Assembly: GCA_003159795.1 (NCBI GenBank)
Contig: PLPK01000052.1
Span: 1-62,482, forward strand
Reading direction: 5' to 3'
Source of the DNA: Acidimicrobiaceae bacterium
GTDB lineage: Bacteria; Actinomycetota; Acidimicrobiia; Acidimicrobiales; Bog-793
DNA length: 62,482 nucleotides
Shown here: positions 1 through 62,482 of the stretch, piece by piece
Layout of the letters: each line of letters opens with the position of its first letter
Position numbering within the stretch: the first letter of the stretch is position 1
The notes under the pieces: generated by a model
What the model was told of the DNA's origin: nothing
Database searches by the model: none
The model's input: only the letters and a program-made list of their open reading frames with translations
Program-made: the position numbers and the translations under genes

Positions 1-19
1 CGATTTGTCCAACAGCGCC

Positions 20-1378
20 CTAGGGGAGGACCCTGTCGATCGTCTCGTCGAGCCTGCCCTGGCCCTCCAGGAAGTCGAGGACCGTATAGCGGGATCGGAT
101 CCGGTTCGCCCATCGGAAGGTCGTCTTGAGCGTCGCGCCATCGATGTCGAGGAAACCAGGCTGGGAAGGGATCCCCGCGGCCGAGAGCGCCCCCGCGACG
201 AGGGGGAACAGTCGCATCGGCTCGGTGGCGCGTGCCTGGACCGCCCGCCACTGCGACCGGGACGTTGGCCACGCTGAGCGGTGCTCCGAGACGAAGCGGC
301 GTTTCTCCTCCACGACGGCCCCCACGTCGGCTTCGTGGCCGGCGAACCAGGGGCCCGTGCCGTTGCCGTCGCCGTCGCCGACGAGCCGAGGAGCGGCGAG
401 TGCCACGACGCCACCGCCGAAGGCGAACCGCTGGAGGCGCATCGCGAAATGTGTCGCGTAGCCCACCTGGAGTCCGTGGGGGGTATGGGACCGGCGGCCC
501 TGGGAGGCGAGGAGGTCCCAGAAGTGTGAGGCGTGGTGCTCACAGCCGCTTGCCGGCCGGGAGCTCCCCATCATGGCCATGGCGACGCCGGACTCGATGA
601 GGCCGAGCAGGAGCTGGCGGATCGCCTCCGGCTGCTGCGCGAGGATTTCCCCGACGTTGGCCGCGGCCTCCGTGACCGGTTCGATGACGCGTCGCTCGAC
701 TTCCGCACAGAACGGCTCGCCGTAGAGGGCGTGCGACATCAGCCAGTCGACTCGCGCCGTTGCCTTCCCGAGCAGGTCCCCCAGGCCGGACCGCGCCATG
801 TCGGGCGGGGCTGCGGCAACCGTGACCATGTCGGCGAAGATCGCGACCGGGGCCACGGCTGGGAAGGTGGTCTTCATGCCGCCGAGTTGCATCGCCGCGA
901 CGCCGGAGGCGTATCCGTCCATCGAGGCGGCCGTCGGCACGCTCACGAACTCAAGACCCGTGCGACTGGCGACGAAGCGGGTGATGTCGGTAATCACTCC
1001 GGAACCAACGGCGACGAGGCAGTCGGTCTCCGCCGCCTTCAGCGCCGATTCCAGGCGGGCGACGCTCGTCTCATCGGCGAGCAGACCGTGACGCTCCGGA
1101 AAGCAGAGTGCCCCGATGGTCAGCTTTTCTCGTGAGAGTTCCCGCACGACGCGCCGTCCGGCGGCCTCCTCGGTGTTCGCGTCCATTACCACGAACGGCC
1201 TCGTCCAGTGACGACCCCTGGCATAGGAGCCGAGCTGCTCGATCGCGTCCTCGCCGATTACCACCGCCTCGACCGGGGAGTGGTGGACCGCGCCGCAGGC
1301 GCAGGCGCGAGGGGGAACCGATCCGGCCTGGAACGGTTGCGAGGTGGTTCGGGACACGATTGCGATCCGGCGCCTCAC
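20..1378 (-). CDS. sn-glycerol-1-phosphate dehydrogenase (AraM/EgsA family)
   Basis: N-terminal CACGAVH, GSGVITD, PTAASMDGYAS, SRPASGCEHHASH, HGLQVG motifs; exact start uncertain. Confidence 0.85.
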   Translation of the reverse strand: MRRRIAIVSRTTSQPFQAGSVPPRACACGAVHHSPVEAVVIGEDAIEQLGSYARGRHWTRPFVVMDANTEEAAGRRVVRELSREKLTIGALCFPERHGLLADETSVARLESALKAAETDCLVAVGSGVITDITRFVASRTGLEFVSVPTAASMDGYASGVAAMQLGGMKTTFPAVAPVAIFADMVTVAAAPPDMARSGLGDLLGKATARVDWLMSHALYGEPFCAEVERRVIEPVTEAAANVGEILAQQPEAIRQLLLGLIESGVAMAMMGSSRPASGCEHHASHFWDLLASQGRRSHTPHGLQVGYATHFAMRLQRFAFGGGVVALAAPRLVGDGDGNGTGPWFAGHEADVGAVVEEKRRFVSEHRSAWPTSRSQWRAVQARATEPMRLFPLVAGALSAAGIPSQPGFLDIDGATLKTTFRWANRIRSRYTVLDFLEGQGRLDETIDRVLP

Positions 1379-1609
1379 GGGGTCCCGCGGTCGGGCGTCC
1401 GCGGCCGGCCGCGTCCCGCCGCCGGGAAGGGAAGCGACAAAGACATGGGACCAGGGTAAGCGACCGCGGTCCCCGTACGCTCCGGCAACTCTTTCCTGGG
1501 TTTCCAGGCCGGCCCCATCGAGGTGAGGTGAACATGGCTGACGAGCCGCGATCGTCCTACAGTCGGTGACCGGCTAAGGAGGACGGTTGGACCCTGAATC
1601 GCCACCTCG

Positions 1610-3439
1610 TTGTCTGCGCCACCGGCGTTCCTCGCCCGGTCGTTGTGGCGCCGACGCGTCTACCGCCCGGTTGTCGCGGCGGGGTCGCAACTGAGCGGGG
1701 GAGCGTTGGCGGAGGAGCAGCCCCGCGCCGGGGGGCGTTCGGGTTTCGTGCTTCCGCTCTTTCCGACGATCCTGCCGTGGCGGCACCGGCCCCTCGGGCC
1801 AGAGTTGCTCGCCGGCCTGCTGCTGGCCGCCATCGCGATCCCCGAGCAGATCGCCACGGCCCGCCTCGCAGGGATGCCGGCGACGGCGGGACTCGCCGCT
1901 TTCATCGTCGGCTCGCTCGCCATCGCCGCCTTCGGCTCGACGGGCCCGTTGTCGGTGGGGGCCGACTCGACGATCGCTCCCGTCATCGCCGCCAGCGTCT
2001 CGTCGATCGCGCTCACCTCATCCCCGACCTACCGCGCCGACGCCTCGCTGCTGGCACTGCTGGTCGGGCTCATCGTGATGGTCATCGGGCTGGCGAGGAT
2101 GGCCTGGATCGCCGACATCCTTTCCGCCCCGGTCGTGACGGGCTTCCTCGCCGGGGTCGGCATCGCCATCATCCTGCGCCAGATCCCCATCGTGCTCGGC
2201 GTGACGGCGCCGACCGGCCACGGACCGGTCGAGACGACCTGGCTGACGCTGCGCGCCATCGGCCAGACAAACGGCTGGACCATCGCCATCGCCGGGGCTG
2301 TCCTCGTCGTTGTCGGTGGTGCCGAGAAGCTCTCCAAGCGGTTCCCCGGGGCGATCATCGCCCTCGTCGCGAGCGCGCTGGCCGTCGCGGCGTTCCATCT
2401 CAAGTCGCACGGGGTCGACGTGCTCGGAGTCGTGCCCGCGGGCCTGCCCCACATCGCCGCCCCCGCGTCGAGCTTCGCGGCGCTGCGGGCGCTCCTGCTG
2501 CCGGCGCTCGCCATCTCGCTCGTCGTGCTCGCCCAGTCGGCCGCGACCGTGCGGGGCCTCGGCGGCTCGAGCTCGGACGAGAAGGGGTTCAACCGGGACC
2601 TCGTCGGGATCGGCGCGGGGTCGCTGCTGGCGGGATTCACCGGCTCGTTCGCCCTCGACGCCAGCCCGCCGCGCACCGAGATCGTCGCCAACGCCCGCGG
2701 TAAGACCCAGCTCGTCGGGTTGAGCGCCGCCGCGATCGTGCTCGTGTTCGTCGCCTTTGCCGCCTCGTGGCTCGACGACGTCCCGCACGCGACGCTCGGC
2801 GCGATTCTCGCCCTGATCGGCGTGCGGCTCGTTCGGGTGCCGGAGCTGCGGGAGATACTCCGGTTCGACCGGATCGAGTTTGGCCTCGCTGCCGTGACGA
2901 TGCTGGTCGTCGGCCTCGTCGACGTGAAGATCGGCATGGGCCTCGCCGTGACGCTCGCGGTCCTCGATCGGACCCGCCGTACGGCGCGTCCCCGCGACGC
3001 CGTGTTGGGGCACCTTCCGGGCAGCTCGAACTGGGTGCTGCCGAGCGCGGAACTCGATCTCGAGCAGCTCGCGGGTGTCGTCGTCTACATGCTCGAGGCG
3101 CCGCTGTGGTTCGCCAACGCCGACCACGTCGTGGCGCGAATCCGCGCGCTCGCCGGACCGGGCACGGGCGTCGACTCGTTCGTCCTCGACTCCGCGGCGA
3201 TCTCGGATGTCGACTACACGGCGGGTCGCCAGCTCACCGGGGTCGTCCGCGATCTCGCCGCGGCCCACGTGCGCGTCGGCGTCGCTCGGGCGACGCCGGT
3301 TGTCGCGGCCGAGCTGGAAAGGATCGGTCTCGGTGGCGTGATCGGCCCCGACAGCTTCTTCCCGACTGTCGACGCGGCGGTCCAGGCGCTCGTCGGAGCG
3401 CGGGGGGAGCCGGGCCCGGCCGGGTCGGCACTGCCATAG
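1610..3439 (+). CDS. SulP family anion transporter with STAS domain
   Basis: Many TM helices, AIPEQIATARLAG, PVVTGFLAGVG, C-terminal STAS (PLWFANAD...DVDYTAG). Confidence 0.9.
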   Translation: MSAPPAFLARSLWRRRVYRPVVAAGSQLSGGALAEEQPRAGGRSGFVLPLFPTILPWRHRPLGPELLAGLLLAAIAIPEQIATARLAGMPATAGLAAFIVGSLAIAAFGSTGPLSVGADSTIAPVIAASVSSIALTSSPTYRADASLLALLVGLIVMVIGLARMAWIADILSAPVVTGFLAGVGIAIILRQIPIVLGVTAPTGHGPVETTWLTLRAIGQTNGWTIAIAGAVLVVVGGAEKLSKRFPGAIIALVASALAVAAFHLKSHGVDVLGVVPAGLPHIAAPASSFAALRALLLPALAISLVVLAQSAATVRGLGGSSSDEKGFNRDLVGIGAGSLLAGFTGSFALDASPPRTEIVANARGKTQLVGLSAAAIVLVFVAFAASWLDDVPHATLGAILALIGVRLVRVPELREILRFDRIEFGLAAVTMLVVGLVDVKIGMGLAVTLAVLDRTRRTARPRDAVLGHLPGSSNWVLPSAELDLEQLAGVVVYMLEAPLWFANADHVVARIRALAGPGTGVDSFVLDSAAISDVDYTAGRQLTGVVRDLAAAHVRVGVARATPVVAAELERIGLGGVIGPDSFFPTVDAAVQALVGARGEPGPAGSALP

Positions 3440-3492
3440 GGTGGTGGACAGCCGGCCGGTAGCCGGGGCGGGGGGGCCAGACTGGAGCTCGA

Positions 3493-4149
3493 ATGATCAA
3501 CGTCTTCCTCCTCGACGACCACGAGGTGGTCCGGGCGGGCCTGCGGGACCTGCTCGAGAACGCCGACGAGAACATCGCCGTCGTCGGTGAGGCGTCGACG
3601 GCGGGGGAGGCCCTCGCCCGCATCGCCGCGATCCACCCGGATGTCGCGATCCTCGACGTCCGGCTCGGTGAGGGCGAGACCGACGGCATCGCCGTCTGCC
3701 GGGAAATCCGCTCGGCACACCCGGAGATCGCCTGCCTGATGCTCACGTCGTTCGCCGACGACGAGGCGCTGTTCGCCTCGATCATGGCCGGTGCCGCCGG
3801 GTATCTGCTGAAAGAGGTGCGCGGGCGGGACATCGTCGGCAGCGTGAAGCAAGCGGCGCGCGGCGAGTCGTTGCTCGACCCGGCGCTCACCCAGAAGCTG
3901 ATCGACCGGATGCGGACCGGGGGTCCGGAGGACGAACGCCTCACCCGCCTGACCGAGCGCGAGCGGCGGGTCCTCGACCTCGTCGCCGAGGGCAAGACGA
4001 ACCGGGAGATCGGCGCCGAGCTATACCTCGCGGAGAAGACCGTGAAGAACTACGTCTCGAACATCCTCTCGAAGCTCGGCATGCAGCGGCGCACCGAGGC
4101 GGCGGTCTTCGCGGCGCGCCTCGCCGACAAGGAGCACCGGCTGCGCTGA
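3493..4149 (+). CDS. NarL/LuxR-type response regulator (DevR/DosR-like)
   Basis: VFLLDDHEVVRAG receiver, LDVRL phospho-Asp, LTERERRVL...LAEKTVKNYVSNILSKLG HTH. Confidence 0.92.
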   Translation: MINVFLLDDHEVVRAGLRDLLENADENIAVVGEASTAGEALARIAAIHPDVAILDVRLGEGETDGIAVCREIRSAHPEIACLMLTSFADDEALFASIMAGAAGYLLKEVRGRDIVGSVKQAARGESLLDPALTQKLIDRMRTGGPEDERLTRLTERERRVLDLVAEGKTNREIGAELYLAEKTVKNYVSNILSKLGMQRRTEAAVFAARLADKEHRLR

Positions 4150-4325
4150 TGGGTGGGCGGCCCACTGCTCCGGGGCGAGGAGGATGTCGACCCGGACGTC
4201 CAGGACGGTGGCACTCGCAGGGGGCATGGGAACGATTCCAAGGGGGTCGGTTCCCGTTCCCCGCGCCGTCGGCGCAGCTGGGAGGGGTTCCTCGTCCGGG
4301 GGCACCGCGGGGTGCGGAGTTGGTG

Positions 4326-5192
4326 CTAGCCGCGGGCGACCTGAAATGCGCGCACGGCCGCCTCGAACACCTTCTTTACCGCCACCTCGACGGGTAGGGC
4401 GCGCAGCTCGGTCGACATCACCTCGAGCCCCCACGGGCCCGTGAAGCCGAGGCCGTCGATCGCACGGATGAAGCCGACGACGTCGAAGTCGCCCTCGCCC
4501 GGCGGCCGCCGGTTGTCGAAGGTGTCGTCGTAGAGCGTGCCGACCGGCGCGGCGGCCCCGTCGCTCAGCTCCACCGCGAACACGTACTCGGGCGGGAGGA
4601 CTCGGGCGAGCTCCTCGTAGCTGGTCCCTGCGCGGAAGATGTGCCAGATGTCGACGAGCAGCCCGCCGGCGGGATTGGCGACGTCGCGCACGAGCTCGAC
4701 GCCGGCGGCGATCGTCGACATCATCGAATCGGCCGGGGGCTCGAGTCCGATCCGGGTCCCGTGGGCCCGCGCCTCGTCGGCGAGGCGGTCGAACTCGTCG
4801 GCGAAACGCGCGGCGTCGAAGTCGTCCTCGCGCACGCCGAGGCCGATCTTGATGTGGTCGGCGCCAAGCTCGACCGCCGCCTCCAGGAGCAGCTCCCGCA
4901 CCTCGTCCGAGGCGCGGCGCCGCTCTCCGCGCGTCCACCAGTCCTGGAGGTACTCGACCTCGACGTGGCGCAGCCCGTTCTCGGCGAGCCGCTCAGCGAG
5001 CGCCCGAAAGCCGATCGTCGCGCGCACGACAGCGAGATCGGGGTTGGCGATGCCGAAGCCCCGGTAGCCGGCGCGTGCCACCGCCGTGACCCGCTCCTCG
5101 ACGCCGTGGGGGCTCACGTCGCCGTTGCGGGACGGGACGATGTCACCGGCCGTGGTCCAGCAGCTGGCGATCAGGTCGGGCAGGTTCGCCAT
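4326..5192 (-). CDS. Sugar phosphate isomerase/epimerase (AP endonuclease 2 TIM barrel)
   Basis: GLE, GLLVDIWH, ELSD, PGEGDFD, GLEV metal-binding motifs; GGAGGAG RBS before ATG 5192. Confidence 0.8.
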   Translation of the reverse strand: MANLPDLIASCWTTAGDIVPSRNGDVSPHGVEERVTAVARAGYRGFGIANPDLAVVRATIGFRALAERLAENGLRHVEVEYLQDWWTRGERRRASDEVRELLLEAAVELGADHIKIGLGVREDDFDAARFADEFDRLADEARAHGTRIGLEPPADSMMSTIAAGVELVRDVANPAGGLLVDIWHIFRAGTSYEELARVLPPEYVFAVELSDGAAAPVGTLYDDTFDNRRPPGEGDFDVVGFIRAIDGLGFTGPWGLEVMSTELRALPVEVAVKKVFEAAVRAFQVARG

Positions 5193-5246
5193 GCTCTCCT
5201 CCTCCATAGGTGGGAGTCCGCCCGCAAGGATATTGCCTGCTCCGGG

Positions 5247-6254
5247 TCAGTTCTCCATACTGATCGAAGGGCCGGTGGCGGGACCACTTTCCAGGGGACG
5301 GTCCTTCGCGGCCGATCTCTCGAAGGCCTTCGCGCTCTTCTTCAGGGCGGCGAGGTCCTTTCCCAACCCGTGCAGGAGGCGCACGGCGTCGAGACGCTCG
5401 ATGACGACGAGCTGGCCCGCGAGGAAGGCGCACTCGAAGCGCTCGCCAGCGGTGGCGGTCAGGAACGCCGCGGCCGCGAGGGCGTCCCGGTGGTCGCCGA
5501 GGCGGTCCTGGATCGCGGTCGCCGTCGTCGCGAGCTCGGCAGCACGCGGGCCGAATACCGCCGTCGCAAGCTCGGACGCGTAGCGGAGCTCCTTCGAGCG
5601 GATCCGCAGGGCATGCAGGTTCGGCTCGGTCGGGGACTCGTGGGCCCGGCGGGCCGCCTCGCGGACGTTGCGCCAGGGGCGCCGGAGAAGCCGGGGGAGG
5701 GCCTCTCGCGACCCCTCGCCGGCACGCGCCGTGAGCGGCGGCTCGGACGTGACCAGCCGGTCGATCTGGCGCAGGACGCTCTCGTAGCGGGGCATCGCCC
5801 GGGCGCTCGCGACACGGAAGGTGACGTCACTTCGCTGCAGCGCGACCGCGCCGTACAGGCTCTCCAGGGCGAGCGGGTCGACGTCGGACTCGGTGTGGAG
5901 GGCGATGCGTAGCGCGAGGACGTCGAGATTGCGGACCTCGCCGAGGAGCTGTGAGAACCATCCCATGTCGGCCCGCGCCGCGCTCACCCACTCCGGCTCG
6001 ACGAGCGAGCGGAAGGTTCGCAGCAGCGAGCGGATCCGGCGCAGCGCGACGCGTGAAGCGTGCAGGTCCTCGGCGTCACGGTCGGCGTCAGTCTCGTCTC
6101 TGTCGTGCGCGAGGAACGACTCGGCGGCTCGGCGCATCGCCCCGGCGATGAGGTCCCCGATGTGTTCCGGGGTGGGCGGCGCCGGGGGCGCGGTCGCACC
6201 GACCGCTAAGAGGGCGTCGTCCGGCGGTTCGCCGGTCAGAAAGGGATCGAACAC
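5247..6254 (-). CDS. CHAD domain protein (polyphosphate-binding)
   Basis: LHASRVALRRIRS, LGEVRNLDV, LHALRIRSKELRY, QDRLGDHRD motifs. Confidence 0.85.
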   Translation of the reverse strand: MFDPFLTGEPPDDALLAVGATAPPAPPTPEHIGDLIAGAMRRAAESFLAHDRDETDADRDAEDLHASRVALRRIRSLLRTFRSLVEPEWVSAARADMGWFSQLLGEVRNLDVLALRIALHTESDVDPLALESLYGAVALQRSDVTFRVASARAMPRYESVLRQIDRLVTSEPPLTARAGEGSREALPRLLRRPWRNVREAARRAHESPTEPNLHALRIRSKELRYASELATAVFGPRAAELATTATAIQDRLGDHRDALAAAAFLTATAGERFECAFLAGQLVVIERLDAVRLLHGLGKDLAALKKSAKAFERSAAKDRPLESGPATGPSISMEN

Positions 6255-6439
6255 TGGCGACGATCGTAGGCGGGCCCCACCATGGCCGTGCCCGGAGGGC
6301 CGCCGCAGACCGTCGTGCGCCTAACAACTGGCGTCCCGAGGCTCACACTTCGCTCACGGATTCGTCGATCCCTCCTGACAGCCCTGGCCCAGGATGTTGT
6401 CGTTCCGCAAGTTCCATGGCTTTCGACAAAGGAGTGCAC

Positions 6440-7159
6440 ATGAGGTTTCGCCCGATCACATCGGTAGTCGTCGTCGCGGGGATGATGGCGATTGCTTCGC
6501 TCGGCATCATTCCGGACGCTTCGGCTCACCCCACCACGACGACGAACCCGGCGTCGTTCTCGCACCTGCAGGCGAAGCTCGAGGCGCAGCTCGCCGTCCG
6601 GCAGACCCAGCTCGCCACCCTGACGACCGACGTGTCGAGTTCCACGACCCTCACCACCGCGGACGCCGCCGCTCTCTCGGCGAGCCTTTCGGTGGAGACG
6701 ACGAACATCGGCAACCTGATCACCAAGGTTCCCTCGGACACGACGATCACCGAGCTGCGCACCGATCAGCACGCGATGTTCCAGGACAATCGGGTCTTCG
6801 TCGTCATGAGCCCGCAGGTGCGGCTCACTATCGCGGCAGACACGCTGTGGGCGAAGGCGGGAGCGATCCTGTCCAACGGTCCCACGATCACGGCTGACCT
6901 CGCGGCCCGCGTCGCGGACAAGGGTTACGCCCGCGCCGAGGCGCGCTTTGCCTTCTCGACAGCGAAGGCGACCGTTGTGCAGTCCTCGATGACCGGCGTC
7001 TCGGCGAAGGTGCTCGCCCAGACCCCCGCCGGCTGGCCGGCCAACGAGCACATCTTTGTCAAGTCGGGCGTCCAGATCGTGCGTGCCCGGGGAGACCTCG
7101 TTTTGTCCCGGGTCGACCTCAAGCTCGTCGAGCGCTGGATCGCCGAACACGCGGCCTAG
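6440..7159 (+). CDS. Secreted helical hypothetical protein
   Basis: AAAGGAG RBS, signal peptide ending ASA, Thr-rich helical body. Confidence 0.65.
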   Translation: MRFRPITSVVVVAGMMAIASLGIIPDASAHPTTTTNPASFSHLQAKLEAQLAVRQTQLATLTTDVSSSTTLTTADAAALSASLSVETTNIGNLITKVPSDTTITELRTDQHAMFQDNRVFVVMSPQVRLTIAADTLWAKAGAILSNGPTITADLAARVADKGYARAEARFAFSTAKATVVQSSMTGVSAKVLAQTPAGWPANEHIFVKSGVQIVRARGDLVLSRVDLKLVERWIAEHAA

Positions 7160-7378
7160 GCGTTCTGTCCACCGACCGTAGCTAGGCCGGGAAGCGGTAT
7201 CGGCGCCCCGCACGGACCAGTCGTTCGGTCCGTGCGGGGCGCCGCACTCTTCCCGAACCGGAGCGGCTGACGAAAAGGCCGGAGTAGCCCGGCCACAGAA
7301 GCAGACGACAGGACCGGCGCGCAGCCCCCCCGTGGCGCCGGTCCTGTCGTCGCGTCCGGGCCGGCGCGGACGGGCGCC

Positions 7379-9445
7379 TTACCGGCCGGGGGCGGCGGGG
7401 CGGCGTGGCAGCCGGCCGCGCAGCCGCTCGGCACGCAACGCCTGCTCCTCCTCGTCGTCGAGTGCGTCGAGCCGCGAGCCCGTGGCCAGGCCGAGCAGCA
7501 GGTCGGCGAGGGTCGGGTTGCGGGCGAGCACGGGACCGTGAAGGTAGGTGCCGAAGACCTTCCCCGCGACGGCGCCGTCGGCCGAGCCGAAACCGTTCCC
7601 GATCCCCGTCGTGACCTGCGCGAACGGTCGGACACCGGGGCCGAGCCGCGTGCGGGCCTGGTGGTTCTCGAAGCCGCTCAGCGTCTCCAGCGTGATCGGC
7701 CACGCCTCGTCCCCGAACGGGGTCGCGACGACCTCGCCGACGGCGCGCCGCTCGTTCGAGCGACCGGTCTCGGCGTCGACGAGGCCGACCCCCTTGTGAT
7801 CGCGCCCGTCGGCACCGGGGAAGACGGTCCCGATGATCTGGAATCCTGCGCAGACTGCGAGGACCGTCGCACCCCTCGCGACGGCCGCGGCGAGTGAACC
7901 GTCGCGCAGGCGCTCGGCGGAGTGGATCTGTGGCCCGTCCTCGCCCCCACCGAGGCAGTAAATGTCGCCTGACGCCGGCAGCGGCCGGTCAGACGGCGCC
8001 GTGACCAGCTCGACGGGGATCCCCCGCCAGGCGGCCCGGTCCTCGAGGATGCGGCCGTTCCCGTAGTCGCCGTAGGTACCGAGCAGGTCGGGATGGACGA
8101 CGACGACCCGCAGGCGTGACTCGCCGGGCCGCCGTGTCCGCGCCGGGCGGTCCGGCGTGAGGTGGGTCGGCGTGGGGCGCCCCCCGCTCCCGTTGCCCCC
8201 CGGCTCGGCGCTGGCCCGGCGGGCGAGGCGCCGCCGCATCACCTGGAAGGCGGTGTAGTTGCCGATGTAATCAACTCGGCCCTCCCCGGCGAGCTCGACG
8301 GCGTGCAGGGGATCCGCCTCGACGACGTGACGCGCCCCGGCGTGGCGGAGGCGCACGGCGAGGTCGAGCCGGCGGTCCCCGGTCGCGACGACGAACCGGT
8401 CGCCGAGGCGCTCGAACGGGACGTCCCACAGCCAGGACGGGTCATGGCCATCGGCGGAGCGTGCGTTGATGCCGATGACGAGGGGCACCTGGTCGTGCTC
8501 GACCAGCCCGAGCAGCTCCGTCCAGCCGGCGGGGTTCTTGGCGAGCAGCAGGCGGACGGTCCGGCCGCGGTGCCGAACGACGGCGAAGCGCCCGGCCACC
8601 TCGGTCACGCGCCGGGCGGCGGCGAGCGCCTCGCGGACGGGGATGCCGAGGACGAAGGCGGCGAGGGCGGCCATCGCCGCGTTCGCCCGGTTGAAGCGCC
8701 CCGGGACCGAGAGGTCGATCCGGTGCGCGGTGCCGTCGGCTAGGACGAGGTCCTCGCCGACCACCGAGGCGTCGGGGGTCGGGCGGGCGAATCCGCAGGT
8801 GCAGTGCCAGGCGGCGGCGGGCTGGGAGCGGCAGGCGCCTTCGAAGGTGATCCGTGAGTCGCAGACGGGGCAGTGGTAGGCGTCCTCGTGCCAGAGGGAC
8901 CCGGCGGCGACCCACACGACGTGGCGCGCGGCTCCGGCGGCGTAAGCGACGAGCGGGTCGTCGGCGTTGGCGACAACGGTCGAGTCGAGGCCCTCGAGCG
9001 CCCGCCGCCAACGGGCCGCGACCATCCGGACCTCGCTCATCCGGTCGAGCTGGTCACGTGAGAGGTTGGTGAGGACCACGACCGCCGGCTGGAGAACGGG
9101 CGCGGCGATCTCCAGGTACCGCTCGTCGACCTCGAGGACGGCGTCGGCTCGGGCGGGCGAATTGGCCAGCGCGCTCACGAGTCCCGCCGGCATGTTGGCC
9201 CCCGAGCCGGACGAGGCGACCGCCCGCGGTCCACCGAGCGCCTCGACGAGGAGCCGGGTCGTCGTGGTCTTGCCGTTCGTCCCCGTGACGAGGGCGACGC
9301 GCCGACCCCCGCCGAGCGCGCCGAGGAGGCCCGGGTCGACGAGGAGTCCGACCCGGCCGCCGATTGTCGCGCCGGTGCCGAGGCCGAGGGCGCGAGAGAC
9401 GCGACCGGTCGTGCGCAGCGCTCGTGTCGCCAGCGCGGTCCGCAA
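7379..9445 (-). CDS. murT-gatD: Fused MurT ligase-GatD glutamine amidotransferase (lipid II isoglutaminyl synthase)
   Basis: GTNGKTTT, LEVDE, NLSRDQLDR, Cys-rich insert, LAKNPAG, NYTA; then HPDLLGTYGDYGN, GGGED, VCAGFQ, GFENH, GTYLHGP in one frame. Confidence 0.88.
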   Translation of the reverse strand: MRTALATRALRTTGRVSRALGLGTGATIGGRVGLLVDPGLLGALGGGRRVALVTGTNGKTTTTRLLVEALGGPRAVASSGSGANMPAGLVSALANSPARADAVLEVDERYLEIAAPVLQPAVVVLTNLSRDQLDRMSEVRMVAARWRRALEGLDSTVVANADDPLVAYAAGAARHVVWVAAGSLWHEDAYHCPVCDSRITFEGACRSQPAAAWHCTCGFARPTPDASVVGEDLVLADGTAHRIDLSVPGRFNRANAAMAALAAFVLGIPVREALAAARRVTEVAGRFAVVRHRGRTVRLLLAKNPAGWTELLGLVEHDQVPLVIGINARSADGHDPSWLWDVPFERLGDRFVVATGDRRLDLAVRLRHAGARHVVEADPLHAVELAGEGRVDYIGNYTAFQVMRRRLARRASAEPGGNGSGGRPTPTHLTPDRPARTRRPGESRLRVVVVHPDLLGTYGDYGNGRILEDRAAWRGIPVELVTAPSDRPLPASGDIYCLGGGEDGPQIHSAERLRDGSLAAAVARGATVLAVCAGFQIIGTVFPGADGRDHKGVGLVDAETGRSNERRAVGEVVATPFGDEAWPITLETLSGFENHQARTRLGPGVRPFAQVTTGIGNGFGSADGAVAGKVFGTYLHGPVLARNPTLADLLLGLATGSRLDALDDEEEQALRAERLRGRLPRRPAAPGR

Positions 9446-9640
9446 CCTGCCCGCCGGTGAGGCGTCCGTCGTGGCTCCTTTGATCCGGCCGGGACGGTCC
9501 CGGTCGCCAAGACGCTAGATGTCGCGGCGGGATCGTAGCGGAGGCTTCGCCGGGATCCCGGGGAGCCAGGCAGGACGGCGGTGACCCGAACCCCCGCCGC
9601 CCGGCACTAAGGTCATCAGCCGCCAGGGAGGTGCGCGCCG

Positions 9641-10000
9641 ATGCCGGAGCCACAACACGCCAGCCCCGACGTACCCGAGATCGAACCGTCCGAGGCCGCG
9701 CAGCTGATCGGCGCGGGCGCCGTGATCCTCGATGTGCGCGAGCGCGAGGAGTTTTCCCAGGGATGCGCCCAGGGTGCCTTCCACATCCCGTTCGCTGCGC
9801 TCGACGAGCGTCTCGGCGAGGTCCCCGCCGACCGACCGGTCATCGTGGTGTGCCGGTCCGGGGGCCGCTCCTACTGGGCGGCCAAGACGCTGGCGAACCG
9901 CGGCTACGTCTCGCTGAACCTTGCCGGGGGGATGCACGCCTGGTACGACGAGGGTCTGCCGGTCGTGCGCGAGGACGGCTCGCCAGGGGTCGTCGCCTAG
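9641..10000 (+). CDS. Rhodanese-like protein
   Basis: ILDVRE, VCRSGGRS active-site loop, LAGGMHAW. Confidence 0.88.
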   Translation: MPEPQHASPDVPEIEPSEAAQLIGAGAVILDVREREEFSQGCAQGAFHIPFAALDERLGEVPADRPVIVVCRSGGRSYWAAKTLANRGYVSLNLAGGMHAWYDEGLPVVREDGSPGVVA

Positions 10001-10078
10001 GGGCGCAGGGTCCGCCCGGTAGCCGCGGCGGGTCGGCGGCGGCCCGACCGGTCGCCGGGTGTCAATTCCCGAGGAGGG

Positions 10079-11590
10079 TTGATGGTAGTTCCGAGAGAGG
10101 ACTTCGCGGCGCTGCCGTTCGACGCGCTCCGGTCCGCCGCGCTCGACAGGGCGTCATCGCTGGGGTGCCGTCATGCCGATCTGCGCATCGAGCGGATCCG
10201 CACCCAGTCGGTGATGCTGCGGGACGCGCGCCTCGAGGGTGCTGTCGACGACCTCACGCTCGGCATGGGGGTCCGCGTCGTGCGCGACGGGGCGATCGGC
10301 TTCGCGGCCACGATCGAGATCGATCCGGCGGCGGCCGCGAATCTCGTCGAGCGCGCCAGCGAGGCGGCGGCGATCACCGCACGGGCTGGCGGGGAGGCGG
10401 TCGAACTCGCCGAGGAGCCCGACCACGGCAAGGTCGAGTGGACGGCACCGTACCGGATCGACCCGACCGAGGTGCCGCTCGCCGAGAAGGTGGCTCTCCT
10501 CGGCGCCTGGAGCGCCGACCTGCTCGCCGCCCCGGGCGTCGATCACGTCACGGCGGCCCTGCTCTGCGTGGCGGAGGAGAAGTATTTCGCCAACCTCGTT
10601 GGCACCGTCGCGCGCCAGCGGCGGGTGCGGCTCGAGCCGCACCTCGAGGCGCTCGGCGTTGCCGACGAGACCTCGTCGTTTGAGACGATGCGAACCGTCG
10701 CCCCGCCAGCCGGCCGGGGCTACGAGTACCTCGAGGGCGACGGCTGGGACTTCGAAGCCGAGCTCGCCGAGATCCCTGGGCTGCTCGCCGAGAAGCTGCG
10801 GGCCCCGACCGTGGAGCCGGGCGCCTACGACCTCGTCATCGACCCGACGAACCTGTGGCTCACGATCCACGAGTCCGTCGGCCACGCCACCGAGCTCGAC
10901 CGGGCGCTCGGTTACGAGGCCGCCTACGCGGGGACGTCGTTCGCGACCCCCGACCAGCTCGGCCGGCTCCGCTACGGGTCCGGGCTCATGAACGTGACGG
11001 GGGACCGGACGGCTCCCTACGGGCTCGCCTCGATCGGCTACGACGACGAGGGGGTCGCCGCGCAGTCCTTCGACCTCGTCGCGGGGGGCCTGCTCGTCGG
11101 CTACCAGCTCGACCGCCGGATGGCCGCGGCGCGGGGCTTGGCCCGCTCGAACGGGTGCGCCTTCGCCGACTCACCGCTCAGCATCCCGATGCAGCGCATG
11201 GCGAACGTCTCACTCCGCCCCGCCGCCTCCCCGGGCCCGACGACCGACGAACTCATCGGAGGCGTCGACCGGGGCATCTACGTCGTCGGCGACAAGAGCT
11301 GGTCGATCGACATGCAGCGCTACAACTTCCAGTTCACCGGGCAGCGGTTCTTCCGGATCGAGAACGGGCGCCTCGCCGGGCAGCTGCGCGACGTCGCCTA
11401 CCAGGCGACGACGACGGACTTCTGGGGGGCGCTCGCGGCCCTCGGCGGCGAGTCGACCTACCTGCTCGGCGGGGCTTTCAACTGCGGCAAGGGCCAGCCG
11501 GGCCAGGTCGCGCCGGTAAGCCACGGCACGCCGAGCGCGCTCTTCGAACAGATCCGGGTGCTGAACACACGGGTGGAGTCGGGGCGATGA
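10079..11590 (+). CDS. tldD: TldD metalloprotease
   Basis: HESVGHATELDR (HExxGH), YDDEGV, QRMAN, NCGKGQPGQ. Confidence 0.9.
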   Translation: MMVVPREDFAALPFDALRSAALDRASSLGCRHADLRIERIRTQSVMLRDARLEGAVDDLTLGMGVRVVRDGAIGFAATIEIDPAAAANLVERASEAAAITARAGGEAVELAEEPDHGKVEWTAPYRIDPTEVPLAEKVALLGAWSADLLAAPGVDHVTAALLCVAEEKYFANLVGTVARQRRVRLEPHLEALGVADETSSFETMRTVAPPAGRGYEYLEGDGWDFEAELAEIPGLLAEKLRAPTVEPGAYDLVIDPTNLWLTIHESVGHATELDRALGYEAAYAGTSFATPDQLGRLRYGSGLMNVTGDRTAPYGLASIGYDDEGVAAQSFDLVAGGLLVGYQLDRRMAAARGLARSNGCAFADSPLSIPMQRMANVSLRPAASPGPTTDELIGGVDRGIYVVGDKSWSIDMQRYNFQFTGQRFFRIENGRLAGQLRDVAYQATTTDFWGALAALGGESTYLLGGAFNCGKGQPGQVAPVSHGTPSALFEQIRVLNTRVESGR

Positions 11591-12987
11591 CGGGCCGGGG
11601 CGGATCCGGGCTGCCCTCCGCGGCCACCGTCGTCGAGGAGGCGCTGGCAGCGTCGCGGGCCGCGGGGTGTGTCGTCATCGTCGACGACGTGAGCGAAGCC
11701 AACGTGCGGTTCGCCAACAACACGACGACGACGAACGGCGTGCGGCGGGACCGCCGGGTGACCGTCGTGAGCTTCGTCGACCAGCCCGCGGGCGTCAGTG
11801 CCGGGGTGGCCTCGGCGAGCGGCCCCGTCGAGATCGCCGGTCTCGTCGCCGCGGCGGAGTCGGACGCGGGGGCTTCCGAACCGGCCGAGGACGCCTCGCC
11901 GCTCGAGCCGACGGGTTGCGACGACTCGTTCGCCGAGCCGCCGGCGATGACCGACCTCGGCGTGTTCGCCGGGATCCTCGAGGACCTGCGCCCGGCGTTC
12001 GGCGCCGCCCGCGCCGAGGGGCGGGTGCTCGCCGGCTTCGCGATCCACGAGATGCGCACGACCTACCTCGGGACCTCGGCGGGGGGGCGACGCCGTCATG
12101 TCCAGCCGACGGGAGCCTTCGAGCTCGTCGCCCGCACGGCCGACGGCGCGGCGTCCACGTGGGCGGGGGTGGGCACGCCCGACTTCACCGACGTCTCGCT
12201 CGCCGACCTCGACGAGAAGCTCCAGCTGAGGCTCGGCTGGGCGAGGCGGAAGGTGGACCTCGAGCCCGGACGGCGGGAGGTGATCCTGCCGCCGGACGCC
12301 GTCGCCGACCTCGTGCTGGAGATGGACTTCGCGGCGAGCGGTCGGGAGGCCGAGGACGGGGGCACGGTGTACTCGGCGCCGGGGGGCCGCACCCGGCTCG
12401 GCGAGCAGCTCACGGGACTGCCCTTCGAGATGTGGGGCGACCCGGCGGCCGCGGGCCTCGAGTGCACGCCGTTCGTCGTCGCGGGCTCGTCGGGAGCCGA
12501 CACGTCGGTCTTCGACAACGGCCTGCCGATACCGCCGGCCCACTGGATCACCGGGGGCGCGCTTAGCCGCCTCCGCTACCACCGCGCCGGCGCCCGGCGC
12601 GGTGGTGCCGCCTTCGCCCCGCCGGCGGACAACCTGCTGCTCGCGCTCCCGGGGGCGGAGGGCTCCCTCGACGATCTCATCGCGCACACCAAGCGGGGCC
12701 TGTTGCTCACCTGCCTGTGGTACATCCGGGAGGTCGACCGCTCGACGCTCCTGCTCACCGGGCTCACGCGTGACGGGGTCTATCTCGTCGAAGACGGTGA
12801 GGTGGTGGGCGCCGTGAACAACTTCCGGTTCAACGAGAGCCCCATCGACGCGCTGGGGCGGACGATCGAGGCCAGCCGGAGTGAGCGGGCGCTCTCACGG
12901 GAGTGGCACGAGTGGGCGAACCGCACCGCGATGCCCGGATTGCGGGTCGCCGACTTCAACATGAGCTCGGTCAGCCCTGCGAGCTGA
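11587..12987 (+). CDS. tldE: TldE/PmbA family protein
   Basis: ATGA overlap with tldD stop; [30 protein letters not shown]. Confidence 0.85.
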
Positions 12988-13265
12988 GCGGCCGAGAGTG
13001 CCGCGACCGCACGGGTCGGTGTGAGCGAACGGGCGTGCGAGAGACATGAGCCCCGCCGGCGCGACGCCGCGTGCCGGGCACGCCCGGCACAAGTCTGCTG
13101 CGAAGGGGTTTGTGCGCGCCGAAGGCGGGTGCGCGTCGTCCCGGACCGCGCGCCGGTGCACCAAGATCGTCGTGCTCGCCGGCTCGCCGCATTCCGAGGT
13201 CGTCATCTCGAACATGCTTGAGGTCGTCCGGGTCGCGTGAGCCGAGGCGCCCGGGCGGCGCGGCG

Positions 13266-14069
13266 TCACACCCCCTCGTGGGGCCTTGGCAGGTGGCCGG
13301 GGCGGCGGCGGGGCAGGACGACGATCCCGCCGAAGCCGTCCTCGATGACGCGCAACTCGGCGCCGTAGTGCCCGGCGAGCGTGTCCTCGGTGAGGACGGC
13401 CTGGGCCGTACCCTCGGCGATCACACGCCCGGCGGCGAGGAGGGCGAGGCGGTCAGAGAACTCGCCGGCCAGCGTGAGGTCGTGCATCGCCGAGACGACG
13501 GTGAGCCGGCGTTCGTCGCGCAGCTCGTCGACGAGTTCGAGGACCCGCTGGCCGTGTCCGATGTCGAGCGCCGCCGTCGGCTCGTCGAGCAGCAACAGCG
13601 GCGCCTGCTGGGCGAGCGCCCGGCCGAGCACGGCGCGCTGCGCCTCGCCTCCGGAGAGCGAGCCGAGTTCACGGTCACCCAGCGCGTCGAGTCCGAGGCG
13701 GGCGAGGACGCTCGCGACGACGGCGCGGTCGCGGCGGTCCTCCGTGCCGAAGAGCGCGATGTACGGGGTCCGCCCGAGCGCCACGTAGTCGCAGACGATC
13801 ATCGCCGCCGGGAGGGTCGGCCGTTGCGGGACGTAGGCGATGAGCCGGGCGAGGCGCCTCCGGCGGGCGGTGTCGAGCGGCTCGCCGTCGAGCCGCACCT
13901 CGCCGCCGAAGTCGACGAGACCGGCGATCGCGCGCAGAAGCGTCGTCTTGCCGCTCCCGTTCGGCCCGATGAGGCAGAGCCAGCCGCCCTCCGCGACGGC
14001 GAGCGAGATCCCGGAGAGGACCTCGTGGCCGGCGTAGGCGACGCGGAGACCGGCGACGTCGAGCCTCAC
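13266..14069 (-). CDS. btuD: Cobalamin/siderophore ABC transporter ATPase
   Basis: GPNGSGKTT, LSGGEAQR, LLLDEPT; GTGA overlap with permease stop. Confidence 0.88.
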   Translation of the reverse strand: MRLDVAGLRVAYAGHEVLSGISLAVAEGGWLCLIGPNGSGKTTLLRAIAGLVDFGGEVRLDGEPLDTARRRRLARLIAYVPQRPTLPAAMIVCDYVALGRTPYIALFGTEDRRDRAVVASVLARLGLDALGDRELGSLSGGEAQRAVLGRALAQQAPLLLLDEPTAALDIGHGQRVLELVDELRDERRLTVVSAMHDLTLAGEFSDRLALLAAGRVIAEGTAQAVLTEDTLAGHYGAELRVIEDGFGGIVVLPRRRPGHLPRPHEGV

Positions 14070-15157
14070 GGCTGCCGCCTCGACTGGCGCAGGACGACGA
14101 GGAAGAACGGCGCGCCGACAAAGGCGGTGACGACGCCGAGCGGCACCTCGGCGGGAGAGAGGACGGTCCGGGCGACGAGGTCGGCGAGGATGAGGAAGGC
14201 GGCGCCGACGAGGATCGACAGCGGCAGGATCCGCCGGTAGCTCGGGCCGACGACGAGGCGCACCGTGTGCGGCACGATGATGCCGACGAAGCCGACGAGC
14301 CCGCTCACCGCGACGACGGCCGCCGTGGCGAGCGTCGAGGCGACGACGACGAGGAGCCGCACGCGGTTGGCCCGCACGCCGAGGCTGTCGGCCTCCTCGT
14401 CGCCGACGGCCATCACGTCGAGGAGGCGTCGCGAGGCGAGGAGCACGGCGCCGCAGACAGCGACGTAGGGGATGACGAGCCCGACCTCCTGCCAGTCGGC
14501 CGTCGAGAGCCCGCCGAGGATCCACGAGTAGACCTGCATGAGCGTCGGCGTGTTGCGCTGCTGGGTGTAGGTCTGGATCGCCGTGAAAAAGGACCCGACG
14601 GCGACACCAGCGAGGATGAGGCTCGTCGTCGTGCGCTGCCGCTGGCCCGAGCGGCCGAGGACGTAGGTGAGGGCGACGGCGACGAGCGCGCCCAGGAAGG
14701 CGGCGAGCGGCACGGGGTCGACCGCCCACGTCGTCGGGTCCGAGACCTCCGCGACGGCGATCGTCGCGCCGAGCCCCGCCCCGGCCGCCACGCCCAGCAG
14801 GTACGGGTCAGCGAGCGGGTTCTGGAACACCCCCTGGTAGGAGGCGCCGGCCATCGCCAGGGTCGCGCCGACGATCGCGCCCAGAACGACCCGCGGGGCG
14901 CGGATCTGCCAGACGATCCCGGCGTCGAGCGCCGAGACGTGGCTGTGGAAACCGAGCAGCTTCGAGGCGAGCACTTCGAGGACCGTGCCCGGAGACAGGT
15001 CGGCCGGTCCGACGAGCACGGAGAGGAGCGCCGCCCCGACGAGCACGAGGCACGCGCCGGCCAACAACCAGCCGCCCAGCCGCGACGATGAGCGCCCGGG
15101 TCGCGCCGGTGCGCCGGGTCGGCTGGTCAGCCCTGGCGGTGCCGTTTGATCCTCCAC
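14066..15157 (-). CDS. btuC: FecCD/BtuC ABC permease
   Basis: IRAPRV, QNPLADPYLLG, GFVGIIVPH, GAPFF; start approximate. Confidence 0.88.
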   Translation of the reverse strand: MEDQTAPPGLTSRPGAPARPGRSSSRLGGWLLAGACLVLVGAALLSVLVGPADLSPGTVLEVLASKLLGFHSHVSALDAGIVWQIRAPRVVLGAIVGATLAMAGASYQGVFQNPLADPYLLGVAAGAGLGATIAVAEVSDPTTWAVDPVPLAAFLGALVAVALTYVLGRSGQRQRTTTSLILAGVAVGSFFTAIQTYTQQRNTPTLMQVYSWILGGLSTADWQEVGLVIPYVAVCGAVLLASRRLLDVMAVGDEEADSLGVRANRVRLLVVVASTLATAAVVAVSGLVGFVGIIVPHTVRLVVGPSYRRILPLSILVGAAFLILADLVARTVLSPAEVPLGVVTAFVGAPFFLVVLRQSRRQP

Positions 15158-16083
15158 AGCGCGGCTTCGATGTCCCGGGCGAGCACGACGACGCGCGGTC
15201 CCCAACGCGAGGCGATGTCGTCATCGAGACCCACGACGTCGCCGTTGCGCACCGCCGCGACAGCGCGCCATCCCGGGCGGGCGGCGACGGTGCGCGCCGA
15301 CTGGTCACAGCAGATCGTGTCGGCGAGGAAGATGATCCGCGGGTTGGACTTCACGATGTACTCGTCCGAGAGCTGGGGGTAGCCGCTGGAGGCCCCTTGG
15401 GCGGCATCGGCGATGTTGTGCAGCCCGAACATCTTGAACAGCTGGCCGACGTAGGTGGACGAGGTCACCGAGTAGAAGTCGGGCTCGAGCTCGAAGTAGT
15501 ACGTGGGCGGGGTTGTGAACCGCGGCGCCGAGGCGACGGTGGCGGCGATCTGGCGCCGCATCCGGCGCACGAGCGCCCCGGCGGCCGCCTCGTGGCCGGT
15601 CACCCGCCCGAGTGAGCTGATCTGAGAGTAGGTGCCACCGAGGTTCGTCGCCGCCGGCTCGAGCAGCACGGGTACGCCGAGCGCGCTGAGCGACTTCACG
15701 AACCCCTGGGGGTCGTAGGAGACGACGACGAGGTCGGGGTCGTAGCGTGCGAGGGCCTCGATGTTCGGCTCCAGGCCCGAGAGCGAGGTGCGCGGCGCCG
15801 ACGCAGGGTAGTCGGAGTCGTCGTCGACGGCGACCACCTGGTGGCCGGCCCCGATCGCGAAGAGCATCTCGGTCGCTGTCGGCGAGAGCGAGATGATCCG
15901 GTCCGGGGGCTTGTTCCTCGTGGCGCGGGCACTCGCCAGGGCCGCGCCGCCCGCCGTGGTGAGCGACGCGGCCAGCGCACCCAGGGCGAGGAGCGCGAGG
16001 CCGTGCCGGGCCGCCCGGGCCCACGACGGGTGTCGCACGGCGCGGCGCGCGCGTGCCTCGGCATATCGGTCGTACTGGGTCAC
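15127..16083 (-). CDS. btuF: Cobalamin ABC substrate-binding protein
   Basis: Signal peptide, RIISLSPTATEMLFAIG, SRWGPR; downstream of B12 riboswitch. Confidence 0.85.
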   Translation of the reverse strand: MTQYDRYAEARARRAVRHPSWARAARHGLALLALGALAASLTTAGGAALASARATRNKPPDRIISLSPTATEMLFAIGAGHQVVAVDDDSDYPASAPRTSLSGLEPNIEALARYDPDLVVVSYDPQGFVKSLSALGVPVLLEPAATNLGGTYSQISSLGRVTGHEAAAGALVRRMRRQIAATVASAPRFTTPPTYYFELEPDFYSVTSSTYVGQLFKMFGLHNIADAAQGASSGYPQLSDEYIVKSNPRIIFLADTICCDQSARTVAARPGWRAVAAVRNGDVVGLDDDIASRWGPRVVVLARDIEAALWRIKRHRQG

Positions 16084-16215
16084 ATCCCGCTCCTCCTGGC
16101 CGAACGCGCGGCCTGCCGGTCGGCCTCACCGGCCAGGAGCGGGGTCACCTCCGGCGAGGTTCCGGAGGCACTGCACCGTGCAGTCGCCAACCCTGACGCG
16201 AGGTCCGACATCTTG

Positions 16216-16387
16216 CCGAGGCAGGTCTCCTGACTCCCGGATCAACGCTCGCCCGTGCCTTCCCAGGACCCGTGTCCCAGTGGCGTCGCTCGGGTTCGCT
16301 CCCCGGTCACAGTGGCGCGACCGTGCCGGATTCCCACCGGCTTCCCTTTTCAGCCCCCGGCTCAACGTTGCCGGCGGCCACCTCGGG
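16216..16387 (-). ncRNA. Cobalamin riboswitch
   Basis: Minus strand: AAAAGGGAAGCCGGTGGGAATCCGGCACGGTCGCGCCACTGTGA...GCCACTGG...GGGAAGG...AGTCAGGAGACCTGCC; upstream of the btuFCD-like operon. Confidence 0.93.
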
Positions 16388-16411
16388 TGCTACGCAAATC
16401 GTGCAGCGGCG

Positions 16412-17353
16412 TCATTCTGCACGGCGCGCCCCGGGGCCGCAACCGTTTCGGGGGCGGATAGCGGAGACTTCTGTGGGCGCGGTCTCGGCCACTGGCGCAG
16501 CGGCGAGCCCGCGTCGGCGGGCGTCGCGGCGGCCGAGGGCGACGAAGATGGTCGTGGCGGTCGCCGCGTAGGCGAGATAGGCGAGAAGCTGCAGCGCCGT
16601 CGGCTGGTCGGCGTAGCCGACTAGGGAGTGGAAGACGTCACCGAGCGAGGAACCCTCTGACAGCTGGCTGCTCGTGTCCCACAGGCGACCTGACAAAACG
16701 TGGACCCAGCCGAGTTGCTGGAGGTTCTCGACGATGTCGGCGACGAGGCCGGCGGCGAAGACCATGAGCACCGTCCCGATGACGGTGAAGAACACACCGA
16801 GGTTGATCCGCCGGCCGAGCCGGAAGACGGCAAGAGAGAAGGCGAGGGCGCAGGCGAGCCCGCCGGTGGCGCCAAGCAGCGTGCCGTGCGTCCCGGCGGC
16901 GAAGACGATCGCCAGGGTGAATACGGCCGTCTCGAGCCCCTCGCGCCCGACCGCCTGGAACGCGAGCAGTCCGAGGCCGTAGCGCTCCCGCCTGCCGAGG
17001 GCACGGTCGGCGCGCGCCGCGAGGTCACGTGACATCGAGCGGGCGTGCCGGCGCATCCAGAAGGTCATGTAGGTGAGCACGACGACGGCGAGCGCGTAGG
17101 TCGCCGTCTCGAAGACGGTCTGGACCCGCGAGCCGTCGTAGGAGTGGATCGTGTAGTAGGCGGCGAAGCCGCCGGCGGTCGCGAGCCCGGCCGCGAGGCC
17201 GACGCCGACGAAGACGTCGCGGAAATGGCGGCGCTGCCCGATCCGGTCGAGGTACGAGCAGAGGATCGCGACGATGATGCTCGCCTCGGTGCCCTCGCGA
17301 AGGAAGATGACGAACGCCGCGAGCAATGGCCCCCCTCTCAATGTCAAGTACAC
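16412..17353 (-). CDS. FTR1/EfeU family iron permease
   Basis: Two REGxE motifs (REGTE, REGLE), about 7 TM helices. Confidence 0.88.
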   Translation of the reverse strand: MYLTLRGGPLLAAFVIFLREGTEASIIVAILCSYLDRIGQRRHFRDVFVGVGLAAGLATAGGFAAYYTIHSYDGSRVQTVFETATYALAVVVLTYMTFWMRRHARSMSRDLAARADRALGRRERYGLGLLAFQAVGREGLETAVFTLAIVFAAGTHGTLLGATGGLACALAFSLAVFRLGRRINLGVFFTVIGTVLMVFAAGLVADIVENLQQLGWVHVLSGRLWDTSSQLSEGSSLGDVFHSLVGYADQPTALQLLAYLAYAATATTIFVALGRRDARRRGLAAAPVAETAPTEVSAIRPRNGCGPGARRAE

Positions 17354-17354
17354 C

Positions 17355-17369
17355 TGATAATAAGTGTCC
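17355..17369. promoter_or_regulatory. Candidate Fur-family (Fur/Zur/PerR) box
   Basis: TGATAATAAGTGTCC, 11/15 match to TGATAATGATTATCA, immediately upstream of the FTR1 start in an AT-rich gap. Confidence 0.45.
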
Positions 17370-17488
17370 AGTCAACCTGAAATTCGTGGTTAACTGGTTA
17401 TGGCGCGGGCGGGCCCCGGCCTCGTCCACGTATCGTGGGCCGGCGGGCAGTCGCGGTCGGGCCCAGCTGGCCCTGGAGGAGGACGGGC

Positions 17489-17971
17489 ATGACGATCGCG
17501 GTGGGAGAGCGGATTCCGGATGTCGAGCTCCGCATCATGGGGGAGGACGGCCCCAAGCCCGTGCGCAGCACCGAGGTGTTGGGCCACGGGAAAGTTGTCC
17601 TATTCGGGCTGCCGGGAGCGTTCACTCCGACGTGCACGGACTTCCACCTGCCGGGCTTCGTCTCGCGGGCCGGGGAGTTCCAGGCGAAGGACGTCGAGCT
17701 CATCGCCTGCGTCTCGGTGAACGACGCCTGGGTGATGGACGCCTGGGCCTCGTACCGCCGGGTCGGCGGCAAGGTGCTGATGCTCGCCGACGGCAACGGC
17801 GAGTTCACGCGGAAGCTCGGCCTCGAGGAGGACCTGTCGGCCAAGGGCCTGGGCATGCGCTCGCAGCGCTACGCGGCCGTGCTGGAAGACGGCGTCGTCA
17901 CCTACCTGGGGATCGAGCCGGGCCCGGGGCTCTCGGTGAGCGGCGCCGAGGCGGTGCTCGCCGCCCTTTGA
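17489..17971 (+). CDS. Peroxiredoxin (Prx5 family)
   Basis: PGAFTPTC, SVNDAWVMDAW, LADGNGEF, RSQRYA; GGAGGA RBS. Confidence 0.92.
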   Translation: MTIAVGERIPDVELRIMGEDGPKPVRSTEVLGHGKVVLFGLPGAFTPTCTDFHLPGFVSRAGEFQAKDVELIACVSVNDAWVMDAWASYRRVGGKVLMLADGNGEFTRKLGLEEDLSAKGLGMRSQRYAAVLEDGVVTYLGIEPGPGLSVSGAEAVLAAL

Positions 17972-18021
17972 GGACCGGTCCCGCACGGAGGCGGCGGGGG
18001 ACCGGCGATGTTGACATAATT

Positions 18022-18037
18022 GTGAGTGATCACTAAC
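18022..18037. promoter_or_regulatory. Palindromic operator candidate for the TetR gene
   Basis: GTGAGTGATCACTAAC with perfect core AGTGATCACT, just after TTGACA (18011-18016). Confidence 0.55.
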
Positions 18038-18042
18038 GCGGG

Positions 18043-18669
18043 GTGGTGGTAGCCACGCCAGGTGCCAAATCGCCGGACCGCAAACGCAGCGGTCTGCGCA
18101 TGACCGCCGACGAGCGGCGGGGCGCCGTGTTGCAGGCCGCGCTGGGGATTTTCGCCCGGGACGGGATCAACGGGGCGTCGACCGAAGAGATCGCTGCCGC
18201 GGCGGGGATCTCGCAGCCCTACCTTTTCCGGCTCTTCGGGACGAAGCGCGAGCTTTTCCTCGAGACGGTGGCACTCGGTTGCGCGGCGATCATCCGGGCG
18301 TTCAAGCAGGCGAGCGAGGGCCTCGAGGGCGCCAAGGCGCTCGAGGCGATGGGCCGGAGCTACCCGACGCTCATCGCCGACCAGAACCTGCTGCTTATCC
18401 AGTTGCAGGCCTACGCCGCGGCCGGTGAGCCGGAGATCCGCCAGTTCACCTCGGAGCAGTTCACCGGCATCGTCCAGTACGTCGCGAACCGCACGGGCCT
18501 GGGACCGGCGGCGATGCGGGAGTTCTTCGCGACGGGGATGCTCCTCAACCTCGTCGCGGCCCTCGGCCTGATGGACCTCGACGAACTCTGGGGCGACCTG
18601 CGGTACGACCCGGACATGATGGCGGTCCACCAGCGTTTCGGCGCGCCCCCCTTCGACCCGGCGGGGTGA
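18043..18669 (+). CDS. TetR family transcriptional regulator
   Basis: STEEIAAAAGISQPYLFRLFGTKRELF HTH. Confidence 0.9.
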   Translation: MVVATPGAKSPDRKRSGLRMTADERRGAVLQAALGIFARDGINGASTEEIAAAAGISQPYLFRLFGTKRELFLETVALGCAAIIRAFKQASEGLEGAKALEAMGRSYPTLIADQNLLLIQLQAYAAAGEPEIRQFTSEQFTGIVQYVANRTGLGPAAMREFFATGMLLNLVAALGLMDLDELWGDLRYDPDMMAVHQRFGAPPFDPAG

Positions 18670-18734
18670 GGACGTTGCCGGCTGCGCCGCCGCGCGCCGG
18701 GGGACGGGCCCGGCCGACCGATTAGATTCGCGGC

Positions 18735-19652
18735 ATGGTGAGCAAGCACGAGATGACAGCCAAGGACTCAGCGGGCCGTGTGACGGGGACCGACCGGGTG
18801 AAGCGCGGCCTCGCCGAGATGCTGCGTGGTGGCGTGATTATGGACGTCGTCACGCCCGAGCACGCCAAGATCGCCGAGGACGCCGGCGCCGTCGCCGTGA
18901 TGGCGCTCGAGCGGGTGCCCGCCGACATCCGCCGGGACGGCGGTGTCGCGCGCATGAGCGATCCGGCCCTCATCGAGGCGATCAAGGCGGCGGTCACGAT
19001 CCCCGTCATGGCCAAGGCGCGTATCGGGCACTTCGCCGAGGCGCAGATCCTCCAGGCACTCCAGGTCGACTACATCGACGAGAGCGAGGTCCTCACCCCG
19101 GCCGACGAGGCGTACCACATCGACAAGTGGGGCTTCGAGGTGCCCTTCGTCTGCGGCGCGACGAACCTCGGCGAGGCGTTGCGGCGAATCTCGGAGGGCG
19201 CGGCGATGATCCGCTCGAAGGGCGAGGCCGGATCGGGCAACATCGTCGAGGCGGTGCGCCACCTGCGGTCGGTCCTCGGCGACATCCGGGCCATCGCGAC
19301 CTGCGATGCCACCGAGCGCTACGGGTGGGCGAAGCAACTCCAGGCCCCGGTCGGTCTCGTCCAGGAGATCGCCGAGACGGGCCGGCTGCCGGTCCCGTTG
19401 TTCTGCGCTGGCGGTATCGCCACCCCGGCCGACGCCGCCCTCGTGATGCAGCTCGGCGCCGAGGCGGTCTTCGTCGGCTCGGGGATCTTCAAGAGCGAGG
19501 ACCCGGCTGTCCGCGCCCGGGCGATCGTCGAGGCGACGGCGCACTTCCGCGACCCCGAAATCCTCGTCAAGGTGTCGCGCGGCCTCGGGACGCCGATGAA
19601 GGGTGCCGAGATCTCGACCCTCGAGACGAGGCTCGCCGAACGCGGCTGGTGA
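18735..19652 (+). CDS. pdxS: Pyridoxal 5'-phosphate synthase lyase subunit
   Basis: [42 protein letters not shown]. Confidence 0.97.
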
Positions 19653-19653
19653 G

Positions 19654-20355
19654 ATGGCGGCAGAACCGAAGCGCGCGGCCCCGGGCCGCGCTGTCGTCGT
19701 CGCCGCCCCGGTGATCGGGGTCCTCGCCCTCCAGGGTGATGTTTCGGAACACGTCGGGATGTTGCAGGCGCTCGGGGTCGGCGTCGCCGAGGTCCGCCTG
19801 CCCCGGGACCTCGCCGGGGTCGACGCGCTGGTGCTGCCCGGTGGGGAGTCGACGACGCTCCAGCTGCTCCTCGAGGCAGCGGGCCTGCGGGATGTCATCG
19901 CCGCCCGGATCGCGGCAGGGATGCCCGTGCTTGGCACGTGCGCGGGGATGATCCTCCTGGCGACGACCGTGCTCGACGGGAGGCCAGATCAGTGGAGCTT
20001 CGGCGCCATCGACCTTGCCGTGCGCCGCAACGCCTTCGGGCGCCAGGTCGCCTCGTTCGAGGAGGATCTCGACCTCGCCGGCATCGGCGGCGGACCTCTC
20101 CACGCGGTGTTCATCCGCGCGCCCGTCGTCGAGACGGTCGGGAGCGGCGTCGAGGTGCTCGCCACCATTTCGATGTCCGATGACGGCGCACACCCCGTCG
20201 CCTGCCGCCAGGGGCGGGTGACCGTGACGGCCTTCCACCCCGAGCTCGTGGGGGACCACCGCCTGCACGAGCTGCTCGTCGCCGACGCTGCGGCGGTCAC
20301 CGCACATCAGGTTCCCCGAAGTTCAGGCTCGGGTGCGGGTCGCCGACGGCACTAG
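19654..20355 (+). CDS. pdxT: PLP synthase glutaminase subunit
   Basis: GVLALQGD, PGGESTT, GTCAG, RNAFGRQ, FIRAP, FHPE. Confidence 0.95.
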   Translation: MAAEPKRAAPGRAVVVAAPVIGVLALQGDVSEHVGMLQALGVGVAEVRLPRDLAGVDALVLPGGESTTLQLLLEAAGLRDVIAARIAAGMPVLGTCAGMILLATTVLDGRPDQWSFGAIDLAVRRNAFGRQVASFEEDLDLAGIGGGPLHAVFIRAPVVETVGSGVEVLATISMSDDGAHPVACRQGRVTVTAFHPELVGDHRLHELLVADAAAVTAHQVPRSSGSGAGRRRH

Positions 20356-20670
20356 GCGCCACGGCACCCCGGCCCGCACGTGCTTGTCCGCGTGGAACCG
20401 CCGAGGTCTGGAGGCCCCGCGGAGGAGCTCGTCATCACCGCGGACGGCACAGTGCCGTCCATCCGGCCGGGAGGTCTGGGCCAGCCGATTTGGATCTCGC
20501 CCGCGTGGCTCGCAGGTTCTCGGGCGCCTTGCCGGCCGGCATCGTCACCGACCAGGCGCGTCCGGGCGACGCCTCGAATCAGATCGTCCGCACGTTCTGG
20601 AACCCGCAGCTCCTGTCGACAGCGTGGTTCGCCGAGTCCGACAGGTCCCTCGGTCGGGGGATGTTGCTGT

Positions 20671-20692
20671 ATAGTACTAGAAATAGTAGTAT
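20671..20692. promoter_or_regulatory. Inverted-repeat operator upstream of YtrA-like GntR
   Basis: ATAGTACTA-GAAA-TAGTAGTAT (one mismatch), very AT-rich for this genome, 10 bp before the ATG. Confidence 0.6.
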
Positions 20693-20702
20693 CATAAACA
20701 CC

Positions 20703-21044
20703 ATGGAGATCGATCCAGCAAGTCCGATCCCGTTGCACGAGCAGGTCGCGGCTGCGATCCGCCGTGCCATCGCGGACGGCGAAGCCCGTCCAGGCGGCCG
20801 GCTTCCGCCGGCTCGGGATCTGGCTGCCGTTCTCGGCGTCAACCCGAACACCGTGTTTCGCTCCCTGCACACCCTTCGTGACGAGGGACTGCTCGAGTTT
20901 CGACGGGGACGAGGCGTCACCGTTACCGGCGCCGCTCCCCAGAACAGCGCAATCGTCACCAAAGCCCGTGAACTGGTGGCGTTGGCGCGGCGGATGGGAT
21001 ATCGGCGCGAGGAACTGGCCAAGCTCATCGAGCAGGTCTCGTGA
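20703..21044 (+). CDS. GntR family regulator (YtrA-like, short C-terminus)
   Basis: LHEQV...RLPPARDLAAVLGVNPNTV...LRDEGLL..RRGRG. Confidence 0.9.
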   Translation: MEIDPASPIPLHEQVAAAIRRAIADGEARPGGRLPPARDLAAVLGVNPNTVFRSLHTLRDEGLLEFRRGRGVTVTGAAPQNSAIVTKARELVALARRMGYRREELAKLIEQVS

Positions 21045-21050
21045 GGAGTC

Positions 21051-22169
21051 GTGGCAATGACGCTCGTCTGTGAACAGCAAGTATTGGTGGTGCTCGAGGC
21101 CGAGGCACTGATCAAGGAGGCACGCCGGAGGCAGCACAGACGCTGGTTTGCCCTCGGCGCGCTGGTGGTCGTGGTCGCGGCCACGGTTGGCGTCGTTGCG
21201 GCCCGCAACGGTGGCGGCCGACCCGCCTTGCGACCGACGGCGCGGGTGTCGCCATCCACAACTGCCGAGCTGTTCGGGAGATCCGTCGCGGTCCCCTCCC
21301 AGTTCATCGCGGCCGGTTGGCCGGTGCAGAACATGCCCGCGGGCCAACTCAGCTGGGGAAGAGAACTCGTGCTGATGGCGACGAAGGATGGCCGGGTGCA
21401 GCGCGTCCTGGCCCGCGGTTTGCTCACCACGGGCGGGAGCGCCGGGAGCACCGTCTACTTCGTGCGGAACTCCCCGAATGGCGTCTCGGACATCGCCAAG
21501 GTCTCCACGGCTGGCGGACCCGTCGGGACCGTCGCCGTCGGTGCGCTGCCGACGCCGAGCCCGAATGGCCGCTTCCTCGCCTATGTCTCACACTCCACGG
21601 ACCTCGAAGTGCGTGATCTCGTCACGGACGCGACGACGTCGATGGCGCTGTCCTCCCTCATGCCCGGTGTTCACGGGCTGATAGTCGTGGGACTGGCCTG
21701 GCTGTCGCCAGGTGACCGGCTCGCCTTGATCGTCCGTTCCGTGTTGAACGCCGAGGCCGGTGCGAGACTCGAGGTCGTCGGTGTCCGCGCGGGTCATCTG
21801 GCCGGAACCGGGACGAGGCGTCTTGGTCCGGGCGAGACCTGGATCTTCCTTGCCCGCAGCTCCCAGCCGAACACGCTGCGCGCCGCGTGGATACCGACCA
21901 GGGGAACGTCGACGGCCATTCACGTCGTGCGGATCAGTCTCTCTGGCGGCCGCGCGACCATTGCCAACATCGCCGCGCTTCCCGGGGTCTGTGGCGCCGG
22001 CGCCTTGGATGACGTCGATCCGAGCGGGCGGTACGTGCTGTGTTCGGTCGGGAGCTCCGGCAGCACATCCTTCGCCCACATCGATCTCGTGCGCTTCGAG
22101 CACGGAAGATACGTCGTTGCCGCCTCCACGGGCGCCGATCGATTCGTGATCACTTCGGCCTCCTGGTGA
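21051..22169 (+). CDS. Membrane-anchored extracellular beta-propeller-like hypothetical protein
   Basis: EALIKEARRRQHRR followed by TM helix; PSPNGRFLAY and LAWLSPGDRLAL blade-like motifs. Confidence 0.55.
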   Translation: MAMTLVCEQQVLVVLEAEALIKEARRRQHRRWFALGALVVVVAATVGVVAARNGGGRPALRPTARVSPSTTAELFGRSVAVPSQFIAAGWPVQNMPAGQLSWGRELVLMATKDGRVQRVLARGLLTTGGSAGSTVYFVRNSPNGVSDIAKVSTAGGPVGTVAVGALPTPSPNGRFLAYVSHSTDLEVRDLVTDATTSMALSSLMPGVHGLIVVGLAWLSPGDRLALIVRSVLNAEAGARLEVVGVRAGHLAGTGTRRLGPGETWIFLARSSQPNTLRAAWIPTRGTSTAIHVVRISLSGGRATIANIAALPGVCGAGALDDVDPSGRYVLCSVGSSGSTSFAHIDLVRFEHGRYVVAASTGADRFVITSASW

Positions 22170-22247
22170 GCGCTCACGGCCTGCGACGGGTCGTGTCGAC
22201 CTGCCGACCGGGCACTGCATGACAGCCCGACTGCTCCCCCCGACACC

Positions 22248-22488
22248 CGGAGGCTCATCCTCGGCCGCCGTCACCTGGAGGCCGTTCTCGCAAGGTACGT
22301 CGAGCACGACAACTCGCACCGTCCCCAAGGGTCGCTCGGACGATGTCCGCCATCTCCAGCGGATTCGACCCCTCAGGGTTTAGGCGACGCCGACCTCAGA
22401 AAGCTGCGAAGAATCGACCGTCCAGGCGGGCTCATCCACGAGCACTCGATGGTGGCCCGAAGCGGGTCGACGGATTCTCGGCACCCAC
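22248..22488 (+). pseudogene. 3' remnant of an rve integrase-core (IS481/IS3-like) transposase with element end
   Basis: Own translation: RRLILGRRHLEAVLARYVEHDNSHRPQGSLG...RPGGLIHEHSMVA, resembling HYNxHRPHxSL...LGGLIHEY; followed by GGATTCTCGGCACCCAC. Confidence 0.7.
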
Positions 22489-22756
22489 GGGTTCACGTCG
22501 GCGGCCCGTCGGTCGCGTACCTGCGACGCTGACGCCATTTCCTGCTCTACGACACATTTGCCCTTTTGGCAGCCCTGCTAGTGTTCGCGCCCAGACGGGT
22601 AGCAGCTGGTACCTGCAGTTCCTGGAGGCGCAGTCAAATGGGGGCCACCGGACAGGTTTCCTGCCGGTTCCTGGGGTCCTGAGCACTGACGGGTCACTGC
22701 TCCGAGCGTGGCCGACGCGACTCCGGAACTGATTGAAACCAACCAAGGGCGCGACG

Positions 22757-25519
22757 ATGAAGGGGACTGGCGGCACCGCATCAGAGCCGAAGGACGAGCC
22801 CCCGGCCGCCGACGCGGGCCAGGTGCCGACGGAGCCGGGTCCGGACCAGCCTCCCGGGAGGTCTCTGTCGGCCGACATCTTCATCTCCTACTCCCGCAAG
22901 GACATCGCCTTCGCGCGCTTGCTCCGCTCCTCTTTGGAATCTTCGGGCCTCAACACCTGGATCGACTGGGAAAGGATCCCGGTTGGCGAGCAGTGGTGGT
23001 CCGAGATCTCCCAGGCGATCGAGCGGTGCAACGTCTTCATGTTCATCATCAGCGCCAGCTCCATCGGCTCTTCGGTCTGCAAGGACGAGATCAACGAGGC
23101 GCTCAAGAACCACAAGCGGGTCATCCCGGTCCTCGTCGACAACGTGACACCCGAAGCCGTGCGCGAGTTCATCCCCGAGCTGCCGGGCTTGAACTGGGTC
23201 GTCTTCGAAAAGGACCACCTCTTCCGGCTCGGCGAAGACGCCGAGGCCGCGCCCGGGCGAGACGAAGACCGCCTGGTGGCATTGCCCAACACGCCCCAGT
23301 TCGAGCAGGCCCTGGCCAAGCTCACCGAGACGGTTCACACCGACTGGGACTGGGTGAAAGCTCATACCCAGTTGCAGGTGGACGCCCTCAGGTGGTCGGC
23401 CCGGGGTCGGGACGCCAGCTACTTGGTCCGCGGCTCGGCCCTCGAGGACGCGGAAGGCTGGCTCGCGCGCGCCGTCGGTAGGGACCCCCAGCCCACCCTG
23501 CTCCAGTCGCAGTTCATCTCTGCTGGCCGTCTCGAAGAGGCCCGTCGCCAGCGCGAGGCAGCCCGGCGACAGCGCCGGCTGCTGCGGGTGATCGCCATTG
23601 CACTCGTGGTCACGGTGGCGCTCGGGTGCGTTGCCATCATCCAGCGTTCCGATGCTCGGCGAGAGGCGCACATCGCCCAGGGGCAGGCTCGCCTCGCCGA
23701 GTCGGGAGACCTGGCAGCCGAGTCGACCAACGTGATGCCCGGCAATGCTGGGCTCGGGGCGTTGCTCAGCCTTGAGTCCTTGCGGCTCTCAGCGAACGCA
23801 ACGGCTAGGGCCGCCGTCTTCAACGCCCTCGGCCAACCCCTCGACACCATTCTTTCCGGGCTTTCCAGTCGCGACATTGTTGGCGACTTCAGGCCCATCG
23901 ATGGCGTCACCTTCAGCCCGGACGGGAAGATCCTGGCCATCGTGCAAGACGACGGCAACGTGGTGCTCTGGGACACGGCCACGCACGCCAGGCTCGGCGA
24001 GCTCGGCGACGGGAACGCCATCGGCGCCGTCGCCTTCAGCCCGGACGGGAAGACCGTGGCCGCCGGGGATAATGACGGCAACGTGGTGCTCTGGGACACG
24101 GCCATGCGCACCAGGCTCGCCCGGTTCAGCGAAGTGAACCCCATCGACAGCCTCGCGTTCAGCCCGGACGGGAAGACCCTGGCCGGCGGGGATGACGAAG
24201 GTCTCGTCGTGCTCTGGGACACGGCCACGGGCACCCGACTTGGCCAGCTCGGCCAGCTCAGCGGCGACGCAATCGTCCAAGTTGCTTTCAGCCCGGACGG
24301 CAAGTCGCTGGTCACCGCGGGTTCGGGCGGTGTGGTGCTCTGGGACACCGCCACGCGCTCCAGGCTCGGCCAGCTTGGCAGCCACATGATGTTCTTTGGG
24401 AGCGTCGCCTTCAGCCCGAATGGGCAAACTCTGGCCACGGCGAATGCGAGCGGTGCGGCGCTCTGGGACCTCGCCACGCGCTCCAAGCTCGGCCAGCTCG
24501 GCCTGACCAACAGCAGTAGCCAGGACCTCAGCGCCGCCTACAGCCCGGACGGGAAGATCCTGGCTATCGGGGATGACGAGGGCAAGGTGGTGCTCCGGGA
24601 CACGGCCACGCGCACCCAGCTCGGCCAGCTCGGCAAGAACATGAACCTGGTTGGCGTCGCCTTCAGCCCCGACGGGAAGACCCTCGCCACCGTAGAGACC
24701 GCGGAGTGGGGGCTGGTTTACGGCAAGGTGGTCCTCTGGGACACCGCCACGCGCACCCAGCTCGGCCAGCTCGGGAGCGGCGACCAAGTCTGCAGCGTCG
24801 CTTTCAGCCCGGACGGGAAGACTCTCGCCACCGCGGATTTTGACGGCAAGGTGGTCCTCTGGGACGCGGCCACGCACACCAAGCTCGGCGAGCTCAGCGG
24901 CGGGCTCCGCCTCGACAGCGTCGCCTTCAGCCCGGACGGGACAACCCTGGCCGCCGGGAATGACGAGGACGACGTGGTCCTCTGGGACACGGCGAAGCGC
25001 GCCAAGCTCGGCGAGCTCAGCGGCGGGAACCCGAATGAGCAGGAGACCTTCACCCCCCAGGGGACCATAGCCTTCAGCCCCGACGGGAAGACCTTGGGCG
25101 CCGTGGACGCCAGCGGCAACGTGGTGCTCTGGGACACTGCCACGCGTACCCAGCTCGGCCAGCTCAGCGACGGGAGCCCCACTGAGAGCGTCGCCTTCAG
25201 CCCCGACGGGAAGACCCTGGCCACCGGGGACGACGCAGGAAACGTGGTGCTCTGGGACACGGCCACGCGTACCCAGCTCGGCCAGCTCAGCGGCGACGTC
25301 CAGATCGACAGCGTCGCCTTCAGCCCGGACGGGAAGGACCTGGCCAGCGCGGATCTGGACGGCACGGTGGCGCTCGTCCCCTCGCTGTACTGGGCGGGGA
25401 ATTTCGTCAGGGTCCAGAAGATCCTCTGCGCCGAGGTAGGCGCCAACCTCACACGAGCGCAGTGGCGTCAATACGTTCCCAATGAGCCTTACCGCGCCAT
25501 CTGCCCGGTCCACCCCTAG
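22757..25519 (+). CDS. TIR domain - helical linker - TM - WD40 repeat protein
   Basis: DIFISYSRKD...WIDWERIPVG...SSVCKDE (putative catalytic Glu), WSARGRDASYLVRG linker, hydrophobic helix, 12 (F/Y)SP(D/N)G repeats. Confidence 0.9.
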   Translation: MKGTGGTASEPKDEPPAADAGQVPTEPGPDQPPGRSLSADIFISYSRKDIAFARLLRSSLESSGLNTWIDWERIPVGEQWWSEISQAIERCNVFMFIISASSIGSSVCKDEINEALKNHKRVIPVLVDNVTPEAVREFIPELPGLNWVVFEKDHLFRLGEDAEAAPGRDEDRLVALPNTPQFEQALAKLTETVHTDWDWVKAHTQLQVDALRWSARGRDASYLVRGSALEDAEGWLARAVGRDPQPTLLQSQFISAGRLEEARRQREAARRQRRLLRVIAIALVVTVALGCVAIIQRSDARREAHIAQGQARLAESGDLAAESTNVMPGNAGLGALLSLESLRLSANATARAAVFNALGQPLDTILSGLSSRDIVGDFRPIDGVTFSPDGKILAIVQDDGNVVLWDTATHARLGELGDGNAIGAVAFSPDGKTVAAGDNDGNVVLWDTAMRTRLARFSEVNPIDSLAFSPDGKTLAGGDDEGLVVLWDTATGTRLGQLGQLSGDAIVQVAFSPDGKSLVTAGSGGVVLWDTATRSRLGQLGSHMMFFGSVAFSPNGQTLATANASGAALWDLATRSKLGQLGLTNSSSQDLSAAYSPDGKILAIGDDEGKVVLRDTATRTQLGQLGKNMNLVGVAFSPDGKTLATVETAEWGLVYGKVVLWDTATRTQLGQLGSGDQVCSVAFSPDGKTLATADFDGKVVLWDAATHTKLGELSGGLRLDSVAFSPDGTTLAAGNDEDDVVLWDTAKRAKLGELSGGNPNEQETFTPQGTIAFSPDGKTLGAVDASGNVVLWDTATRTQLGQLSDGSPTESVAFSPDGKTLATGDDAGNVVLWDTATRTQLGQLSGDVQIDSVAFSPDGKDLASADLDGTVALVPSLYWAGNFVRVQKILCAEVGANLTRAQWRQYVPNEPYRAICPVHP
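23890..25380 (+). repeat. 12 highly similar WD40-coding tandem repeats (~120-140 bp)
   Basis: Recurrent TTCAGCCCGGACGGGAAGACC and GTGGTGCTCTGGGACACGGCCACGC blocks. Confidence 0.9.
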
Positions 25520-25660
25520 CCCAGGGGCATGTGACGAGTTGCGCCGCCCCTCCGAACGTCTGGCCCGCGGGGCGGTCCCGGCGGAGCAACGGGTGCCGAC
25601 CGCGCGCGTCGAGACCTCCGGTCACCAATCCTGAGGCACACGGCTGCGCCCAGGCCCTGA

Positions 25661-28147
25661 CTATCGCTCCCGCACGATCTCGAGCCCGACCTCGGCCAGG
25701 TAGGCCGGGATCTGGCGCACAGTGTCCCGGTCCCAGCCCTTGGCTTCGTCCGACAGCTCCGCCCAGCTGACGATGCAGGGACTGGTCTTCTTGGCGACGT
25801 CCTTCTTCGGGCCCCATACCCAACCGTCCATCAGGCGCTCGACGTTCCACCTCGCGTGCTCGACTTCGGCGAGTGTCTCGGCCTCGTCGTCGGTCAGCTG
25901 CACGAGCCCGGCATCCGGGCCGGCTGCTCGCACCGCGCAGCCGATCTCGCGGAGCTTGTCGTAGATGGCGTCAGCCTGTTTGCGATTTGCTTCCTTCAGG
26001 CTGTCCTCGAGCGCCGCCCACTCGGCCAACGACAGGTCGTCGCTGACCGCGTTCCTCTGCCGCTGGCGGTAGTTCTCGTGGATCGCCCGCGCGATGGTCT
26101 CCCGCATGCCGCCGTCCAGCGTCGAGGTGTCACGCTCGACGAACGCCTTCACCGTCAGCGCCTCGGCGGGCAGGCGCAGCAGCCTGGGCGACCGGCTCCA
26201 GTCGTCATCCTGCAGGAGTTTGGCCGCGGCACGACCGCTTCCGTCGACAATCGCGACCCATGCGCCGAGGGCGAGAGCGATACGGTACTCGGCCGCCGCG
26301 ATGGGACCACCGCCGATGCCGAGCAGCTTGACCTCCGACGCGTTCGTGCCCGTCGCGATGAGATCGATCCAGCTTTGCAACGACTCGAGCGGGGTAAAAC
26401 CCTCACCGGCGGTCGTCCGGATCTCGTCGTAGCGACCCGGATCCCTGTCGACCGCGGCGTCGGCGGGGACGAACAGCGGGACATAGCCGACGGCGCGGAT
26501 CGACCCCGGACACGCGGCGCGCAGGTCACCGACCAATCCGGAGACGCCCTCGATCGTGCCGCCGGAAATGACCGTGCCGGTGAACCCGTCGAAGGCGTCG
26601 ACCAGCAGCGAGCGACAAGCGATCGTCTGATCGCCTGAGACGGTGCCGCCGCCCGCGACGATGACCACAGGACCGCTGATCGGCTCGCACGTCGTCGAGG
26701 CGAGCGTCTTCAGCTTCCTGAGCGCGTCGTCCGAAGGAAACTTCTCGGCTCGAGCGGCCAGCAGCAGCCGTAGCACCCACTCGTGGCCCGGCAGCTTGTC
26801 GGCGACGGGTGCCAGACGGTCGAGCGAATACAACGTCGTGTCGATCATGAAAGGAGCGGTGGTCAGTTGCAGCGCTTTTCCGTAGGCGGCCAGGCTCTCG
26901 TAAGACTCCCCGAGCATCAGATGAAACTCGCCCATGCTGTAGAAGGCCCACGGCAGGTTCACGCCGACGTCGGCCTGGTCACGGCAGCGCTCGATCGCCG
27001 AGCGGATGATCGGCCCGGTGAGCGAGACCACGGACGTGTCGCGTCGGTAAGAGATCTCCGACTCGAGGTAGTTGGTCAGCGCGTAGGGATCCGATGGATC
27101 GACCTCGAACGCCTGGCGGTACAGCTCGCGAGCCCGGTCGTCGTCAACGCCCTTGCACGTGCCGGCGAGCGAGGCCAGCGCGTCCGCATCAGTGGGGGAC
27201 AGCTCGATGGCCGCTTCGAGATAGCCCTGACCCTGGAGGTACTCGGCGCAACGCGGCGTGTCTCGATGCAGCTTGCACGTCGCAACACCGAGGTCGCGCA
27301 GCACCGTCGCGTCCTGCGAGTCGACGTACTCGCTGAGAATGTCCACGGCCTTGTGCCAGTCACCGAGCTCGATCGCAAGCTTGCCGATCCTGGCCGCCAG
27401 GTCGGCGTTCTCGGGATCGACCGTGAGGACGAATTCGAGCACCTCCAGTTCGCGGCGCATCTGATCCTCGGTCATGTAGGCGCCGTAGCTGGAGGCGTAC
27501 TCCCTAAGGCCGCCGTGGATTCGCGAGAACGAGCTGTCGGCCTGCTCGAGAACCGCCGCCACCCGGGCGAATTCACGTTGCCACCTGTCCGGGATCTCGA
27601 ACCCGGCCTTGTAGGCGAGCTCGTGGGCGGTGTCGGCCCAGGCGTGCTCGAGGATGGTGCGCACCTGCACCTCGGCTCGGTGGTTCGGCATCGCGAGGAG
27701 CTCGGGCGGGACGTCCACCTCGATCTCCTCGGTGGGAAAGACGCCCGATTTGAAACTGACGATGTAGTGGACGGAGCGGTAGCCGAACTCGCTCGGCTTG
27801 AGCCGCTGGCGAACGTCGATGCTGTTGTCCCAGTCGATCTCGAAGTGCTCCTCGACGAACTTGGAGATCGCGTCAACCTCTTCGGACGTGTGAACGATGA
27901 CCCTGCCGCCGCAAAGGTCGGTGAACTCATCGACGGGATTCGCACAGCGTTTGCGGAAGATCTTCTCGGCGAAGCTGGCAATCGACTTCGGCCGTGCCTG
28001 GACGATGGCGAGCGGTGCGGTCTTCGTCGCGGCCTTGCCCAAGACCTGCTCGAGTGTCGCGGCGAACACCACGTAGCCCGGACGGCGCTCCCTGAAAGCC
28101 GCGATCTGGCCGCGGGCCCAAGCGAGCTCGGATTCGCCCTCAGTCAT
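25661..28147 (-). CDS. RelA/SpoT synthetase - TPR - SLOG-like - RyR domain protein
   Basis: RPKSIASFAEK, DLCGGRV, GYRSVHY, EVQVRTILEHAWA (SYNTH); TPR helices; IVAGGG/VISGGT.GV/GGGPIAAAE (SLOG); IARAIHENY and EHARWNVER..GWVWG...PCIVSWAELS (RyR); AAGGGAG RBS. Confidence 0.85.
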   Translation of the reverse strand: MTEGESELAWARGQIAAFRERRPGYVVFAATLEQVLGKAATKTAPLAIVQARPKSIASFAEKIFRKRCANPVDEFTDLCGGRVIVHTSEEVDAISKFVEEHFEIDWDNSIDVRQRLKPSEFGYRSVHYIVSFKSGVFPTEEIEVDVPPELLAMPNHRAEVQVRTILEHAWADTAHELAYKAGFEIPDRWQREFARVAAVLEQADSSFSRIHGGLREYASSYGAYMTEDQMRRELEVLEFVLTVDPENADLAARIGKLAIELGDWHKAVDILSEYVDSQDATVLRDLGVATCKLHRDTPRCAEYLQGQGYLEAAIELSPTDADALASLAGTCKGVDDDRARELYRQAFEVDPSDPYALTNYLESEISYRRDTSVVSLTGPIIRSAIERCRDQADVGVNLPWAFYSMGEFHLMLGESYESLAAYGKALQLTTAPFMIDTTLYSLDRLAPVADKLPGHEWVLRLLLAARAEKFPSDDALRKLKTLASTTCEPISGPVVIVAGGGTVSGDQTIACRSLLVDAFDGFTGTVISGGTIEGVSGLVGDLRAACPGSIRAVGYVPLFVPADAAVDRDPGRYDEIRTTAGEGFTPLESLQSWIDLIATGTNASEVKLLGIGGGPIAAAEYRIALALGAWVAIVDGSGRAAAKLLQDDDWSRSPRLLRLPAEALTVKAFVERDTSTLDGGMRETIARAIHENYRQRQRNAVSDDLSLAEWAALEDSLKEANRKQADAIYDKLREIGCAVRAAGPDAGLVQLTDDEAETLAEVEHARWNVERLMDGWVWGPKKDVAKKTSPCIVSWAELSDEAKGWDRDTVRQIPAYLAEVGLEIVRER

Positions 28148-28170
28148 GATTGGAGTCTCCCTTGTGCGGC

Positions 28171-28581
28171 CTATTGGTGAGAGATCAGACCGAAGTACGA
28201 CCTGATCTGCCTCGCCTCCGAAGAGCCGGGAGGACAGTGCTCATACTCGTCCGGCCCTATCCAGGCGAAGGCGCTGTGCTCCGAGCTCAGCGTGACCTCG
28301 CCGTCGACGTAGTCGCACACGAACGTGACGCCGGTGACCCAGAACGGCTCCTTTAGGAAGTGCCAGGTCGCGAACGGACGACCGACCTCGATTGTGAGCC
28401 CGGTCTCCTCCGCGACCTCGCGCTTCAGTGCCGTTTCCAGCTCCTCGCCGTAACGGATCTTTCCGCCGGGTAGCTCCCACAGGCCCAGGTCGAGGCTACT
28501 GTTCCCCGATCGCTGCAACAGCAGGATCTTGCCCTCCCGCCTGACGATCGCCCTAGCAGCCACGCCGAGCGGCTTATCCAC
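28171..28581 (-). CDS. NUDIX hydrolase
   Basis: WELPGGKIRYGEELETALKREVAEETGL Nudix box; GGAAAGGA RBS before GTG 28581. Confidence 0.9.
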   Translation of the reverse strand: MDKPLGVAARAIVRREGKILLLQRSGNSSLDLGLWELPGGKIRYGEELETALKREVAEETGLTIEVGRPFATWHFLKEPFWVTGVTFVCDYVDGEVTLSSEHSAFAWIGPDEYEHCPPGSSEARQIRSYFGLISHQ

Positions 28582-28825
28582 AGCAGTTCCTTTCCACAAC
28601 GCCAGCCAGCCCGAGTGCCATGGCTTTCTGGCAGGCGGTCCGCTCGCGCAAACGAGCGGCTGAGGCCAGGGCGTGCAACTCTTCCACGAGATTGTCTCGA
28701 GCGGCTGAACGCCGACTATAGGTATCGCGGGCGGAGATAGGCAGTGTCGCTGGGCCGGGTCTGCGAAAGGGTCGCGCTTCACCTGTAGGTGGCGCGTATC
28801 CGATCCCTCGAGACTGAGCCGAACC

Positions 28826-29089
28826 TTGGCCACTGTAGGTGAGGCGTATGTCTTGCGTCACGACGATCCACCCGTCCTCGGCGTCATGATCACCGGGATC
28901 GCCATCGCCGGCACGGCGATGGTCCTGCTCGAGATCGTCGGGCTCTTCGTCGGCCCGCACGGCGAGCTCGGTCGTGAGCGGTGGGCCACGTCGAGATCCC
29001 TTGATCTGGCGCCGGGTGGTCCAGAAGGGTGCCGGTTTCGTCGGCCTAGTCCTCATCGGCAAAGCCGGGATTTGGGTGTTCTCACCTGA
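28826..29089 (+). CDS. Possible small membrane hypothetical protein
   Basis: Single hydrophobic helix; weak support. Confidence 0.25.
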   Translation: MATVGEAYVLRHDDPPVLGVMITGIAIAGTAMVLLEIVGLFVGPHGELGRERWATSRSLDLAPGGPEGCRFRRPSPHRQSRDLGVLT

Positions 29090-29122
29090 AATGGACGCAC
29101 GAAGGACTAGATCAGCAATCTT

Positions 29123-30613
29123 CTAGATCTCGTTCGCGAGGTAGTTCGGCGCGTCGCGCACGCCGAACAGGTCGTGGGGGTGACTCTCCCGGTGCGCCTC
29201 GGGGCTCACGCGGATGAAACGCGCCTCCTCGCGCAGCTGTGTGATCGTGCGCGTGCCGCAGTAGCCCATCGCCTGGCGCAGGCCCCCGACGAGCTGGTGC
29301 ACGACCCCGCCGAGCGGTCCCCGGAACGGCACGTATCCCTCGACGCCCTCGGGAACCATCTTTTCCGGGTCGACGACGAGCTCCTGGGAGTAGCGGTCCC
29401 TGGAGTACGAGCGGTTCGCCATCGCCGAGAGGCTCCCCATTCCCCGGTAGCGCTTCACGGGCCGGTTGCCGAGCATCGTCGTCTCGCCAGGGCTCTCCTC
29501 GACGCCGGCGAACAGCCCCCCGATCATCACGGCATGCGCCCCGGCGCCCACTGCCTTGGCGATGTCGCCCGAGAAGCGCACGCCCCCGTCGGCGAGGATC
29601 CCGATGCCGTGGTGGTGCGCCTCTTCGGCGCACTCGTGGATCGCCGTCCACTGCGGGACCCCGACACCCGTCACGACCCGCGTCGTGCAGATCGCCCCGG
29701 GTCCGATGCCGACCTTCACGACGTTGGCACCAGCTTCGGCGAGCGCCCTGGTCGCGGCGGCCGTGCCGACGTTGCCGGCGATGATCACGCCGCCCGGCCA
29801 GTTGCGCCGCAGCTCGGCGACCGTGTCGATCACCCGCCGGGCGTGGCCGTGGGCCGTGTCGACGCAGACCGCGTCGACCTCGGCGTCGATCAGCATCTTG
29901 GCCCGGGTCAGTCCCTCGGCCCCGACGCCAATCGCGGCCGCGACCCGCAGTCTGCCCTCGGGGTCCTTGCAGGCCCGGGGGAACGCCGCCTGTTTCGTGA
30001 TGTCCTTCACGGTGATGAGGCCGCGCAGGTGGTTGTCGCCGTCGACGATCGGGAGCTTCTCGACCTTGGAGGCCCCGAGGATCCGGCGCGCCCCGGCGAG
30101 GTCGGTGCCGAGCGGCGCCGTGATGAGGCCGGTCGAGGTCATCACCTCGGACACGGGCACCGCGGGGTCCTCGTGGAAGCGCAGGTCGCGGTTCGTCACG
30201 ATGCCCAACAGGTGGTCGTCGGGGTCGACCACGGGGATCCCGGAGATGTGGAAGCGGCTCATCAGCTCGAGGGCCTCGGCGACGGGGCGGTCGGGCCCGA
30301 TCTTGATCGGGTTGAGCACCATGCCGGCCTCGGAGCGTTTGACGCGGTCGACTTCTTCGGCCTGGCTCTCGGCGGGCATATTGCGGTGGACGACCCCGAG
30401 GCCGCCGAGGCGGGCCAACGCGATCGCCATCCGGGCCTCGGTGACGGTGTCCATCGCCGCCGAGACGAGTGGGATGTTGAGTTCGAGGCCGTCGCACAGG
30501 CGCGCCGTCGTGTCGACCTCGTTCGGCAGGACGTCCGATGCACGGGGGACCAGCAGCACGTCGTCGAAGGTCAGGGCGATGCCGCCTGAGGATTGTGGAT
30601 CGACGAGCGCCAC
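29123..30613 (-). CDS. guaB: IMP dehydrogenase
   Basis: LTFDDVLLVP, SAAMDTVTE, CBS pair, DTAHGH, GIGPGAICTTR, YRGMGS, PEGVEG. Confidence 0.97.
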   Translation of the reverse strand: MALVDPQSSGGIALTFDDVLLVPRASDVLPNEVDTTARLCDGLELNIPLVSAAMDTVTEARMAIALARLGGLGVVHRNMPAESQAEEVDRVKRSEAGMVLNPIKIGPDRPVAEALELMSRFHISGIPVVDPDDHLLGIVTNRDLRFHEDPAVPVSEVMTSTGLITAPLGTDLAGARRILGASKVEKLPIVDGDNHLRGLITVKDITKQAAFPRACKDPEGRLRVAAAIGVGAEGLTRAKMLIDAEVDAVCVDTAHGHARRVIDTVAELRRNWPGGVIIAGNVGTAAATRALAEAGANVVKVGIGPGAICTTRVVTGVGVPQWTAIHECAEEAHHHGIGILADGGVRFSGDIAKAVGAGAHAVMIGGLFAGVEESPGETTMLGNRPVKRYRGMGSLSAMANRSYSRDRYSQELVVDPEKMVPEGVEGYVPFRGPLGGVVHQLVGGLRQAMGYCGTRTITQLREEARFIRVSPEAHRESHPHDLFGVRDAPNYLANEI

Positions 30614-30704
30614 GGCACACCACCTCCGGGTCGGGCCGCGCCGGTCTGGGCGGGTTCCCTGAACAGTACCGAGAACCCGCCCGGAGCGCCGTTCTCCGGG
30701 TGGT

Positions 30705-31244
30705 CTACAGCCCGACGATCACCGAGCAGACAGGCCACGCCGACCAGCCGGAGATGCGCTGTAGGCGACGTGCGGCCCGGTCCTGGACCCTCGCCGGGGC
30801 CGCGTTCGGCAACCCCTGGTAACCGAGCGCCCACCACGTCGTCGGCGCGAACTGATAGGCCCCGTAGTAGCCGTTGCCGGTGTCCATGCCGTATGAATCG
30901 CCGGACTCACAGGTGCGCAGGGCCCGCCACTGCGTCGGCGTCGGTGAAACTCGGGTGTGCTCGCGGGGACGCACTGCGGCCGCCGCGTGCCCCGAAGAAC
31001 GGGGAGGGCTCACCACAAGGTACGGGAGCGTCCTGCCGAAGGGATCGTTTCGCAGCAGGCTCGCCGGCCTGGTGGTTCGCCGGTCCGGCGGAGCGACGAC
31101 GTGAGTGTGGCGGATGGCGCGGACCGATTGCGGGTGGTTCGTGATTGCTGCGGCACGCAGGCTGAGCGCGCTGCCGCCGAATACGCCCAGGCCACCGCAC
31201 ATGACGATGGCAGAGGTAACCGCGAGCGAGGAGTTTCGTCGCAT
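30705..31244 (-). CDS. Rpf-like transglycosylase family secreted protein
   Basis: Signal peptide; WRALRTCESG...GNGYYGAYQF...TW...WPVC; AAGGAGG RBS. Confidence 0.88.
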   Translation of the reverse strand: MRRNSSLAVTSAIVMCGGLGVFGGSALSLRAAAITNHPQSVRAIRHTHVVAPPDRRTTRPASLLRNDPFGRTLPYLVVSPPRSSGHAAAAVRPREHTRVSPTPTQWRALRTCESGDSYGMDTGNGYYGAYQFAPTTWWALGYQGLPNAAPARVQDRAARRLQRISGWSAWPVCSVIVGL

Positions 31245-31650
31245 CGAAGGCCTCCTTGGATTAGGGGATGTTCCACGTGGTCCAGGTGGGTCGAGATGCG
31301 GGCGAACCGTCTTGGTGCATCCGTCTCGCGGCCCGGTGCCGGAAGGGCAGGTCACGGGCCAGGGCGCGCAGGGCGCCCGGGCGAGGTGCAGACGGAGTAC
31401 GCCCTTGGTTGGTTGTCTTGGCTGCTCCTTACTGTCCTGTCAGGACGGTTCCAGGTGGCCGGCGCAACGGTCATCGACTGGGCGGGGTCCTTTGCGGACC
31501 CTCACCCGTCGCCGGTCATCCGGGGACACGCGCGCCAATAGACCGACCGGGAAATGATTTAGCCACAGTTTACCCACCCGGCGGCCCGCCGCTGGAGGTT
31601 TCCTGCCTTGTCCCAGCTCAGACGTGGTGCGGCCGGTCGGATATCGCCGG

Positions 31651-32490
31651 TCAGGCTCCCTGGGGGGTTGCTCCGGCGGGGCTCGGCGGGCGGGTGTGCG
31701 GCAGGGCGGGGGAGGCGTTGAGCCGGGCGACGCAGTCCGCCAGGAGCTCCTGCACCGTCGGATCGGGGTCGGCGGTCGGGAACGTGATCGCCGTCACCGT
31801 CGCGTAGTCCTCGGCACCGAGCGCCCAGTCGTCGTCGCTCCTTTCGGGCCGGCCGGCGAAGCCGAAGGCGACCCGCACGTGGGACGAACCGGTGCTCATC
31901 ACGTGGAAGACGTCGGCGTTGCTCAGCTCGGCACGTCGCACGCCCCGCAGCATGTCCGGCGGGAGGTCCGGGACGTTGCAGTTGAGCACGGTGCCGGGCC
32001 GCATCGACGTCAGTGGTTCCACGAGGGCAACCGCGATCGCGGCGGCCGTGTCGTAGTGCACGGGGGCAGCCACCTTCGCCTGCAGTCCGACGGCGATCGC
32101 GGACCGGCCGAGCTGCGCGGCGGTGAGGGCGGCACCAACAGTGCCGGAGTGCAGCACGAACCGACCGGTGTTGCGGCCCCGGTTGATGCCCGAGACGACG
32201 AGCTCGGCGGGCTCCCCGAACGATCCGGCGAGGGCGAGCGAGACGCAGACCGAGGGGAGCGCGTCGACGCCGAAGGCCGGGGCGCCCGGCACGGCTGCCA
32301 GCTCGACGGCCTTGAAGGTGACGGTGCCGACGGAGTGTTGCAGCTGCAGGCCGGTGGCGGCGCTTGACCCGCTGTGGTCCTCGGCCGGTGCGACGATCGT
32401 GATGTCGTGTCCCGCCGCAAGAAGCGCGCGCGCGACCGCCGCGATACCGGGCGCGAAGACGCCGTCGTCGTTCGTCACCAGAATGCGCAC
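31651..32490 (-). CDS. surE: 5'/3'-nucleotidase SurE
   Basis: RILVTNDDG, VSGINRGRNTG, SGTVGAA. Confidence 0.9.
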   Translation of the reverse strand: MRILVTNDDGVFAPGIAAVARALLAAGHDITIVAPAEDHSGSSAATGLQLQHSVGTVTFKAVELAAVPGAPAFGVDALPSVCVSLALAGSFGEPAELVVSGINRGRNTGRFVLHSGTVGAALTAAQLGRSAIAVGLQAKVAAPVHYDTAAAIAVALVEPLTSMRPGTVLNCNVPDLPPDMLRGVRRAELSNADVFHVMSTGSSHVRVAFGFAGRPERSDDDWALGAEDYATVTAITFPTADPDPTVQELLADCVARLNASPALPHTRPPSPAGATPQGA

Positions 32491-32559
32491 GCCGACTCCT
32501 CGATGCCCCGAAAGGCCTATCACCTAAGCCTTACCGGGTTCACCGGTACACTACCCGTC

Positions 32560-33501
32560 GTGCTGTACCCCTCCGGTGAGCAGTACGCGGTCACCTCGGG
32601 AACGACGACCGCCACGGTCACCGAGGTCGGCGCGACCCTGCGCTCGTTCGACGTCGACGGCGTGCCGGTCGTTTGGGGCTTCGCCGCCGATCAGCTGTGC
32701 GCGGGTGGGCGGGGTCAGGTCCTCGCCCCCTGGCCGAACCGCCTCGCCGACGGGACCTACGAGTTCGGCGGGCGCGTTGGCCAGGCGGCGATCGACGAGC
32801 CCGCCTGGCACAACGCGATCCACGGTCTCGTCTGCTGGCGGCTCTGGTCGATCGCCCGCCTCGACGACGCGACGGTGCGGGGATCGTGCCGCCTCGCCCC
32901 GCAGCCCGCCTATCCCTGGTGGCTCGAGATCGAGGTCGAGTACTCGGTCGGCCCGGGGACGCTCACCGTCGCGACGACAGCGCACAACCCCGGGAACGAG
33001 ACGGCACCGTTCGGGCTCGGGTTCCATCCGTACCTCGCACCCGGTCCGGCCGGCCTGGACGGGTCACGCCTGTCCCTGCCGGCGCGGCGGCACCTCGTTC
33101 TCGACGAGCGGATGCTGCCGGTGGGCGCCGAGCCGGTCGAGGAATCCGCCGTGCCATCGCTCGCCGCGGGAATTCCGCTCGCGGGAGTGCGTTTCAACGA
33201 CTCCTTCACTGATCTCGTGGCCGAAGCCGACGGGCGCTGGCGGGCGCGGTTCACCCCCGCCCGGGGGGGCGGTGTCGTCGTGGTGTGGGGCGAGGCCGTC
33301 TTTGCCCACGTCATGTGCTACACGGGCGACTGGCTCGCTCCGGACGATCACCGCGCCGCGGTGGCAGTCGAGCCGATGACGTGCCCGCCGAACGCGCTGC
33401 GCTCCGGGGTCGACATCATCGCCCTTCCGCCCGGCGGGAGCTTCCACGCCTCCTGGGGGATCGAGGTCACCGCGGCTGACCCGAGCCCGACCGACGCCTG
33501 A
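32560..33501 (+). CDS. Aldose 1-epimerase family protein
   Basis: PWPNRLADG, NAIHG, GFHPY, AVEPMTCPPNA. Confidence 0.9.
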   Translation: MLYPSGEQYAVTSGTTTATVTEVGATLRSFDVDGVPVVWGFAADQLCAGGRGQVLAPWPNRLADGTYEFGGRVGQAAIDEPAWHNAIHGLVCWRLWSIARLDDATVRGSCRLAPQPAYPWWLEIEVEYSVGPGTLTVATTAHNPGNETAPFGLGFHPYLAPGPAGLDGSRLSLPARRHLVLDERMLPVGAEPVEESAVPSLAAGIPLAGVRFNDSFTDLVAEADGRWRARFTPARGGGVVVVWGEAVFAHVMCYTGDWLAPDDHRAAVAVEPMTCPPNALRSGVDIIALPPGGSFHASWGIEVTAADPSPTDA

Positions 33502-33555
33502 GAGGTCAGCCGGCCCTGGACTGCCGGAACCCCTTGTCGCGGTGCGTCGGGTGGC

Positions 33556-34029
33556 CTACTTGCAGGCCCCCGGCGAGGCGCCCTCGAGGCTCACGAGTGC
33601 ACAGAAGCTCGCCTTGCTCACGAGCCAGGTCCCGTCGTGGAGCACCGCCGTGCCGGTGGCGTTTGGTTCAGCGGGCAAGTGGTTGATGTAGATCGTGTAG
33701 GTGACCTTGGCCTTCGTCGTCGACATGAGGTGCACCTTGGTGACCTTGACGGTGGTCGCGCGCGCGGCGGAGCTCTTCGCCTGAGCCTTCAAGAAGACCG
33801 CGAACTTCGACCCGTCCTGGAGCAGTTTCTCCTTCTGCGCCGCCGGTGTCGTGCCCTTGAAGAACAAGGTCCAGTTCGTCTTGATCGCCGTCGTCGCGCT
33901 GGTGGAGCGGGCCGCCGCGCCGAAGGCGCTCGGCGCCGCGAGGCCCATCGCGAGGGTGCCGAGGACGACGAGCGACCCGAGCGCGAGGCGCGTGCGGTGG
34001 TGACCACGGTGCGAATTGGAGCTGATCAT
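33556..34029 (-). CDS. Secreted protein (MTB12/CFP2-like)
   Basis: Signal peptide; FF...K..LL, W.VS..SFC.L pattern. Confidence 0.55.
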   Translation of the reverse strand: MISSNSHRGHHRTRLALGSLVVLGTLAMGLAAPSAFGAAARSTSATTAIKTNWTLFFKGTTPAAQKEKLLQDGSKFAVFLKAQAKSSAARATTVKVTKVHLMSTTKAKVTYTIYINHLPAEPNATGTAVLHDGTWLVSKASFCALVSLEGASPGACK

Positions 34030-34306
34030 CAAACCCACCTCCGAGGCGGCGTCAAAAAGGCGGGATTGCCTGTCGCCATGCCCGCACCCGATGCTAGTTG
34101 CCGGTGCCCCGGCGGTCGCCGAGAGGGCCCCGCCCGTTACGAGGTCGCGACGTCGGGTGGCCCGCGCCTTGTCGCGGGCGGGTGCATTTCAGGGTGGGTC
34201 CGTGCTGGCGCGACCGAAACGGCGACCGGGGACGCCCCGCTAGAATTCATGCTGAGCGGGTTCGCGCGGTCCTCGTGACGTGCCCGCCGACGAAAGGGAA
34301 CGGCCG

Positions 34307-34510
34307 ATGATCCAGCCTCAAAGCGGGTCGACGGGCATCCGCCCCGTGCACGCCTTCGTTGTAATCGGAACGCTCGTCGTGGCGGCCGTTGTCGCCTTCG
34401 CCGCGCTGCACTTCGTCGTCGGGCTGTTGTGGTTCGTCGTGAAGCTCGTCGTCGTCTTCGCCGTCGTGTACGCCGTCGCGAAGATGGTCCTGCGCCACGC
34501 CCGCCGCTAG
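34307..34510 (+). CDS. Small membrane protein
   Basis: GAAAGGGA RBS, two hydrophobic helices. Confidence 0.6.
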   Translation: MIQPQSGSTGIRPVHAFVVIGTLVVAAVVAFAALHFVVGLLWFVVKLVVVFAVVYAVAKMVLRHARR

Positions 34511-34537
34511 CGCCGCGCTGCCCGGGGTCGACTGGAT

Positions 34538-35248
34538 TTGTGCGGCCGTTACGTCCTCGCGACGCCGATCGATGAGCTCGCCGACTTCTTTGGGGCGACA
34601 CGTGCCCCCGGGTTTGATGGGGAGTGGGCCGCGAACTACAACATCGCGCCGACCAGGACCGTGCTGTGCCTGTCGGCCGGTGCCGAAGGTGGCCGCGTCC
34701 TTGCCACCTACCGCTGGGGCCTGATCCCCTCCTGGGCCAAGGAGCCGTCGGTCGGGAGCCGCCTTTTCAACGCCCGTGCCGAGACGGTCGCCGTGAAGCC
34801 TTCGTTCCGCGCTGCTTTCAAGGCTCGCCGGCTCGCCGTGGTCTCGGACGGGTTCTTCGAGTGGCGCCGGGGCGCGGGCACTCGCCGCCAGCCGTACTTC
34901 CTCAGTCGTGCCGACGGATCCCCGATGGCGTTCGCCGGCCTGTGGGAGTCCTGGCGCGACCCGGCCACCAGCGGGGACGAGGCCGCGGCGGTCCGCTCCT
35001 GCACGATCATCACGACGGAGGCGAATCCGGAGGTCGCGCCGATCCACGACCGCATGCCGGTCGTGCTCGGGCGCGACGGGCTCGAGGCTTGGCTCGACCC
35101 CCTTGTCGCTGAACGGGATGAGCTTGAGGCGCTGCTACGGCCGGCGCCTGCTGGCACGCTCGCCGTGCGTCCCGTCAGCCCGGCCGTCGGCAGCGTGCGC
35201 AACAACGGACCGCATCTGATCGAGGAGGTGGCGCCGGTCCGGGACTAG
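34538..35248 (+). CDS. SRAP / HMCES-YedK abasic-site crosslinking protein
   Basis: N-terminal CGRY (TTG start), YNIAPT, WGLIP, NARAET, GFFEW, IHDRMP. Confidence 0.92.
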   Translation: MCGRYVLATPIDELADFFGATRAPGFDGEWAANYNIAPTRTVLCLSAGAEGGRVLATYRWGLIPSWAKEPSVGSRLFNARAETVAVKPSFRAAFKARRLAVVSDGFFEWRRGAGTRRQPYFLSRADGSPMAFAGLWESWRDPATSGDEAAAVRSCTIITTEANPEVAPIHDRMPVVLGRDGLEAWLDPLVAERDELEALLRPAPAGTLAVRPVSPAVGSVRNNGPHLIEEVAPVRD

Positions 35249-35295
35249 GCCGTCGTCGCCCGACGGCCGCCGCCCGCGCCCCGCCGGCCGGGTCC

Positions 35296-36189
35296 TCAGA
35301 GCCAGTTGTCGGCGTAGAAGAAGTCGCCGCCGTCGTAGTTCGGGTTCTCGCCGAGCTTCATGCGGACCCCGACCCGCTCCGCCCGGTAGCCGCGGGTGAC
35401 AAGCTCGTCGATCGTTTGCCAGCTCGGACCGGGCACGTGGACGGTGAGGGTGGTGAGCCTGCGGTCGGCGCAGGCGCCCTCGACGGCGTCGAACAGGCGC
35501 CGGAAGTCGGGTTGCGTCGCCGCGGCGACGAAGGGCAGGAACCCCGCTCCTGCGCCCTCGAATGTCGGTGCGAAGTGACAGATGGCCACTCCACCGTCGG
35601 TCGTGAAGGTGGTGCCGATCGCGTGGCCCGCGGCCACCGCGACCTCGGCGCCCACGTCAAGGCCCTCGTAGACGAAGCCGAGGTCCGGAACCGTCGTGCC
35701 CTCCCGGACCCCGCCGGGTGGGGGCACCGGCGCGATCGACTTCCGGAACCCGACGCCGGTCCACGACGGGCGGAACCCGAATTTGGCGTACAGGTGAACG
35801 TGAAGGGGGCTCTCGGCGAACGTCTCGAGGCCGATGAGGCGGACGCCGCGGCCCCGCAGTCCCTCGAGGCAGGCCGCGATCAGCATCTGGCCCACCCCGC
35901 GGCCCTGGACGGCTGGTGACACCGCGAGCGGGCCGAACCAACCCAGCGTGCCGCGGGCGATGGAGTAGATGGCCCCGGTGACATCGCCTTCTGTGCCGCA
36001 GGCGACGAGACAACCCGCCGGGTCGGTAGCGAGCCGGGTCGAGTGCAGTAGCGGCGGCATCAGCGGGGCGGCGGGCTCGCGGCCCGTCAGCTGGCCGATG
36101 ATGCGGCCGAAGGCGGCATCGGTGACGCGCGCGACCGCGGCGAGATCCGACGCTTCCATCGGTCGCACCCGAACCTCGATCCCCGCCAT
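35296..36189 (-). CDS. GNAT acetyltransferase
   Basis: GPLAVSPAVQGRGVG AcCoA motif, LYAKFGF. Confidence 0.85.
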   Translation of the reverse strand: MAGIEVRVRPMEASDLAAVARVTDAAFGRIIGQLTGREPAAPLMPPLLHSTRLATDPAGCLVACGTEGDVTGAIYSIARGTLGWFGPLAVSPAVQGRGVGQMLIAACLEGLRGRGVRLIGLETFAESPLHVHLYAKFGFRPSWTGVGFRKSIAPVPPPGGVREGTTVPDLGFVYEGLDVGAEVAVAAGHAIGTTFTTDGGVAICHFAPTFEGAGAGFLPFVAAATQPDFRRLFDAVEGACADRRLTTLTVHVPGPSWQTIDELVTRGYRAERVGVRMKLGENPNYDGGDFFYADNWL

Positions 36190-36263
36190 CGCGCCCCCTC
36201 ATCCCGGCCGCCGCGTCGACGAAGCCCCATCGGCGCTAGGCGGTGGGGCTTCGCGCCCCGAGT

Positions 36264-36902
36264 TCAGTCCCTGCGGCCGGCGAGGGCCAGCCGAACGCCG
36301 ATGCCGATGATCGCGAGCCCGCTCAACCCACCGACGAGTTCGAGGCGTCGCGGCCGGCGTGTGAGCCACGCCCGCACCCCTGCGGCGGCGACCGCCCAGA
36401 TCGAGTCCGAGATGAGCGCCATCGCGACGAAGATCGCGCCCAGCACGAGCAGTTGCACCGGGACTTGGCCAGCGGAGCGGTTCACGAATTCCGGCAGGAC
36501 GGCGGCGAAAAAGACGATGGTTTTCGGGTTGGCGACGCCGACGACGAAGGCGTCCCGCCACAGTCGACGGGTGGTCTTCGGCTCGCAGGTCGTTTCGAGG
36601 ACCTGCGCGAGCTGCCGCCGGTGGCGGACGGCCTGGACGCCGAGGAAGACGAGGTAGGCCGCGCCGACGAGCTTGATGACCGTGAAGACGAGGACCGAGT
36701 CCTCGACGATCGTCCCGATGCCGAAGGCGAGCGCGACCACCTGCAGGTACACGCCAGTCGCGTTGCCGGCGACAGTGGCGAGACCGGCGCGTCGCCCGAG
36801 CGTCAGGGCACGGCCGATGACAAAGGCCACGCTCGGACCCGGCACGACGATGAGCACGCAGGCTGTCGCGACGAAGGCGAGCAGATGGCCGGTCGGCACC
36901 AT
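36264..36902 (-). CDS. LysE/RhtB family translocator
   Basis: VPGPS, GAAYLVFLG, NPKTIVFF. Confidence 0.92.
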   Translation of the reverse strand: MVPTGHLLAFVATACVLIVVPGPSVAFVIGRALTLGRRAGLATVAGNATGVYLQVVALAFGIGTIVEDSVLVFTVIKLVGAAYLVFLGVQAVRHRRQLAQVLETTCEPKTTRRLWRDAFVVGVANPKTIVFFAAVLPEFVNRSAGQVPVQLLVLGAIFVAMALISDSIWAVAAAGVRAWLTRRPRRLELVGGLSGLAIIGIGVRLALAGRRD

Positions 36903-36962
36903 GGTGGCACGCTATCCGCCCCGGCCCGCGGTCGCCCATCCCTGCGGGGAGGGTCGGCACTT

Positions 36963-37287
36963 GGCGATGTGTGCGATGACAAAACCCACACAGGTTGCTA
37001 GCACTCTTGCGATCCGTTCTACTAAGACGCGGCGCAAAAGGGTCGTCGCGCCAACCATCAAAGGAGATTGAAATGCTTGTTCGACTCTTCGGAATCGCAG
37101 CAGCGGTGCTGTTCGCACTGGCGCTGATCGCGGCGGATGCGTCAGGTGGGACGTGTCTCGGTGTCGGCTACTCCATCTGGATCGCCGCTGGGCTGCTGGC
37201 CTTCGCGCTCGGTCACCTGTCCGGATCGATGAAGCGGTAGTGGCCTAGTTCGGGGCCGAGCGCCGTTTTGTCATCGCACACATCGCC
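36963..37287. mobile_element. MITE-like element, 325 bp, 23-bp perfect TIRs, 8-bp target-site duplication
   Basis: GGCGATGTGTGCGATGACAAAAC (36963-36985) and its reverse complement (37265-37287); CGGCACTT direct repeat at 36955-36962 and 37288-37295. Confidence 0.8.
37073..37240 (+). CDS. 55-aa two-TM small protein inside the MITE-like element
   Basis: AAAGGAG RBS, ATG, two hydrophobic segments. Confidence 0.65.
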   Translation: MLVRLFGIAAAVLFALALIAADASGGTCLGVGYSIWIAAGLLAFALGHLSGSMKR

Positions 37288-37301
37288 CGGCACTTGGATG
37301 A

Positions 37302-37322
37302 CGAACATATGTTCGCTATCGT
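37302..37322 (+). promoter_or_regulatory. LexA (SOS) box plus -10 element for imuA'
   Basis: CGAACATATGTTCG (actinobacterial GAAC-N4-GTTC), then TATCGT 6 nt before the ATG. Confidence 0.9.
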
Positions 37323-37328
37323 TCGGGG

Positions 37329-38114
37329 ATGACCGTGGCACTTCCCGTCCCCGAGGCGGGCGAATCCAACCCCGGGAGCCCGGGTCCTGGTCAGCGGGCC
37401 CGTCCGGCGGTCCCCGGTCTGATCGCGCAACGGGTCCGGCCGCTCGTCCTGGCGCGTGACGAGCTCCTGCCGGTCGCCCCGGGATTCGCCGAGCTGCTCG
37501 GCACGCCCGGCCTGCGGCGGGGGAGCACCCTCGCCGTCACGGCGGAGGGTGCTCGCGGGACGACGGCCGTCGCGCTCGCCCTCCTCGCCGCGGCGAGCTC
37601 GGTGGGGGTGTGGTGCGGGGTAGTCGGGCTGGAGGACCTCGGGCTCGTCGCCGCGGACGAACTTGGCGTCGCCCTCGACCATCTCGTCCTCGTGCCCCGA
37701 CCGGCGAGGCGCTTTTCAACCGTGGTCGCGGCGCTGCTCGACGGGTGCGACATCGTGCTCGCCGGCGGGTCCGAGCTCGCCCCGGCCGACCGACGGCGGC
37801 TGAGCGTCCGGGCGCGGGAGCGCCGGGCGGTGCTCATCACGCTGGCCGGCTCGCAGGCGACGGCCGCCCTGGTCGGCCGGCCATGGTCGGGCGGAGCCGA
37901 CGTCCGGCTCTCGGTGGTGGGGGGCGAGTTCGCCGGGCTGGGATCCGGCAGCGGCCGGATCCGCTCCCACCGGGTCGATCTCATCGCGACCCGGCATGCC
38001 GCCTCTCCGCGTGAGGTGCAGGCCAGTCTCTGGCTCCCGCCGTCGCCCGGGGACGCCCCGTCGGTACTCCCGGTCGCCACGAGGGCGGCGGTGGGCTCGG
38101 CGGGTGCGCGTTGA
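37329..38114 (+). CDS. imuA: ImuA' (RecA-like mutasome protein)
   Basis: LPVAPGFAELL..GLRRGST, AALLDGCDIV, ARERRAVL; SOS box; upstream of imuB. Confidence 0.85.
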   Translation: MTVALPVPEAGESNPGSPGPGQRARPAVPGLIAQRVRPLVLARDELLPVAPGFAELLGTPGLRRGSTLAVTAEGARGTTAVALALLAAASSVGVWCGVVGLEDLGLVAADELGVALDHLVLVPRPARRFSTVVAALLDGCDIVLAGGSELAPADRRRLSVRARERRAVLITLAGSQATAALVGRPWSGGADVRLSVVGGEFAGLGSGSGRIRSHRVDLIATRHAASPREVQASLWLPPSPGDAPSVLPVATRAAVGSAGAR

Positions 38115-39724
38115 GAGACCCCACCCCCGCGCGGACGCTCGTCCTGTGGTGCCCCGACTGGCCGGTGAGCGCCGCCGGGCACCGTCCCGAAGAGGCGGTC
38201 GCCGTTGTCGCCAACGGCAAGGTGGTTGCCGCCTCGGTGGCCGCCCGGCGGGCGGGTGTCCACCCTCCTCAGCGCCGGCGCCAGGCGGAGTCGTGCTGTG
38301 CCGGGCTCGCGATCGTCCCTCGCGACCCTGGGGCCGAGGCCCGGGCCTTCGAGCCGGTCGTCGTCGCGCTGGAGGGCTTTGGGGCGCTCGTCGCCGTCCG
38401 GCGTCCGGGCTGGGCCGCGCTCGCGACCCGCGGGCCGGCCCGGTACTTCGGAGGCGAGGAGTCCTTCGCCGTCGAGGTGGCGGGGGCGGTCGAGGCGCTC
38501 GGCGAACGCCTCGGGCTCGCTGGGGCGTCGCCACCCGCCGTCGAGCGGGCGACCCTCGCCGGTGATTGGTGGCGGATCGGGATCGCCGACGGGCCGTTCA
38601 CGGCGACGATGGCCGCGCAACGAGGCTGCATCGTCCCCCGGGATGAGGCCCGGGCGTTCCTCGCGCCATTCGATATCGAGCGCATCGGGAGCGGGGAACT
38701 CGCCGATCTGCTGCGGCGTCTCGGGGTCACGACCCTCGGCGGCTTCGCCGCACTCGACGAGACCGACGTTCTCGCCCGTTTCGGCCCCGACGGAGCGCGG
38801 CTCCACCGGCTCGTCCGGGGACTCGACGGGCGTTCCCTCGCGGTACGCCCGCGTCCGCGCGATCTCGCCGTCGAGACACTCCTCGAGCCACCCGCCACCG
38901 ACGTCGACACGGCAGCATTCCTCGCGAAGAGTCTCGCCGAGAAGCTCTGCGTTCGGCTCGCTGGCGAGGCGCTCGCCTGCAGTCTTCTGGAGATCGAGGT
39001 CGAGACGTCGACGGGGGACCGGCTCGCGCGCCGTTGGGTGCACGACGGGGCCTGGACTCCGGTACTCGTCGCCGAGCGGCTCCGTTGGCAGCTCGAAGCG
39101 TGGCTCACGGGTGCGGGCCGGCGTGACGCCTCGGACGGGACGACCGAGCGGATCGGGATCGCGCGCGTCCGGCTCTCGCCGGCCGAGGTCGTCCCCGACA
39201 CCGGCCGCCAGCTCGAGCTGTGGGGGCGTCCGCGTACCGACGATGACCGGGTCGCCCGGGTGTTCGCCCGGGTCCAGGGACTGCTCGGGCCCGAGGCGGT
39301 TGTCCGGCCCCTCCTCGTCGGTGGCCGGGGACCGGCCGAACGGGTCCGTCTCTTCCCGTTCGGGGATCCTCTGCCGACCGGCCCCGCCGACGCCGCGCAG
39401 CCGTGGCCGGGGCAGCTGCCCTGCCCGAACCCGACCGTGGTGCCCCAGGAGCCGTATCCGGCCGAGGTGCTTGACAGCGACGGCCGTCATGTCGGCGTGG
39501 ACGGCCGTGGCACGCCGAGCGGGGTGCCGGCGCGCGTCGCCGTTGGCGGACAGCCGGCGTCGGACGTCGTCGCCTGGGCCGGTCCGTGGCCTGTCGACGA
39601 GCAGTGGTGGGACACGGCCGTGCGCCGCCGGCGCGCCCGGCTCCAGGTCGTGACGGTGGGCGGTGAGGCGTACCTGCTCGCCCTCGACCGGGGTCGCTGG
39701 GTCGTCGAGGGGAGCTACGACTGA
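38111..39724 (+). CDS. imuB: ImuB (inactive Y-family polymerase)
   Basis: LVLWCPDWP, EARAFEPV, RYFGGE, PWPGQLP.P.P, WAGPWPVDEQWW, EGSYD. Confidence 0.92.
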   Translation: MRDPTPARTLVLWCPDWPVSAAGHRPEEAVAVVANGKVVAASVAARRAGVHPPQRRRQAESCCAGLAIVPRDPGAEARAFEPVVVALEGFGALVAVRRPGWAALATRGPARYFGGEESFAVEVAGAVEALGERLGLAGASPPAVERATLAGDWWRIGIADGPFTATMAAQRGCIVPRDEARAFLAPFDIERIGSGELADLLRRLGVTTLGGFAALDETDVLARFGPDGARLHRLVRGLDGRSLAVRPRPRDLAVETLLEPPATDVDTAAFLAKSLAEKLCVRLAGEALACSLLEIEVETSTGDRLARRWVHDGAWTPVLVAERLRWQLEAWLTGAGRRDASDGTTERIGIARVRLSPAEVVPDTGRQLELWGRPRTDDDRVARVFARVQGLLGPEAVVRPLLVGGRGPAERVRLFPFGDPLPTGPADAAQPWPGQLPCPNPTVVPQEPYPAEVLDSDGRHVGVDGRGTPSGVPARVAVGGQPASDVVAWAGPWPVDEQWWDTAVRRRRARLQVVTVGGEAYLLALDRGRWVVEGSYD

Positions 39725-39780
39725 CGCCGCGCACGACGGCGAGCCGCGAGAATCTACCCAGCGAGAAGAAGGAAGGTTCG

Positions 39781-41358
39781 ATGGACGCAGCACCGATCAC
39801 AGATCCGCATCCGCCCTCCGCCGAACTCGCCTACGCCGGTGTGGCCGCGCTCGGACAGGCGCTAGAGGCCGGCGAGACGACGAGCGCTGAGCTGACCGAG
39901 GCGCTCCTCGCGCGCATTGCCGCGCTTGACACCGCCGGGCCGCGGCTGCACGCCGTCCTCGCCGTCGACGAGGCGGCGGTCGAGGTCGCGCGGCAGCGCG
40001 ACGCCGAACGTGCCGCGAAGGCGGTGTGCGGGCCGCTGCACGGCATCCCGGTTCTCGTGAAGGACAACCTCGACACGGCCGGGTTCGCCTCGACGGCGGG
40101 CTCGCTCGCCCTTGCCTCCCACCCGCCCACGGCCGACTCCTCCGCTGTGCGTCAGCTGCGCGCGGCCGGTGCGGTTGTCCTGGGCAAGACGAACCTTTCG
40201 GAGTGGGCGAACTTCCGAGGGGTGCACGCCTCGTCTGGCTGGAGCGCCGTCGGCGGCCAGACGCGCAACCCGTTCGCCCTCGACCGGAGCCCGGGCGGCT
40301 CGTCGTCGGGGTCGGGCGCCGCCGTCGCCGCGGGGCTCGCGCCGCTCGCCGTCGGCACCGAGACCGACGGCTCGATCCTCTGCCCCGCGGCCGTGGCCGG
40401 GCTCGTCGGCATGAAGCCGACGGTCGGGCTCGTGAGCCGCGGCGGCGTCGTGCCGATCGCCGCGAGTCAGGACACGCCGGGCCCGATGGCCCGTTCGGTT
40501 CTGGACGCCGCGACGCTGCTCGGCGCGCTCACCGGAGCCGACCCCGCCGATCCGGCGTGCGCCCGCCAGCCGGCAGACCTCCCCGCCGACTACCGGCCGT
40601 TCTGCCGGCCCGACGGCCTCGTCGGCCGCCGGATCGGCGTCCCGCGCGCGGCCGGGAGCGAGCGGGCGCGGTTCCGCTTCTCCGGCTACCACTCCGCTGC
40701 GGATGCCCTGTTCGACGGGGCGGTCGCGGCGCTACGCGCCGCCGGCGCGACGGTCGTCGAGACCGTCGAGGTCCCGGGTGCCGAGGAGGTGGTGGAGTCC
40801 GAGGACGATCTCGTCGTGCTCTGTCACGAGTTCCACGCCGGACTCGACTCGTACCTCGCGGCCCGCGCCGCGGCGAGCCGCGGGGGACCCCGGTCGCTTG
40901 CCGAGGTGATCGAGTTCAACTCGGCCCACGCCGACGCCGAGCTGGCGTTTTTCGGCCAGGAGCTCCTCGCGCGTGCTGTCGCGACCGGGGGCCTGGACGA
41001 CGCGGCCTACCGCGGTGCCCGGGCTCGCGAGCTCGAGCGCTCGACGGTGAGGGGGATCGACCATGCGCTCGACGGGAGTGGCATCGACGCGCTCGCCGTG
41101 CTGACGACGTCCCCGGCCTGGTTGATCGACCACGTGAACGGCGACGCCTTCCTCGGGGCCGGCTACAGCATCGCCGCGGTGGCGGGCTACCCGTCGATCA
41201 CGGTCCCGATCGGCACGGTGCACGGACTGCCAGTCGGACTGGCGTTCCTCGGCCGGGCGTGGAGCGAGGGCGTGCTGTTCTCGCTCGCCGCCGGCCTCGA
41301 GGCCGCGCTCGGGCTGGTGCTGCGTCCGGGCTACCCGCCGGCGAGCACGCTCGCCTGA
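39781..41358 (+). CDS. Amidase signature family enzyme
   Basis: VKDNLDT, GKTNLSEWANFR, GGSSSGS, GTETDGSILCPA. Confidence 0.92.
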   Translation: MDAAPITDPHPPSAELAYAGVAALGQALEAGETTSAELTEALLARIAALDTAGPRLHAVLAVDEAAVEVARQRDAERAAKAVCGPLHGIPVLVKDNLDTAGFASTAGSLALASHPPTADSSAVRQLRAAGAVVLGKTNLSEWANFRGVHASSGWSAVGGQTRNPFALDRSPGGSSSGSGAAVAAGLAPLAVGTETDGSILCPAAVAGLVGMKPTVGLVSRGGVVPIAASQDTPGPMARSVLDAATLLGALTGADPADPACARQPADLPADYRPFCRPDGLVGRRIGVPRAAGSERARFRFSGYHSAADALFDGAVAALRAAGATVVETVEVPGAEEVVESEDDLVVLCHEFHAGLDSYLAARAAASRGGPRSLAEVIEFNSAHADAELAFFGQELLARAVATGGLDDAAYRGARARELERSTVRGIDHALDGSGIDALAVLTTSPAWLIDHVNGDAFLGAGYSIAAVAGYPSITVPIGTVHGLPVGLAFLGRAWSEGVLFSLAAGLEAALGLVLRPGYPPASTLA

Positions 41359-41407
41359 GGGGGATCGGCCGGCGGACGCGGCGGGGCAGGTGGGGGCCTC
41401 TAGCAAA

Positions 41408-41429
41408 TCGAACATATGTTCGATATCGT
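41408..41429 (+). promoter_or_regulatory. LexA box plus -10 element for dnaE2
   Basis: Perfect TCGAACATATGTTCGA followed by TATCGT. Confidence 0.92.
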
Positions 41430-41435
41430 CGTCCG

Positions 41436-44400
41436 ATCAGTTCGTTCAACCCGATCATCCCCTGGTCCGAGCTCGAGCGCCGTCTCTCGGGACGGCGTGA
41501 CGGCCACACGCCCGCCACCGCGGGGCGCGCGCTGGTCCGCGAGGAGGCGGCGTCGGAGGGTCGCGAGCCCTTCCGGGGCGGGGTGCCCTACGCGGAGCTG
41601 CACTGCCATTCGAACTTCAGCTTCCTCGACGGCGCCTCGAGCCCCGAGGAGCTCGCCGAGGAGGCGGCGCGTCTCGGCCTCGAGGCGCTCGCGCTCACCG
41701 ACCACGACGGGTGCTACGGCATCGTCCGCTTCGCCGCCGCCGCCCGGGAGGTCTCGCTGCCGACCGTCTTCGGCGCCGAGCTCTCGCTGCCGACGGGGGG
41801 CGCCCGGCGGCCCGAGGCGCGGGCCGGCGCGATCGATCCCGCGGCCACCCACCTCGTCGTGCTGGCGCGGGATCCCGAGGGGTACGCCCGGTTGTCGACG
41901 GCGATCGCCCGGGCCCATCTCGCGGGAGGGGAGAAGGGGCGGCCGGCTTTCGACCTCGGGATCCTCGCCGGGGCCCACGCCGGCCACTGGTGCGTCCTCA
42001 CCGGCTGCCGGCGCGGCGCCGTGCCCGCGGCGCTCCTCGCTCAGGGGCCGGCCGCGGCGGGGCGCGAGCTTGCCCGTCTCGTCGAGGCGTTCGGCCGTGA
42101 CAACGTGGTCGTCGAGCTGTTCGACCACAACACGCCGCTCGACGAGGCGCGCAACGACGTCCTCGCGGAGCTCGCGATCCGCGCCGGCGTCGGCCTCGTC
42201 GCGACGACGAACGCGCACTATGCGACGCCGACGGGTTACGTGCTGGCGACGGCGCTCGCCGCGGTGCGCGCCCGACGCAGTCTTGAGGAGGTCGACGGCT
42301 GGCTCCCGCCGTGGGCCGGGGCCTCGCTGCGCTCGGGGGCCGAGCAGGCGCGGCGGTTCCGCCGCTATCCCGGGGCGGTCGAGGCCGCCGCCGAACTCGG
42401 TCGGTCGTGCGCCTTCGACCTCCGGCTCATCGCCCCGGGCCTCCCTCCGTTCCCGGTGCCGGACGGAGCCGACGAGGCGGGGTTCCTGCGCACTCTCGTC
42501 GAGGCGGGTGGCACCCGCCGCTATGGCCCGCGCGGCGCCGAGCGGGTCGCCGGCGCTTGGGAGGCGATCGACCGGGAGCTCGGCATCATCGAGATGCTCG
42601 GCTTCCCTGGCTACTTCCTCGTCGTCTGGGACATCGTCGAGTTCTGCCGGCGGGCGAACATCTTCTGCCAGGGGAGGGGGTCGGCGGCGAACTCGGCGGT
42701 CTGCTACGCCCTCGGGATCACGAACGCCGACGCCGTGGCGCTCGGATTGTTGTTCGAGCGGTTCCTGTCGCCCGCCCGCGACGGGCCCCCCGACATCGAC
42801 CTCGACATCGAGTCCGGCCGGCGGGACGAGGTCATCAGCTACGTCTACGACCGCTACGGGCGGGAGCACGCCGCCCAGGTGGCGAACGTCATCACCTACC
42901 GCCCGCGCTCGGCAGTCCGCGACGCCGGGCGGGCGCTCGGCTACCCGCTCGGCGCCATCGACACCTGGGCGTCGGCGGTCAGGACGGCGTTCGTCGCGAG
43001 CGTCGGGCGCCCCGCGCCGCCCGGCACCCGGGCCGAAGTCGATCCCGGCGGGTTGGGCATCCCGCCGGAGGTGGTGCGTCTCGCGGCCGAGTTCGAGGGC
43101 TTCCCGCGGCACCTCGGCATCCACTCGGGGGGGATGGTGATCTGCGACCGGCCGGTGATCGCCGTCTGCCCGGTCGAGTGGGCCCGCCGGGAGGGGCGCT
43201 CTGTCCTCCAGTGGGATAAGGAGGACTGCGCGGCCGTCGGGCTCGTGAAGTTCGACCTGTTGGGCCTCGGCATGCTCGAGGCGCTCCACCGCATGGTCGA
43301 CCTCGTCGGGGCCCGCCACGGGGTGTCGGTCGAGCTCGCGACGATCCCCCAGGAGGACGCCGTCTACGACATGCTCACCCGAGCGGACTCGATCGGGGTG
43401 TTCCAGGTCGAGAGCCGCGCCCAGATGGCGACGCTGCCGCGGCTGCGCCCCCGGGTCTTCTACGACCTCGTCGTCGAGGTCGCGCTGATCCGGCCCGGGC
43501 CGATCCAGGGCGGTTCGGTCCACCCCTACCTGCGGCGTCGCAACGGCGAGGAGGAGGTGCGCTACCTCCACCCCCTCTTGGAGAAGGCGCTCAGAAAGAC
43601 GCTCGGCGTGCCGCTTTTCCAGGAGCAGCTGATGCAGATCGCGATCGACGTCGCCGGGTTCAGCGCCGTCGAGGCGGACCAGCTCCGCCAGGCGATGAGC
43701 GCCAAGCGCTCGGCGGCGCGCATGGAACGGCTGCGGGGGCGCCTCTACGCGGGGATGGCGGAGCGCGGGATCGTCGGCGAAGTCGCCGACACGATCTACG
43801 AACAGCTCGCCGCCTTCGCCAACTTTGGCTTCCCCGAGTCCCACTCGGTCTCGTTCGCCTACCTCGTCTACGCCTCGGCGTGGTTCAAGTACCGCTACCC
43901 CGCGGCCTTCCTCGCGGCGCTCCTGAACTCCCAGCCGATGGGGTTCTGGTCGCCCGAGAGCCTCGTCGCCGACGGCCGGCGCCACGGGGTCTCGACGCTC
44001 CGTCCCGACGTGAACCGGAGTGCCGCCGACGCGGTCCTCGTCGACGATCCGGCCCACCCCGGCGGGACGGCGGTGCGCCTCGGCCTCGCCTCGGTCCGGG
44101 GGATCGGGACCGAGCTCGCCGGCAGGATCGCCGCCGGGGTGCCGTACGCGAGCATCGACGACCTCGCGCGCCGGGTCGGGCCAGGCCGGGCGCAGCTCGA
44201 GTCGTTGGCGATGGCGGACGCCCTCGCCGGGCTCGGGGCGGTCGAGGGGGCCGCCCGGGCCGGGTCGGGCGCCTCGCGGCGGGCGGCGCTGTGGGCCGCG
44301 GGGGTGCTCGCCGGAGGGAGCCCGGCGCGCCTGCCGGGCATGGTCCCCGGGGCGGTCGCGCCCGAGCTGCCGGCGATGAGCGAGGTCGACGTCCTTGGCG

Positions 44401-44792
44401 CCGACCTCTGGGCGACGGGTGTCTCGACCGAGAACCACCCCATCGCGCCGTTGCGGGAGTGGCTCGCGGCCCGCGGTGCCGTCCCGGCGGCCTCGCTCGT
44501 CGTGCTGGATGGCCCCGCCCGGGTGCTCGTGGCGGGGATCGTCACCCACCGCCAGCGGCCGTCGACCGCGGGCGGCACGGTGTTCATCAACCTCGAGGAC
44601 GAGACGGGAGTCGTCAACGTCATCTGCTCCCCGGGGCTGTGGACCCACCACCGCGGGTCCGCCGCACAGGCGCCGGCGCTCATCGTCCGGGGCCGTCTCG
44701 AGGGGGCCGGCGCGGCCCGCTCGGTCGTCGCCGAGCGCCTCGAGCCGCTCGAGCTCGCACTGGCGGTCAGCCGTTCCCGTGACTTCCGCTGA
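41436..44792 (+). CDS. dnaE2: Error-prone DNA polymerase III alpha (ImuC)
   Basis: PWSELERRL, YAELHCHSNFSFLDG PHP, GRGSAANS, PDIDLD, C-terminal SRDFR; start ambiguous (ATC 41436 or GTG 41583). Confidence 0.95.
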   Translation: MSSFNPIIPWSELERRLSGRRDGHTPATAGRALVREEAASEGREPFRGGVPYAELHCHSNFSFLDGASSPEELAEEAARLGLEALALTDHDGCYGIVRFAAAAREVSLPTVFGAELSLPTGGARRPEARAGAIDPAATHLVVLARDPEGYARLSTAIARAHLAGGEKGRPAFDLGILAGAHAGHWCVLTGCRRGAVPAALLAQGPAAAGRELARLVEAFGRDNVVVELFDHNTPLDEARNDVLAELAIRAGVGLVATTNAHYATPTGYVLATALAAVRARRSLEEVDGWLPPWAGASLRSGAEQARRFRRYPGAVEAAAELGRSCAFDLRLIAPGLPPFPVPDGADEAGFLRTLVEAGGTRRYGPRGAERVAGAWEAIDRELGIIEMLGFPGYFLVVWDIVEFCRRANIFCQGRGSAANSAVCYALGITNADAVALGLLFERFLSPARDGPPDIDLDIESGRRDEVISYVYDRYGREHAAQVANVITYRPRSAVRDAGRALGYPLGAIDTWASAVRTAFVASVGRPAPPGTRAEVDPGGLGIPPEVVRLAAEFEGFPRHLGIHSGGMVICDRPVIAVCPVEWARREGRSVLQWDKEDCAAVGLVKFDLLGLGMLEALHRMVDLVGARHGVSVELATIPQEDAVYDMLTRADSIGVFQVESRAQMATLPRLRPRVFYDLVVEVALIRPGPIQGGSVHPYLRRRNGEEEVRYLHPLLEKALRKTLGVPLFQEQLMQIAIDVAGFSAVEADQLRQAMSAKRSAARMERLRGRLYAGMAERGIVGEVADTIYEQLAAFANFGFPESHSVSFAYLVYASAWFKYRYPAAFLAALLNSQPMGFWSPESLVADGRRHGVSTLRPDVNRSAADAVLVDDPAHPGGTAVRLGLASVRGIGTELAGRIAAGVPYASIDDLARRVGPGRAQLESLAMADALAGLGAVEGAARAGSGASRRAALWAAGVLAGGSPARLPGMVPGAVAPELPAMSEVDVLGADLWATGVSTENHPIAPLREWLAARGAVPAASLVVLDGPARVLVAGIVTHRQRPSTAGGTVFINLEDETGVVNVICSPGLWTHHRGSAAQAPALIVRGRLEGAGAARSVVAERLEPLELALAVSRSRDFR

Positions 44793-44998
44793 CGCCGTAC
44801 TCGACCACTCTCGGCGCGAGCCATCTACCTGGTCTCACTCTCCGGGAGGCCAAAAACCGATATACCACTCCTAGTGCTGGTACCGTTGGACTATGGCGCT
44901 CACCTGAAAGTGCTAGTCAGATGCTTTATGAACACGAGGAGTGGTGAATATTGATTGCATCTTGACTTAGAGTGGTCATAGGTGTCACACTGCGTGGT

Positions 44999-45736
44999 AT
45001 GCAGAACACGACAGAGGCGGAGCTTCTCCAGAAGACCCAAGCCCTGGGCCAAATGGTCCAGCTGGGCGAATGGGTCATCGAGGCGAAGACGCTGGGCGGG
45101 GAAGGGACTCCCATCGACGAGGTCCTCGCCAGGGGCGGGACCTTCTACGGACGTGAGGTCCTGAATGCCTGGCGTTTCCTCCCGGCGACGAGTTGGCGCC
45201 TCGCCTACGAGGACCAGATGAACCGGGTCTACTGCGCGCCCGAACCCGGGGCCGAGGGCGAATGGGCTGTCGCGCCCCTGAAGCTCGAGTCCGGCATCTG
45301 GCGTGCCGGCAGCGCGGCGCGCAACCTGCGCCCGATCGTCACGAGCATGTCGCCGACCAAGGACCTCGAACTCATGTGGCCGGTCGAGCAGGTCATCGTG
45401 CGCGGCCAGGCCCCGCAGCTCTACGCCAAAGTGAAGAACACGAGCGCCGAGCTGTGGTCGGCCGACGGCGAGAAGCCCCTCGAGGTCGTCGCTTGGCTGC
45501 TCGAGCTGCCGTCGAACCGGCGCCTGCTCGCCTCGCGTGACGACGAACTTTCCCCCAGCCCGAACCGCTCTCGAAAGACCATCCTCGTCCCGCCTGGCGC
45601 GGCGATCGAGGTACCCGTCAGGTTGGCGACGATCGCCCCGGAGAGCTTGGTCCCCGGCACCTACGGGATCATCGGCCGCCTCGAGCGGCTCGGCCTGACC
45701 TCGACGACCGGAACGGTGATCGTCGTCGAACGCTGA
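44999..45736 (+). CDS. Hypothetical protein with Ig-like C-terminal part
   Basis: Long ORF with GC3-rich codons, TTGACT promoter-like element upstream, terminator downstream. Confidence 0.6.
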   Translation: MQNTTEAELLQKTQALGQMVQLGEWVIEAKTLGGEGTPIDEVLARGGTFYGREVLNAWRFLPATSWRLAYEDQMNRVYCAPEPGAEGEWAVAPLKLESGIWRAGSAARNLRPIVTSMSPTKDLELMWPVEQVIVRGQAPQLYAKVKNTSAELWSADGEKPLEVVAWLLELPSNRRLLASRDDELSPSPNRSRKTILVPPGAAIEVPVRLATIAPESLVPGTYGIIGRLERLGLTSTTGTVIVVER

Positions 45737-45748
45737 TCGCAACCCGAG

Positions 45749-45787
45749 AACGACAAGAGCCCGGCTAACAGCCGGGCTCTTGTCGTT
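45749..45787. terminator. Bidirectional intrinsic terminator hairpin
   Basis: AACGACAAGAGCCCGGCT-AAC-AGCCGGGCTCTTGTCGTT perfect stem between convergent genes. Confidence 0.85.
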
Positions 45788-45803
45788 TGCGAGATCGGGA
45801 ACC

Positions 45804-46136
45804 TCAGTCGTCGAGCTTGAAGTCCCCCCCCGCCGCCGGGGCCGAGCCACTGTCCGGTTCGGTGGACGTCGGCGTCGCGGCCGCTTCCGCCGCCACCGCG
45901 GCAGTCTCCTCGTGCTCTTTCAGGGCGGCGACGAGGCGGTCGATCTCGCCGGCCGCGTTGGCGTCGCCGGATCCGGTGCGCTGCGCGTACACGGCGGCGC
46001 CGAGGTCGCGGAACATCGCGTCCTGCTCGCGCTTGGCCTTCGCCTCATCGAACTTGGCCTGCCCGGCTTTCGCGGCCTGCTGAGCCTTCTGGGCCGCCTG
46101 GGCGGCACCAGCCTTCATCTTGTCCATGAACGGCAT
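45804..46136 (-). CDS. Hypothetical helical protein
   Basis: AGGAGGA RBS; FMDKMK...FRDLGAAVY pattern. Confidence 0.7.
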   Translation of the reverse strand: MPFMDKMKAGAAQAAQKAQQAAKAGQAKFDEAKAKREQDAMFRDLGAAVYAQRTGSGDANAAGEIDRLVAALKEHEETAAVAAEAAATPTSTEPDSGSAPAAGGDFKLDD

Positions 46137-46167
46137 GGCTTCCTCCTAATCGGGAATCTTCGGTTGC

Positions 46168-46968
46168 CTAGAGCCTGTCGAGGAGGCCGCCGCCCTGACG
46201 CACGCCGCGCCTCTGGTCCTCGTTGCGCTCCTCGGTCTCGAGGTTGTAGTGCAAGGTTGACTGCAGGATCACCGGTCCGCTGCCCGACAGCGAGATGAGG
46301 CTCAGTCCCTGCCCACCGAACGCGGCGGTCATCATGGTCTGCATGTTGAGTGCGCCGACGTAGTCGACTCCGTACTCGATGGTCTCGGCGAAGGCGACGA
46401 GCGCCCCGGCGTGCACCTGGATCTTGCCGCCGTAGTTGGCGGGGTCGAGGTCGATGAGCGTCCCGCCGCCGCTGACGAGCAAGGTCCCGGAGCCGGTGAA
46501 GTGCTCGAGGATGTAGCCCTCGCCGCTGCGCCGGCCGGAGCGGAACTTGGAGAGCGCGATGCCAAACTTCACGCTGTCCTCGGCGCAGATGAACGCCTCT
46601 TTCTCCGTGAACCAGCCCGTCGTCCCGTCGAGCTCGATCACGCGCATCTGGCCGGGCAGGTTCCCCCCGAAGGAGACGAGTCCGGAGCCCCCCTCGGGGC
46701 GGAACCACTGGAAGGCGAGGCTCTGGCCGGAAAGCACGCGCTTGCCGACGTCGGTCGCCGTCGACAGCGCCTGTTGGAGCAGGCCGCCCTTCTTCGCCGG
46801 AGTCCCCGAATCGTCGGTGCCCGACGGCGTGCTGAGGCGCGTCTCCATCGTTACGTTCGTCGTCTTCCAGCGGAACTTGTTCGAGTTCGTGTAGATCGTC
46901 TGCCCCTGCTCGAGCTGGCAGGTGACCGACTGTGCGAGTTCCCCGGCGATCTTCATCTTGATCGTCAC
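46168..46968 (-). CDS. AIM24 / TIGR00266 family protein
   Basis: AGGAGG RBS; LSGQSLAF, GEGYILEHFTGSG, GGQGL..LSGSGPVILQS. Confidence 0.85.
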   Translation of the reverse strand: MTIKMKIAGELAQSVTCQLEQGQTIYTNSNKFRWKTTNVTMETRLSTPSGTDDSGTPAKKGGLLQQALSTATDVGKRVLSGQSLAFQWFRPEGGSGLVSFGGNLPGQMRVIELDGTTGWFTEKEAFICAEDSVKFGIALSKFRSGRRSGEGYILEHFTGSGTLLVSGGGTLIDLDPANYGGKIQVHAGALVAFAETIEYGVDYVGALNMQTMMTAAFGGQGLSLISLSGSGPVILQSTLHYNLETEERNEDQRRGVRQGGGLLDRL

Positions 46969-47198
46969 TACCGACCTCCTCGAAGCGAACGGCACCCGGT
47001 GGTCCCGACGGTATCGCGGCCGCCGGCTCGGAGCCGCGGCCGCCCCCCGGGGTCGACGCCTGTCCTGTTGTAACGGCGGCATCATGCTCGCACAGCGCTT
47101 GGCAAACCGCACGGGCGGCACGGGGGCCTGAACGGCCCTACGGCCAGATGGACGCCCGGTGACCTAGCATTTCATGCAGACCACGTGAGGAGGTCCCG

Positions 47199-47426
47199 AT
47201 GCGGCGGCGACGTGAACCCCAGCCCGTTCCCGCAGTCCCGGCGTGGCAGGTGGCGCCGGACCACCCCCCGGCGGTCCGCCAGGATCTCGCCATCCAGCTC
47301 GCCGAGGTCGACCGGCTCGTCCAGAGGATCGCCGTCGACCGGCCGGAAGGGGGCGACCTCAACACGCTCGCCACGGCCGTCCACGTCCTCATCGATTGCA
47401 TCCGGGATCTCCACGGGATCACGTAG
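47199..47426 (+). CDS. Small hypothetical protein
   Basis: GAGGAGG RBS, amphipathic helix. Confidence 0.5.
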   Translation: MRRRREPQPVPAVPAWQVAPDHPPAVRQDLAIQLAEVDRLVQRIAVDRPEGGDLNTLATAVHVLIDCIRDLHGIT

Positions 47427-47498
47427 CGGTTTTTCCCGCCGGGTCACCCGCCCGTCGGTCACGGTCCCGGTTCCCTCCGCCCTGGCGGGCCGCAGCGG

Positions 47499-48173
47499 TC
47501 AGGGGCCGGGACGTCGCGCCGCCCGGCCGAGTAGCTCGATGACCTCGGCGTCGGAAGTCTGCGCGAAGTCCGCGTACCACTCGCCAACAGAGCTGAACCC
47601 CACCGGGGCCAGCAGGCAGACGAGCTCGTCGACCGCGCCGGCGAGCTCGCGCAGCGATCCGGCGGGGGCGACGGGGACGGCGAGGACGACCCGGGTAGCG
47701 CCCTGGGCACGGGCGACCTGACAGGCGGCACGGGTCGTCGCACCGGTCGCGACGCCGTCGTCGACGACGATGACACCGTGCCCGGTGAGGGCGACGCCCT
47801 CCCGTCCAGCGCGGAAGAGATCGGCGCGCCGGGCCACCTCGGCCGTCTCCCGTCCTTCGATCGCCGCGAGCTCGTCGTCACCGATCCCCGCGGCGGCCGC
47901 CAGGGTGGCGTTGAGGACCCGGACGCCGTTCTCGCCGACGGCGCCGAGCGCGAGCTCGGGCTGCCAGGGTGCGCCGAGTTTGCGCACGACGATCACGTCG
48001 AGCGCCAGCCCGAGAGCCTCGGCGATCTCGAAGGCTATGGGCACGCCCCCGCGGGGCAGTCCCGTGACGACGGTGTCGGTTCCCCGGTACTCCTCGAGGG
48101 CTGCGGCGAGCTGCCTGCCCGCGTCGGTGCGGTTGGTGAACCGCCCGCGTGGCCGACCGGTGGAGAAGCGCAT
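47499..48173 (-). CDS. Phosphoribosyltransferase
   Basis: FTNRTDAGRQLA, GLPRGGVP, VRKLGAP, VVDDGVATGAT. Confidence 0.9.
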   Translation of the reverse strand: MRFSTGRPRGRFTNRTDAGRQLAAALEEYRGTDTVVTGLPRGGVPIAFEIAEALGLALDVIVVRKLGAPWQPELALGAVGENGVRVLNATLAAAAGIGDDELAAIEGRETAEVARRADLFRAGREGVALTGHGVIVVDDGVATGATTRAACQVARAQGATRVVLAVPVAPAGSLRELAGAVDELVCLLAPVGFSSVGEWYADFAQTSDAEVIELLGRAARRPGP

Positions 48174-48612
48174 CGCAGGTCGATTCTCGCCGATCGGCGG
48201 GCACCGTCGCGATTGGCTAGGCGCCGGGGACCCGTGGGGCTCCCGGTCTCACCGCTGGCCGTCGGTCGATGCGGGGAACGTCGGTTCCACCCCGACCTCG
48301 CATCGCAGGCTCTTCGCGACGCCGCGCTCGTGGAGCGCGACCTCGGCGAGGTGGCGGACGCCGGCCTCCTTCACCGGGCCGCCGCAGGTGATCCGCGGGC
48401 GCGGACGATCCTCGTCAGGTGCGCCGGGGGAGGGGGGTCGCCGGACATCTCCCCGTCGGCGTCGTTCCCATAGCCGACGACGTCGGGCCGCGCCCGGGCT
48501 GCCACAGCGAGGAGCGACAGAAGCTGGCACGCCGCCGCGCACCGGCCCGTCCGGGCGGCGGCGGCGACCGGACTTGTACGCTCGGCGCCAGGCACCGGAC
48601 CTAGGAGAGACG

Positions 48613-49113
48613 ATGGCGGCACTCGAACTTTCGACGGTCGAGCTCGAGATCCCGAACGAGCTCAACGTGATCGTCGGGCAATCGCACTTTGTCAAGACCG
48701 TCGAGGATCTCCACGAGGTCCTCGTCGGGTCGAGCCCGCACCTGCGGTTCGGCGTCGCGTTCTGCGAGGCCTCCGGGAAGCGGCTCGTCCGGAAGTCGGG
48801 CAACGACGACGAGCTCACCGACCTCGCGGCGCGCAACGCTGCGGCGATCGGCGCCGGGCACTCCTTCGTCGTGTTCCTGCGCGACGGCTACCCGCTGAAC
48901 GTGCTCAACCAGATCAAGCAGGTCGCCGAGGTCTGCTCGGTCTACTGCGCGACGGCGAACCCCGTCGAGGTGATCGTCGCCGAGACCGCCCTCGGGCGGG
49001 GGATCCTCGGTGTCGTGGACGGCAGCCCACCGCTCGGCGTCGAGACCGCCCCGGACGTGGCAGACCGCATCAGGCTGCTGCGGGCGATCGGCTACAAGCT
49101 GGGCGGCTCCTGA
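48613..49113 (+). CDS. Adenosine-specific kinase-like / DUF355 protein
   Basis: NVIVGQSHFVKTVED, FCEASG, GAGHSF, CATANP, GVVDG. Confidence 0.85.
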   Translation: MAALELSTVELEIPNELNVIVGQSHFVKTVEDLHEVLVGSSPHLRFGVAFCEASGKRLVRKSGNDDELTDLAARNAAAIGAGHSFVVFLRDGYPLNVLNQIKQVAEVCSVYCATANPVEVIVAETALGRGILGVVDGSPPLGVETAPDVADRIRLLRAIGYKLGGS

Positions 49114-49166
49114 GCCAGCCGCCGGGTGACCGCCCGCCTGCCGGGCGGGTGGGGCGTACTCGTCGC

Positions 49167-49460
49167 TCAGCTTTTCGCGTGGAGCCGTGTGGCGATCTCT
49201 GTCGGGAATTCGGGGAAGTAGTCGGCGATCTGGTCGAGTCGGAAGCGCCGCAGGATCGAGGTCGGCGGCTCGTGCTCGAGCAGAAAGGCGATCGAGGCCC
49301 GGACGAGCTCCCCGGCCGGCACGTCGTCACAGCCGAGGGCGCCCCGGTAGCCGGCGGGGATCGTGACGACGTGGGTCGTGGCGGCCCCCCCGGCTCGCAC
49401 GTCCACCCGGAACGTCCCGTTCGCCTGCTCGGCCACGGTGACCTCGGCCATCGCCGTCAT
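49167..49460 (-). CDS. Conserved small hypothetical protein
   Basis: FLLEHEPPTSILRRF.L..IADYFPEF pattern. Confidence 0.7.
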   Translation of the reverse strand: MTAMAEVTVAEQANGTFRVDVRAGGAATTHVVTIPAGYRGALGCDDVPAGELVRASIAFLLEHEPPTSILRRFRLDQIADYFPEFPTEIATRLHAKS

Positions 49461-49704
49461 GCTAGAGGACCTTTCCGGGTCGACGACGGGCCGGCGCCAC
49501 CCCGTGCCGGTGGGCGCGCCCGGTCTGAGCAGAACGGACGGGATCCGGGCGACACCGAGGAAAGGAGCCGGGTGGTCCCTGGTCGCGACCGCGCCACGTC
49601 GAGAAGCGGGCGTTCTCGTGGGCAGGCGAGAGGTGCGCAGTCCCGCGGGCGGCGCCGACGGGTTCAGGCCGGGCCCAGGTGCCTCTCCTGGCGGCGGGCG
49701 TGGA

Positions 49705-50484
49705 TCAGAAGTTGCGGCCGACCAGCTCGCCGACCGCGTTAACGACCGTGACGTTGGGGCGCTTCTCGGGTTGCGGGCGACCCGCCGAGATCCACACCGC
49801 CGAGAGACCGGCGTCGAGGGCGCCGATGATGTCGCGCGCCCAGCTGTCGCCGACCATGACCGCGGAGGCCGCCTTGGCATCGAGCCGTGAGAGCGTGAGG
49901 GCGAACACGTCCGGGTCCGGCTTGCCGAGCCCCACCTCGCCGGAGATGACGACGGCCCCGAAACAGTCGGCGAGACCGGTGCCGGCGAGCTTGTGGTGCT
50001 GGATGTCGGCGGGGCCGTTCGTGAGCAGTCCGAGCTGGCAACGGCCCTCGAGGAAGTGGACGAGCTCGGCCGCGCCATCGATGAGCGGGTGCGGTGCGCG
50101 TTGTGACTCGACGTAGCTGTCCGAAAGCGTCGCCGCGAGTGCCGGATCGTCGATGCCGAGCTCCTGAAGGGCGGCGCGCCAGGCCTCCTGGCGGTAGACG
50201 GGAGCCCACTCCCGGACTTCGTCGAGGATTGACGGGCTTGCCTCGAACGTGGCCCACAGGCCCTCCCACGAGGCGATGCCAAGTTGGTGGCAGAGTGCGT
50301 AATCGGGCCCGGCGCGCCAGATCCGGCGGGCGGTCGTCAGCACCACCTCGACTACCTGTCCGGGGTCCCTGCCGGTCACCAGTTCGGCGGCGCGCCGCAG
50401 GGACGAGTGTGCCACTTCCTCCTCGACGATCAGCGTGTCGTCGAGATCCAGGATGACCGCTTTGGAGATCACGACCGCAAACAT
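49705..50484 (-). CDS. HAD family hydrolase
   Basis: LDLDDTL, LTNG, KPDP, VGDSWARDI. Confidence 0.9.
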   Translation of the reverse strand: MFAVVISKAVILDLDDTLIVEEEVAHSSLRRAAELVTGRDPGQVVEVVLTTARRIWRAGPDYALCHQLGIASWEGLWATFEASPSILDEVREWAPVYRQEAWRAALQELGIDDPALAATLSDSYVESQRAPHPLIDGAAELVHFLEGRCQLGLLTNGPADIQHHKLAGTGLADCFGAVVISGEVGLGKPDPDVFALTLSRLDAKAASAVMVGDSWARDIIGALDAGLSAVWISAGRPQPEKRPNVTVVNAVGELVGRNF

Positions 50485-50600
50485 ACCGAGCGGCCCGCGC
50501 GTGAAGCCACCGGCGAGAGCCCAGTCCGACCCGGGTTCAGAGCCCAAGCGGGACCATTCCGCACCCGTTGCGGCTGGTCAGCGGACCTCCGTCGCGTCCC

Positions 50601-51110
50601 TCAGGCCGCCTGGGGAGGCCGGGGGAGCCGCGCCAGCAGCGCGGCACGATCGACGCCGAGCGCCGCGAAAAGGACGGCACCCGGGTCGGGTGGCTCCCGG
50701 ACGAGGAGTCGGGTGAGGACCTCGGGCGCGGTGATCTGTTGACGGCGGCGCATCGGCTTGCCCGCCTCCTGGAGCGCGAGCTTGGCGACCGGCGTCAGGG
50801 GGAGGCGGCCCTGCAGGACGGCCCTCAGCGTTGGTGTCGGGGGCGGGCCGAAGGCCGGTGGTGCCGCGGCGGCGAAGCGCTGCCGGATGCCTATCGTGCG
50901 CAGCGCGTCGCGGTCGAGCCGATCGAGCGCCTTGCGGGCGGTGTCGAGGTCAAAGGCCAGTAATGACGCGATCACCGGGTCGCGGAGCAGCCCGAGTACG
51001 AGGTGCTCGGTCCCCACGCGCCGGTCACCGCGCACGCGCGCTTCCTCGCGGGCGTAGATGTAGGTGGTCCACGGGTGATAGGTGGCCGGCGTGCCGGCCC
51101 GCGTCGTCAC
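50601..51110 (-). CDS. Clp N-terminal domain protein
   Basis: AREEAR..GDRRVGTEHLVLGLL, second repeat LTPVAK..L; GTGA overlap with upstream HTH gene. Confidence 0.8.
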   Translation of the reverse strand: MTTRAGTPATYHPWTTYIYAREEARVRGDRRVGTEHLVLGLLRDPVIASLLAFDLDTARKALDRLDRDALRTIGIRQRFAAAAPPAFGPPPTPTLRAVLQGRLPLTPVAKLALQEAGKPMRRRQQITAPEVLTRLLVREPPDPGAVLFAALGVDRAALLARLPRPPQAA

Positions 51111-51319
51111 AGCCTGGTCCTGGCGTACTTGGCATGAACCGACTGCCGGGTGACGCCGAGGGCGTTCCCAATCTGCTGCCAGGACCATCCGTGGGCGCGG
51201 GCGATCACGACGTGACTCGCCTCCACGCGTTCTGCCAGCCGATGGAGGGCGAGCGCCGCGCGCAGCCCCGCGGCCGGGTCGTCCTGGGTTGCGGTGGTGT
51301 CGGTCTCGTCGGCGTCCAT
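51107..51319 (-). CDS. Small HTH DNA-binding protein
   Basis: ARAHGWSWQQIGNALGVTRQSVHAKY. Confidence 0.85.
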   Translation of the reverse strand: MDADETDTTATQDDPAAGLRAALALHRLAERVEASHVVIARAHGWSWQQIGNALGVTRQSVHAKYARTRL

Positions 51320-51322
51320 GTA

Positions 51323-51338
51323 GTCAATCTAGATTGAC
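51323..51338. promoter_or_regulatory. Perfect 16-bp palindromic operator
   Basis: GTCAATCTAGATTGAC 3 bp upstream of the HTH gene ATG. Confidence 0.7.
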
Positions 51339-51432
51339 AATGCGGATCTGTGAATCAGCCTTGACGGAGTGGACCGCCCGAAGGCCGCGCCCGGTCCGGG
51401 CGGTGCGTCCGGATCCGCGCGATCGTGTTCCG

Positions 51433-51945
51433 GTGTTGGTTCGGCTTCGCACCGAGGCGGATGAGGACGAATGCGTGCGGCTGGCCGAAGCCGTGCGACT
51501 GGCCGATGGCTACCCCGCCCACGTGGCGGGGAGCCTGCGGGACTTTCTTGTGTCGCAGGACGCCATCTGCGCCTGGGTCGCCGTCGCCGGCGAGGAGATC
51601 GTCGGCCACGTCGCGCTGCACCGGCGCAGTTCGGACGCCGTCGTCGCGTTGGCGAGCGGGCAACTGGATCGACCGGCGAACCGTCTCGGGGTCGTCGCCC
51701 GGCTGCTCGTCGCCCCCGACAACCGTCGACAGGGATTGGGGCGGCTCCTGCTATCCACAGCGGAGCAAGAGGCGCTCGCCCGCGGGCTCCGGCCGATCCT
51801 CGACGTCGTGATCACGCATCGGATGGCGATCCAGCTCTACGAGACGTGCGGTTGGGTCCGGGCCGGTGCCGTGACGTCGCGGCTGCGCGACGGGGCCGAA
51901 CTCGAGGAGATCGTCTACTTCGGACCGCACCCGGGGCCGGCCTGA
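51433..51945 (+). CDS. GNAT acetyltransferase
   Basis: RLLVAPDNRRQGLG, AIQLYETCGW. Confidence 0.85.
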   Translation: MLVRLRTEADEDECVRLAEAVRLADGYPAHVAGSLRDFLVSQDAICAWVAVAGEEIVGHVALHRRSSDAVVALASGQLDRPANRLGVVARLLVAPDNRRQGLGRLLLSTAEQEALARGLRPILDVVITHRMAIQLYETCGWVRAGAVTSRLRDGAELEEIVYFGPHPGPA

Positions 51946-52456
51946 CCGTGAGGCCACCTCACCGCAGGCATCCAGGATGTCGGCGCCGACGCGGCTAAGG
52001 GCGCTGACCAGAGATCGGGACCGCCCGCCACGGTTGCGGAGTTCGCCGGCACGCCCACCGGGCGCGGGTACCAGGCCCGGTCGCAACCGCGATCAGTTCA
52101 ACGGATACGTGATCTGTTGCGGCGTTCCCTTCGTTCCCTGAGGATGGCGCGGATCCGTCGGAAGATGAAACCCATGTCGGAAACCTACTGCCAATAGGCC
52201 CGGTCCCGGTCTTGTGAACCTGTCGCCTGGGAATCCGTGCGGTCCTCTTCCCGGGCTGGGTCCCCTCGGGACCGCGCGGTGCGGAAGGGGAGACGATGTT
52301 GGGGCGGGCAGCTGATCGACCGACTCGGTCGCGGCGCGGGTCCGGATTCCGTTCCGTCGCCCCACGAGAGCGGCCATCGTCCCCTCCGGCTGGGACCGCT
52401 TGCCGCGCGGCCGGCCGTCGCCTCGGCGAGGAGCACTTTGGGCTAGTTTTCCGCTC

Positions 52457-53830
52457 ATGTCAGACGAGACCGAACCTTCGGAAGTCGTGGGGAGTCCAGT
52501 CGATCAGCTGGCTGCGGTGGGGCGGGGTCGGTCCCGACGGGGCCGCACGATCGTCACGATCGTCGTCGCCGTCTGCCTGATCGGGGGTGGTGCCGGCGCG
52601 GCGGTCGCGATGACCGGCGGTTCCGGTCCGGGTTCGAGCGGCGGTTCGAGCCCGGCCTCGGCGGTGAACAGGTTGCTCAACGCCGCCGACCACAGTGACC
52701 TTCTCGGCGCGGTCGACGCCTTGGTCCCCGGAGAACAAGCGGCGTTCAGGTCCGGCGCCATGGGTCTGGTCGAGCAGCTCATTCGGTTGAAGGTGCTGTC
52801 TTCCGGGGTGAACCTCAGCCACATCGGCGGAGTGTCGCTTCGCTTCTCGGGGATCACGACGAGAACGACGAGGCTCACCTCCAGCCTCGCTGCGGTCGCG
52901 ATCACCGGCGGATCCGGGACCGGATCCGTCGAGGCGAGGAAGTTGCCGCTCGGGTCGTTCGTCAGCGGACTCGTGCGGGGTCTTCTCCCCACCCGGTCTC
53001 AGCATGTGACGGGGCGGGCCTCAACCGGTCATAGCGCGATCGTGACCGAGGACGTTGGCGGGACCTGGTATGTCAGCCTCGGGTACACGATCGCCTACGA
53101 CGCGGCGAGGGAACAGGGTCTGTCAGGAGTGCCGCCGGCAGCCAGCGCAGCCATGCCCGCGCCGGGGAGTGCTACCCCCGAAGGCGCCGTGCGCTCGTTG
53201 GTGACTGACACCGCGTCACTCAATGTGGCCGGGATGATCGGTGACCTTCCCCCCGGGGAGATGGGGGCGCTGCAGAGCTACGCGCCGCTGTTCCTGGGCA
53301 AGGCCGAGGCGGCTCTGGCGAAGACCCGAACCGAATTGCGCCTGAAGATCACGAGCATGGATCTGTCGGCGTCGGCAGTTGCCGGTGGCACGCTCGTCCG
53401 GGTGAGCGGTGTCGGTCTGACGGCCCGCTACGACGGCATCACCTTTAGCTACAAGGACGGCTGTTTGACGTACACGCGGGTCGGCGCGACAGGCCGCCAG
53501 TGCCTGTCGACACCGACCGCCAAGGCGGAGATCCAGGCAATCAAGGCGAGGTTCCTCGCGCGTCTCCCGCGGTCGCTGCGCGCCCTTGTCACGCGTCTCG
53601 AAACGAAAAGGGTTGCTATTGGGCTCGTGACCGTGCAGGAGAACGGCCGCTGGTATGTGAGCCCCACGACGACGATGTTCGAGGCCATGAACGCGTCGCT
53701 GTCGCTCTTGCGGCCGCAGGATCTCGTGGCGATCGCCTCGTTCGTGGAGAACCAGGCGGAGGTGAAGTCGTTCGAGCGCTCGATTGCGAGCCTCGTGGAG
53801 GGCGAGGCGTCATCAACATCGTCGTTCTGA
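52457..53830 (+). CDS. Membrane-anchored extracellular hypothetical protein
   Basis: N-terminal TM; internal duplication (GGTWYVS / NGRWYVS). Confidence 0.65.
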   Translation: MSDETEPSEVVGSPVDQLAAVGRGRSRRGRTIVTIVVAVCLIGGGAGAAVAMTGGSGPGSSGGSSPASAVNRLLNAADHSDLLGAVDALVPGEQAAFRSGAMGLVEQLIRLKVLSSGVNLSHIGGVSLRFSGITTRTTRLTSSLAAVAITGGSGTGSVEARKLPLGSFVSGLVRGLLPTRSQHVTGRASTGHSAIVTEDVGGTWYVSLGYTIAYDAAREQGLSGVPPAASAAMPAPGSATPEGAVRSLVTDTASLNVAGMIGDLPPGEMGALQSYAPLFLGKAEAALAKTRTELRLKITSMDLSASAVAGGTLVRVSGVGLTARYDGITFSYKDGCLTYTRVGATGRQCLSTPTAKAEIQAIKARFLARLPRSLRALVTRLETKRVAIGLVTVQENGRWYVSPTTTMFEAMNASLSLLRPQDLVAIASFVENQAEVKSFERSIASLVEGEASSTSSF

Positions 53831-53889
53831 TGAGTTGATCCGGAGTTCGTAACGTCGCGCGCCGGAACCCGGCCGGCGCGGCCGGGTTC

Positions 53890-54230
53890 CGGCGATATGG
53901 TGCCGCGGCTCGCATCGGAGAGCCCACACGTCGCCGGAGAGAACCATGGTGACGACGATCCGAAAGCCGCCGTCCGCGGGCTCACCCACGAGCCGGACGC
54001 CCTTGGGGGCGAGTTCGGCCATCGTGGCGCCGACGTCGTCGCAGGGGAACGAGATCTCGTGACTGGCGCGTCAGCCGGGTCGACGACGAGCTCGGCTGGC
54101 GGGAGACGGAAGATCAGCCGTCGGCATCGTCATGGGCCTCGGCGTGATCCCACCCGGACGCATCCCGCAGAAGAGCGCGCAGCACTTGGCGCTGACGTAT
54201 ACCCCATGGCGGGGGTGCCGGTGATCGTCC
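53890..54230 (-). pseudogene. Degraded VOC/glyoxalase family gene
   Basis: Fragments ITG..., LIFRLPPAE, HEISFPCDDVGATMAEL..KGV, EPRH lie in different frames. Confidence 0.6.
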
Positions 54231-54373
54231 TCGCGTCAGCCTAGGGATCGGGCCCGCGGGCTCGTGTCTGGGCGGCCACCGCTCACGCTCGACGTTCGAG
54301 GAAGGCGCCGGGTGACGATTTCTCAGCCGGCGATTGGCCTATGTTGGGCTTATTCAGTGGAAGAGGGGCGCAG

Positions 54374-55672
54374 ATGGGTACCAGACCAGACGGGAGTGAG
54401 CGAGACCGCAGAAGATGTTGGGGACCGCGCGGCCGGCAGGGCCGCGGAGACCATCGCCGTCCGGTGATGGTCGTGGCGCTTGTCTTGGCCGTCGTGGGAA
54501 CCTTGATGCTGCCCGGGTCCGGCGCGACCGCCTCGTCGCTGGTGCCGGGTAGAACAGGGGTGCGACCGGCGGCCCGCGTCGTGCGGCTTTCGGCGCCAAG
54601 GACGGGGACGTCTTTGGCCGGATTCGTTCTCAAGTCGGTCACCGCGCGCAGGATGGCCAAGCCCGCCTACAGCGTGGACATCGTCTACCCCCGGGTCACC
54701 GGAGTATCCAAGAGTGCCGCTTCACGGATCAACGCCCGGATCGTCTCCTTCGTCGATGGCACGGCGGCGAGCTTCAAGCACGAGGTGCTGCGGACCGCCC
54801 CCATCCAGCTGCCGCCGGGATCAGGACCGTCGACCCTGATCGGATCCGTGAACACGGAGTTCGACAGCGGGCGCATCGTCGCGGTGAGCCTGTCCGAGTA
54901 CACGTACTTCGCCGGTGCGGCGCACGGAATCACAACAGACACGACACTCAACTTCGACGCCGTCACCGGAAGCCGGTACCGGTTGGCTGACCTTTTCAGA
55001 CCTTCTGCCAAGTGGCTCGTCGCGCTGTCGGGGGCGAGTCGGCGGGCGCTGCCCAGGCTCGTCGGCAGTCTCTCGAACACAGAGTGGATTGATTCGGGCA
55101 CGGTGCCGAGGCCAGTGAACTTCGCCGCCTGGTCGCTCACGCCCTGGGGCCTGCAGATCACCTTCGGCGACTACCAGGTCGCCGCCTACGCGGCCGGCAT
55201 GCCCCAGGTCGTGATTCCCTACGCCCAGCTCGCGAAGTTGGCGCGTCGGGGCGGTCCCATCGCGCTCGCCGCGGGCGAGGCAGCCGCGGCCACCGCTGGG
55301 CCGCTCCGCATGCCCCTCTTGCCGGAGATCAGCCAGCCCGCCACCGGCGAGTGCCATTCGCCGATCTCCGTCTTGCAGGGATTGCCCGGTTCGCTGCGCT
55401 GCTCCGACGGGCGCATCAACGTCACCAGCTGGGACATCTACACCCAGTTCGTCGACGGTGACGGGTCCGGTGGCCTGCGGGTGCTCACGCTCGGCACCAG
55501 GCCGCCGGTCGCGACCGTCCGCGCGGTGATGTGCACCGACCTCGGTTCCGGCCCCTACCAGGACCGTGGCGGTGAGCTCCAGGCCGAGCACCTCGCTGCC
55601 ATCTACCACGGCTGGCGGTTCCCGGTCTCGCCGACGGTCGGCTTTCCCGGTTACTGCCACCGGGCCAAGTAG
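54374..55672 (+). CDS. Secreted RsiV/PdaC-like (DUF4163/DUF3298) protein with Cys-containing extension
   Basis: YP.V, GAAHG, NFD..TG....LADLF, F..YQVAAYAAG.PQV.IPY; start uncertain. Confidence 0.75.
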   Translation: MGTRPDGSERDRRRCWGPRGRQGRGDHRRPVMVVALVLAVVGTLMLPGSGATASSLVPGRTGVRPAARVVRLSAPRTGTSLAGFVLKSVTARRMAKPAYSVDIVYPRVTGVSKSAASRINARIVSFVDGTAASFKHEVLRTAPIQLPPGSGPSTLIGSVNTEFDSGRIVAVSLSEYTYFAGAAHGITTDTTLNFDAVTGSRYRLADLFRPSAKWLVALSGASRRALPRLVGSLSNTEWIDSGTVPRPVNFAAWSLTPWGLQITFGDYQVAAYAAGMPQVVIPYAQLAKLARRGGPIALAAGEAAAATAGPLRMPLLPEISQPATGECHSPISVLQGLPGSLRCSDGRINVTSWDIYTQFVDGDGSGGLRVLTLGTRPPVATVRAVMCTDLGSGPYQDRGGELQAEHLAAIYHGWRFPVSPTVGFPGYCHRAK

Positions 55673-56027
55673 GTTGCCGGCTCCGCCGACGGGGTGTTGG
55701 CCACAGCGTTTGACGCGGCGCGGCCAGACGCCAAGACTCAGCACGGAGCCCGGACCCTCGGTCTGGGCGAAGACGACGAGGAGACGCAGCAACTCCTCCT
55801 GAGTGGATAGCGATGACAGTACGGTTCGGCGTCGGATCCGGCACTCTGGCCCGGCAGTTCCAGCTCCACCCCGGTCTTGGACAGCCGCCGTGCTTGCTGG
55901 GGGCCCTCGTCTGGCTCTCACGGCACGCGCCACGTCCGCCTGTCGACGGGATGTGCCGTTCCCCGGACCAGCTTGTGGAATCCCGCGCGACGGACAGTCT
56001 GTCGGCGTAGCCGAGATAGGGGCGATC

Positions 56028-56270
56028 GTGCGTATCCGACTCGTCGAGCCCCGTCCGGCTGGCCACAACGTCTACGAGCTCGCGCTCCTGCCCCGTCTCG
56101 GGCTGCCGCTGATGGGCAGGATGCTCGCCGACGCCGGTCACGACGTGCGCGTCTACTGCGAGATGCTGTCGCCCGTCGACCTCGAGGACTGCTTGCGCGC
56201 CGATCTCGTGGGCATTTCCTCGAGGACGGCCACTTCGCCCGGCGCCTACCGCCTCGCCTCCGAGACGTGA
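56028..56270 (+). pseudogene. Truncated N-terminus of a B12-binding radical SAM protein
   Basis: LPRLGLP....LADAGHDV...ADLVGISS...AYRLA then stop at ~80 aa; no CxxxCxxC. Confidence 0.65.
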
Positions 56271-56352
56271 CCGGCGGCCTGGCGCGTCGGTTGCGTCCGT
56301 CGCGGGTGGGGTCCTCGCGGGCGAGGCGCGGAGTTCCCAGGGCGGATCGGCG

Positions 56353-57624
56353 GTGACCGTCGTCAAGCCGGTCGTAGTTATGGCCAAGCCCGCCGGGCCG
56401 GTTTGCAACTTCAACTGCGGCTACTGCTACTACCTGGGCAAGACGAGCCTGTTCGGTCCCGACGAGCGCTACCGGATGAACCACGAGGTCCTTGAGGCCT
56501 ACGTGCGGGCACTCATCGCGGCGAGCCCCGGTCCGGTCGTCAACTTCGTGTGGCACGGCGGGGAGCCGACCCTTTCCGGGACCGCCTTCTACGCCGAGGC
56601 GATCGAGCTCCAGGAGCGCTACACCCCGGAGGGCTGGACCTGCGAGAACAACCTGCAGACGAACGGCAGCCTGCTCGACGACGCCTGGTGCGCCTTTCTC
56701 GCCGAGCACCACTTCTCGGTGGGCCTCAGCATCGACGGCCCGGCGCATCTCCACGATCTCGGCCGACCGGACCGTCGGGGACGCCCGACGCACGCCCGGG
56801 TGATGCGGGGCCTGAACAACCTGCGCGCCCACGGCATCGAGCCGGACGTGCTGTGTGCGCTCAACGCTCGCAACGCCCCCTACCCGACCGAGGTCTACCG
56901 GTTCTTCCTCGCCCAGGATGTCCGCTGGCTCCAGTTCCTCCCGGTCGTGGTCCGCGGGCCGGACGGAAGTGTCTCACCCTGGTCGGTGGCCCCCGAGGCG
57001 ATGGGGGAGTTCCTCTGCACGGTCTTCGACGAATGGGTCCGCCACGACGTCGGCCGGATCGGCGTGCAGAACTTCCTCGAATCCCTGCTCGTCGCGAGCG
57101 GCAGGCCCCCCATCCTCTGCATCGTGTCGGAGACCTGCGGCCGGGTCCTCGCCGTCGAGCACGACGGGGGCGTCTACTCGTGCGACCACTTCGTCGACCC
57201 GGCCCACCGTCTCGGCGACGTCGTGGCGGACGGGATCGGGATGCTCGTCGACGGGCCGGCCCAACGCGCCTTCGGCGAGGCCAAGCGCGATTCCCTGCTG
57301 GCGTACTGCCGGACCTGCCCGGTCCTCGCCTATTGCAACGGGGGATGCCCGAAGGACCGCTTCGCCCTCGCCCCCGATGGCGAAGCGGGCTCCAACGCCC
57401 TGTGCGCGGGCTACCGACGCTTCTTCGGGCACGCCCGGCCGCAGCTCGAGCGGATGGCCGTGCTCGCGCGCCTCGGCCGTCCCCCGGCGGCGATCATGGC
57501 CGAGCTCGCGCGCGCCGAGAGCGAGGAGCGCCGACGCTGGCGGGAGACCTCGCGCAACGACCCCTGCCCGTGCGGCAGTGGGGCCAAGTACAAGCACTGC
57601 TGCCTTCCGTCCCGCCGGACCTGA
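56353..57624 (+). CDS. Anaerobic sulfatase maturase-like radical SAM/SPASM protein with SEC-C motif
   Basis: KPAGPVCNFNCGYCYY, WHGGEP, QTNG, YSCDH, CRTC....CNGGCPK, RNDPCPCGSGAKYKHCC. Confidence 0.9.
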   Translation: MTVVKPVVVMAKPAGPVCNFNCGYCYYLGKTSLFGPDERYRMNHEVLEAYVRALIAASPGPVVNFVWHGGEPTLSGTAFYAEAIELQERYTPEGWTCENNLQTNGSLLDDAWCAFLAEHHFSVGLSIDGPAHLHDLGRPDRRGRPTHARVMRGLNNLRAHGIEPDVLCALNARNAPYPTEVYRFFLAQDVRWLQFLPVVVRGPDGSVSPWSVAPEAMGEFLCTVFDEWVRHDVGRIGVQNFLESLLVASGRPPILCIVSETCGRVLAVEHDGGVYSCDHFVDPAHRLGDVVADGIGMLVDGPAQRAFGEAKRDSLLAYCRTCPVLAYCNGGCPKDRFALAPDGEAGSNALCAGYRRFFGHARPQLERMAVLARLGRPPAAIMAELARAESEERRRWRETSRNDPCPCGSGAKYKHCCLPSRRT

Positions 57625-57677
57625 CGTCGCTGCCACTCCTCCGGGATCGCCCCGGTCCCATTAGCATCGACGCTCCG

Positions 57678-58409
57678 ATGCCGGGATCGGTTGCCTTCGT
57701 CTGCGCGATGCCGATGGAGCTCGCGCCGCTGAAGCGCAGGCTCTCGCTGAAAGCCGCCCGCTTCGGTTCGCTCGACCTGCAGCGGGGCTCGCTCGGTGGT
57801 CACAGCGTCGTGGCGACCGTGACGGGCATGGGCGGCGAGCTCGCCAGGCGAGGGGTGGCCCGTCTCTGCGACGAGGTGGAGGTCGAACGGGTCGTCATCG
57901 TCGGCATCGCCGGCGCCCTGGCAGCCGGGGCGGCCATTGGCGCGCTGGTCGTGCCCGATGTTGTCGTCGACGCCGCGACCGGCGCGCAATACCGCCCGGA
58001 CCGACTTGGCGAGGACGAGCCAGGCGGCACGATGTGGACGACCCAGGAGCTCATCACGGCGCCCGACGCGATCGCCGCCCTGCGGGAGGCCGGCGTTGTC
58101 TGCCTGGAGATGGAGACGGCCGCCATCGCCGAGGCCTGCGTCGCTCGCCACCTCCCGTGGTCGGTCTTTCGGGCGATCAGTGACCGCGCGACTGACGCCA
58201 GTCTTGATGACGAGGTGTTCGGGCTGATCAACCCGGACGGGTCCTTCCGCCCGGGAGCGATCACCGCCTACTTCCTGAAGCACCCGGGGCGCGTTGCCCC
58301 GATGGTCCGCTTCTCTCGGGATGCGAAGCGGGCCGCGGAGTGTGCCGCTGCGGCCGCGGTGCGGGCCGTCGGGCACCTCCCGCCGCTCGCCGCGACGCCG
58401 GACAGCTAG
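57678..58409 (+). CDS. MTA/SAH nucleosidase-like (PNP_UDP_1) protein
   Basis: CAMPMEL, TGMG, GIAGAL, LEMETAA, RAISD. Confidence 0.82.
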   Translation: MPGSVAFVCAMPMELAPLKRRLSLKAARFGSLDLQRGSLGGHSVVATVTGMGGELARRGVARLCDEVEVERVVIVGIAGALAAGAAIGALVVPDVVVDAATGAQYRPDRLGEDEPGGTMWTTQELITAPDAIAALREAGVVCLEMETAAIAEACVARHLPWSVFRAISDRATDASLDDEVFGLINPDGSFRPGAITAYFLKHPGRVAPMVRFSRDAKRAAECAAAAAVRAVGHLPPLAATPDS

Positions 58410-58517
58410 CCAACCTCCCGGCGCGCCGTCGAGGGCGGTGGCGCGCGATCGCTCAGGTGGGGTCGGGGAAGGCGGCCAGGTGGGGCGCGGTGAACCGAGA
58501 TGTCCGGCGCGGGCCGG

Positions 58518-58967
58518 TCAGTCGGACGGCGGCGAGTCGCTCGCCGGGTCCGTCGGTGCGTGAGGCTCGTGTCGCGGCTTGGCCTTCCCGCGCTTGTGCC
58601 CGCGGCGGTGTGCGAGGAGCTGTCCCTGCATCCGGCTGCGGAGTTGCAGGATCCGCGCCGCGCCGGCGAGCACGACGAACAGCCCGCCGATCACGGCGGC
58701 GAACAGCAGCGCAACTCCCTGGGGCAGATGGCCGTGCACACCGAAGAAGGTGACGCGGGCGGTCTGACCGTTCTCCAGGATGAAGACGAGCAGGACAAGC
58801 AGGACGAGCAGTCCCACGACGACGGAGGCCCAGTAGCCGCTCGTTCGCGTAGGGGCGAGCGGCGAGGGCTTGGACGTGCCGGGCTTAGCTTCCGGTTCGG
58901 CCGGCACCGGCTGAGGGGTCGGTTGGTCCGCCCCGTCGGTTGCGGCCGGTTCCTCGGTGTCAGTCAT
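58518..58967 (-). CDS. LapA/DUF1049 membrane protein
   Basis: LLVFILENGQ.A.VTFF...HLPQGVALL. Confidence 0.8.
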   Translation of the reverse strand: MTDTEEPAATDGADQPTPQPVPAEPEAKPGTSKPSPLAPTRTSGYWASVVVGLLVLLVLLVFILENGQTARVTFFGVHGHLPQGVALLFAAVIGGLFVVLAGAARILQLRSRMQGQLLAHRRGHKRGKAKPRHEPHAPTDPASDSPPSD

Positions 58968-59025
58968 ATCGTGGCACCGAGTGTAGGCGCGATCGCGTCC
59001 GCGCTAACGGGACTCCGGGGACGGC

Positions 59026-60033
59026 TCAGGGTGCGGCGTTCTGCGGTGGGCCGCCCTCGCCGCCTCCGAGCCAGGCGCTGATCCGGTCGAGCACCGTCGA
59101 GATCCCCTCGCCCGCACGCTCCAGCATCACCGCGAAGCGTTGCCGGTAGTGCTCGAGCGCGGCGTCGAACTCCTCCGAGGGCGGCGGCTCCTGGCCGCGG
59201 CGCAGGTAGCTCCCGGAACGGATCCGGTCGAGCTCGCCGGCGCTCACCCACGCGATCAGTTCCCGCACCCGCCGCACGGGGAACGGGTGGGTCGTCGTGA
59301 TCTCGGCGAAGAACCTCGAGTAGCGGGCGAAGGGGTCCTTCTCCTGCTCGTACTCGGTCGCCTGGCGGATGAAGGCGTCGAGGTTGAGATCCTTCACCGG
59401 GCCGCCCGCCATGCGCATGAGCGTCTGGCAGACGACGAGAGGCTCGCCCGTGACGATCGCGCTCGCCCGGTCCGAGGTCAGCTCCGCCGCCCGTGACCAC
59501 TCGAGGAGAGCGAGATAGAGCGCGACAAGGGGCACCCCGGCGAGCGGCACGGAGCGGACCGCTCCGCGCATGATCATCTGGACGAGCTGCAACGTCGTTG
59601 TGAGGCCCACGTGGTCGGCGAGCACGTGCCCCATCTCGTGGCCAAGGACTGCCAGCAGCTCGTCGTCGGAATACGAGCCGACAAGTCCCGAGCTCACGAG
59701 GGTAACGGGCTCGTTCGTGCCGACGGTGAGGCCGCTGCCGACGGGTTCCTGGGTCACGTAGAGCTTTGGGCAGCGGCCGATGTCGAGCACATCGGCGCAG
59801 TGCTGATGCAGGGCCCAGACGCCGGGCAGCTGGTCGTCGCCCAGCCGCAGCGCGTTCCCGGTGAGGAGCTGGCGCAGTCGCCGCTCGTAACTGTGCTCGG
59901 TGAGGAGCTTCACGACCCTGTCGAGCCCAGGCACCGTGCGGATCGCCGCCGTCGCGGCCCGTTCTGCCGGGTGGGCGAAGCCCTGGGCGCTGATCCCGGG
60001 ATACCTGACCGTCGGTTCGATTGCCATCGCCAC
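59026..60033 (-). CDS. M48 family metallopeptidase
   Basis: GHEMGH, WSRAAELTSDRA, THPFPVRR. Confidence 0.9.
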   Translation of the reverse strand: MAMAIEPTVRYPGISAQGFAHPAERAATAAIRTVPGLDRVVKLLTEHSYERRLRQLLTGNALRLGDDQLPGVWALHQHCADVLDIGRCPKLYVTQEPVGSGLTVGTNEPVTLVSSGLVGSYSDDELLAVLGHEMGHVLADHVGLTTTLQLVQMIMRGAVRSVPLAGVPLVALYLALLEWSRAAELTSDRASAIVTGEPLVVCQTLMRMAGGPVKDLNLDAFIRQATEYEQEKDPFARYSRFFAEITTTHPFPVRRVRELIAWVSAGELDRIRSGSYLRRGQEPPPSEEFDAALEHYRQRFAVMLERAGEGISTVLDRISAWLGGGEGGPPQNAAP

Positions 60034-60391
60034 CGCCTCGGATCGTGTCGAGTCCTCCGCTGACCGATCGCGGACTCAGCGGACGCCCGCACCTGTTGAG
60101 CGACGCCCCGAGCCCGCCGGGGGGATCGGGAGCGACGACGGCGGCGGGAGCCTCGGCGTCCGCGGCCGCACGCGGGATGAACCGTACATCGGCTCGTCGT
60201 CGCGAAGGTCCTCGGGTCCGGATACACCCCGGAGCGTTCCCGTTGGCGGATCGCTGGACACGTCACCGGGTCGACGGCCCGCACTCGCGGCGGAGGAGGC
60301 GGGCGGAAAGTGCCGCCTCGCTATGCCCCGGTGGCGGGTGGCTTACTCGGCGCAGGAGTGGTGTGCTGGGGCGCGGGGAACCACCTGCAGC

Positions 60392-60691
60392 TCAGTGTTT
60401 ATGGATGTCTCCGGCACCGTTGAACCATTCGACGCGCGCCGGCGGGACCACCTCGGCCTTGGCGAACGCCGGGCCAAGCTGGGAGTGCATGAACTCCTCC
60501 TGGTCGGCCTTCGACTCCCAAACCTCGACGACGACCAGCTTGTCGCCCTTTTCCCCGGCGATGTGACTCAGCATCCCCTTCGGCCAGTGCTCCCAATCGG
60601 GTGTGCCGTCCCAGCCGAGAAGATGGTTCACCTTGTTGTAGAGGTTCACCGCATCGGGTGTGGAGAATTCGAGAACGACGACGTCAGCCAC
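60392..60691 (-). CDS. Small ferredoxin-like (Dabb) hypothetical protein
   Basis: GMLSH, VVEVWES motif; AAGGGGG RBS. Confidence 0.65.
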   Translation of the reverse strand: MADVVVLEFSTPDAVNLYNKVNHLLGWDGTPDWEHWPKGMLSHIAGEKGDKLVVVEVWESKADQEEFMHSQLGPAFAKAEVVPPARVEWFNGAGDIHKH

Positions 60692-61487
60692 TAGAGCCCC
60701 CCTTGGTCATTACGCAGGCGAGATATCTGCACGAGGGATGACCCTATCGGCGACGCGAGATTGGCCGGCCGGGCTAGCCCGATCGCCCCACGACTGCAAT
60801 GTTCCGGGAGCCGCCACGGGGGATCCACCCGGGGTGCCGGGTCGGCGGACACGGCGACCGGGTCCCGCGGACCCCCCGGGGGCCGGTTCCCTGGGGGCGC
60901 GCTCGCATCGGAGCCGGCAGGCCCCTGGTTCCGGGCGGCGACCGCATCCGGCCCGGGTGGAGTTCCCCGTGCGGCCCCGGTGGGTGCCGGGCGCGTCGCG
61001 CGCAGGGCGATCTGCAGTCGAGTCGTGGTCTCACGTTCGGGTTTCCGGCTCATCGCCGGTGATCTGAGCCGGCGGGCGGTTCAGAGTTTCTCGGCGAGCT
61101 TCACCAGCGAGGCGATCTTCGTCTTGGGACGCCTTTCGATTCCACGCTCGCCGGGGAGATCTTCGTACCGAAGATCGCGAGGATCCCCTGACCTGCGAGA
61201 CCCCCGGCGGTGAGCTTGAAGTACAGGGCGGGGACGCCGAAACCGGGGTACGAGGTGAACAGGAGCACGGGTCTGTTGCTCAAGTGAATTGTTATGGGCT
61301 ACCTGGCGCGATACCGATCTCTGCGAATCGGGCGCGGCCGCTTCCCCTGCCCACCGCGAGGGCGTTCGCCGATCTGTGCGCGTGACCGACCTGGCGTTCG
61401 GGGCGACGTTCTATTCACGACCGCCCAAGAACGGTTGCGTCGAGGGCACCTCACCACCCTGGAGTCGACCCGTTCTCGCGAAGCGAG

Positions 61488-62198
61488 TTAGTTCCGAGAG
61501 GGCGTCACCGAGGAGAGGGAGGTGTACACGACGAGATTCGACAGGTAGTGGTGAGTCGACGCGTCGAACTCGCCGGTGCAGGTCACAAGCTGCAGGGTGG
61601 CTCGACCTGGTGACGCGTCGTAGATGCTGCGCGCGGGAAAGCTGGTCTTCGGATAGACGTCAACGGCGTCAACAACGAAATGCGCGACGACGCCGTCGGC
61701 CAACGTGACGTTGACCGTCTCTCCCGGCCGAAGTGCTCCGAGACGGAAGAACACCGCTGGGCCAGAGACCGAGTCCACGTGGCCGAGGATCACCGCCGCA
61801 CCGAGCTGCCCAGGCGTCGGACCGAGGTGATACCAACCGGCCTCCTGCCATTCGCTCGGAACCTGCACCGTGCCATCAGGATTCAGCCCGAGCGACGTGA
61901 GCGGAGCTGCCACGTCGATCGCGGGGATGTCGAGCGCGACCGGCACGGACCGCGCCAAACCAACTTTGAGGGGGGTTGTCGTCTCTGTCGCCGGCGTCCT
62001 TGCCTGCGATGACGACGTGACGGTCGACGGTCGGATCGACCCGAGATCGTGGGCTGGCGCAGGCGGATGGTCCTGGGCCGCGAGACCGAAGCCGAGCGAG
62101 ACCGATCCACCCGTGAAGAGCAGTAACGCAAGGGCCAACCACCGGCGCACGTTGTTTCGACCGTCCTCTAGATTCGTGAGTCGACGGCGTCGACGCAT
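61488..62198 (-). CDS. Class F sortase
   Basis: N-terminal TM, IPAI, GWY, PGQLGAAVILGHVD, LVTCTG. Confidence 0.9.
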   Translation of the reverse strand: MRRRRRLTNLEDGRNNVRRWLALALLLFTGGSVSLGFGLAAQDHPPAPAHDLGSIRPSTVTSSSQARTPATETTTPLKVGLARSVPVALDIPAIDVAAPLTSLGLNPDGTVQVPSEWQEAGWYHLGPTPGQLGAAVILGHVDSVSGPAVFFRLGALRPGETVNVTLADGVVAHFVVDAVDVYPKTSFPARSIYDASPGRATLQLVTCTGEFDASTHHYLSNLVVYTSLSSVTPSRN

Positions 62199-62482
62199 CA
62201 GATCACCCTGCGGTGGGCGCCCTCGTTTCGGTCCCGGGTCGTCTCAGCTTCGAACAGCGGGCGAATCGCCACGTCACAACGCATTATTTCGGGACAACTG
62301 GCCCCTGTCAGAACCGCTCCGAGGTTCTTGAAGCGTCCGCGAGCGAAATGCCCATCAGGCGGCGACGGCGCAACCCGACGATCCCCGCTCCTGCTCCGGC
62401 GAGGAGCGCAATGGCGCCGAACCACAGGAGATTCTCATCTTTCGTACCTGAGGTGCCTCCGCCTCCAGTCGCGGGGAACCCC

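Follow-up and report, generated by a model that had tools for sequence, protein, structure and literature searches.

A TIR-linked locus of an Acidimicrobiaceae bacterium predicted to gate an alarmone synthetase through SLOG and RyR domains

Introduction

In type I Thoeris, TIR products are bound by ThsA through its SLOG domain, and TIR partners are exchangeable at one locus, according to the accessible part of the source (10.1101/2021.01.06.425286). Toxic small alarmone synthetases (toxSAS) and CapRel are described, in the available sections of another paper, as held in check by their own C-terminal part or by a partner and as used in conflicts (PMC10118264). Phages antagonise TIR-type signals with RyR-domain proteins (PF02026): in the accessible text of two 2026 preprints, the His, Trp and Asp residues of RyDEP and RyR Tad bind or cleave 2'/3'cADPR (PMC13232231; 10.64898/2026.06.04.730250), and gcADPR was bound by six of the eight phage RyR homologues tested (PMC13232231). 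In animals, TRPM2 combines an LSDAT-type SLOG domain, its ADPR site, with a Nudix domain (NUDT9-H), as stated in the part of the source at hand (PMC13143021).

The window analyzed here is a whole contig of 62,482 nucleotides from an Acidimicrobiaceae bacterium. It contains a three-gene locus which would work like Thoeris and is not Thoeris. With type I Thoeris it shares a TIR domain with a catalytic Glu, a SLOG-fused effector and the exchangeability of the TIR partner. However, the effector is a RelA/SpoT synthetase whereas ThsA is a SIR2-SLOG protein activated by 3'cADPR, the SLOG domain is of the LSDAT type and matches no ThsA model, the TIR protein, which belongs to the TIR_2 family, is a membrane receptor of 920 aa, and a RyR domain and a NUDIX gene are added. 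No SIR2 domain was found in the 828-aa effector and no SIR2_2 in the host genome. No Thoeris model in the libraries searched has this effector, these receptor domains or this membrane sensor; what is shared is the TIR-messenger-effector logic. A sequence-only reading of this DNA had known of no described system with such a combination, and we found none in print, with the reservation that the supplements of Burroughs et al. 2015 may list the architecture.

Results

Genomic context of the locus

The whole module is carried by an insertion of 8.67 kb (20357..29027) between pdxT and guaB. Congener G043 lacks the segment at this site and has its two flanks directly joined, leaving the site empty, and the flanks lie on a single contig, 0–2.9 kb apart, in seven of eight congeners. 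Its GC content is 0.669, compared with 0.706 for the window. None of TIR_2, RyR and a small synthetase was found in the eight congeners, and each of the three has its sole match of the host genome inside this one insertion; the full-length synthetase is present in only 1 of 60 relatives. The gene block is a recent insertion. The three intact adjacent genes of an island, as first read from the sequence, were confirmed, since the ORFs are intact and the insertion is absent from 8/8 congeners. The transposase remnant noted beside them is real but tiny: it is a C-terminal fragment of an integrase-core (rve) transposase (about 22170..22450, plus strand) with weak scores, namely an rve_3 match under the cut-off (E 0.002) and a tblastn match (E 4e-4) to a Streptomyces plasmid gene annotated as integrase-core.

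Also encoded within the insertion (20490..22169, plus strand) are a GntR regulator and a 372-aa protein that has a membrane helix and a weak beta-propeller signal. These two genes gave no sign of system membership and are absent among the recurrent neighbour families listed. There were no terminal repeats of note at the insertion ends, and no promoter-like or terminator-like sites were found. Fourteen short contigs from three peat metatranscriptomes are scattered over the island and are insufficient to show transcription. The guaB product is a target of alarmones; its proximity was treated as chance, guaB being a native flank in the congeners.

The TIR-WD40 receptor

The intact ORF at 22757..25519 (plus strand) encodes a 920-aa receptor of TIR-linker-TM-WD40 organization. 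The TIR_2 domain occupies residues 41–152 (E 4e-25) with Glu111 at the catalytic position, so that an adjacent TIR with a catalytic Glu is present as in Thoeris; a single hydrophobic helix follows at residues 278–296, and the gene contains 12 clear, highly similar WD40 repeat units of 123 nt. This agrees with the architecture and the intact Glu proposed earlier. Because the propeller lies beyond the membrane helix, it probably senses something outside the cytoplasm. ThsB models matched the protein only weakly (E 1e-5 or worse). The catalytic Glu column is kept in 39/40 TIR domains encoded near synthetase loci. The TIR-WD40 protein probably makes a small NAD-derived alarm signal.

The TIR and synthetase genes are convergent, as previously described, with stop codons 141 bp apart. 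This arrangement, which is not one operon, speaks against the main reading given below, and the transposase remnant allows a stepwise accretion.

The synthetase effector

The minus-strand ORF at 25661..28147 is intact, and profile searches matched the domains assigned to its 828-aa product by the sequence-only reading: RelA_SpoT (residues 52–181), TPRs (about 223–430), SLOG and RyR. The synthetase domain (about aa 1–215; 27503..28147, minus strand) contains all the catalytic positions (R52, K54, K62, D77, R82, Y123, H127, E159, Q161 and H175), which are all ten kept in 137 of 149 distant homologues, and there is no HD domain, as in small alarmone synthetases. Its closest solved relatives are RelP and RelQ (YwaC/YjbM), with profile E-values of 5e-19 to 8e-14 to structures of this type. 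In contrast to RelP/RelQ, the protein has 600 further residues (TPR, SLOG and RyR), is paired with a NUDIX gene and occurs in archaea; it is not single-domain, scores 45 bits against an NCBIfam cut-off of 320, and falls outside that subfamily.

Similarity to the toxSAS/CapRel group was marginal, with E 5e-3 to 7ztb ('RelA/SpoT family protein'), which we take to be CapRel, and 0.09 to FaRel2; the protein was therefore placed outside the tRNA-modifying clades of the CapRel/FaRel2 kind, as judged against solved members only. A restraint of the synthetase by its own C-terminal part or a partner, as in that group, is predicted here as well, but the predicted trigger is a small messenger and not direct binding of a phage protein. 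Since the synthetase is RelP/RelQ-like, (p)ppGpp is favoured over tRNA modification. Of the three outputs first considered, (p)ppGpp was thus retained, and (p)ppApp synthesis or tRNA pyrophosphorylation became less likely.

The SLOG domain

The SLOG domain (aa 489–675; 26123..26683, minus strand) belongs to the LSDAT (TRPM MHR1/2) family, as indicated by PF18171 matches and by atlas features and model. LSDAT was reportedly named by Burroughs et al. in 2015. Within the whole protein LSDAT_prok (PF18171) scored 22.5 bits, under the cut-off of 25.4, and the isolated domain passed it with 28.1 bits. Sixty of 62 SLOG family members matched LSDAT_prok (E up to 0.01) and no other Pfam family. By query, the atlas model of the protein reached TM 0.49–0.50 to LSDAT clusters; against solved structures the SLOG profile gave no true match, its top hits being spurious repeats. 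None of the 62 SLOG domains matched PADLOC models, including ThsA. The earlier call as SLOG was therefore correct, and its ThsA type has to be replaced by the TRPM/LSDAT type.

The RyR domain

The C-terminal part (aa 676–828; 25664..26122, minus strand) is a tandem Repeat12-like RyR pair, missing from the first description, which consists of a degenerate half-repeat (about 683–735) and a full repeat (753–826), with the profile match at 755–824. It has the domain of the phage RyDEP and RyR Tad proteins, and RyDEP H75/W78/D117 align to H764/W767/D806 in gap-free register. Tad residues were mapped by spacing only, K147 corresponding to K782 and K170 to a Trp. In contrast to the phage proteins, this RyR is host-encoded, tandem and fused to an effector beside a TIR gene; the accessible parts of the two preprints contain no description of host RyR-effector fusions (PMC13232231; 10.64898/2026.06.04.730250). 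All three of the His, Trp and Asp are conserved in 234 of the 254 homologues from the database and in 52 of the 59 copies from the loci. The second phage His (H100/H154), which holds the phosphates, is Ser789 here, and across the family this position is Ser in 185/254 and His in only 18/254, so that the ligand or its affinity may differ.

Because the pocket of the phage gcADPR proteins is kept, RyR, which had been given no role in the earlier interpretation, is a putative second messenger site. It is dispensable, being absent from 12 of 57 synthetases, 4 of which have no RyR gene within 5 kb. Complementation of these synthetases in trans was considered and not retained: a RyR gene was nearby in 8/12 versus 16/45 loci, a difference which is not significant (p 0.097) even though p-values overstate significance among loci related by descent. 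Both signal-reading domains, SLOG and RyR, also occur in animal calcium channels.

The NUDIX gene

The first gene of the two-gene operon (28171..28581, minus strand) encodes a NUDIX hydrolase of 136 aa, tentatively MutT/NudG-like, and ends 23 bp before the synthetase start. As noted in the first reading it adjoins the synthetase on the same strand, and its Nudix box is complete; 49 family members show no or almost no variation at G40, E46, R54, E55, E58 and E59. Among 80 genome loci, 45 have a NUDIX gene within 500 bp of the synthetase, 43 of them with both genes on one strand; among 80 metagenome loci, 46 have one within 700 bp. NUDIX is fused N-terminally to the synthetase in 5 of 21 long homologues examined. 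It is kept in 13/14 archaeal and 33/62 bacterial loci; an HD-type hydrolase was not found in 12 of these 14 archaeal genomes.

No NUDIX gene was found in the 31 loci of the TIR-WD40 family. NUDIX follows the synthetase and not the TIR, and therefore probably erases the alarmone. An HD-type small alarmone hydrolase adjoins the cassette in three genome loci and one metagenome locus, and in two loci (L029 and L043) NUDIX is present alongside it, so that it may do something else. An ADPR-clearing role by analogy with TRPM2, which likewise joins an LSDAT-type SLOG to a Nudix domain (PMC13143021, accessible part), was set aside as less likely: the gene is absent from 31/31 TIR-family loci and its product seems MutT/NudG-like. 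Unlike TRPM2, the locus encodes no channel, its NUDIX does not appear NUDT9-like, and NUDIX follows the synthetase rather than the SLOG/RyR module.

Recurrence of the module and its partners

The conserved core is NUDIX plus RelA/SpoT-TPR-SLOG-RyR, and it is found in many bacterial phyla and in archaea, the hosts being mostly uncultured Chloroflexota, Gemmatimonadota, Actinomycetota and archaea. A TIR gene lies within 5 kb of the synthetase in 15 of 39 genomes, about 40-fold above the 0.36 expected from 109 TIR_2 matches in 169 Mb, and three genomes (G015, G025 and G027) have just one TIR_2 match, which lies beside the synthetase. Metagenome loci, which are partly the same DNA as the genome set, had a TIR within 5 kb in 25/80 despite short contigs. 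The TIR label requires seven changes on a tree of 36 rows; TIR-linked synthetases are therefore not one clade. TIR proteins of many different architectures alternate as the partner, or DUF4062-NACHT proteins take their place, and neither a TIR nor a DUF4062 gene was found within 5 kb in 14 of 40 well-flanked synthetase loci.

The reciprocal search of 31 loci with this TIR-WD40 type recovered a full synthetase in one and a truncated one in another; other RyR/SLOG genes were present in 14, and 16 had no partner from the profile set. Co-occurrence of the synthetase with TIR, as anticipated by the sequence-only reading, thus holds for TIR-family genes in general, and this exact TIR-WD40 type is seldom found with the synthetase. 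NUDIX and TIR-family genes accompany the synthetase far above chance, and the TIR partner is exchangeable, so the proposed system does not stand as a fixed trio.

PADLOC matched only 10 of 145 other neighbours, mostly housekeeping homologues, with no restriction-modification, CBASS or similar genes, and made no system call at the locus. No Panacea-type antitoxin was found among the neighbours scanned, and 0 of 18 candidates in viral contigs were relatives; a plasmid search gave only two synthetase-domain matches. Recurrent partners include NACHT and SLATT proteins. Since these neighbourhoods are not classical defence islands, we only infer an antiviral role.

Discussion

The original interpretation is partly supported: the domains, the SLOG, the co-occurrence and the intact catalytic residues were retained, and the fixed trio and the ThsA-type SLOG were not. 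We lean slightly towards a TIR-messenger-gated alarmone system, which most likely serves defence by arresting growth. Outside the membrane, the WD40 propeller would bind its cue, for example an adsorption structure of a phage or another cell, and cluster the cytoplasmic TIRs. With its catalytic Glu present, TIR would convert NAD+ to an ADP-ribose-type signal, likeliest 2'/3'cADPR with some ADPR. By analogy with phage homologues, whose pocket residues are kept, the signal would bind the 828-aa protein in its C-terminal half. There the TRPM-type SLOG, which all full-length members have and which carries a putative pocket, would be the obligatory gate, and RyR a second site binding gcADPR, which may co-activate or set the threshold by sequestering or cleaving the ligand. 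The signal is predicted to relieve a TPR-mediated restraint of the RelP/RelQ-like synthetase, whose active site is intact; this enzyme would make (p)ppGpp, drain GTP and halt growth. The NUDIX, coupled to it and presumably co-transcribed, may destroy the alarmone, cover leakage and allow recovery. The locus would represent a single output of a wider modular family that combines exchangeable sensors (TIR or DUF4062) with effectors bearing RyR or SLOG (synthetase, TM-TrkA-RyR, P-loop ATPase-RyR-RyR, SLOG-SLATT). More tentatively, at somewhat less than an even chance, it forms the alarmone branch of a prokaryotic TIR signalling network not yet described, whose host-encoded RyR and TRPM-type SLOG domains sense gcADPR/ADPR and thereby gate several effectors.

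It is rather unlikely that, across the whole family, the actual gcADPR receptor is RyR, with SLOG secondary (an ADPR co-sensor or structural) and phage RyR sponges as captured copies of the host receptor. RyR is indeed fused to several unrelated outputs (TM-TrkA and P-loop ATPase and, in atlas clusters, SpoIIE phosphatase and cyclase), RyR/SLOG genes occur in 14/31 TIR-WD40 loci, and most phage homologues tested bound gcADPR (PMC13232231, accessible part). However, while the His, Trp and Asp are kept in 19/20 ATPase fusions, they are kept in only 11/28 TrkA fusions, a solo SLOG gene often stands beside RyR fusions, and 12/57 synthetases have SLOG without RyR, 4 of them without a nearby RyR gene. 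We consider it quite improbable that NUDIX and the synthetase stand on their own as a cassette for which cellular ADPR or some other metabolite is the gating ligand, the TIR being a non-signalling fellow traveller at a shared hot spot. Convergent genes, the transposase remnant and the GntR cassette within one insertion would fit this, as would the 14/40 loci without a TIR-family neighbour and the weak reciprocal link (1/31); but TIR neighbours are enriched about 40-fold without enrichment of other defence genes, and no alternative SIR2 or STALD effector was found in the 95% complete genome, the STALD search being weak in that no control genome matched either.

The same wiring might also serve a purpose other than antiviral, namely surface or contact sensing leading to reversible dormancy in slow-growing sediment and peat organisms. 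An extracytoplasmic sensor, a dedicated eraser suited to a reversible response, the lack of classical defence neighbours and the mostly uncultured hosts (Chloroflexota, Gemmatimonadota, Actinomycetota and archaea) argue for it; we nevertheless judge it a minority possibility, because patchiness (1/60 relatives), cross-domain spread, exchangeable sensors and NACHT/SLATT partners are marks of conflict systems, and phages carry RyR-domain antagonists of such signals, as the accessible parts of both preprints report (PMC13232231; 10.64898/2026.06.04.730250). An output of the kind known from toxic small alarmone synthetases, either (p)ppApp or tRNA pyrophosphorylation, appears doubtful: similarity to RelP/RelQ-type structures is at least 10 orders of magnitude stronger than to CapRel/FaRel2, and small-molecule hydrolase partners (NUDIX, HD) fit a nucleotide product and not a modified tRNA. 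Yet both outputs are known for related toxins, in the available text of one source (PMC10118264), sequence is no safe guide to substrate, and the hosts include many archaea, a group with few reported proteins of this kind (PMC3153485).

Under the favoured reading of a messenger-gated alarmone system, the locus would link NAD-derived immune signals to the alarmone of the stringent response. If the more tentative network reading is true, (p)ppGpp synthesis would here be turned on by a TIR messenger, the phage RyR sponges would have their counterpart in the host, and the nucleotide-sensing modules of animal ryanodine receptors and TRPM2 would cooperate in one microbial protein, archaea included. 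Both preprints, in their accessible parts, raise the question of cADPR-isomer receptors for animal ryanodine receptors (PMC13232231; 10.64898/2026.06.04.730250); as a soluble protein with an enzymatic read-out, this effector could be used to test RyR Repeat12 domains as natural receptors of this kind. Finally, the NUDIX is a candidate alarmone-degrading Nudix family, and the locus offers a reason for the existence of archaeal alarmone synthetases without HD hydrolases.

Gene content and insertion site

The three open reading frames claimed by the sequence-only reading are intact at 22757-25519 (+), 25661-28147 (-) and 28171-28581 (-), within the interval that it gave. Pfam assigned TIR_2 and WD40 to the first product, RelA_SpoT, TPR, LSDAT_prok and RyR to the second (828 aa) and NUDIX to the third. 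PADLOC and NCBIfam models gave no system name for the three genes, scores lying far below curated cut-offs; the TIR protein matched ThsB weakly, and PDC-S33, a candidate single-gene PADLOC model, matched the 828-aa protein over the synthetase domain only. Since only 23 bp separate the NUDIX and synthetase genes, which share a strand, and a purine-rich stretch precedes each start, they were considered an operon, with which the TIR gene is convergent. The TIR-WD40 protein contains a single helix with a basic run just before it, which suggests that the WD40 propeller lies outside the membrane. Its 12 WD40 units (23904-25349) share 74-97% DNA identity with one another over a 39-nt core, which suggests that the repeats were recently amplified or homogenised, as happens in domains of variable recognition.

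The three-gene block is an insertion: both flanks were matched in 8/8 congeners and the three genes in 0/8. The flanks are joined directly in the congener G043, bounding the insertion at 20357-29027; they are spaced by 0.4-2.9 kb in six further congeners and lie on different contigs in one. The insertion also carries an integrase-core remnant and genes for a GntR regulator and a membrane protein of 372 aa. In the window genome (2.08 Mb, 95% complete), TIR_2 and RyR each match once and there is one synthetase besides the long Rel protein; all three lie inside the insertion. Two congeners (loci L144 in G047 and L145 in G044) carry a different 2.9-kb insert at this same pdxT-guaB site, which indicates an insertion hot spot.

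The synthetase family and its neighbours

Homology searches place the synthetase fusion in a large and conserved family, with 923 representatives scoring <1e-30 and, among the best 120 homologues listed, 98-100% coverage of the 828-aa protein at identities of at least 51%. Scanning genomes yielded 308 confirmed loci; the best 80, which were retained, belong to Chloroflexota, Actinomycetota, Gemmatimonadota, Bacteroidota, Planctomycetota and 14 archaea. The full-length protein is found in one of 60 relatives of the window genome, in the order ClpB-like, YbjN, NUDIX, synthetase, DUF4062-NACHT. In five loci (L024, L032, L038, L047, L075) a frameshift or stop divides the synthetase gene between two ORFs, through either assembly error or inactivation.

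Neighbours were counted in 80 loci, leaving out two duplicates, one partial locus and the window itself; profiles were built from the same loci and Pfam labels obtained from 78 + 28 chosen neighbours. A NUDIX gene lies within 500 bp of the synthetase in 45 loci, on the same strand in 43. Within 5 kb we found TIR in 26 loci, DUF4062, which we take to belong to a TIR-related fold group, in 20, and either of them in 41, together with TM-TrkA(-RyR) in 27, ClpB-like proteins in 14, P-loop-RyR-RyR in 10 and SLOG-SLATT in 5. When 5 kb of flank was present on each side (n=40), 26 loci had TIR or DUF4062 and 14 neither. Metagenomes contributed 552 loci; of the best 80, several of which are the same DNA as genome loci, 46 had NUDIX within 700 bp, 25 had TIR and 33 had TIR or DUF4062. 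NUDIX is fused ahead of the synthetase in 5 of 21 long homologues chosen for an N-terminal extension or insert.

Other genes recur beside the NUDIX-synthetase cassette. These include a ClpA/B-like ATPase and a YbjN-type chaperone (L055:7165-9462, L013:12748-13806, L142), with ClpP in one case, PycTM-like membrane proteins in two Bathyarchaeia (L027:8628-9242, L028:12127-12738) and, in Gemmatimonadota (L062, L063, L067, L069, L077), a BtpA-family TIM-barrel gene upstream of the synthetase, directly in most. Twelve loci (L030:7862-10498 and 11 others) encode a protein of 880 aa that combines a P-loop motif with two RyR repeats; Pfam and NCBIfam searches gave it no name except RyR.

Linkage to TIR genes

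The predicted co-occurrence of TIR genes with synthetase homologues held against chance: in 39 host genomes chosen for long flanks (169 Mb, 109 TIR_2 matches), 15 loci had TIR_2 within 5 kb versus 0.36 expected, a gap that persists even if the genome search, which may undercount TIR_2, did so fivefold. On a 36-row tree from a quick search, the TIR-only label requires 7 changes, of which strong branches force at least 4; the label shows some clustering (4/500 shuffles as low), yet is not restricted to one clade. Among 145 other neighbours (the nearest of 176, long proteins cut to 500 aa), PADLOC gave 10 matches, chiefly housekeeping homologues; two were PycTM-like proteins, and genes for restriction, CBASS or the like were absent. 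The neighbour enrichment is specific to TIR; it supports a functional link to TIR and gives no defence-island support.

The reciprocal search did not uphold a fixed trio. Only one of 31 loci of the TIR-linker-WD40 family has a full synthetase (on the contig of L076) and none has NUDIX in the flanks as fetched; RyR or SLOG genes flank 14 as a raw count. From these counts, sensor and effector are regarded as modules of a wider set, variously paired. Another of the 31 (L096:5965-8101) has a 199-aa synthetase fragment directly behind the TIR-WD40 gene, followed by an IS110 transposase, apparently a disrupted copy of the pairing. The same TIR-linker-WD40 type occurs at 4/80 metagenome synthetase loci. 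RyR matches are rare in the family of the window genome (7/91 genomes), being present in 6/21 genomes of genus g3. Two relatives in that family (L140, G049:C74; L141, G124:C18) carry a sister module without synthetase, in which a TIR gene, a solo RyR and a TIR-TM-TrkA-RyR fusion stand in a row. Such fusion of TIR to RyR within one protein supports the TIR-RyR link.

Active sites and candidate messenger pockets

Glu111 of the TIR domain is kept in 39/40 neighbouring TIR domains. All ten synthetase positions, presumably catalytic from work on RelP/RelQ, are kept in 137/149 distant homologues, and RelP/RelQ-type structures are the nearest to this domain. The assignment of the middle domain as SLOG was borne out, since it matches LSDAT in 60/62 members, atlas features and model agreeing; the PADLOC ThsA model matched none of the 62. 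The TRPM MHR1/2 region is of the LSDAT family and binds ADPR in TRPM2 (PMC13143021).

Two 2026 preprints change the reading of the RyR domain. RyDEP, a phage PF02026 protein, cleaves 2'/3'cADPR to ADPR via H75 and D117 and holds the ligand with W78 and H100, and 6/8 homologues bind, cleavage being absent in those tested (PMC13232231); a second phage RyR protein binds 3'cADPR at 43 nM (10.64898/2026.06.04.730250). The RyR of the 828-aa protein aligns without gaps over the RyDEP pocket, H764, W767 and D806 being kept. This His/Trp/Asp pocket is found in 234/254 database homologues and 52/59 locus copies, and by fusion type in 19/20 ATPase and 11/28 TrkA proteins; the second His of the phage pocket is mostly Ser in the synthetase family. 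Such a conserved, predicted messenger pocket on the effector independently supports a TIR link. Because RyR is absent from 12/57 synthetases and SLOG is the constant part, we assign the gating role to SLOG and regard RyR as an additional site. In a phage collection, the RyR domain also hits 157 records at low identity, some of them from Arthrobacter, Pseudomonas and Salmonella phages; several of these records are labelled hypothetical or bear an unrelated name.

The NUDIX protein has a complete Nudix box, with MutT/NudG/NudI-like nearest structures. The gene tracks the synthetase, not TIR, and is present at 13/14 archaeal versus 33/62 bacterial synthetase loci, kin not being independent. An HD-type alarmone hydrolase was detected in only 2 of the 14 archaeal genomes, directly beside the cassette in both; the two proteins are near-identical and thus count as a single event. 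Thermus has a Nudix enzyme known to degrade ppGpp (PMC3153485). Alarmone erasure is the best reading of NUDIX, and clearance of ADPR is a less likely possibility.

Proposed mechanism

A full-text literature search, with incomplete coverage of subscription papers, found no prior description of the 828-aa protein or cassette, of which an earlier bioinformatic mention is possible; the portions available of PMC7159879, PMC8195603, PMC7016017, PMC9503650, PMC10118264 and PMC13728456 mention neither. The system is real and recurrent, and apparently uncharacterised. It is like Thoeris in its mode of working but falls outside it by membership criteria. From the observed genes, domains, catalytic and pocket residues and linkage, we infer a scheme, possibly antiviral in purpose, in which the outer WD40 propeller would bind a cue, TIR would make an ADPR-type messenger, SLOG and RyR would read it, the synthetase would make (p)ppGpp and NUDIX would remove it.

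Follow-up and report, generated by a model that had tools for sequence, protein, structure and literature searches.

A RelA/SpoT-type synthetase with a TPR-SLOG-RyR tail and a Nudix partner: a possible Thoeris-like effector in an Acidimicrobiaceae genome

Introduction

What controls a RelA/SpoT synthetase whose chain continues into TPRs, a SLOG domain and RyR repeats, and what purpose does it serve? The question is raised by P0001, a protein encoded in the window, i.e. the whole 62,482-nt stretch of contig PLPK01000052.1 from an Acidimicrobiaceae bacterium. An earlier note, made from the sequence alone, had read this architecture from motifs and proposed an autoinhibited synthetase regulated by several nucleotide ligands. 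No description of the architecture was found in the literature searched; Burroughs 2015 (NAR) and Burroughs and Aravind 2020 (J Bacteriol) might list it.

Domain organisation of P0001

The protein and its modules are as follows.

25661..28147, minus strand: synthetase-TPR-SLOG-RyR protein (P0001), 828 aa (ORF, Pfam, homologues, AlphaFold)
27476..28147, minus strand: RelA/SpoT synthetase head, aa 1-224 (Pfam RelA_SpoT, Syn1-4 motifs)
26684..27475, minus strand: TPR solenoid, candidate brake, aa 225-488 (Pfam, AlphaFold model)
26132..26683, minus strand: SLOG domain, aa 489-672 (fold search, conservation in 59 rows)
25664..26131, minus strand: tandem RyR module, aa 673-828 (Pfam for the second repeat, Foldseek)

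The reading frame runs from an ATG at 28147 to a stop at 25661 without internal stops, and a contig from a DNA run, possibly the window's own source, spans 25263-29174 with no difference. Four modules account for the whole chain, and the AlphaFold model of the full protein reached a pLDDT of 90.0 and a pTM of 0.79. The synthetase motifs, placed by the earlier note at about 28000-27610, were found there (R52 at 27994, K180 at 27610) within the Pfam RelA_SpoT match (aa 52-181, E 9e-18). As that note had also stated, HD, TGS and ACT domains are absent among the 16 Pfam matches of P0001, and TPRs follow the head (Pfam, aa 223-430; model helices to ~aa 482). The segment it had called SLOG-like forms a separately folded domain matching SLOG-superfamily chains, and of the two RyR-like repeats Pfam detected the second only, the tandem being supported by Foldseek. 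The architecture is therefore confirmed. Judged by its sequence, with a SYNTH domain carrying Syn1-4 and no HD, TGS or ACT, P0001 classes as a SAS, with (p)ppGpp or a related 3'-pyrophosphate as the predicted product.

A homologue search returned 627 matches. The best 120 of the 627 align over 98-100% of the query with 51-61% identity, so that the architecture is not a chance fusion. The family is patchily distributed across many bacterial phyla and archaea and recurs in many uncultured organisms, and a tail with SLOG is present in every complete member seen. Full-length members were found in none of 38 matching plasmid records, 12 phage records and 17 viral contigs.

The synthetase head

Nine residues of the head (R52, K54, K62, D77, G80, R82, Y123, E159 and Q161) are invariant in 76 of 76 loci rows and H127 is kept in 75; C79 is likewise invariant in the family. 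Hence, the head is very probably an active pyrophosphokinase. The Glu of the RelQ 'ATIEH' motif, which contacts guanine, is replaced by S, A, G, V, T or N in the family rows, and this renders the product uncertain. Syn3 reads S-x-H (S in 69 and H in 75 of 76 rows) and Syn4 V-R/K; in the accessible text of PMC12226406 these are guanosine-type signatures, the (p)ppApp-making Apk2 having G-x-N and Y-H. We favour (p)ppGpp as the alarmone with some reservation, and regard (pp)pApp and a different product as equally improbable.

The closest solved structures are RelQ/RelP-type small synthetases (E 1e-14 to 1e-20), far ahead of CapRel (1.6e-3) and FaRel2 (0.035). In the NCBIfam RelP/RelQ model NF053588, for a single-domain group with a cut-off of 320 bits, P0001 scores 49.8 bits, and the only PADLOC match of the whole protein was PDC-S33, over the head. 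The synthetase tree is a quick version, with unlabelled, long-branched outgroups nested among the members. Motifs read by eye (DxCGxR, FGYRSxH) tentatively suggest that the head is closer to FabRel than to DsRel. FabRel (PMC7229694, PMC10434055) has, in the same by-eye comparison and in 6 of 6 rows, both the D-x-C-G-x-R Syn2 and the FGYRS-x-H Syn3, and includes an archaeal member; it differs from P0001 in its length of ~320-350 aa and its C-terminal region. The DsRel/SAS-TPR protein Tde-SAS (PMC10434055) has an N-terminal SAS followed by TPRs and an EFGY Syn3 loop in common with P0001. It differs in having 410 aa with four TPRs and neither SLOG nor RyR, a Syn2 without Cys, a Syn4 that keeps Glu (VEH), and an unlinked HD hydrolase instead of a Nudix partner; P0001, with 828 aa, falls outside the two-domain DsRel definition.

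The TPR-SLOG-RyR tail

In Treponema denticola Tde-SAS, whose main product is ppGpp, the TPR domain acts as a brake and cuts the catalytic efficiency for ppGpp ~18-fold (PMC10434055), a precedent for a braked synthetase. By analogy, it is probable that the TPR-SLOG-RyR tail represses the head of P0001. A complex prediction of the head with the SLOG-RyR tail gave a score of 0.02 (mark 0.32), evidence neither way, and the mutual information in 244 rows is dominated by the gap signal from RyR-less members.

The SLOG domain, modelled alone, reached a pLDDT of 94.8, and the top 23 rows of the fold search were all SLOG-superfamily chains. Superpositions gave Z 18.0 for TM1055, the best match (rmsd 2.7, 160 aligned), 14.6 for TRPM2 (rmsd 3.0, 185 aligned) and 11.8 and 11.3 for the SLOG chains of ThsA; the nearest folds are LOG-like proteins, ahead of ThsA. 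Conserved in 59 rows are G499, G529-G530-T531-x-x-G534, G554-Y555-x-P557, Q591-x-W593-x-D595, G613-G614-x-I616 and E620. On the model, aa 489-672 thus adopt the SLOG Rossmannoid fold with glycine-rich loops. The earlier note had made both tail assignments depend on profile searches, and there the outcome was split: the second RyR repeat was recovered by Pfam, while for SLOG the LSDAT_prok match (aa 512-648, E 7e-5, 22.5 bits) stayed below the cut-off of 25.4 bits, which some relatives of P0001 exceed, and the fold search carried the assignment. No PADLOC or NCBIfam model, ThsA-type effectors included, matches the SLOG-RyR part. A search among proteins of 189-602 aa for SLOG joined to other effector domains gave 83 matches, mostly fragments of the same family, and no other Pfam effector.

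The first RyR repeat (AIHENY; H690, Y693) is degenerate and has no GW hairpin. The second is canonical (Pfam aa 755-824, E 1.5e-13; H764, W767, K782, D806). Some 190 columns of the module align by Foldseek to the two-repeat RyR3 Repeat12 (E 1e-7); the PF02026 match and the modelled two-repeat fold together indicate a tandem RyR. The module is optional, 11 of 80 loci encoding a complete protein that stops after SLOG, and the family profile detected no RyR module in the genome besides that of P0001.

The earlier note's remark that little is known of what RyR repeats do in bacteria has been dated by two 2026 preprints, which show binding or cleavage of cyclic ADP-ribose signals by RyR domains from phages (PMC13232231; bioRxiv 10.64898/2026.06.04.730250). 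The proteins concerned, RyDEP and RyR Tad, belong to the same domain family; they are small phage anti-defence proteins, whereas the module of P0001 is fused to a host enzyme. Alignment with the phage domain gives 32% identity over 76 columns, and three of four ligand residues are kept, H75, W78 and D117 of RyDEP corresponding to H764, W767 and D806. In a set of 67 RyR modules outside the channels (63 from synthetases, 4 from other neighbours) these positions are conserved in 67, 66 and 65, and the position of K147 of RyR Tad, placed by residue spacing, is K or R in 66. The phosphate-binding H100 of RyDEP is replaced by S789, and this position is Ser in 54 and His in 3 of the 67 modules, so that the ligand may differ from that of RyDEP. 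In animals, Repeat12 binds ADP/ATP, stacked in RyR1 between W882 and W996 (PMC13642953); in a motif comparison Y693 and W767 fall at the helix motifs matching these residues.

The claim of several nucleotide ligands gains plausibility from the conserved ligand pockets of SLOG and of RyR. It is weakened by the optional RyR and by the relatives of both modules binding ADP-ribose-class signals, among them 3'cADPR, bound by the SLOG of ThsA. A ligand of the ADP-ribose type appears slightly favoured.

The Nudix partner

Besides P0001, the locus contains the following features, of which the earlier note had overlooked the Nudix partner, the adjoining TIR gene and the insertion.

28171..28581, minus strand: Nudix hydrolase, 136 aa, MutT/NudI/NudG-like (profile matches)
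22733..25519, plus strand: TIR-TM-WD40 protein, 928 aa (TIR_2 match; catalytic-position Glu kept)
20357..29027, strand not applicable: insertion of 8,671 bp between pdxT and guaB (flanks fused in congener G204)
20490-21044: GntR gene within the insertion
21051-22169: beta-propeller protein, 372 aa, within the insertion

The Nudix gene opens the operon with a GTG start preceded by AAGGA. An interval of 23 nt separates its end from the synthetase ATG, for which a separate AGGGAG is present. A Nudix gene adjoins the synthetase in 49 of 80 loci, on the same strand in 48 and within 250 nt in 40, which resembles a toxSAS bicistron in layout only; in the other 31 loci none lies within the sequence present, some contigs being short. 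All 11 archaeal loci have it immediately upstream, and two of the 150 cluster representatives (P0314, P0315) are fusions with the Nudix ahead of the synthetase. In two loci (L046, L050) its place directly upstream is taken by an HD hydrolase, that of L046 matching TIGR00691 (2e-7). Apparent N-terminal extensions of the synthetase in L028 and L029 were rejected, being overlaps with the upstream Nudix gene in another frame.

The Nudix ranks with NudI/NudG/MutT-type enzymes, and ADP-ribose diphosphatase models match weakly (E 0.005). Eight aligned Nudix proteins from the 14-row clade of the synthetase (SH-aLRT 99 in the quick tree) are 44-61% identical to that of the window, as against at most 36% for all 33 others. 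Co-divergence is modest (rho 0.29, kin rows not being independent), and the sequences point, modestly, to co-inheritance. We are inclined to predict that the Nudix removes the synthetase product.

Genomic context

The TIR-TM-WD40 gene, its WD40 part lying past the membrane helix, converges on the synthetase gene across a 141-nt gap and is not co-transcribed with it. It is the only TIR_2 match in the genome. Together with the synthetase and Nudix genes it lies inside one insertion, whose GC content is 0.669 against 0.718 and 0.708 in the flanks. In G204, the closest relative, the flanks are joined directly and the same site is empty; the gene block is recently inserted. P0001 was found in none of 8 congeners, and of 201 order-level genomes one contains it whole; the host has a separate, normal long Rel. 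Neither a target duplication at the junction nor a tRNA in the window was seen. A scan of 22100-29200 for sigma-70 promoters and terminators gave no match, and a search of the genome did not recover the loose-end sequence at 22327. Housekeeping genes, and no defence island, flank the insertion. A functional link to guaB was rejected, the gene being outside the insertion and not recurring in the 80 loci. For the TIR, synthetase and Nudix genes, RNA-library contigs give short partial matches, of which DNA carry-over is a possible source.

TIR_2-type genes occur in 25 of the 80 loci, 19 of them within 2.5 kb and one beyond 5 kb, the distance bands being comparable in the sequence they contain; the remaining 55 have none in the sequence present, some contigs being short. 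The TIR partners vary between loci. DUF4062 is encoded in 21 loci, elsewhere often as DUF4062-NACHT-WD40, and does not co-diverge with the synthetase (rho -0.08). An RCK-RyR channel is present in 22. Where 3 kb were available on both sides (48 loci), Nudix was found in 29 and TIR or DUF4062 in 31, the neighbour profiles being derived from the same 80 loci that they count. AAA-RyR proteins are also among the neighbours, and RyR modules on neighbour genes match the profile of the synthetase with as much as 176 bits. TIR, NACHT and SLATT neighbours, as found at family loci, are typical of conflict systems.

Discussion

At about even confidence, we propose that P0001 is a Thoeris-like effector in which a TIR-made ADP-ribose signal frees a braked synthetase, whose alarmone halts growth and is erased by the Nudix. 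At rest, the tail would hold the synthetase low and the co-transcribed Nudix would clear leaked product. The sensor, of TIR or DUF4062 type and in this genome the TIR-TM-WD40 protein, would make an ADP-ribose signal from NAD. This may be bound by SLOG as the constant sensor and probably also by the optional RyR, a module reused on the RCK channel of the same loci; the folds and pocket residues are observed, the ligand is inferred. The freed head, with its intact active site, would use ATP to pyrophosphorylate an acceptor, probably GDP/GTP, and the alarmone would outpace the Nudix and arrest growth. That the system is antiviral we hold slightly likelier than the mechanism as a whole.

Type I Thoeris (TIR ThsB with the SIR2-SLOG ThsA) has in common with this locus an enzyme-SLOG effector, nearby TIR genes and patchy spread, and the modelled fold of P0001 agrees with a signal-binding effector domain of the type I kind. 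P0001 differs in carrying an alarmone synthetase and not a sirtuin, in the extra TPR, RyR and Nudix, and in its large, multidomain and variable TIR partners. The accessible main text of a 2025 survey of 29 putative Thoeris types does not contain 'ppGpp', 'SpoT' or 'alarmone'. A wider, two-tier immune circuit spread over bacteria and archaea is possible but doubtful, in which TIR or NLR-like sensors make cyclic ADP-ribose that is read by RyR/SLOG on both the synthetase and the RCK channel, with the Nudix as off-switch; the loss of the acceptor-site Glu would leave room there for a non-guanine product.

An alternative that we consider unlikely is metabolic or envelope-stress signalling, where RyR would read ADP/ATP and SLOG another nucleotide, the alarmone tuning physiology along with the RCK-RyR channel. 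The aromatic residues at the positions of the RyR1 ADP/ATP stack would suit this, as would Tde-SAS as a non-toxic housekeeping synthetase (PMC10434055), the insertion next to guaB and the absence of full-length copies from the phage, plasmid and viral collections. Yet a long Rel already exists in this host, none of the 8 congeners carries the gene, one of the 201 order-level genomes has it whole, and the neighbours are of kinds typical for conflict systems.

Somewhat less probable is a toxin-antitoxin pair with the Nudix as enzymatic antitoxin, triggered by a phage protein binding the TPRs, the TIR genes being bystanders in a variable locus. In toxSAS modules (FaRel with ATfaRel, CapRel) the synthetase gene likewise forms a compact pair with a hydrolase gene; according to the accessible part of PMC7229694, a conserved two-gene arrangement is predictive of synthetase toxicity and the role of antitoxin can fall to an HD hydrolase, and TIR genes are missing nearby in many loci. 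Against this, P0001 belongs by profile score to another subfamily, scoring far better with RelP/RelQ-type structures than with CapRel or FaRel2, and differs in its Nudix hydrolase and large sensor tail; the conservation of the SLOG pocket in every complete member seen would be left unexplained.

We think it improbable that the tail is itself catalytic, SLOG or RyR cleaving a cyclic signal and the Nudix splitting ADP-ribose in a self-limiting, TRPM2-like pulse (SLOG with NUDT9-H). P0001 retains the catalytic pair of RyDEP, H75/D117, as H764/D806, and LOG-family proteins and the TRPM2 chanzyme top the SLOG matches; but the other tested RyDEP homologues, highly conserved as they are, bind without cleaving (PMC13232231), ADP-ribose diphosphatase models match the Nudix weakly, and an RSH-type HD domain substitutes for it in two loci. 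Finally, that RyR modules act as protein-protein adaptors between the synthetase and its channel and AAA-RyR neighbours is most improbable: the modules of neighbouring genes are closely similar, but the conserved residues are the pocket residues common with phage nucleotide binders, and this genome has no other RyR module.

If the Thoeris-like reading is true, TIR/ADP-ribose immunity and stringent-response alarmones would be joined in one protein. The old question whether Repeat12 of RyR senses cyclic ADP-ribose would become directly testable on a host RyR module that is small, soluble and attached to an enzyme whose read-out is easy. If the wider circuit also holds, it would show the function that the RyR domain, taken over by phages as a sponge, natively has in cells, and provide a prokaryotic counterpart to the parts list of the animal RyR and TRPM2 channels: the tandem RyR fold of Repeat12, the SLOG fold and Nudix of TRPM2 MHR1/2-NUDT9H and a cation-channel neighbour all occur in these loci, albeit on separate genes and with homology at the domain level only. 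Archaeal synthetases of this kind have, in the accessible part of PMC3153485, been reported only sporadically. The family and its Nudix are present in several archaeal lineages, where such a circuit would offer a route to alarmone signalling.

Domain organisation and fold of the synthetase

The 828-aa protein and its four-module architecture are real, and the coordinates and motifs that the earlier note had given for a synthetase–TPR–SLOG–RyR fusion proved correct by open frame, Pfam and fold searches.

25661–28147 (−): single open frame, 828 aa
aa 52–181: RelA_SpoT (Pfam E 9e-18)
aa 223–430: TPR models (Pfam)
aa 512–648: LSDAT_prok SLOG (Pfam E 7e-5, below the cut-off of the model)
aa 755–824: RyR (Pfam E 1.5e-13)

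No HD, TGS or ACT domain was found among the Pfam matches, which bears out their reported absence. The full-length AlphaFold model (input 120 homologues) reached pLDDT 90.0 and pTM 0.79, with RelQ/RelP as the top structural matches of the synthetase head. Residues 485–828, modelled separately (pLDDT 94.8), matched the SLOG-superfamily chains TM1055 (Z 18.0, rmsd 2.7, 160 aligned) and TRPM2 (Z 14.6, rmsd 3.0, 185 aligned) as well as ThsA (Z 11.8, rmsd 3.6, 151 aligned; Z 11.3, rmsd 3.4, 154 aligned), the first unrelated row standing at Z 8.8. The same segment aligned over ~190 columns to the two-repeat RyR3 Repeat12 domain. Modelling and structure search, proposed earlier as a check, thus recovered both folds; of the two RyR repeats described, the tandem fold stands but the first repeat is degenerate.

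Active site and predicted nucleotide pockets

All 76 rows compared share R52, K54, K62, D77, C79, G80, R82, F121, G122, Y123, E159, Q161, T164, Y179 and K180, and H127 and H175 are each kept in 75. A single position departs from the expected pattern: A174 aligns to the Glu of RelQ ‘ATIEH’, which presumably contacts guanine; S, A, G, V, T or N occurs there in the family. Unlike Apk2, the family head carries the guanosine-type signatures Syn3 S-x-H and Syn4 V-R (PMC12226406, available part). By eye, D-x-C-G-x-R and FGYRS-x-H are common to the head and six of six FabRel rows (PMC7229694 supplement, in part), whereas fewer motifs are shared with DsRel in the portion compared; judged by these motifs, the head may be FabRel-like. 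The closest tested enzyme in the excerpts covered is Tde-SAS, the DsRel synthetase of Treponema denticola, whose TPR reduces ppGpp efficiency ~18-fold (PMC10434055, in part).

According to the available parts of the respective papers, the phage RyR-domain protein RyDEP cleaves 2'/3'cADPR via H75, W78, H100 and D117, and its homologues work as sponges (PMC13232231, a 2026 preprint); RyR Tad, also from phage, binds 3'-gcADPR at 43 nM, with binding residues H129/W132, K147/H154 and K170/D171 (2026 preprint, bioRxiv 10.64898/2026.06.04.730250); animal Repeat12 holds ADP/ATP between W882 and W996 (PMC13642953); and ThsA SLOG binds 3'cADPR (bioRxiv 10.64898/2025.12.03.692087). RyDEP H75, W78 and D117 align to H764, W767 and D806, positions kept in 67, 66 and 65 of 67 non-channel RyR modules (63 synthetases and 4 other neighbours) and in 18, 13 and 12 of 18 channel modules. 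RyDEP H100 corresponds to S789, with Ser in 54 and His in 3 of the 67 non-channel modules. In SLOG, 54–59 of 59 rows retain the glycine loops together with W593, D595 and E620. Because these residues are kept and relatives bind such nucleotides, both modules look like pockets for adenine/ADP-ribose nucleotides.

Family and spread

Among 8000 candidates scored, 627 proteins match the window protein, the best 120 with 98–100% coverage and 51–61% identity. Across GTDB genomes, relatives are encoded by 486 stretches; the best 80 of these were taken, to which every locus count below refers. They span Chloroflexota, Bacteroidota, Planctomycetota, Verrucomicrobiota, Acidobacteriota, Bacillota and Actinomycetota, and 11 are archaeal. 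The four modules are complete in 106 of 150 representatives (50% identity clusters); RyR is absent in 18, and 26 are shorter, probably fragments. Since 11 of the 80 loci encode a complete protein ending after SLOG, without RyR, SLOG is the predicted constant sensor and RyR accessory.

In a quick tree the window protein falls within a 14-row clade mixing six phyla (SH-aLRT 99). Of 201 order-level genomes, only its own encodes it whole, and a search of eight congeners recovered it in none; this pattern fits horizontal spread. The host genome has a long Rel at another place.

Variants were also seen. P0236, P0275 and P0308 carry a 145–155-aa N-terminal domain, with no Pfam match, before the head, and a bathyarchaeal member (L009:1466–4648) has a KaiC-like ATPase C-terminal of the RyR module. 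SLOG-only proteins of ~262–278 aa with a short helical start (P0164, P0166, P0173, P0174, P0180, P0181, P0187, P0188, P0191) may be stand-alone forms or fragments.

The Nudix partner

28171–28581 (−): Nudix gene, 136 aa, GTG start at 28581, ending 23 nt before the synthetase

A Nudix gene is present in 49 of the 80 loci (same strand 48, within 250 nt 40), and directly upstream of the synthetase in 11 of 11 archaeal loci. Nudix is fused N-terminally to the synthetase in P0314 and P0315, the position of the HD domain in long Rel proteins; at L046 and L050 an HD_4 hydrolase replaces it. The eight aligned Nudix proteins from the window clade are 44–61% identical to that of the window and the 33 others at most 36%; the overall Nudix–synthetase rho of 0.29 was reached by none of 500 permutations, which ignore kinship. 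The window Nudix ranks among NudI/NudG/MutT types, enzymes that can cleave (p)ppGpp. Among solved structures PDB 3GRN, labelled ‘MutT related protein’ by structural genomics, matches it best by far (E 2e-39; the runner-up reaches 4e-21) and could be a ready model. PMC3153485, in its available part, mentions a Thermus Nudix that degrades ppGpp.

TIR, DUF4062 and RyR-tagged neighbours

The neighbour profiles had Pfam-confirmed seeds and were derived from these very loci. Of the 80 loci, 25 carry a TIR_2-type gene: in 19 it lies within 2.5 kb, in 5 at 2.5–5 kb and in 1 farther away, the three distance bands holding 339, 281 and 288 kb of sequence. DUF4062, which is TIR-like, is present in 21, mostly on NACHT proteins, and a two-helix RCK–RyR channel-like protein in 22; SLATT, AAA-RyR and RyR-SpoIIE genes also occur. 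The channel gene is missing at the window locus and present in 9 of the 14 loci of its clade.

The channel-like proteins (L002:2439–4247, L005:5885–7711, L041:6642–8474 and 19 more loci) have a non-canonical pore motif (LFTLESG-like) and an RyR pocket as in the synthetase; synthetase-free forms appear as RyR matches in 7 of 200 order-level genomes. Other RyR-tagged neighbours are ~880–950-aa AAA-type proteins and one RyR-SpoIIE phosphatase, and a cyclase-RyR cluster is listed in Atlas.

RyR-tagged neighbours (AAA-type / RyR-SpoIIE)
L051:5862–8501
L059:5859–8501
L024:14179–17037
L080:10217–12823
L046:10480–12507

The window insertion

The synthetase and Nudix genes lie with GntR, beta-propeller and TIR-TM-WD40 genes in an insertion of 8,671 bp between pdxT and guaB (GC 0.669 vs 0.718 and 0.708 in the flanks; GC3 0.75–0.88 vs 0.91–0.93).

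20490–22169 (+): GntR regulator and a membrane-anchored beta-propeller protein (372 aa) from an actinobacterial family without a name
22247–22491: ~245 bp between propeller and TIR genes
22733–25519 (+): TIR-TM-WD40 gene
23787–25370: its WD40 repeats, near-identical 123-bp DNA repeats

In congener G204 (flanks 94% identical), 20356 and 29028 are directly joined. The same site has a gap of 0.4–0.7 kb in G201, G202, G203 and G206 and of 2.9 kb in G205 and G208; in G207 the two flanks are on separate contigs. The TIR keeps its Glu and is the sole TIR_2 match in the 95%-complete host genome.

The GntR and propeller pair was not seen in other synthetase loci. The 22247–22491 segment has ~70% matches elsewhere in several relatives, and a DNA-run contig branches within it at 22327; it is possibly a mobile-element remnant or a conserved upstream element. 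The WD40 repeats show skip joints in a DNA run, and a variable repeat number, hence a variable sensor, is possible.

Elsewhere in the window we observed:

16203–16400 (−): Cobalamin riboswitch (RF00174, 116 bits), preceding a gene pair for an ABC periplasmic-binding protein and a permease (16083–14066)
34538–35248: SRAP/SOS-peptidase-like gene
37329–39724 (+): ImuA-like and ImuB/Y-family-polymerase-like gene pair (by eye)

Relation to known systems and proposed circuit

By its predicted mode of action the system resembles type I Thoeris and DsRel, but as tested it fits the definition of neither. A literature search, incomplete for comparative genomics, found no description of the architecture, nor is it mentioned in the available parts of PMC9503650, PMC3482391, PMC10083569, PMC10802352 and bioRxiv 10.1101/2023.05.26.542521. 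The main text, as far as available, of the Thoeris survey lacks ‘ppGpp’, ‘SpoT’ and ‘alarmone’, and that of the RyDEP article (PMC13232231) ‘SLOG’, ‘TrkA’, ‘Nudix’ and ‘fused’.

Linkage is incomplete: where 3 kb of sequence is available to either side (48 loci), 19 loci are without Nudix and 17 have neither TIR nor DUF4062. A role in metabolic signalling is unlikely, and a toxin–antitoxin pair triggered through the TPR somewhat more so. A catalytic tail paired with a Nudix that splits ADP-ribose is improbable. RyR as an adaptor is very improbable.

Our best reading, which we believe about as much as we doubt, is a sensor-to-arrest circuit. The domains, the intact active site, the predicted pockets, the linkage and the joint insertion are directly seen; each biochemical step and the antiviral role we infer. 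A TIR-type sensor would produce an ADP-ribose signal, which would bind SLOG (and RyR) of the synthetase and release its TPR-braked head; alarmone would then accumulate faster than the Nudix removes it, and its build-up would arrest growth, a response that may be antiviral.
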